Shown here: piece by piece, positions 1-64,000 of the stretch | Layout of the letters: each line of letters starts with the position of its first letter | How positions within the stretch are numbered: position 1 is the first letter of the stretch | Source: Eledone cirrhosa | Taxonomy: Eukaryota | Reading direction: 5' to 3' | Assembly: GCA_964016885.1 (NCBI GenBank) | Contig: OZ024753.1 | Location: forward strand, 46,066,001-46,130,000 | Length of the DNA: 64,000 nt | Notes under the pieces: generated by a model | The model's input: the letters and a program-made list of their open reading frames with translations, nothing else | What the model was told of the DNA's origin: nothing | Database searches by the model: none | Program-made: the position numbers and the translations under genes

Positions 1-28739: not shown

Positions 28740-30434
28740 ACAGGTCTTACTAAGTCATCCGCGTTCTTTCTTACGTTCTATTTTCTTTATTACGAAATAT
28801 TTTTGTTACTTTGTTACTCTATCTATTCTGGTCCTTTATTCGATTCTCTACTCTCTCCTTCCCTCCCTCTCTCTCTCTCTCTCTCCCTCTCTATCTATCT
28901 TTTCTTTCTGTTGTCCTCTCCAACATATATTTTCTATTTCACTTGATTGACCATTCACACACCCCACCTCTGTGCCCTGTCATTCTCTTCGTTTTTATTT
29001 CACTACTTTTCTTTATTTATTTATGTCCCTTTACATTCCAGTGTCCTTCTCCTTCCCCATCTTCTTTTTTCTGTCTTCTATCTTATACAACTTTCATTCT
29101 TCTAGCGCCTATTATTTTCTTAGTTTCCCATCGACAATTATTCATTGTTTCTTTTCCCTTTCTTTACAACCGACCTTCATCATGGACATCTTATTTCATT
29201 CTTCCTTTTTCCTTCCTTTTATTTTCCACATCATCCTATAGTTGTCTCCCTGTTTGTCCTTTACTTAAACCTATATTTATTTGTTTGTCGTTTATATATT
29301 TTTAACCTTCTTTTATTCAACGATCTATTCATTTCTTTATTGGTCTCGTGTCCATATCTTCATATTTGCAGCATCTCCCATATGTAATCATTATATTTTT
29401 CTCATATGCTATTGTGTTTTGCTCCATTGGAAACCGCGTATTAAAGAGAGACGAAACATGCTTTAGAGTTACAGTTGGTTTTTACATTTTATAATCAATT
29501 CTCTTGTCCAAACTGCAGGGGTTCATTTTATTGTTGTCTCTGCGTTGTTTATTGTCGTTAATAATTTCTCTTCTTCTACATAATGTTGGCATTCTCCTTT
29601 TTACTTCTGATTTCTCATAGCTAAGCAAAAATGGATTAGCCAATTAATTTGACTGGAAAATTATGTACTATAGATTATTGTGAAGAGGTGGGACAGGACC
29701 CATGGCTTTTTAAATATCTCAATCAGTCGTTTAGACAAAAGGTTGTGGAAAGTTAATAGAAACAATATCGTCTTGATATTGTTAAACAAAACTGTTATCT
29801 TCGCATTATCGATATTTTAAAACCAAATACTCAGGAGTATATATTAGGGGAAAAAACAATACAATAACCACAACAAAAACGGTGACAATTTTATATAAAT
29901 ATAGAGGTCATAAAAGAGTGTTGTTGCTGTTGTTGTTGTTGGAAGAAATGTCTGTGGTGGTAGTGGTAGTGAGTAACACCAATTCTAATCAATCACTCCT
30001 ATAGAAAATATAGATCAAGACATAACCACCCAGTATGTTTCTAAAATTAAACTGATTTCATTTTTTAGAGATGTCCGTTTTACCCTATGTTTTATCCTAT
30101 GTTTTACCCTATGTTTTACCCTATGTTTTATCATGGTATAATAAGAAAAAACATTCGAGAAAATATGTATATTCCATTCAAATGCTGGAATATTTGAACA
30201 AGATAGACAGAATAGCAACCCACCATACGAGACTTTGAAAGTTAGTGTGAAATAAACGTAATTTATATAAAGAATACAGCAATAGTTCATTAACTGAATT
30301 TGACCAAATATTTCCTATCTTAATGAGAGTTCTAACAGCACGACTTAAAACAATCTGCAATTAGAATTCCTGTTGCGATTTCAACTAACTACAAAATTAC
30401 GCAATGACTATATGGACCAGCTTCTACCGTCATA

Positions 30435-30567
<133 letters not shown>

Positions 30568-30706
30568 TAACAGATTAAAGTTTAAGCAAAGAATCGCTGC
30601 TTTCACCCTTAAGATACATATATATATATTTGGAGTATATCAAAGAAAAATATAACACCTAAATAGATATAGCAAAATTAATATATCAACACGTATAGTA
30701 ATGTGC

Positions 30707-30740
<34 letters not shown>

Positions 30741-31084
30741 GTATGTATGTGCGTGTGTTTGTGTGTGTGTGTGTGTATGTATATGCCTATGCATGCTTAT
30801 ACGTATGAGTGTGTATATTTAAACACGCACATATATCTATGATATATATATATATCAATGTGTGTGTGTATGTACGTATATACCTACACACATGCGTGTT
30901 TGTGTGTGTGCGTGTCTGCATATGTTGATGTGTGTACGTGTATACATTTTATATATATATACATATATATATATATACATATATACATATATACATATAT
31001 ATATATATATACATATATATATACATATATATATACATATATATGTATATATATATACATATATATATACATATATATATATAC

Positions 31085-31129
<45 letters not shown>

Positions 31130-31152
31130 CATATATATATACATATATATAC

Positions 31153-31255
<103 letters not shown>

Positions 31256-31542
31256 AAATATGTATAGTGTATTCTCTATTTCAATCTAAGATTGTGGCTG
31301 TAAAAATTAATTGAATGGTACAACAACAACAACAACAAATATAAAAGCTACATTAAAAACAAAAGAAACAACAATAAAAACAATATGTATAACACAAATT
31401 CAACAAAACTATTACCAACAACAGCAACAATAACAACTACAGCAACAGCAACACTAACAGCAACAACAACAACAGCTCAGTTAATGCAACGTTCCAAATA
31501 GTACATAGTATATATATATATATATAAATATATGCATGTACC

Positions 31543-31584
<42 letters not shown>

Positions 31585-31660
31585 TGTACGTATGTATATA
31601 TATATATATATATCTATGTATGTACGTATGTATATATATATCTATATCTATATATGTACG

Positions 31661-31694
<34 letters not shown>

Positions 31695-31695
31695 C

Positions 31696-31766
<71 letters not shown>

Positions 31767-31774
31767 TATATACG

Positions 31775-31869
<95 letters not shown>

Positions 31870-31895
31870 GTATATATATATATATATATATGTAC

Positions 31896-32009
<114 letters not shown>

Positions 32010-32304
32010 GTACATATATAGATATCTATATATATATATATATATATATGTATACGTACATATATAGATATCTATATATATATATATATATATACATACG
32101 TACATACATAGATATATATATATAGGGCCAAAAAAGACATTATGAAGTAAAAAGAAACCGCATTAAACATGGCAGAATCTATTCTAGCGTGTTCTACATG
32201 GTATGTCGTCCACCGGATTTCAATTAAAATTTCACAATGGTGTCACCCTAATCATTTCAACCATATTGTTCCACAGCACACACCTACCACCCTCCTTCAC
32301 TTTC

Positions 32305-32347
32305 ATCATATCATCCTCATCATCCTCATCATCATCATCATCATCAC

Positions 32348-32406
<59 letters not shown>

Positions 32407-33527
32407 CAATCATCACCATCATCATTACGATCCTCGTCGACGTCGTCTTAGTGTTTGGCAACAACGTCGTCGTTATCGTTACCGCCAGCCTCATGTTTCC
32501 ACATCTTTGTCATCACTATTACCATCACATGTCCCCCACCCCACCACCACCATTCCCGTCACCCTCCTCTTCATCAACGCCGTCTTCTTCCTTGTCAGCA
32601 CCATTCCCATCATCGATCGAACCATCCCTATCATCACCAGCAACATAACCATAATCATTTCCATTAAAACCTGAATCAACACCACCATCATCATCATCAT
32701 CATCATAGTCATCATAACTCTAACCCTAACCCTAAACCTCATCATCATCGCCACCACCACCACCTCCATCAACACCACCACCCTCATCATCACCACCATC
32801 ATCACCATCACCACCACCACCACCTCCATCAACACCGCCATCATCATCATCATCGCCACCACCACTACCTCCATCAACACCACCATCATCATCACCACCA
32901 CCACCATCATCATCACCACCTCCATCAACACCACCGCCATCACCACCACCACCACCACCTCCATCAACACCACCATCATCACCATCACCACCACCACCAC
33001 CTCCATCAACACCACCATCATCATCATCACCACCACCACTACCTCCATCAACACCACCACCATCACCACCACCACCTCCATCAACACCACCACCACCACC
33101 TCCATCAACACCACCACCACCACCTCCATCAACACCACCATCACCATCATCACGATCACCACCACCATCATCATCACCACCACCACCTCCATCAACACCA
33201 CCACCATCACCATCATCACCACCACCACCACCATCAACACCACCACCATCACCATCAATATCCCAATCACCATCTATTTAAGAGAAGACATTCTAATTAG
33301 GATCAGATCTCTGATCAACTTCACAAATACTGCAACTACTAAAACTAATATTACTACTACCACTACATCTAACACACCACCACCACTACTACCTTCTCTA
33401 CCACTACTTCCTTCTCTACCACTACCTCTACCACTATCTGTACCACGACTACCTTCTCTACCACTTCTACTACCATCCTTTCTAACCCCTTTACTGACAC
33501 CACCACCACCACCATTACTACTACTAC

Positions 33528-33559
<32 letters not shown>

Positions 33560-33563
33560 TTAA

Positions 33564-33604
<41 letters not shown>

Positions 33605-34260
33605 TCACTACACCGGGAAATGACACCCACCCCCTCACCATAAACGACATCATTTAATACTAGTTTGATCATTATACCATTCCCTCTTCTTCATAATCTT
33701 GACATTTATCAATACCACCACTACCTTCTCCCCCACTTCAATCAATGTTAGCTCCCCACCACCATCAGTACCTCCACGACTGCCATGACCATCACTACCA
33801 TCCTGACCACCTTCAGTATCACATGACAACCACCACCACAGCAACAATCATCACAACCCATGTCACCACCATAACCACACGACAACCAACACCTACACCA
33901 TCACCAACACCAACACAACCACTACCATCACCATCACCACCATTACCACACGACAACCATCACCACCATAACCACCAATACCATCAACACCACTAACACC
34001 ATCACCATCACCACGATAATCACCATCACCACAACAACCACCAATACTATCACCATCACCATCACCACGACAACCACCAATACCATCAACACCACCAACA
34101 CCATCACCAACACCAACACCAACACAAACACCAACACCAACACCAACACCAACACAGCCACTACCATCACCATCACCACGACAACCACCAATACCATCAA
34201 CACCACCGACACCACCTCCACCACAGGCAGCAGTAGACGACTTCCAAGCCATCCATCACC
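32305..34260. repeat. Compound (CAT)n/(CAC)n/(TAC)n low-complexity block
   Basis: Direct inspection; variable ...acctccatcaacaccacc... units at about 32750-33270. Confidence 0.9.
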
Positions 34261-34369
34261 AACACAATCAATAACATCACTTTCAACATAATTTTCGTCC
34301 AGTACCTTCGTATCGAACACTGACAAAAATCAACACCATCCCCAACACTTACTCCACCATCAGTGCCAC

Positions 34370-34945
34370 CACTACAAGCACCAGAACAACCACAACCACT
34401 ACAACTACCACCACCGTCACCACAACCAATACAACTACCATCACCGTCACCACAACCACTACAGCTACCACCAACATCACTACAACCACTACAACTACCA
34501 CCACCATCACCACAACCACTACAACTACCACTACCATCATCAGAACCACTACAACTACCACCACCACCACCATCACCACAACCACTACAACTACCACCAC
34601 CATCACCACAAATACTACAACTACCACCACCATCACCACAACCAATACAACTACCACCACCATCACCACAACCAATACAACTACCACCACCATCACCACA
34701 ACCAATACAACTACCACCACCATCACCACAACCACTACAACTACCACTACCATCACCACAACCACTACAACTACCACCACCATCACCACAACCACTACAA
34801 CTACCACCACCATCACCACAACCACTACAACTACCACCACCATCACCACAACCACTACAACTACCACCATCATCACCACAACCACTACAACTACCACCAC
34901 CGTCACCACAACCACTACAACTACCACCACCGTCACCACAACCAG
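34370..34945. repeat. 30-bp minisatellite, about 19 copies
   Basis: Unit ctaccaccaccatcaccacaaccactacaa. Confidence 0.92.
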
Positions 34946-34954
34946 GAAAACCAG

Positions 34955-35960
34955 TATAACCAGCAGTGTCACCACCACAACCACCAACCACCATAACCAG
35001 CAGTGTCACCAACACAACCACCAACCACCATAACCAGCAGTGTCACCACCACAACCACCAACCACCATAACCAGCAGTGTCACCAACACAACCACCAACC
35101 ACCATAACCAGCAGTGTCACCACCACAACCACCAACCACCATAACCAGCAGTGTCAGCACCACAACCACCAACCACCATAACCAGCAGTGTCACCACCAC
35201 AACCACCAACCACCATAACCAGCAGTGTCACCACCACAACCACCAACCACCATAACCAGCAGTGTCAGCACCACAACCACCAACCACCATAACCAGCAGT
35301 GTCACCAACACAACCACCAACCACCATAACCAGCAGTGTCACCACCACAACCACCAACCACCATAACCAGCAGTGTCACCAACACAACCACCAACCACCA
35401 TAACCAGCAGTGTCACCACCAAAACCACCAACCACCATAACCAGCAGTGTCACCACCACAACCACCAACCACCATAACCAGCAGTGTCACCACCACAACC
35501 ACCAACCACCATAACCAGCAGTGTCAGCACCACAACCACCAACCACCATAACCAGCAGTGTCACCACCACAACCACCAACCACCATAACCAGCAGTGTCA
35601 CCACCACAACCACCAACCACCATAACCAGCAGTGTCACCACCACAACCACCAACCACCATAACCAGCAGTGTCACCAACACAACCACCAACCACCATAAC
35701 CAACTGTATCACTAACACAACCACCAACCACCATAACCAGCAGTGTCACCAACACAACCACCAACCACCATAACCAGCAGTGTCAGCACCACAACCACCA
35801 ACCACCATAACCAGCAGTGTCACCAACACAACCACCAACCACCATAACCAACTGTATCACTAACACAACCACCAACCACCATAACCAGCAGTGTCACCAC
35901 CACAACCACCAACCACCATACCAGCAGTGTCACCACCACAACCACCAACCACCAACCACC
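34955..35960. repeat. 37-bp minisatellite, about 27 copies
   Basis: Unit ccataaccagcagtgtcacc(a/c)acacaaccaccaacca; the period is not a multiple of 3. Confidence 0.92.
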
Positions 35961-36029
35961 ATGACCTCTACCAACACCACAAACAATAAAAAGGACTTAA
36001 CGGGGGAGATCTATGTGGTAACGTGACAT

Positions 36030-36210
36030 TCTAGAAATAGCAACCAAACTGCCATAAATCACGTCGTACAATTGTATAATGATGTCCTGGTGTCATGACA
36101 TCGGAATATAATGCGGGATGGTCACTGTGGAAATAGCTTTCGTCATAGATCTTCCCTTTTACCTCTGACCTTGGGCTAAAGACAACACCAGTAACGACAA
36201 CAACAACAAC
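36030..36210 (+). repeat. Dispersed repeat ending in (CAA)n; related copy at about 49170-49360
   Basis: Both copies begin ctagaaatag.a.c.aaa and end ...gacct..ggctaaa..(caa)n. Confidence 0.55.
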
Positions 36211-36214
36211 ATGC

Positions 36215-36700
36215 TTTAGCCATGACATTGATACGTTCTCCATGATCATATCTATAAATAAGATAACCATGTAGCTCCGTTCTATTGTCCATTAATGGTT
36301 TCTGTGTATTTATAATTAATGCTTCATTACTTCTTAAATTCACTACATTCCTCTCCAATGCCTCTATGGGGACGTCAATGTCTTGGTTGCAGAATGTTCA
36401 CACAGAAAGCTCTTGTGTTTATGTGGTCTGTCATCCTTATGTGTGACATCCTGACAGTACAATGTATGTGGACCCACATAATCTGCATGTAACTGTCTAT
36501 AACATATACCCTATGATGCACACTTCCTCGTATTTGATGGAAAAATTAGGAAGGGTGTATCTATCATTATATGTAGATCGGGGTTTGAAGAGTAGTCTCC
36601 CCATGAGACTCGAGTTTGCCAGATATATGTCCAGATCATCCCTAGGATAGCTTGTCTTCTCATTGCAATACGGAGGCTTTATTCTCTTAGGTGGTGTCTT
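36215..36700 (-). pseudogene. Decayed R4/Dong-like (RLE-type) non-LTR retrotransposon C-terminal region
   Basis: One frame with stops: SYPRDDLDIYLANSSLMGRLLF...TCRLCGSTYIVLSGC...TQELS...ERNVVN...KPLMDNRTELH, paralleling the R4-type D..ASN.WL.G.LF, CRLC...H.ISGC knuckle and QTDR.I.NRPD regions. Confidence 0.45.
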
Positions 36701-36834
36701 GGTATTTCAAGGTTAGGTGAGAGAAATTGGGCAAACGTTTTAAGTGAGAACTCCTTGGAATTCTTCCATGCTGGTGTATATATTGCTACGCTCGCTGCTT
36801 CTGTTGCGCATCCAATAGATCTCATTCAAAACAT

Positions 36835-36897
<63 letters not shown>

Positions 36898-37076
36898 GGC
36901 AGACAGACATGGCTAATTATATAACAGCACACTATCTATTTCTCATCTGTCTATCATTTGTATCAAACCTGTATCAATTAATCGGTGACTCACCATCTAT
37001 CTCTATGTGTGTATATACGCTTCTCACTCTTTATCTCTTTCTCCCCCTCTCTCACTATATAAATAAATATATATGA

Positions 37077-37140
<64 letters not shown>

Positions 37141-37207
37141 AAAAAAATATATATATATATAAATATATATAAATGTAAGAATACACCCACATTCATTTAT
37201 ACACGCA

Positions 37208-37347
<140 letters not shown>

Positions 37348-37757
37348 CATATATATATATATATATATTATCAGCGCGTAATATTAAAAGGAGATTATTC
37401 AGATAAACTTTCAATAAGATCATATGATATAATTACAAATCTAGACTGTTGTTCGATTGATCTAGTATATTTAGAGAAAGACTGTTGAGATAATGGTAGG
37501 GTGGTGGTGGTGGTGGCGTAGGTGGTGCTTATCGTAGGAGTGGTAGATATACATATAGGGGCTGGTAGCGACCCTGATATATATATATGATGGTGGTGGT
37601 TGGCATGGAGGGACAGACGGATGGGTTGAGACTAAGATTATTATCGTAGTCATGGATACTATTGTAACTACAACAAAAGATTCATTATTCAGCGCTTTAG
37701 AACGCCTATGTCTGTATGGTGAGTCATTTACACTTCTCGTACACACACAGAGATTAG

Positions 37758-37791
<34 letters not shown>

Positions 37792-38389
37792 GTATACACA
37801 CTCACACACACAGATATATATATATGTACATATATATTTATATATACATATATATTTATATATACATATATATTTATGTATATATATATATATATATATA
37901 TACATATATATTTATATATACATATATATTTATATATATATATATATATGTAAATATAATATATGTATGCATATGTGTATACGTACATATCTATATATGT
38001 GTGTGGATACGCGTATCTGCAGGTGTATGGAATTGTGGGAAATTATGTATACATATCTAGGTTATAATGTATATGTAATGGAGCGTAAACACTGATTAAG
38101 AATCTTAATGTAGCCTCAGAGGAATTACAACCAACACGCACACGTACACACACTCATGCATACATACACACACACTTATACATATATATATATATATATA
38201 TGTGTGTATGTGTGTGTTTCTGTGTGTGTGTGTGTTTGAGTCGTTAATTGTTTTATTTCTCATATATCATGATGTCATCCCCATTAGATCTCGTTTCTGC
38301 GCATGATAGAGAAACGTGTGACACTTTACGACTTTTTCAAGACATTTAATCAAATCTCCTAGTACAACTAGCAAACCTCTTTTTACAAT

Positions 38390-38775
38390 TTGATTTTGAA
38401 ATAGGTTTATTAATTTTCATTGCACCTTTGTAGTTGTCTCGGTGGCCGAGTTGGAGGAATCGTAGACGGTGGTGATCCTGGTCTGAAGTTTGATCCTGGT
38501 CGGGAGTAGGGTTCCCGGTAAACCTTTTCAGTTTTTATCTGTTTGTTGTAAAACAGAAACTTTTCATGTACCAACGACTAGGATTGAACCCAAGACCAGG
38601 ACTGAACCGAATATCAGGATCTCCACCGTCTCTACTCCCTACCGCTAGGCCACTGAGACAACTACGAAAATCTACTGAAAATTCATATTTATAAACCTAC
38701 TTTCAAAATGTTCAATGCTAACGTGGGTACCCTGCGGCCCACTTGCCATTGGGCAACCTGGCCATTCCGCCTCTG
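38390..38775 (-). mobile_element. Second copy of the twin-tRNA MITE, opposite orientation, one end missing
   Basis: The end at 38775 read on the minus strand is cagaggcggaatggccaggttgccca, matching 5818; inverted tRNA-like arms at about 38393-38501 and 38575-38709. Confidence 0.8.
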
Positions 38776-38807
38776 AATATATACATATGCATATATATAT
38801 ATATATG

Positions 38808-38874
<67 letters not shown>

Positions 38875-39401
38875 AGATATAGTTATATTGAGACGGGTGG
38901 GATTTTGTGTGAATGTGTATGTGGGGGTTTGACTACATATTCGTGCGATTGTATTCATTCCAGTCAGATCCTTTCTCGTTGTGAATAACTATGTGGAGTC
39001 TATAAACATTTGTCCTAGTGAGGTATAAAAATATTTCCTTATTCTTTGATTTAGTGAAAAGATCGCTGAGGATTCACTGTGCGTCTTCTTAATACGATGT
39101 GTTGAACTTGTGGCAGTGACCTTAGTAATGATGGAGATGCATGGATTGTCCAAACACTAATTATGGACTAGCATACAAATCTGTCATGCTATATTCTACA
39201 CAAATACTGATAGAATTTCATGCAGAATCCTTATAATTCTCAACATTCATCCTTCGTTAAAATCAAAACATTGAGCCTCGGGCGTATCTTTTAACTTGCA
39301 TAATATTAACGATCTACATATCTAAGCATATATGTATGTACACACACACACACACACACACAAAGAACAATCACACACACAAACACACACCACACACACA
39401 A

Positions 39402-39462
<61 letters not shown>

Positions 39463-39576
39463 TATATAATTCTCAAACTATATATCAATGTATTTCTCTA
39501 TCTCTCCTTCACCACATATATATAGAGGGAAGGAGAGAGGGAAGGTGAGAGAGTGTGTATGCGAGACGGACAGACA

Positions 39577-39607
<31 letters not shown>

Positions 39608-39757
39608 TGTGTGTGTGCGTGTGTGTACGGAGATAGACAGATAGATGGGGAGAGAGGCAGGTAGATTGATAGAAAAATACTATGAGACCCCCCCCCCCTT
39701 GATTGTATCTATGCATAGTTAATCATACTTCAATGTATCAATACACACCCACACACA

Positions 39758-39804
<47 letters not shown>

Positions 39805-40789
39805 CGGCAAATATGCAGACATTCATGAATGCTTAATGCACATATACATATACTTACATAATACATATATATATGTGTGTATTTATATATTAATCCGTTT
39901 CTATATAAATTGCTATTTATGCAGATTTATTTCTGTAAATAAGAATGTGTACATGCCTACATATCCGCTTCTTATTCCTAATTATTAAACAGTTGTATAT
40001 ATATATCTATATATGTATATACAGAGAGAGAAAGGGAGGGGGAGATAGATAGATAGATAGAGAGAGAGAGAGTTAGAGAGAGAGAGAGAGAGAGAGTTAG
40101 AGAGAGAGTTAGGGAGAGAGAGAGAGAGTTAGGGAGAGAGAGAGAGAGAGTGAGGGAGAGAGAGAGAGACGCAAGCGATATCTCTTACAGAACATCACTT
40201 CAGGAGCGGAATTATTAAAAATGTAAAAATATTTTAACATTTTCAAAACCTGACTAAAGGAATACAATAACTCATTATAACGTAATGGCAATTAAATGCA
40301 TTTGAAATGTGCATAATAGGTGTGATATACAACAATAACTGGAATGTAAAAGGTTAATCCGCCTCATCTTTTAAACATATATATATATATATATATGTGT
40401 GTTTGTTTGTGTGTATTATATACATATATGTGTGTGTGTATGTGTTTATTTGTGGGTGTGTGGTCGTGTTTGAAGTTGATGTATTCATGTGAGCTTAGGA
40501 TCTTTAAGTGTTCTATTTATTTTACCTAGCAATTCTTGAGGTTTTAATTGACTACATCGAAGTAAGTCATCGAAGTAAGTCATCGAAGTAAGTCCTAGAT
40601 TCTCACTGTTCTTTCTCATACCTCTTATTTATTTTTGTTCAATATGGGAATATATATTACCAATATGTATACTATATATATATATATTTATATATATATA
40701 TATATATATATACAGACAGAGTCACAGACATCCATATATATATCCACACATGAATATACGAACATAAACATATATCTAAATCCATATAA

Positions 40790-40835
<46 letters not shown>

Positions 40836-40859
40836 GTGTGTGTATGTATATATGTGTAT

Positions 40860-40901
<42 letters not shown>

Positions 40902-40902
40902 T

Positions 40903-41025
<123 letters not shown>

Positions 41026-41066
41026 ATATATATATATATATTTGTATATATATATATATATATTTG

Positions 41067-41108
<42 letters not shown>

Positions 41109-41196
41109 TATTTGTATATATATATATATATATTTGTATATATATATATATATATATATTTGTATATATATATATATTTGTATATATAGATATATT

Positions 41197-41302
<106 letters not shown>

Positions 41303-41367
41303 CTTATAAATATATAAGTATATATATATGTATATGTATCTATCTATCTCTATCTATCTCTCTCTCC

Positions 41368-41427
<60 letters not shown>

Positions 41428-41832
41428 GGAGACTAGCAAAGATATCGCAAGTTAGATAGATGGACATGTATATATGCCGCACCAAATCAAAAACATGGTG
41501 TGAAAATAACTCATCGTTTACGAAATAATGTAGGTGTTGACAACGCTGTGATAACTATATGGTTTGAAATGTAAAGAAGATAGAGAATATATCTCATAAT
41601 GTGATTTTTCTATCGATTGCGAAAAGATAATGGGTTGAGTAAATAAACCCCGAAATTATTAGTGCATAAGATGAAAATATATAAAAATATACCGACAAGA
41701 TGATAAAAAAATATATAAGAGAAAATATATGTTTTTCTCATTCACTCGTTGACTATCGATTTTTAGATTATAGCATTGCGTTAATCGTGATAATGTCTAA
41801 CATATAATATATCTATACAGACACACACACAT

Positions 41833-41911
<79 letters not shown>

Positions 41912-42003
41912 GAGAGGAGAGACACACGCACAAACGACAAACGCCAAAATACACATACGAACACTAATACACACACACACAAACAAACACAGACACACAC
42001 ACA

Positions 42004-42034
<31 letters not shown>

Positions 42035-42159
42035 TCTACGAAAGACAAGAGAACGATAAATACATAAGAGTTCTAATTACGAAAAGGTACTCAGCCATAC
42101 AAGGAATACGTAGAGGTGTATCCAGTAAACAGAAGATGGGTGTCAGAGCGTGATTAAAC

Positions 42160-42209
<50 letters not shown>

Positions 42210-42338
42210 CATAGGTGTGTGTGTGTGTGTATACATATGTGTGTGTGTTAGGTAATTCCAAAACAAGGGGAAAAAAGAGTGCTCTATGTATAGAAAAGAG
42301 CTATTTAATTAGAAAGTGAACAACACTAAATATAACTA

Positions 42339-42406
42339 CTCCATTACCAAAGGTTTCTGGATCCCAGACAATATTAATATACGTCTGGATCGTTCGTCAG
42401 ACAGAG
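42339..42406 (-). ncRNA. Type I hammerhead ribozyme (left arm of the palindrome)
   Basis: Minus strand ctctgt-CTGACGA-ac-gatccagac...gtctgggatc-ca-GAAA-CC-ttt-GG-TA-atggag; stems I, II and III pair. Confidence 0.8.
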
Positions 42407-42416
42407 ATGTCATCAT

Positions 42417-42486
42417 CTCTGTCTGACGAACGATCCAGACGTATATATTATTATCGTATGTGATCCAGAAACCTTTGGTAATGGAG
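42417..42486 (+). ncRNA. Type I hammerhead ribozyme (right arm of the palindrome; stem II partly decayed)
   Basis: CTGACGA 42423-42429, GAAA 42468-42471, stem III ACC-ttt-GGT, GUA site ending 42480, stem I ctctgt/atggag. Confidence 0.72.
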
Positions 42487-42513
42487 TAGTTATATTTTGT
42501 GTTGTTCACTTTC

Positions 42514-42559
<46 letters not shown>

Positions 42560-42577
<18 letters not shown>

Positions 42578-43045
42578 ATATTTCTGATACCGTTTAATTG
42601 ATTGAGACTGCCCGTGTATATGAGCCATATGAAGATCTGAGAAATCATTCTGTCATAAGTTAAGACTGTGTTCGTCCGGTGTGTATATGTTGTGTATACT
42701 TGGAATTCTGTGTATATATTAATGGCAGATATGTCGAGTTGCCCTCCAATAGAAATCTTTCTAGTAGAGAGATCCACTATTATTTTAGGAACATGTGTCA
42801 GGTTTTACAATTAAAATTTCTCCTGATTTAAACATACACGATATAACGTCGGTTAGGTTGGTTTGAGTTCCACTTTCAGAGCGACGACACCTTTTCAGTG
42901 TTGATATTGACGTTGAAGGGAAGAATTGTGTGATGGTCAATAGGTATATTTTTAGGAATATTGGTTGGATTTTGCTTTGGATATTTTCTTGTAATCTCCA
43001 AAGCTTTGGATTGTGGTTGGTTTGTACCTTAGAATGGCTTCAGCA
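42560..43045 (-). pseudogene. Decayed Penelope GIY-YIG endonuclease and linker remnant
   Basis: Minus strand fragments KALEITRK...NIP, FKSGEILIVKPDTCS*N, DFY/IG and HRI...IYTPDEH resemble PLE F..G..F.IK..TC.S.N..Y...YIG.T...H...I; oriented toward the HHR-bearing pseudo-LTR at 42249-42409. Confidence 0.45.
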
Positions 43046-43054
43046 GTGTATATA

Positions 43055-43132
43055 CAGGGTGTCCCCAAAACATATATATACACTTCAACACCATGCTTAT
43101 CAAAGTAGGTATACATTTTGGGGGAAGCACTG
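43055..43132. mobile_element. Tiny Tc1/mariner-type MITE
   Basis: TA-cagggtgtccccaaaa ... ttttgggggaagcactg, imperfect TIRs. Confidence 0.5.
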
Positions 43133-43939
43133 TGTATATATATATAACACCTTCAACTTCGCATTTTCATCTTTATTAATATACTCCGTCACCCCTGACA
43201 TTGTGAATATGGCGTTGAGTGCTACAAATGAATTGCATACTTGTATACCGAATATATATATATATATATAAATATACATATATATATATACATATATATA
43301 TATATACAGATGCTGGGTCTAGATTATCCAGTTTAGATCTGATGCAATTAACCCTAATTTAAAATCACTGCGGTATTGTATGTTAATTAATTTGAGTTAA
43401 AGTTGATTTTGTTTTTACAGGCATTTTTAGTTGAGAGGGCGGAGGCCGTAATAATTACTGGTATATATTAAAGTTTAACTAGATAGTCACATTCAGTATT
43501 GCTGAAATGGGTGTGTTCAGTTTGTTGATTATCATAATAGGTGGTGTCTTGTATATATTTCGGATAATGAAGCAGTTTTATAGTTTTCAACATCCATAAT
43601 GAATACCTAACTTCCATTATCTCTTTCTATAATTACGATGTAAACAACTTGTAGTGTCACAGTGAAAGACTGACCTGAATATATCCTAACACTTCAGCAG
43701 ACATTGCTTACCCGAGCTCCTCTACAAGTAAATCTAATTATCGACCCTGAATTCAATGGCATTACATTAAATACCACTTACAGAGAGGAGGGGGAGAGAA
43801 ATATACACACACACGCGCACACATTCAGAAAAACACACACAAACACACATTTTCTTCCCTTTTACACGAAAGTATATTTCTATATATTCTCTTCTGTGCC
43901 TCCTCATCTTTCTAGTACTCCATTTCATGTATTTACATA

Positions 43940-44003
<64 letters not shown>

Positions 44004-44212
44004 GTTGAATAAATGGACAGAGAAGAATAAAATAGAGAAGCACTACAAATGGTATGGTGTTTAGTTTCACGCTTGAGAGTGCGGGTGGGGGTGGGACATA
44101 TATATATATATATATGTATCTATCTATATACATATATATATATATATGTATCTATATATATATATATATATGTGTATATGTATCTATATATATATATATA
44201 TGTGTATATGAA

Positions 44213-44289
<77 letters not shown>

Positions 44290-44578
44290 CAGAGCTTTGT
44301 AAGCTCTTTCAAGCCGTCGTGCAATCTGGGTCCAATATTATATTGTACCATCATTACACAAGAAGCAACATTGATTAGTATGTGACAACTAAATATATAT
44401 AAGTGTGTGTGTGTGTGTGTGTGTGTACATATAAATATATACATATATATGTCCGTATGTGCATGTGTGTGCATGTGTGGTATTCAGTCCAATGTATATT
44501 GTCTCTTTACTAAGCAATAACTTTGCAATACAATGTCTGTCAGTGTTGATGGATAGAAAGAGAGTGAGGAAAAAGTAT

Positions 44579-44729
<151 letters not shown>

Positions 44730-45405
44730 TAGATATATACATAGAGGGAGAGAATAAGATAGAATTATTGAGTCGTAGTTAGATTAATTCGGGTAGACAG
44801 CTATATTGACTAAGATGGGAGATAGGTAATAGAAATGACAGAGAAGAAGAAGAAAAACTACTTCCATTCCCGCTTATTATAGTTTTCTATATAATGGTGA
44901 TATTAAAGGTAAAATGAAGGCATATTTCAGCTTAGTGGGCGGTAGTGTTCAGTTATATAATTATCATCTGAATCTATCAATAGAGTGACCACACCTTAAG
45001 CCCGGATAGAATAATTACAGTTGGAGACAAAATCAGGATCATTTCTAGTGACAACAGCAACAGCAGCAACAGCAGCAGCCATAGCAATAATTATATCAAG
45101 AACAATATCAGTAGCAGCAACAGCGCCAACAGCAATAACAAAAAGAATAATATCAGGAACGATAACAGTAGCAACAACAGCGCCAACAGCAGTAACAGCA
45201 GCAATAATAACAATAACTGTAGCAAGGATAATAACAACAACATCTGTAGCAACGATAACAACAACATCAACAAGATAATTGTAATGCAGCAATATTTGAA
45301 GAAGAATGTGACAGAAACATATGAAGATCTAATTTACTAACAATAAGGTTTTTATTATCGTCAACATTTCTTAAGGTGTAATAATGACAGTGTTATTATC
45401 ATTAT

Positions 45406-45725
45406 TGGATTGGCAGTATCGGTAGAGGGTCGGACGCCATGCTTTCCAGCATAGTTACGTCCCTTTACGATCTGAGTTCAAATCCCGCCGAGGTTGACTT
45501 TACCTTTCATCTTTATGGGGTCGATAAAATAAAGTACCAGTAATGCACTGGGTAATTGCTGGCCTTGTGCCCTTGGTTCGACAAGGGCAATAGATTGGCA
45601 GAATCGGTAGAGAGTCGGACAACATGCTTTACGTTCAGTGTTCAAATCCGTCGCAGTTAGCTTTGCTTTTCATCCTTATGGTGTTGAGAGAATAAAATAC
45701 CAGTGAAGTACTAGGTTCGATCCCA
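45406..45725 (+). mobile_element. Two tandem SINE family A copies
   Basis: 45406-45571 is close to the 22093 copy; 45593-45725 is an older copy. Confidence 0.85.
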
Positions 45726-45938
45726 ACACCATTCCCTTGTGTTTAACGTAGAAACATTTATTGTATTAGCTAAAGTGTCAGAATGTCGTAAAACGACGAC
45801 CTGACCATGTACAGGTTGTACTGGGTTACATGTTACCAGTAGCGCTGAAAAACGACCTGACAAATATATATACATACACATATATATATATGCATATATA
45901 TACATATATATATATATACTTCGTTGTATATATCTATC

Positions 45939-45969
<31 letters not shown>

Positions 45970-46037
45970 ACTTCGTTGTATATATCTCTCTATATATATA
46001 CTTCGTACTTCGTTGTATCTCTCGCTCTCTCTCTCTG

Positions 46038-46084
<47 letters not shown>

Positions 46085-46953
46085 TAGATGCCCACGTATG
46101 ATTATATACGCTAGGAGGGTATAGTTGACATATGATTACTGGTTGAACAAGTTAACTTCAAATTACTATAATATTGTAATACGTCAAATTATATGCTGTT
46201 TCAAATGTTAAATATTTCCGAGTCACTGATATATTTAAACCAATTCCAGAGGAAAAAATTATCACGTTGCTTTTTTTTTATTATTATTTTCAATTTTTCT
46301 CATCTTCTGCCTTCTGTATCGCAAAACTCTCATTATTAATATGTTCGTTCCTCTGCATGCTCAAAAGCACAGGTGCACGCAGGCACAGACACATGTTCAT
46401 CATCATCATCGCACATATATATGCACTTATATGAATACATTTATAAATACACACACACACAAACACACACACACACTCACACACACACACACATACATAT
46501 ACTCATACACACGCATATATATATACATACACATATACATATATATAAATATGTATATATATACATATTTACTTATATATGTGAATAAAAATATGTGTGT
46601 AGATACACCATGGTCGGTTGGTTGAGAAATTAATTTACGAATCCTAAGTTCGCTGGTTCATTCAGGCTGCGTTTCATCTTAAGGCCATTTATCATTAGCC
46701 TTTTGAGTGATGTCGTGTTGTGGCACATTTTAGGACCTTTGTCGGATAAGCCCCTTACTTGTTTCACAGTGCCAACCATGTCACTCAGCTTATAACATTA
46801 AATCTGTCCTTAGAAATCACTGCCTCTTATAGTCGTCGAACAAATTGCAAAATTCACCGTCGAATTCCAGAACAGGTCCACTTTAATACTACCTATACGC
46901 ACACACAGGCAGACATATGTATATATATATATACATATGTATATATATATATA

Positions 46954-47043
<90 letters not shown>

Positions 47044-47053
47044 TAAATATATA

Positions 47054-47189
<136 letters not shown>

Positions 47190-47243
47190 AATCTATATAT
47201 ATATGTATATATATATATACATAAATATATATATATATATATA

Positions 47244-47290
<47 letters not shown>

Positions 47291-47506
47291 CGTTTCTGAA
47301 TTTGTTTAGAAAGATTCTTTATCTGAAAACGTGTGTTGAAACCGATATTGTTATACTTTGGGAGGGTCACTTCCTCCTATTTTCAGCAAAGAAAGATGAA
47401 ACGCAGCGTGAATAAACCAGGGAGTTTAGGATTCCTAAATTAATTTCTCAAACAATCGACCATGGTGTGTCTACACACACATATTTTTATTCATATATAT
47501 AAATAA

Positions 47507-47569
<63 letters not shown>

Positions 47570-47946
47570 AGCTTATACTCGCGAAGGAGACATCAGACAT
47601 CTACCGATACATAAGCCAATACTCATGTGGACAACACTCTCTATTGCATATGAAATCTGTCTCTATGACGTATTAGTATTCACGTTGAATTTATATACAT
47701 TTCTACTTCATGGAAAATAGTATGTTATAATGCAATGCTCTATATAATGTCTACGACATCATAAGAAAATAAGAGCTAAGATATATTTCGCTCCGTTACG
47801 CTGCATTGGAGACTCATGTATGTTATGTATATATAAATGTTTGTATCGATATGTGTGTGTATGTGTGTTGATACATGTATGTATATGATTGTATATAACG
47901 ATAAAGCTGACGAAAATTGATAAATATATTGACAAGATTTTACAGA

Positions 47947-47992
<46 letters not shown>

Positions 47993-48249
47993 CGATTTCA
48001 TCATTCCTCTCGCTATATACATTTACATGCCTGTCTGTGTACCAGTGTGTATGTGTGTATTAATATGTTTGTGTGTGTGTGTTCGCTGAGTGACTGTGTG
48101 TAAGCGTGTTTATACATGTATGTGCTTTTCGTTTCATGTTGAACCTACATTAAAATTAGAAAAGAACACAAGATAGAATCAGTGTCTGCAAAACTATAAA
48201 AAATGACGGGTATTTGCTAATTAGAGGCCTATGTATGTATAAATATACA

Positions 48250-48305
<56 letters not shown>

Positions 48306-48735
48306 ATGTGTATATATATATATATGTATATATATATATGTGTGTATATATATATGTTCGACGTCAGTGAATCTTTGACTCAATTCATGGTAGTCATTTT
48401 ACAAACGTTGCGTAATGAACGTCTGGCGACCTTCTATCTCTCGCTAAACACCACGTCTGCATATTTCATTGAATTCTTCAGATGAACATCATCATATCAT
48501 ATACATCTGTATTCATAAACACGCACATATTCACATACATAATCAGCAGTAATGCTCTCACATAGCGTGATTGAGACGTGACCGGGTTTCTATATTGTAT
48601 CATATCCGAAATCTTTATGCATAATAAACATCCTCGCAACCTTGCTATATATTTTCAAAAGCGTTATCTTGTTACTGCCATTCTTAGCATGAAAGGGAGA
48701 ACACTTCCATGGCTCTATTTCTGGGTTGCTGTTTA

Positions 48736-48820
<85 letters not shown>

Positions 48821-48983
48821 ATAATTGTTTCTACAGCAAATATCCAGTGTATTACTGGTACTTAGTAATAATAATAAATGTGAAGACTAAAATCCAAAGA
48901 GGGCTTGATAAGGATGAATTTCTATATCAAATATATAAGAACACTAGAGCAAAGTGATTCTTTGCTTAAACTGTAATCTGTTA

Positions 48984-49039
<56 letters not shown>

Positions 49040-49813
49040 CAACATGACCCTCCCAAAGTATAACCATATATATATATATATATATATATTTGTGTCTGTA
49101 TTTATATGTGAACATATATATATATTCGATAGTTTCGTTTCATAATTATATATACATATATACCACCACACTAGAAATAGTAGCTAAATATCTCTCAATT
49201 CATCCCCTTACCGTCCTGCAATTATACACACTTGGGATTGTGGTGTGCTCAACTGCCTGGGCATAGGGTAATTCTGGAATAGTAATGGTTTGAGAATCTT
49301 GGATCATAGAAGTTAGACCTGTGGCTAAATAACAACCTCATCTACAACAACAACAACATTAACATCAAATACAACTACACGCATATGTTTAAATTGAGAT
49401 GGACGTGAATGTGTGTTAGCCATCATGTCGGCTGGCATGGTTTCAATTAAACCACCGTAAGTTTAGGTCATTCATTTCACTGAAGAGAAGCTATTATTAC
49501 ATAGACCATAAATTTTATTACAACCTCTTCAAAGATCTGCAATTGATTTATTTCTATTCCATTCCATGCTGCCCTTTGGCAACATCTCTATTTTAGTAGA
49601 AACTTCAGTAAATCACGAGTTTTTCTACTTCCTCTATTTTTTTTATTCAGTCTGAAAATGCACTTGCTGCTTCTTGTGTTGGTTTATGAAGAAAAATTCT
49701 TAGTTTTCCTTTCGTAGCCAACATTTCGTTTGAAAATAAACGAAACATACATAAATAAATATATAATTAAATCTATATATATATAGAGAGATATGCATAT
49801 GCATATATGCATA

Positions 49814-49947
<134 letters not shown>

Positions 49948-50670
49948 ATATAAGCAAATATATCAAAGAGAAAAAGCATATTTCTGACAAATTCTACTTT
50001 GAAAGTATAAATACTTCGTTACGTTCTTTTCACCTGCTTTTATGTGGCTGTACATTTCACTACGCTGCGTTTAACATGGAAATGTTGCACTACACCAGAA
50101 ATATATATTAATTGAAATATATTACGTTTATAGTTGTACCCTAGAAGGATCTATTCTTTCTTTACAATAGATTTACTACCTGAAACATAGGCCATTACTT
50201 TTTCTATTTTTACTTTTTTTAGATAGAACCTTTTTCTTCGGGGATTGGTCAATGCTTAACTTATTATAATCAGGCCTTGGGAACTGATATAGAGATGTTC
50301 ATTAGTTAAAGTGGTCGTCACGTAAAAAGCTAGGCTTATGCAGATTATCTGGATTATAATGAAATATATATATATATAACTGAAGTGATTTATATTGCAC
50401 TTGGCAGTTAGCTTAATATACTCGCTCCATCGCTACCAGTAATATGTACATATTCAAACAACATAATTATATATATATAGGAAAGGAATATTCGACGCTG
50501 GTCTTAGTGAAATCATAGGTAGAAACTGAAGGAGCTCACGAAATTTTCTTTCTAGACATACCAACTCTGTACCCCACAATGCATCGAGTTCTACTTTGAT
50601 TTGTGATACTTCCAGGCTTGTCCCCGTATGAGCAGCACACACACACACGCGCACCTACACACACGTAGAC

Positions 50671-50702
<32 letters not shown>

Positions 50703-51182
50703 TTCTATTTCAACAAGTTTTCTGTCTTCAGAAAGATACTTTTGGGAATGTAGGTTTGATTTTAATTTTTTCTTCATTATTGTTGCCGTATATTTCCTTA
50801 TTTTTCTGCAATGAGACTTTTTTTTTTGTAACAGAATATAAGCCATGATTAAATTGCGTATATATCATTTTTCTTTTAACAAACGCATTTCAATTGAGAT
50901 AACTAAATATATTTTATAACAAATATTTTTTAAGATTACATTTTCACTCTCGTTCTTTCTCTCACTCTGTATATATATATCTGCCTAACCTAAGATGTCT
51001 CTTCTGACGACAATTTGTTACTACGGAAGAAAAAAAATTGATCGATTGTCTGCGGGTCAAAAACGTTTTCTAGAAATATTCTTATTTTCCTAAAATTAAA
51101 TATCGTTTTTTTTATTTTTCTAAAAAAAAAAAATTATTTATTCTTACGTCTAACTTCGGCGTAAAGAAATATAGCTTGACTA

Positions 51183-51281
<99 letters not shown>

Positions 51282-51311
51282 TGCGTGCGTGTTTCATTGG
51301 CTACCAATATA

Positions 51312-51660
51312 CAGGGTGAATAAAAAAAATCATCCCATTTCAAAATTCCTTTTTATATTTATTTTTTTCTATTTTTCCTTTCGTTCTGTACACACTGCAG
51401 TTTGTGGATTAACATTTTCAAGATTGTCGAACATTTAAAATAACATGAAATACCAACTGTATCCATGACTATCCCCCTGATACTACGCAAGAGAAGATGT
51501 GTGGTGTGCAGAAATGTCTGCACATCAATTGGTGATCTTAAAAGGATGACATCCCACAAACTGACCCAATCAATCCAATAGAGGCCAAATCTTTTGTATG
51601 TCACATTTGCTGCTGACCGTTCACATCTGCAGTTGGTCTTATACGCCACCTAAGAGGTCG
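51312..51660 (-). mobile_element. Decayed Tc1/mariner 3' end with TIR
   Basis: TA-cagggtg terminus at 51310; minus frame ERSAANVTYKRFGLYW...IHKLQCVQNE resembles RSPDLTP.DF.LW...RLQ.C..N.G and ends just before the TIR. Confidence 0.55.
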
Positions 51661-51741
51661 TGGATAGAGGTTTGGGCAAGGGGACAGCTTTGGGGTGAGT
51701 TACAGAGAGATGGCAATCATCTACAATAAAAAGGCGATCAT

Positions 51742-51775
<34 letters not shown>

Positions 51776-52504
51776 GTTTATATATAATTATATATAAATA
51801 TATGTATGTATATATATATATATACATAGTTTATATATAATTATATATATATATATATATATATATAATTATATATATACATAGTTTATATATAATTATA
51901 TATATATACATAGTTTATATATAATTATATATATACATAGTTTATATATAATTATATATGTATAGATATATCTACATATGAATATATTCATCTATGCATA
52001 AATCATTATGTACGTAGTTTTGTGTGTATATATATATATATAAAATGAAAGAATGACTGCGATGCACAGAGAGTAGGCGACAACTCGTCAGTTAAAAAAT
52101 ATATTGGTATTATATTTTTTTCACTCTGTCTATGTTCTTTCCATGTTCGTTTCGTCTTATTCATTCTTTCTTAGAATGCTTTCTTATTTTTTTATATTTA
52201 GTTTGTGCGTATGTGAATATGCGTTTCCTTGAGTGTGTGGGCATTTGTGTGAGTGTGTGTGTGTTTTAATTTAGTTCTTTTCTTCGCTTAGCTGAAGTCG
52301 TTGGAGGTTATTTTTGAAATGTTCGTCACAGCGCATTGCTATCTGTTAATGTCAGAATATTGTCTGAGAAAGGACAATGTTCTTTGAAATCAGAACAGTA
52401 ATAGTGGACTTGAAAATGTCGGTAGTTGATGTCATCTGTAATCAGCGTAAATCCGAGCCATTTCATTGAATGCCTCTCACACACACAGATATATATATAT
52501 ACGT

Positions 52505-52612
<108 letters not shown>

Positions 52613-53302
52613 TATATATTTGCGTATATATATAGATAGATATATACACACAGATGCCCTCACATTTATCAGACATACCTGACTGTTCCTTCCTGTAAGT
52701 ACCATCTCTTCTCTTCTGTATTTATTTTATATATTTCATTTATTTTATATTATTTGCATTTTGCCTTTTTTTCTATTGCGCTGTTGTTGTTGTTGTTGTT
52801 GTTGTTCTTGTTGTTTATTGTGTTGTTGTTGTTGCTGTTGCTGTTTACTGTTGTTCTTGTTATTTATTGTGTTGTTGTTGTTTCCTGTCTTTGCAATGAA
52901 TAAATGTTGTGAAGTAGAAGAGAAACCAATTAGATGGAAATTGTGGTCCGCTGTTTCTAATGAAGCGTGAGGAAACGTTGGTATCTGAAGATGTTATCCT
53001 TCTTTGAAAATCTCTCTTATGCCATACTTTGGCTTGGCACACTATTGCTTGCTTTATCTTGGAGTTTCGGATTCTCTACAACTTGTTCCAAATCACCTCT
53101 GTATCTCTGTACCAACATTTCTTTTCAGTCCTACCCCACCTCTCTCTCACTCTCTCTCTCTGTCATTCTCTCTCTCTCTCGTTCTTTCTACTGATCGCTC
53201 TCTATCAATCTCTATCTCTCGGTATGTTTCTCTGTCGGTCCTGCCGCCATCTGTCATTCTCTGACTATAAATATCTATCTATCTATCTGTGTTATATATA
53301 CA

Positions 53303-53356
<54 letters not shown>

Positions 53357-53396
53357 GAGAAATGGAAATGGGCTTAATCTGTTTCTCTCTCTCACC

Positions 53397-53457
<61 letters not shown>

Positions 53458-53689
53458 TGTGTGTGTATATACAACTAAAATTATGTATGCATAAAAATAA
53501 TTGCACATGTGTTAGTGTGAGCGTGTGTACATGCGTGGGTGTTTACATGGGTGTATTTATATTTTTGCTTCGATAACTAAACGCCTGAATCATTAAAACA
53601 GTCAGAAGTCGTTTGACGGGCTATTTCTGCTTTACTGCTAAATCTCTTGTCGACTAAAATGACCGTGAAATAAACTGGAAGATAAATGC

Positions 53690-53888
53690 ACAAAGATACA
53701 TGATGTTCTTATGCAAAGATGCAATCCTACACACACATATAATAGATGATGTTCGTATACAAAGATGCAATCATACACACACACAATACATGATGCTCTT
53801 ATACAAAGATGCAATCATACACACACATATAATACATGATGTTCTTATACAAAGATGCAATCCTACACACACACATATAATACATGAT
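53690..53888. repeat. About 45-bp minisatellite, about 4.5 copies
   Basis: Unit atacatgatgttcttatacaaagatgcaatc.tacacacaca. Confidence 0.88.
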
Positions 53889-53975
53889 GGGGGGGGGGTG
53901 ATTAAATCGACCCCGGTACGTTAATGGTACTTTACTTTATCGACCCCGTAAGGATGAATGTCATAGTTAACCTCG
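53889..53975 (-). mobile_element. SINE family A fragment
   Basis: gattaaatcgacccc...ggtactttactttatcgaccccgtaaggatgaa...gttaacctcg, as in the 8030 copy. Confidence 0.8.
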
Positions 53976-54491
53976 TTCTTCCTTCATTGCCGAAGACGAC
54001 CATGACCTCATTCAAGATAAATAATCTCACCAACAATCTATAACTTCCAAGAAGCTTTAAACATTTTTTGTGTACGCTAGGAAAACCTAAACAAATATAA
54101 CCACAGATTTAGCCATGCTGGTATATATACATAATACTTAAAAACATGCTTTGGTCCTGTTGTATATGTTAATAATACACAAACTATTAAATGTCAAAAG
54201 CATACTTTAATATGGAAAGTTTTAAAAATGAATCCATCGAAGAAAACAATAATAAAGCCTTTACTTAGAGAAAGTCCTAATGGATGTAAATAGAGAGGAA
54301 GCAGCCAAATTCTGCTACCGCGTTTTATCTATTGACATATTACGTGGTAATTCTTGTTCGCTTTAGGAAATATTCCATTAGTGTTCAAATATTTCCTTGC
54401 ACAAAAATACCCCCCCCCCCCCAAAAAAAAAAAACTATATGTATATATATATTGAGAGAGAGAGAAAAATAGAAAGACAGACAAACATACA

Positions 54492-54534
<43 letters not shown>

Positions 54535-55519
54535 AATGAAATTATATTATTTGAAACATTTATTTCATAAAATAAAACATAATTATGCTTTCCATGTTCT
54601 TCAAATAGGCGGAGCAAATAATGTGCCTCAATTATTAGAATGGAATTTTTAGGGAAGGGAATAATACTCCCACACCCACAACCAGACACACATTTAAGGC
54701 AGGGAATAATACTCACACACCCACAACCAGACACACCCCATTATTTCTATAAAGGCGCACTTTAAAAAAAACAAATGTTATTTCCCGGTCAGCTATTTCA
54801 ATCTGGTAATTTAAAATACCTGGAGTTCGTGTCTGTCAGCAAATAGATTTGAAGTGCTAACACAAGATGTCAATTTGTTACCCTTCTAGAAAAAACAGCT
54901 ATTCGTATGATCTTGAAAGTTTGGAAGGCAGTAATAATCATGAGAAAGGAATGCACCATTAGAACGACACAATATTCTAGGAAGCTGCATTGATTACTTT
55001 GGTGCTGGGTTACAGTATTCATAGCCTCTAATTTTGAATACGGACACTAAACTCTTATGAAGTGGAGATGGCTTTAAGACTCGCTATTAATTTGAAATCT
55101 AATGGTGCTTTGACTTCAGATCATAATTATGGCACGGTTGAATGAATACCAATATAGTTTTTCTGCCATTTTACTGGGGGTAGAGGATTATTACTGTAAT
55201 CCCATCTGCAATTTGGGTTTATGAGAGAAAACACAAACAAAATAATCAAAAAATGAAAGAGAACACTGGGGCCAAAACAGACAAGGCATAAATTTATTTT
55301 TTAAATATCTCAAAATACGGTATTCACAAAATAGAAGCGATTACATTCCAAACGTTTTGTAAATATTAATTTTTAGAAGGAATCAATATTTCGCCATTTT
55401 CAGGGGAGGTCATGAATGTCTCGAATTCGTATATTTCTGTAGAATATTAAACAACATAATTAAACTAAATCTCAAACTGGAGACTGTTTGGCAGAATCAG
55501 CTCAATAGCTCCTTCCAAT

Positions 55520-55860
55520 ACATTTGCTTTAATTAACAATATTAATTTTATTTGTCTTCAGTCTTGTTATTACAGTTTAAACCCAGGTCAGCTGCAATTG
55601 TGTATCGCATCCTTTTTTTTGTTCTGAGTTTCAATATCACTGAGTTTGCTATTTCGTTGATATCTATAAAGATGACGATAAATTCCCTACTAACTTCAAT
55701 GGTTCTTGCTACAAAATACTCACACATGCACATTTTATAACCAAAGTAAAAACCTTCCAATACAATTTCTCTATCTTACAATGAAGTAGGCACATTTAGC
55801 TATATACTATCTCTTCTTTGTTTATTCAGAATACTGCTTGAATTGTTAAATTACGTTGGG
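55520..55860 (-). pseudogene. Decayed hAT (Buster/Charlie-like) transposase C-terminal dimerization region
   Basis: LEGFY...CEY...EIANSVILKLRTKKRMRYTIAADLGL resembles L..FW...EYP...CE.GFS.L..IKTK.R.RL....DLRL. Confidence 0.45.
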
Positions 55861-57355
55861 GCTAAAAACATTACAGCAAAGATGTTACGCATCTAAAGCG
55901 TTATGGCCTGTCATGTAGGAGATATTTACTTCCATTTCTAGAGAGCTTCAAATTCTAACGTCTTCCTTATAATAGCCCATTACGAAAGTAGGCAATTTTA
56001 GCAAGTCAATGTTAGAAGGGATGGAGTGAAAGAAACGTTATGAGAATACATAATGACCTCATCTGCTGACTCATATTAGTACTAAAGCAGTCATTCTAAA
56101 TTTTACTCAACACTAATACATTGCATCTCTCAATGGCAATCTGTATTATTCCTTGTATTTTTTATTTAACAAACGTTGTAGAATAAAAGATCAGTTCTTA
56201 GCAAGTTGTGACTGTAATGAGATTTCGATATATGTTTCAATGTCGGACGAAAGATGGTGAGGTGTTTATTTGAATATTTCCGTCCTGAGTTCAAATCCCA
56301 TATCATCACCATAATGGTCATCATCAAATCATCATCATCACCACCATCACCACCATTAATATCATCATTATCATCACCATAATAATCACCATCATAATCA
56401 TCCCCTCCACCACCATCATCATCCAAGACCAAAACCTTAGCATTTAGGAAGCGATTTCGATACACATGATTTGTTTCTAACAGTAAGGTGTAATTTGGAT
56501 GGAAGCTGATTGCTATTTATTGCAGGAGGTGTAACTGTACAGATTCTATCTCGCCAGCTTGGAAATACACGAGTTATGTATGCATGTGAGCTTTTAGAAT
56601 ATATTTCAAAATATTTCTTATTTCTATTTGCGTAACTTTCAAAACAGATTGACGTCTTTCTCTCATTTCCACACTAATGTTTATAGATTCTCACATCCAA
56701 TACGTATTTTGGCACACGTATATTCCATGGTGTACATTATTTCGCACCCTCATCCCATTTTTACTTTTATTTCTTTTATAAAATATTCATGAATATATAT
56801 TTTTTCCATTTTATATATTTTTTCTAAACATTTCTTTGGTGTGTCATAGATCAACTTTAGAATATGCAGTAACTCGATCCCTGTTACCTCGACATGACCT
56901 CAGTAAAGTGTTATTGACTGGCAGTTTGGAACTGCAGGCTGTTTAGCACGTCCCTCGTGTGTTTTGAATTTTAAGCTAAGCTTAACACGTCTTCCTCTTA
57001 CTTCCTAACAAACAATATTGATTTGTTTATTCCACAAACGTTTCTGAATTTTCTTTCCTTGAAGCAATTGCAAAGGGGAATGAGAAGAGTAATTAATTGA
57101 TTCTGCCAAACTATCGTCAAATGTACTACAGCAGCATTGTTGGACATTCAACTTGAAGGGGATTAAGAAAAGAAAATCAGAACAGCTCACACCTCCACAT
57201 TGAGAGATTTCATGTGAGATAGTTAAAACATTGAAATACATTGAATTAAGTTGTTTATCAAATATACAATGTTACCATAATCATGCCAAAGTTACTATCA
57301 CCATATTCCTGTGTATGTATATGATGTTGCAGTTGTGCAACGAAAGAACTTTGAT

Positions 57356-57390
<35 letters not shown>

Positions 57391-57560
57391 GTATTTTTAT
57401 AGTTGGTCAATCAATGATAAACATTGATTGCCAAATAAATTAACTATGGAGATATAAAAGATACAGAAGCGAAAACCAACCAAACAGTGAGTGTGTGCTG
57501 TTATTATTTCTGGCAATATTATTACAACAATATGACCCTCCCCAAGTATAACAATATATG

Positions 57561-57621
<61 letters not shown>

Positions 57622-57902
57622 GACTTTATTTTCTTATTTTTACGAAGTAACCATTTCCGTCTGCATAATACAGACATATAGATACATTTGCCCTAAATTT
57701 TTATAATTACGCACACTTTCTAACCATACATTTACACGTGCACATATACATATATGCACATCTATGAGCGTATATACATACACATACACACACCTAACTA
57801 TTTTTCTTGATAGATTTTTATATATTTCAATTTCTATTTCATTTATCTATATATTTTTTTGATTTTCTTGATGTGTTTTTCTAAGTATTTGCCCATGTTT
57901 TA

Positions 57903-57982
57903 TATTGCCTCGTCTGACGAACGAATGAAGTCGTTTATTTCGTATTCGCCTCATTCGGGAAACCTCTGGTAATGAGGTAATA
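57903..57982 (+). ncRNA. Type I hammerhead ribozyme, best-preserved copy
   Basis: Stem I tattgcctcgt/atgaggtaata (11 bp including 2 G-U); CTGACGA 57914-57920; stem II cgaatga/tcattcg; GAAA 57959-57962; stem III ACC-tct-GGT; predicted cleavage after A57971 (GUA). Confidence 0.85.
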
Positions 57983-58085
57983 ATATTGTATTGATTTTAT
58001 ACATTAAATTTTGCTCTGATATTGACATAGAGCACTCTTCATTTCTATGACCTTTTCTGTTTCTAACTGAAATTTCAATACTATG

Positions 58086-58685
<600 letters not shown>

Positions 58686-59501
58686 CTTAATGGTGAGTCT
58701 TAATAAATGAATATCAAAACTCTACTTCGGAATTGAGTACTTATTTCTCTCAGCCGTCAAACACATAAGGATATATAACATACATATCTGCGCACACACT
58801 TTCTGTCACACACTCACACATACACAACACACACACACAGGCTGTAATTAGCCGATGCTGTCTAAATTCTAATGAAAGTGGGTTGTCCCTGTGTTAGAAA
58901 CCATTTACTCTCTTGGCAAAAGAAATTGATTATATAAAACAAATGTTGAACATACATACACAGAAGTTTAAAACTGATATATAAACAAAGCACCAATTTT
59001 TCTGAGATATTTTATTAACAATGAATAAGTTTTACACTTCAAAGCGACAGACAGAACTTTAGTAATGCTGTGTCGACTTAAAGTTACGATGCTTTGTAGA
59101 AAGAAACTTAAAAGTTCAAATAGTCACATCGTAGATATATTTTCTATTGCCGTTACTACGGTTTTGACCTCCTCACCCTGTGTGATGGCATTTTTCTTTT
59201 GAAATAATATTTCTTAGCAACGAGACATTACACCCTAAAAGAATAAATGATACTTGATACTCTGAAAAGAAAGTAAAACTTTTCTAACAAAACAATTACT
59301 AACCATGAAAAGAAGAAACTGATTATGTCTGAACCAGAAAGTTATTGAAGTCATCGTCTTCATATATACAAATATATAAAAATATATATATACATGTGTG
59401 TGTGTGTGTGTGTGAGAAAGTGCTGAACTTATTATATACCTTTCTACTGGTGACGGTATGAGTACATAAGAGAAACTCGAGAGTAATAACACTCAAACCC
59501 G

Positions 59502-59572
<71 letters not shown>

Positions 59573-59575
59573 TAA

Positions 59576-59616
<41 letters not shown>

Positions 59617-59830
59617 TTTTTACCGTATTTTTGACTAAAGAAATGTTTAGCCTGATAGTGGGGTTTAGAACTCTCAGAGAAATGATGAGTATTGATGTAC
59701 GTCAATACTCATCTTTTTATATATCTATATATATACATTTATTTTAGATATATATATATCACGAACACAAGAAACAAACAAACAAGAAGATGCATTAACA
59801 GAAAGTCTTATTAGTTTCACGTTTAAAAGA

Positions 59831-59994
<164 letters not shown>

Positions 59995-60060
59995 TATGTT
60001 GAGAGAGGGATAGAGGATCTGTGGGGGTTCCTTAGACCCGGAACCCAGAAGTAGTAGTAA

Positions 60061-60119
<59 letters not shown>

Positions 60120-60644
60120 TAAATGTGTAACATCAGTATACTAGCAAGTATAACAACAGCAACGCCACCTATCATATGACGAGTGTGGTAGAAGAAGAAA
60201 TGACATATGGCATGTGACTTGTAATTTAGAGAGACTGCAATCAGCTGGATAGTACTAATGGAATGAGTTGACATCATCAATATTAATTAGGGCCAAACCA
60301 TGTATTCATGTAAAATACTATCAATTAGTATGGTTGGCGTTATGAAAGGAATCCCTGTTAAATATATATCATAAAGATGATTCACTCTTAGTTAATAATA
60401 TAGAAGTGAGATATTAAATATCTTTGGCAAACTATTGATGGAATGTTTGGCTTTTCAATGACTGCTTTATGACTTATGGCTTACAGGGTCCAGATTTATT
60501 AATAAGGGAGCATAATCGATTAAATCGATCGGCATATAGATGCTGCCGATACCACGTATGTCAGTAAATATTGCTGTCAAAAGAAGAGTTTGAGTTTCGT
60601 GACATAATTATTAGCAAGAGAAATAAGGTTAGACAGAGTGAGAC

Positions 60645-60712
<68 letters not shown>

Positions 60713-64000: not shown

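Follow-up and report, generated by a model that had tools for sequence, protein, structure and literature searches.

The palindrome at 42306-42519 of the window (the whole stretch of 64,000 nt of Eledone cirrhosa DNA that we analyzed) is quite probably the decayed trace of a single Penelope-like element (PLE) insertion that joined two 5'-truncated, hammerhead-bearing ends head to head within a microsatellite. The arms belong to an abundant, dispersed, 5'-truncated repeat family found in AT-rich or microsatellite DNA, and this family is putatively of PLE origin. The inverted architecture of pseudo-LTRs (pLTRs) plus a tail is already published for PLEs. Retrotransposon scars of this sort are many, the same 64 kb holding another example, and the locus itself is likely inert.

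An earlier note on this DNA had described a 214-bp palindrome, and it lies where that note placed it (Table 1). The two arms, 104 nt (left) and 106 nt (right) in length, align over 106 columns (blastn E 4e-86) with five substitutions and one 2-nt indel, and the 28 nt of each arm beside the 4-nt centre are identical. A 271-nt minus-strand RNA of the locus folds at -166 kcal/mol (z = -27.8), a value reached by none of 200 shuffles. The centre continues the left arm as the family does, except at 42411, where the family carries C>T in 592.9 of 646.2 depth (run X1). The full tail claimed for the minus arm was likewise upheld: family homology continues to about 42249-42260, as judged from the loose ends of the family reads, which cover the tail and stop near 42260-42269 ahead of TA-rich loose ends, setting the long 3' end of the family there. 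No target-site duplication was readable when the flanks of the palindrome were inspected.

Table 1. Features at and around the palindrome (positions in the window).
Feature	Positions	Strand	Basis or remark
3' extension ('tail', 57 nt)	42249-42305	-	long arm only; adjoins (TG)/(TA) microsatellite
Left arm (104 nt), a family end truncated on its 5' side	42306-42409	-	blastn, arm alignment, family reads
Type I hammerhead-like motif	42339-42406	-	C3 42400, G12 42357, H17 42345; stem II closing pair not Watson-Crick
Centre, 4 nt	42410-42413		natural upstream continuation of the left arm in the family, except 42411
Right arm, 106 nt, inverted tail-less copy, (TA)n at its end	42414-42519	+	blastn, arm alignment
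Second hammerhead-like motif	42417-42486	+	C3 42423, G12 42468, H17 42480; a change private to this arm (42458) disrupts one pair of stem II
(TA)n run, likely target site	42520-42575		sequence
Decayed stretch proposed as PLE linker/GIY-YIG	42576-43047	-	by-eye likeness to Fig. S2 of PMC8557442
Decayed PLE DKG-like motif (D at 43621)	43540-43640	-	strand of the long arm; outside the coordinates of the earlier note
Third, solo, diverged copy of the arm family	57903-58081	+	blastn 71% over 133 nt, E 7e-07
Second head-to-head inverted pair	58267-58545		arms 58267-58375 and 58434-58545 with 58 nt between them; (TA)n runs on either side

We followed the family in four sequencing runs aligned to 42249-42470 at 80% likeness. 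Run X1 may be the source sample, X21 and X22 bear the same species label as X1, and X4, one of 17 small-share runs, comes from another organism. The family pieces were contigs in X1 (2119) and X4 (259) and raw reads in X21 (1916) and X22 (1874); summed contig depth was not taken as copy number. Family depth drops steeply toward the 5' side, and 30 X1 contigs depart from the family sequence at 42302 and go on as a TA-rich loose end, in the manner of the tail-less arm. In the RAD runs, reads ending at 42307 and 42310 were considered as a second 3' end and rejected, as these ends coincide with an AATT site, presumably the restriction cut of the library. A family pattern found three loci in metagenomes, all in one and the same sequence context and without the upstream core, which we rejected as chance; it gave no match in viral contigs, and two family 13-mers were not found in the supplement of PMC8557442.

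It is highly improbable that the palindrome is an assembly or library fold-back artefact, because the arms differ by real family variants: most of the five substitutions and the indel are genuine variants of the family. Moreover, three runs, which may stem from the source sample, contain 75-79% of the sequence words that make up the 2.4-kb locus. The point in favor of an artefact is that, among the 16 of 2450 family pieces listed, none from the palindrome locus itself spans the centre. Inverted joints recur in other copies of the family: ten join opposite strands, and a further one is a head-to-head skip joint. One X1 contig runs through the centre (42330-42457) but departs from the locus at 15 letters and by 7 gaps, and for this reason it is taken as another palindromic copy. 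Reads of another locus in X21 and X22 also cross the centre, with A at 42413 in 117 of 121 and 126 of 127 reads, few starts and a perfect centre. The other inverted joints are not symmetric, their two 5' ends lying 35-126 nt apart. Three of 22 joint ends fall at 42343-42345, at the predicted cut (p ~0.014, with joint orientation assumed and a small sample). A cluster of joint ends at 42404-42415 was discarded as an edge effect of the reference.

The proposal that the locus carries inverted pseudo-LTRs matches the PLE architecture published in PMC8557442, PMC3846280 and PMC4209133. According to these papers, an inverted 5'-truncated copy stands beside the 5' end of PLEs with a tail at one end only (PMC8557442), palindromes occur at head-to-head junctions, with self-priming proposed (PMC3846280), and dual minimal hammerheads lie 100-700 bp apart on opposite strands (PMC4209133). 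The arms show this organization: an inverted 5'-truncated copy adjoins the 5' end, and the tail is at one end only. The locus shares with the EN+ PLE insertions of PMC3846280 and Fig. 2 of PMC8557442 the head-to-head inverted 5'-truncated copies, the junction palindrome, the extension at one end only, the microsatellite target and the absence of a readable target-site duplication. It differs from them in having no ORF between the repeats and a tail of 57 nt, and in that the link of its family to an RT/EN ORF is putative. Compared with the dual motifs on opposite strands in Schistosoma (PMC4209133), the cores here are only 23 nt apart.

In Poseidon of Anolis carolinensis (PAc; PMC11167929), two reverse transcription start sites define the tail, and each of the two DNA strands is cut and then extended. 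PAc and our locus have in common a pair of 3' ends with the tail between them, and AT-rich targets, whereas PAc is active with an intact ORF and the palindrome here is known from sequence alone. In the proposed insertion, a first reverse transcription would start at the end of the tail and a second about 57 nt inside, and the two cDNAs, likely from two different template RNAs, would be joined at their far ends. Points against a PLE insertion are the tail of 57 nt versus the published 30-40, the absence of G10.1-C11.1, the non-palindromic loop 3, and an adjacent remnant that has no database match and is unlike the upstream sequence of the family. The PAc study predicts a dimer and found the hammerhead not needed for insertion in vitro, and its later steps are unvalidated (PMC11167929). 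Self-priming (PMC3846280) is so far a proposed mechanism for the inverted pLTRs of PLEs, which gives the locus its value as a test case; because the family is abundant and polymorphic and its inverted joints are many, the question whether two arms share a template can be put to an assembly alone.

Each arm had been credited with a full hammerhead core. The core boxes are indeed in both arms; the stem II pairs beside the core are mismatched, and no hammerhead was among the Rfam matches listed. The core C3-U4-G5-A6-N7-G8-A9, G12-A13-A14, A15.1-U16.1 and H17 is present in both arms and in the third copy, with C3-A9, G12-A14, the 15.1-16.1 pair and GUA17 kept in both arms, and N7 alone of the core positions varies across the family (among the 40 of 43 variant rows listed). 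A stem I of 6 bp (two of them G.U) and a stem III of 3 bp can form in both arms, with cleavage predicted after 42345 (minus) and 42480 (plus). The two stem II positions beside the core are A.A and then C.C mismatches in both arms, and A.G and then C-G in the third copy; the G10.1-C11.1 pair thus has no counterpart in any of the three copies in the window. Nor is the pair restored by the majority letters of the family, C for 42393 and A for 42358 on the minus strand. Loop 3 reads UUU or UCU, and the arms lack the palindromic 15.2-16.2 segment plus loop 3 associated with dimer formation. Family variants at 42365 and 42387, which are unphased, would exchange a stem II C-G for U-A, and 42364 is a freely varying bulge in the family, also unphased.

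The G10.1-C11.1 pair is reported as highly conserved in the minimal hammerheads of PLEs, of which single motifs gave no cleavage and dimers low cleavage (PMC4209133). The arms resemble these type I motifs in their core boxes, long stem II, short stem III and unpaired base after A9, and in that most copies are solo and truncated; they differ in lacking G10.1-C11.1 and in a 3-bp stem III with a non-palindromic 3-nt loop (PMC4209133). No hammerhead family appeared among the 150 of 364 Rfam matches listed or among all 13 of a second search, and a third gave none; the matches listed were generic hairpins of the miRNA-model type only. In an isolated arm, the strict hammerhead fold makes up about 3% (left) or 0.5% (right) of the ensemble. 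The mismatched closing of stem II, the non-palindromic loop 3, the low ensemble share and the lack of a hammerhead among the listed Rfam matches are points against hammerhead activity.

The third copy (57903-58081) folds best of the three, as its minimum-energy structure is a hammerhead with a stem I of 11 bp. Comparison of its stem I with that of the arms gave two two-sided compensatory changes and a one-sided one, from two independent sequences only. Because of this fold and the compensatory changes, the motif appears to descend from a structured hammerhead-like RNA. The third copy also has a short hairpin motif of the tail in common with the family. The second inverted pair, 16 kb from the first and with a tail reaching about 58631, belongs to an unrelated minimal-hammerhead-like family, which blastn did not match to the first. 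The core boxes are present in its plus arm together with a self-complementary 15.1-16.1 segment, with the palindromic 15.2-16.2/loop 3 at 58442; in its minus arm, stem I is 8 bp long but position 15.1 is a G. This pair fits the published minimal motif (PMC4209133) better than the arms at 42306-42519. Since it is also hammerhead-like and inverted, the head-to-head arrangement occurs twice in 64 kb. For comparison, 235 hammerhead matches are reported in a squid genome (PMC6962438).

According to the earlier note, read-through RNA could either cleave itself or form a double-stranded hairpin. The folding energies do not bear out such a switch, as the hammerhead fold lies about 88 kcal/mol above the hairpin ensemble on both strands; imposing it on read-through RNA takes 88.4 kcal/mol for the minus strand and 87.9 kcal/mol for the plus strand. 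In RNA from either strand, the sense hammerhead lies 3' of its own complement, and the antisense arm, being 5', is made first. From this order and the energy gap, read-through RNA is predicted to form only the hairpin, of about 105 bp, which would sequester the sense hammerhead and preclude self-cleavage; a free ribozyme would, on the same models, need a transcript start near the centre.

If transcribed, the hairpin is by analogy a plausible ADAR substrate. A transcribed element that self-cleaves or forms double-stranded RNA for ADAR or Dicer with a regulatory role is, in our opinion, very unlikely, notwithstanding the hairpin energy of -166 kcal/mol, the heavy editing of palindromic repeats in frog and the high hyper-editing in octopus (PMC5625713). 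The energy gap stands against it, as do the small share of the hammerhead fold even in lone arms, the mismatched base of stem II and the absence of any sign of conservation. Comparable hairpins are also common in the 64-kb window: a masked self-comparison gave at least nine inverted matches of 100 nt or more, this palindrome included (among 12 of 29 listed). The frog example, a Harbinger repeat of Xenopus tropicalis, is likewise a self-folding repeat of about 200 nt; it differs in being a DNA transposon whose consensus is itself palindromic and whose editing has been demonstrated, the palindrome here being specific to the locus (PMC5625713). Editing or dicing at our locus would be predicted to be incidental, with no host function needed.

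The arms themselves bear on how such insertions arise. What the right arm carries at 42364, 42370 and 42374 also occurs in the family, as variants of 14-53% frequency, the indel between the arms is also split in the family, and one difference is private to each arm (42327 and 42458). Three of the four stem II differences between the arms match listed family variants (p ~0.006, tested on 17 of the 40 listed variant rows, those inside the arm that reach at least 10% in X1, X21 or X22 or differ between the arms). Furthermore, 29 X1 contigs on the stem II of the right arm carry C at 42458, indicating that this stem II type exists elsewhere. Since fold-back of a single cDNA predicts arms identical at birth, the common variants among the stem II differences favor two template molecules. 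We put this at about even chances only, because the variants are unphased and two of the sites are mutation-prone (a CpG site and an indel in an AT run). The same PLE stump could also have formed by self-priming or fold-back of one cDNA, as in the model of Arkhipova et al. 2013, followed by divergence through mutation or gene conversion. This is a substantial possibility, though not the one we would expect to hold. Self-priming is the published reading (PMC3846280), the 4-nt centre is near-symmetric with 28 identical nt beside it, the arms start at nearly the same base, and the other locus with A at 42413 in X21 and X22 has a perfect centre; against it, three of the four stem II differences and the indel segregate in the family, and the other joints are asymmetric.

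More generally, we propose tentatively that the head-to-head palindromes of PLEs arise from two independently reverse-transcribed RNAs, one primed per DNA nick by a dimeric protein, with some templates beginning at the hammerhead cut. If true, the variant-matching arm differences and the three joint ends, among 22, that lie no more than 1 nt from the cut would record two-template integration and in vivo hammerhead processing. A full-text literature search that covered few subscription papers did not find this model. It is somewhat doubtful, but compatible with a PLE insertion scar in all but autonomy, that the family is a non-autonomous hammerhead element, similar to a retrozyme or a SINE, that PLE enzymes mobilize in trans, the neighbouring remnant being a separate insertion of greater age in the same (TA)n tract. 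The 5'-ward drop in depth, which indicates that most copies are short, the far greater decay of the remnant and the derivation of animal retrozymes from PLE pLTRs (bioRxiv 10.64898/2026.07.22.740005) speak for such an element. The animal non-LTR retrozymes of that preprint are likewise short, non-coding and pLTR-related, with a type I hammerhead; they form tandem head-to-tail arrays, whereas the window holds an inverted pair and one solo copy, and copies here are solo or inverted.

The GIY-YIG endonuclease (EN) remnant that the earlier note had placed at 42560-43045 found no backing, with no meaningful match in any protein search and a motif test at the level of shuffles. Pfam gave nothing below E 0.09 in the six frames, and NCBIfam, PDB and word-index protein searches of this heavily frameshifted stretch, none of them run with a PLE-specific EN profile or protein, gave no meaningful match. 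A FusC match (NCBIfam, E 0.019) was dismissed as chance, and the sole phmmer match among 1.84 billion proteins (P0001) was set aside as a repeat artefact, since it owes its score to one stretch (tblastn E 0.076) repeated six times in tandem. The frameshift-tolerant EN motif score was equaled or beaten by 90 of 400 shuffles, and its best place differs from the by-eye site. The likeness of 42576-43047 to a Neptune-type linker plus EN was judged by eye against the published figure, and several frames permit such readings. A regular-expression test with no hits in 100 shuffles was discounted, the pattern having been written after the site was seen, and the A-rich strand skew is unremarkable (101 of 345 windows as skewed).

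The DKG-like motif about 600 nt further upstream has modest support as the best such site of the window; its score of 12 of 14 was attained in 1 of 60 shuffles of the window and in none of 1000 local ones, with residue classes taken from eight published rows and columns chosen after the site was seen. An RT core was not seen in this region, and neither Pfam (three frames) nor PDB gave a match. An old, internally deleted PLE over about 42576-43700 is plausible. The remnant is probably a separate, older insertion than the arms, since it is far more decayed, (TA)n lies between, and its end is unlike the upstream loose ends of the family; the family sequence upstream of 42410 (30-letter loose ends) does not match it. 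The remnant is interrupted at 43050-43133 by a short, MITE-like element, flanked by TA dinucleotides, whose terminal inverted repeats are imperfect.

The window as a whole is rich in microsatellites and SINEs, in keeping with an octopod. Elsewhere in it, a near-perfect palindrome surrounds an (AT)n run at 4396-4499, at the 5' edge of an ORF (4318-4923, plus) that we take to be a C-terminal fragment of a LINE-like RT. Three more stretches, 100-310 nt long, are palindromic in themselves but have no hammerhead box: 13625-13729, 16927-17182 and 5999-6306, the last presumably made of inverted tRNA/SINE-like pieces. Long trinucleotide arrays of the (CAT/CAC/ACT) type with extreme GC skew occupy 32200-35050.

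Follow-up and report, generated by a model that had tools for sequence, protein, structure and literature searches.

A hammerhead motif in the Eledone cirrhosa genome probably lies in the truncated 3' end of a Hydra-clade Penelope-like element

Identity of the feature

The type I hammerhead motif found in a 64,000-nt stretch of the Eledone cirrhosa genome (contig OZ024753.1, positions 46,066,001 to 46,130,000, forward strand; hereafter the window) very probably forms part of the truncated 3' end of a recently copied Penelope-like element (PLE) of the Hydra clade that sits in (TA)n and whose conserved hammerhead likely cuts the element RNA. The feature is accordingly a known class of mobile element and not a host ribozyme. 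A preliminary description, made from the sequence alone, had placed the motif in junk DNA at 57903..58080 and had named PLE pseudo-LTRs and metazoan retrozymes as its two possible homes. The setting is a different one and the extent was drawn too small, as positions 57622-58082 are the 3' end of a PLE. Full ORF-bearing units bear out the first of the two homes, and the second falls away because the motif belongs to the 3' end of an autonomous reverse transcriptase (RT)/endonuclease element and not to a tandem monomer of 170-400 nt. The features of the window that are used below are:

57554..57621, no strand: left (TA)n target microsatellite, from sequence
57622..58082, plus strand: 5'-truncated 3' end of the PLE (last part of the 3' UTR/pseudo-LTR, hammerhead and tail), 461 bp, matching the 3' terminus of the full unit at locus L031 with 99.1% identity (461 nt aligned)
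57903..57982, plus strand: type I hammerhead motif, from sequence, fold and covariation
58006..58082, plus strand: optional PLE tail of about 77 nt, between two fixed 3' ends at about 58005 and 58082
58012..58034, plus strand: 7-bp hairpin at the start of the tail, from folding, common to all related families
58083..58269, no strand: right (TA)n target microsatellite, from sequence
42249..42409, minus strand: truncated pseudo-LTR of a related family, F2, with hammerhead core and tail
42410..42519, plus strand: inverted partner of the F2 copy, with a core at 42423-42480 and no tail, ending in (TA)n

No remnant of an ORF is present in the fragment between the two (TA)n tracts, and without read-through from a host transcript this solo copy is probably inert. 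A short word precedes the left (TA)n tract (about 57520-57556), and since the same word stands before (TA)n in L035, L077 and L134, the PLE fragment probably lies inside the (TA)n end of another repeat. Directly after the right tract there is a MITE-like foldback of about 290 bp (58262-58550) with long inverted arms (58262-58315/58497-58550 and 58309-58375/58434-58500), a sequence similar to which occurs in L040.

The full element and its clade

A search of the species' own genome (3.0 Gb, 1,796 contigs) with positions 57880-58080 returned 1,514 candidates, of which 40 were scored, and all 40 were 99-100% identical to the query. For the whole window fragment the closest other copy is 99.8% identical, with a median of 97.6% over 49 alignments. 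The oriented loci share a fixed 3' end that is nearly always followed by (TA)n, their 5' ends are scattered, and in several copies an inverted 3' piece stands at the 5' junction. The full unit, reconstructed from thirteen 10-kb stretches, consists of a pseudo-LTR with hammerhead, a leader, the ORF, a 1.4-kb 3' UTR and a second hammerhead, and measures 3,679 bp from the first to the second hammerhead; full units occur both with direct and with inverted pseudo-LTRs. Its ORF is a 719-codon stop-to-stop frame (protein P0001) whose ATG lies 229 nt past the cut site. A stop-free full-length frame was found in nine of the 63 protein matches listed (62 of 91,805 candidates were scored), and dN/dS among the nine ORFs compared was 0.10-0.20 between subfamilies and 0.13-0.75 for the remaining pairs. 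Near-identical copies, intact ORFs and low dN/dS together indicate that the family is young and selected as an autonomous element. With its pseudo-LTRs, inverted 5' pieces, optional tail and 5' truncation, it displays the hallmarks of PLEs.

Assignment of the protein relied on motifs and structure. No Pfam domain was detected in P0001, and alignment A1 had no match when searched against PDB sequences. The AlphaFold model (pLDDT 82) retrieved telomerase RTs as its top seven PDB matches, at TM-scores of only 0.30-0.37; together with YRDD at residue 353, this fold similarity identifies a single ORF with a telomerase-like RT, as expected for a PLE. The protein further contains RWK44, DKT121 (replacing DKG), CxCX5C at 562-570, IVY581/YVG601, CxxC at 665-668 and CxH at 696-698. 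Among 8,000 scored candidates, 1,674 homologs were found, and the motifs named above are kept in 116-119 of 120 homologs. A GIY-YIG endonuclease is recognizable from IVY 581, YVG 601 and conserved R, H, E and N-like alignment columns; one homolog gives a weak Pfam GIY-YIG match, and because Pfam is silent on P0001 itself the endonuclease assignment relies on these motifs and homologs. The region between IVY and YVG is free of cysteines, the CCHH motif being absent.

In the definition of Craig et al. (2021; PMC8557442), the Hydra clade is marked by the RWK, DKT, CxCX5C and CxxC/CxH motifs, by the loss of CCHH, by insertion into (TA)n and by hammerheads at the 3' end. All of these are found here, with the CxCX5C in the linker and CxxC/CxH around the catalytic E/N, and to judge from these motifs, with published references compared by eye, the element belongs to this clade. 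It shares with the members described there the single ORF, the lack of an IFD, the C-terminal GIY-YIG-type region and a 3' hammerhead with a 9-nt stem III, and by eye the RT3-RT4 region of P0001 resembles that of Hydra-2_Amil (Fig. S1 of PMC8557442). It differs in having a GKKF word at residue 510, where that paper calls GxKF/Y not conserved N-terminally, and in its length, since published Hydra-clade elements are mostly under 3 kb (a tendency and not a diagnostic trait) and the present unit reaches 3.68 kb because of its long 3' UTR. A cephalopod member, Hydra-1_Obim of Octopus bimaculoides, is already published (PMC8557442); its hammerhead differs from that of the window, and it is annotated there with no pLTR and four copies ending at one site, whereas the present copies number in the thousands. 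The surprise value initially attached to the motif was therefore overrated, as the clade, its hammerheads and this Octopus member had all been reported.

The hammerhead motif

The hammerhead was parsed into the following parts, all on the plus strand:

57903-57913/57972-57982: stem I, 11 bp, two of them G·U
57914-57920: box CUGACGA
57921 and 57958: A opposite G, a mismatch at the base of stem II (10.1·11.1)
57922-57928/57951-57957: stem II, 7 bp
57959-57962: box GAAA
57962-57970: stem III, ACC-UCU-GGU
after A57971: predicted cleavage site (GUA)

The complete near-canonical core and stems of the preliminary description agree with both the sequence and the minimum free energy (MFE) fold, as does the non-canonical A/G pair that it saw closing stem II. 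The CUGANGA, GAAA and NUH boxes surround three stems of which stem I is open-ended, as in type I hammerheads, and for 57903-57982 the MFE structure, at -21.6 kcal/mol (z -2.2), has the three-way junction of a hammerhead; six of 200 shuffles did as well in energy. The centroid structure of the same segment is without stem III, which is marginal; its 3-nt loop is non-palindromic, so that dimerisation would add little. The canonical G10.1-C11.1 pair is replaced by A·G. The proposed check with Rfam hammerhead models gave no hammerhead family at E<=10 in 57860-58080, and none was present among the best 150 of 364 matches to the whole window, the matches listed being rejected as microsatellite artefacts. 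On this parse, the fold likely cuts the element RNA after GUA, although slowly.

Conservation and covariation among families

Exact core patterns, which by design choose intact cores, matched the genome 6,947 times (U7) and 4,390 times (C7), with one match each for the reversed-pattern controls, and thus the motif is not a product of chance. A strict pattern for the window's own family found 1,742 copies against none in the control, and the two core patterns, which are looser, together yielded at least 11,337 intact cores in related families against two control matches. A C precedes GAAA in only 152 cores (three control matches). In 136 distinct motifs from 21 clusters, 10.1·11.1 is paired in 33%, the most frequent states being A·G (29), C·A (25), A·A (24), U-A (19) and A-U (17). 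The next stem II pair is paired in 69% (C-G 49, U-A 40, C·C 35), and further out follow a near-invariant G-C (93% paired) and then an A-U (98%). At its first six positions stem I is paired in 88-98%; as the MAFFT alignment A2 had set this stem out of register in some families, it was counted by a core-anchored script and in alignment A3. Position 10.1 is A in all 100 matches listed for the window's own family.

All three stems covary across families. In 19 own-genome motifs, hand-chosen as cluster representatives, covariation of stems II and III was 0.294, compared with 0.156 in shuffled and at most 0.097 in slid alignments. Of 77 metagenome loci with Hydra-type ORFs, 39 carry a hammerhead-like motif, a few of them loose, and the best-formed, non-redundant 16 of these marine motifs together with eight from the own genome pair in 91.9% of cells and reach a covariation of 0.759 against 0.233 shuffled. 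The shuffle counts should not be taken as probabilities, since the rows were picked by hand and are related to each other, and kinship alone can let related sequences outscore shuffles without any structure. A core-independent sample is provided by 30 loci, some not independent of each other, that were anchored on the tail hairpin: seven end short of the GAAA box and 23 reach GAAAC..GGUA (19 exact, four with one change), and of the 18 that extend to the CUGANGA box 15 have it intact, with N7 free. At L166, one family cluster is linked to an ORF of 60% identity that begins 208 nt past its cut site. Core conservation and covariation among genomic copies, whose absence, along with a lack of cleavage, had been named as what would overturn the preliminary proposal, are thus both present, the invariant core and covarying stems are those of a type I hammerhead, and the proposal that the RNA structure was under selection is upheld by the covariation.

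An older subfamily (L084, L088, L093, L165 and L210) has a CCGACGA (U4C) core; this change may be tolerated, or the ribozyme may be dead although the lineage went on spreading. Together with the second mismatch in sister groups (C·C in 35 of 136 motifs), it could mean that selection on catalysis is relaxed.

The second locus within the window, at 42 kb, had been described as a copy of the same motif with a shared tail. The tail is indeed shared, as its word is found at 58026 (+) and 42277 (-) and nowhere else in the window, against 0.17 occurrences expected; the locus itself belongs to a separate family, F2, and is a head-to-head inverted pair. Its motif has two mismatches (A·A and C·C) under stem II, and the MFE folds of both halves (42249-42519) do not form a hammerhead. 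In F2 at large (42249-42519 of the window and L044-L063) a 2x2 mismatch, A/C·A plus C·C, lies under stem II. Many of its copies are tiny inverted pairs in head-to-head arrangement with the junction just 5' of the hammerhead, which is partly an effect of ascertainment. L142 is the one locus that links the family to an ORF (38% identity). Two F2 copies 4.1 kb apart on C2 were considered as the ends of one PLE and rejected, as no PLE ORF lies between them.

The stem II mismatch and known hammerheads

Hydra-clade hammerheads in File S2 of PMC8557442 have the same CUGANGA-N-Y-G...C-R-N-GAAA layout, a 3-bp stem III and NUA/NUU cleavage sites. By our own count 15 of the 25 families listed are mismatched at 10.1·11.1 (14 U·U, one U·C), the mismatch being followed by Y-R and G-C, and since the authors list these motifs as canonical the G10.1-C11.1 pair does not define the subtype. 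A purine·purine combination occurs in none of the 25, unlike the A·G found here and the A·A of sister families, which also have C·A; in addition, both stem I, with its 11 bp, and the arm of stem II exceed the published ones in length. The metagenome Hydra-type set shows G-C, U·U and, in one element, C·A at this position. The minimal hammerheads of other PLEs (Cervera and de la Peña, 2014; PMC4209133) are likewise of type I, located in pseudo-LTRs and provided with a long helix II, and as here many are solo truncated copies or opposite-strand pairs; in contrast to the present motif, their consensus keeps a conserved G10.1-C11.1, with one additional base on its 5' side, and helix III is either palindromic or missing. 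Among the 56 rows of that paper, as read from the text layer of the PDF, one carries an additional A ahead of GAAA; its place in the row order points to the Cotesia bracovirus PLE. The axolotl retrozyme hammerhead HHR_Amex2 also is of type I with a short helix III, and despite U·U at the base of helix II it cleaves, 22% in 1 h as a monomer and more as a dimer (PMC7229834). Metazoan non-LTR retrozymes are short non-coding tandem repeats (PMC7229834), whereas the element described here is autonomous and dispersed, and non-coding tandem monomers of about 170-400 nt, the mark of a retrozyme, are not found for it.

Only the purine·purine form of the mismatch looks new, the basal mismatch itself being already common as U·U. 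In the literature on octopus hammerheads and 10.1/11.1 substitutions, of which coverage was incomplete, nothing was found on this element family or on purine·purine closure; ribozymes are not mentioned in the passages of PMC13282606 consulted, and Lünse et al. may already cover such variants. It is rather unlikely that every part of the boldest reading holds, namely an active hammerhead variant in which a purine·purine mismatch or 2x2 internal loop replaces G10.1-C11.1 and invariant G-C and A-U pairs follow two steps out, missed by Rfam, present in more than 11,000 copies, still mobile, and circularising the element RNA for rolling-circle copying.

3' ends, pseudo-LTR junctions and the copied RNA

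Among 97 distinct ends of the family, 51 are long, 27 short, 18 continue into the ORF leader and one is of another kind; the two fixed 3' ends lie about 34 and 110 nt beyond the cut site. In the reconstituted Poseidon PLE the tail spans two internal RT start sites (PMC11167929), and the tail seen here would likewise lie between two such sites. The hairpin pattern at its start has 10,573 genome matches against none in the control, and the fold of the whole tail reaches a z of only -1.4; the hairpin is a candidate signal for protein binding or for the start of RT. The complete leader is preserved in 22 of 30 near-full copies, and the upstream pseudo-LTRs of these 22 extend 5' of the cut site in 17 cases and start downstream of it in five, with none beginning within 20 nt of it. 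The RNA that was copied was thus likely uncut or re-ligated at this site, in agreement with the Poseidon work, and linear RNA with a ribozyme-made 5' end cannot be the usual template. Between the 5' and 3' pseudo-LTRs of one insertion (about 250 nt) there are at most two differences in six of nine cases and 8, 8 and 27 in the others, a result that an uncut tandem transcript and a circle explain equally well. The upstream pseudo-LTRs of L065, L070 and L073 have 5' junctions 22-29 nt before the cut, at the stem II loop/3' arm, which suggests that RT stalls at the stem II hairpin.

The closest functional comparison is the Poseidon element PAc of Anolis (Frangieh et al., 2024; PMC11167929), a Poseidon element being the only PLE reconstituted so far according to that report. 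It resembles the present element in its optional tail, which lies between two RT start sites (presumed ones in the present element), in its AT-rich targets and in its pseudo-LTR hammerhead, and differs in clade, in an ORF that starts inside the hammerhead and in a tail of 30-40 bp. In vitro, its hammerhead was protein-assisted and dispensable for insertion. By analogy with this and other PLE work, the GIY-YIG domain would nick (TA)n, and the RT would start inside the RNA at either of the two sites, about 34 or 110 nt downstream of the cut, to give tail-less or tailed ends, and would usually drop off early, leaving copies such as the 461-bp one in the window. As both start sites are located downstream of the cut, cutting a linear RNA at its 3' hammerhead would sever them from the body of the element. 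The template would be RNA that is uncut, or re-joined, at this site, with cleavage slow or conditional and probably aided by the element protein or by a second hammerhead, so that cleavage would act as a late processing step, as an off-switch or as the maker of a 5' end 229 nt ahead of the next ORF and would not define the template. We consider the chances of an uncut linear template to be about even. A rolling circle, in which both hammerheads of a tandem transcript are cut, the 3.68-kb unit is ligated and the RT runs for more than one round, so that the upstream pseudo-LTR derives from the same template, is possible but on the whole somewhat doubtful. Such a route has been proposed for PLEs (PMC4209133), and it agrees with the 17 of 22 upstream pseudo-LTRs that cross the cut site with scattered lengths, with the small number of 5'/3' differences in six of nine insertions with at least 240 nt comparable (the median to other copies being about 4-10%), and with the private nature of the differences examined. 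Against it, an uncut tandem transcript predicts the same pattern, three of the nine pairs differ at 8, 8 and 27 sites, and uncut RNA was the main in vitro substrate of the Poseidon element (PMC11167929).

Two further readings would do away with cleavage or with autonomy. The motif might not cleave at all and be kept as a folded RNA signal for protein binding or RT positioning, or as a decaying ancestral ribozyme, which would fit the scarcity of C before GAAA (152 matches versus at least 11,337 cores), the double mismatches and U4C cores that extend over whole subfamilies, and the lack of 5' junctions at the cut site among the 22 upstream pseudo-LTRs. This is nevertheless improbable: the catalytic boxes, free N7 and NUH are conserved across families whose ORFs are only about 60% identical, the same parts are kept in Hydra elements from other animals, compensatory changes reshape stem II while the boxes stay, and cleavage persists in an axolotl hammerhead that has U·U at the foot of its stem II (PMC7229834). 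Finally, a non-autonomous retrozyme or SINE-like element that borrows PLE enzymes could explain why most copies are short and why the sister families F2, F3 and F6 share less than 500 nt upstream of the cut among the loci fetched. Yet the copies of the hammerhead's own family grade continuously into the full ORF-bearing unit, 5' ends are scattered and tandem 170-400-nt monomers do not occur, which makes this reading highly implausible for the motif; for its own family it is refuted by the intact ORF-bearing copies, while F2, F3 and F6 may be such elements.

Implications and other observations in the window

A Hydra-clade PLE that is young, retains intact ORFs and has two defined ends provides a substrate for asking what the hammerheads of PLEs do. 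The related families form a natural mutational series at 10.1/11.1 that could widen the hammerhead consensus and the descriptors used in searches. Host transcripts running through such copies might be cut by them, given the more than 11,000 intact cores that a single genome holds.

A GAAACC..GGTA word at 18892 was considered as another hammerhead and rejected, since it has no CUGANGA box upstream; just before it lies a short tandem repeat with a unit of about 22 nt (18780-18870). At 4404-4491 a near-perfect, GC-containing inverted repeat surrounds a (TA)n core and gives a spurious miRNA match in Rfam. Positions 32001-36000 show an extreme C-/A-rich strand skew (GC skew about -0.78) and probably represent a simple or minisatellite array.
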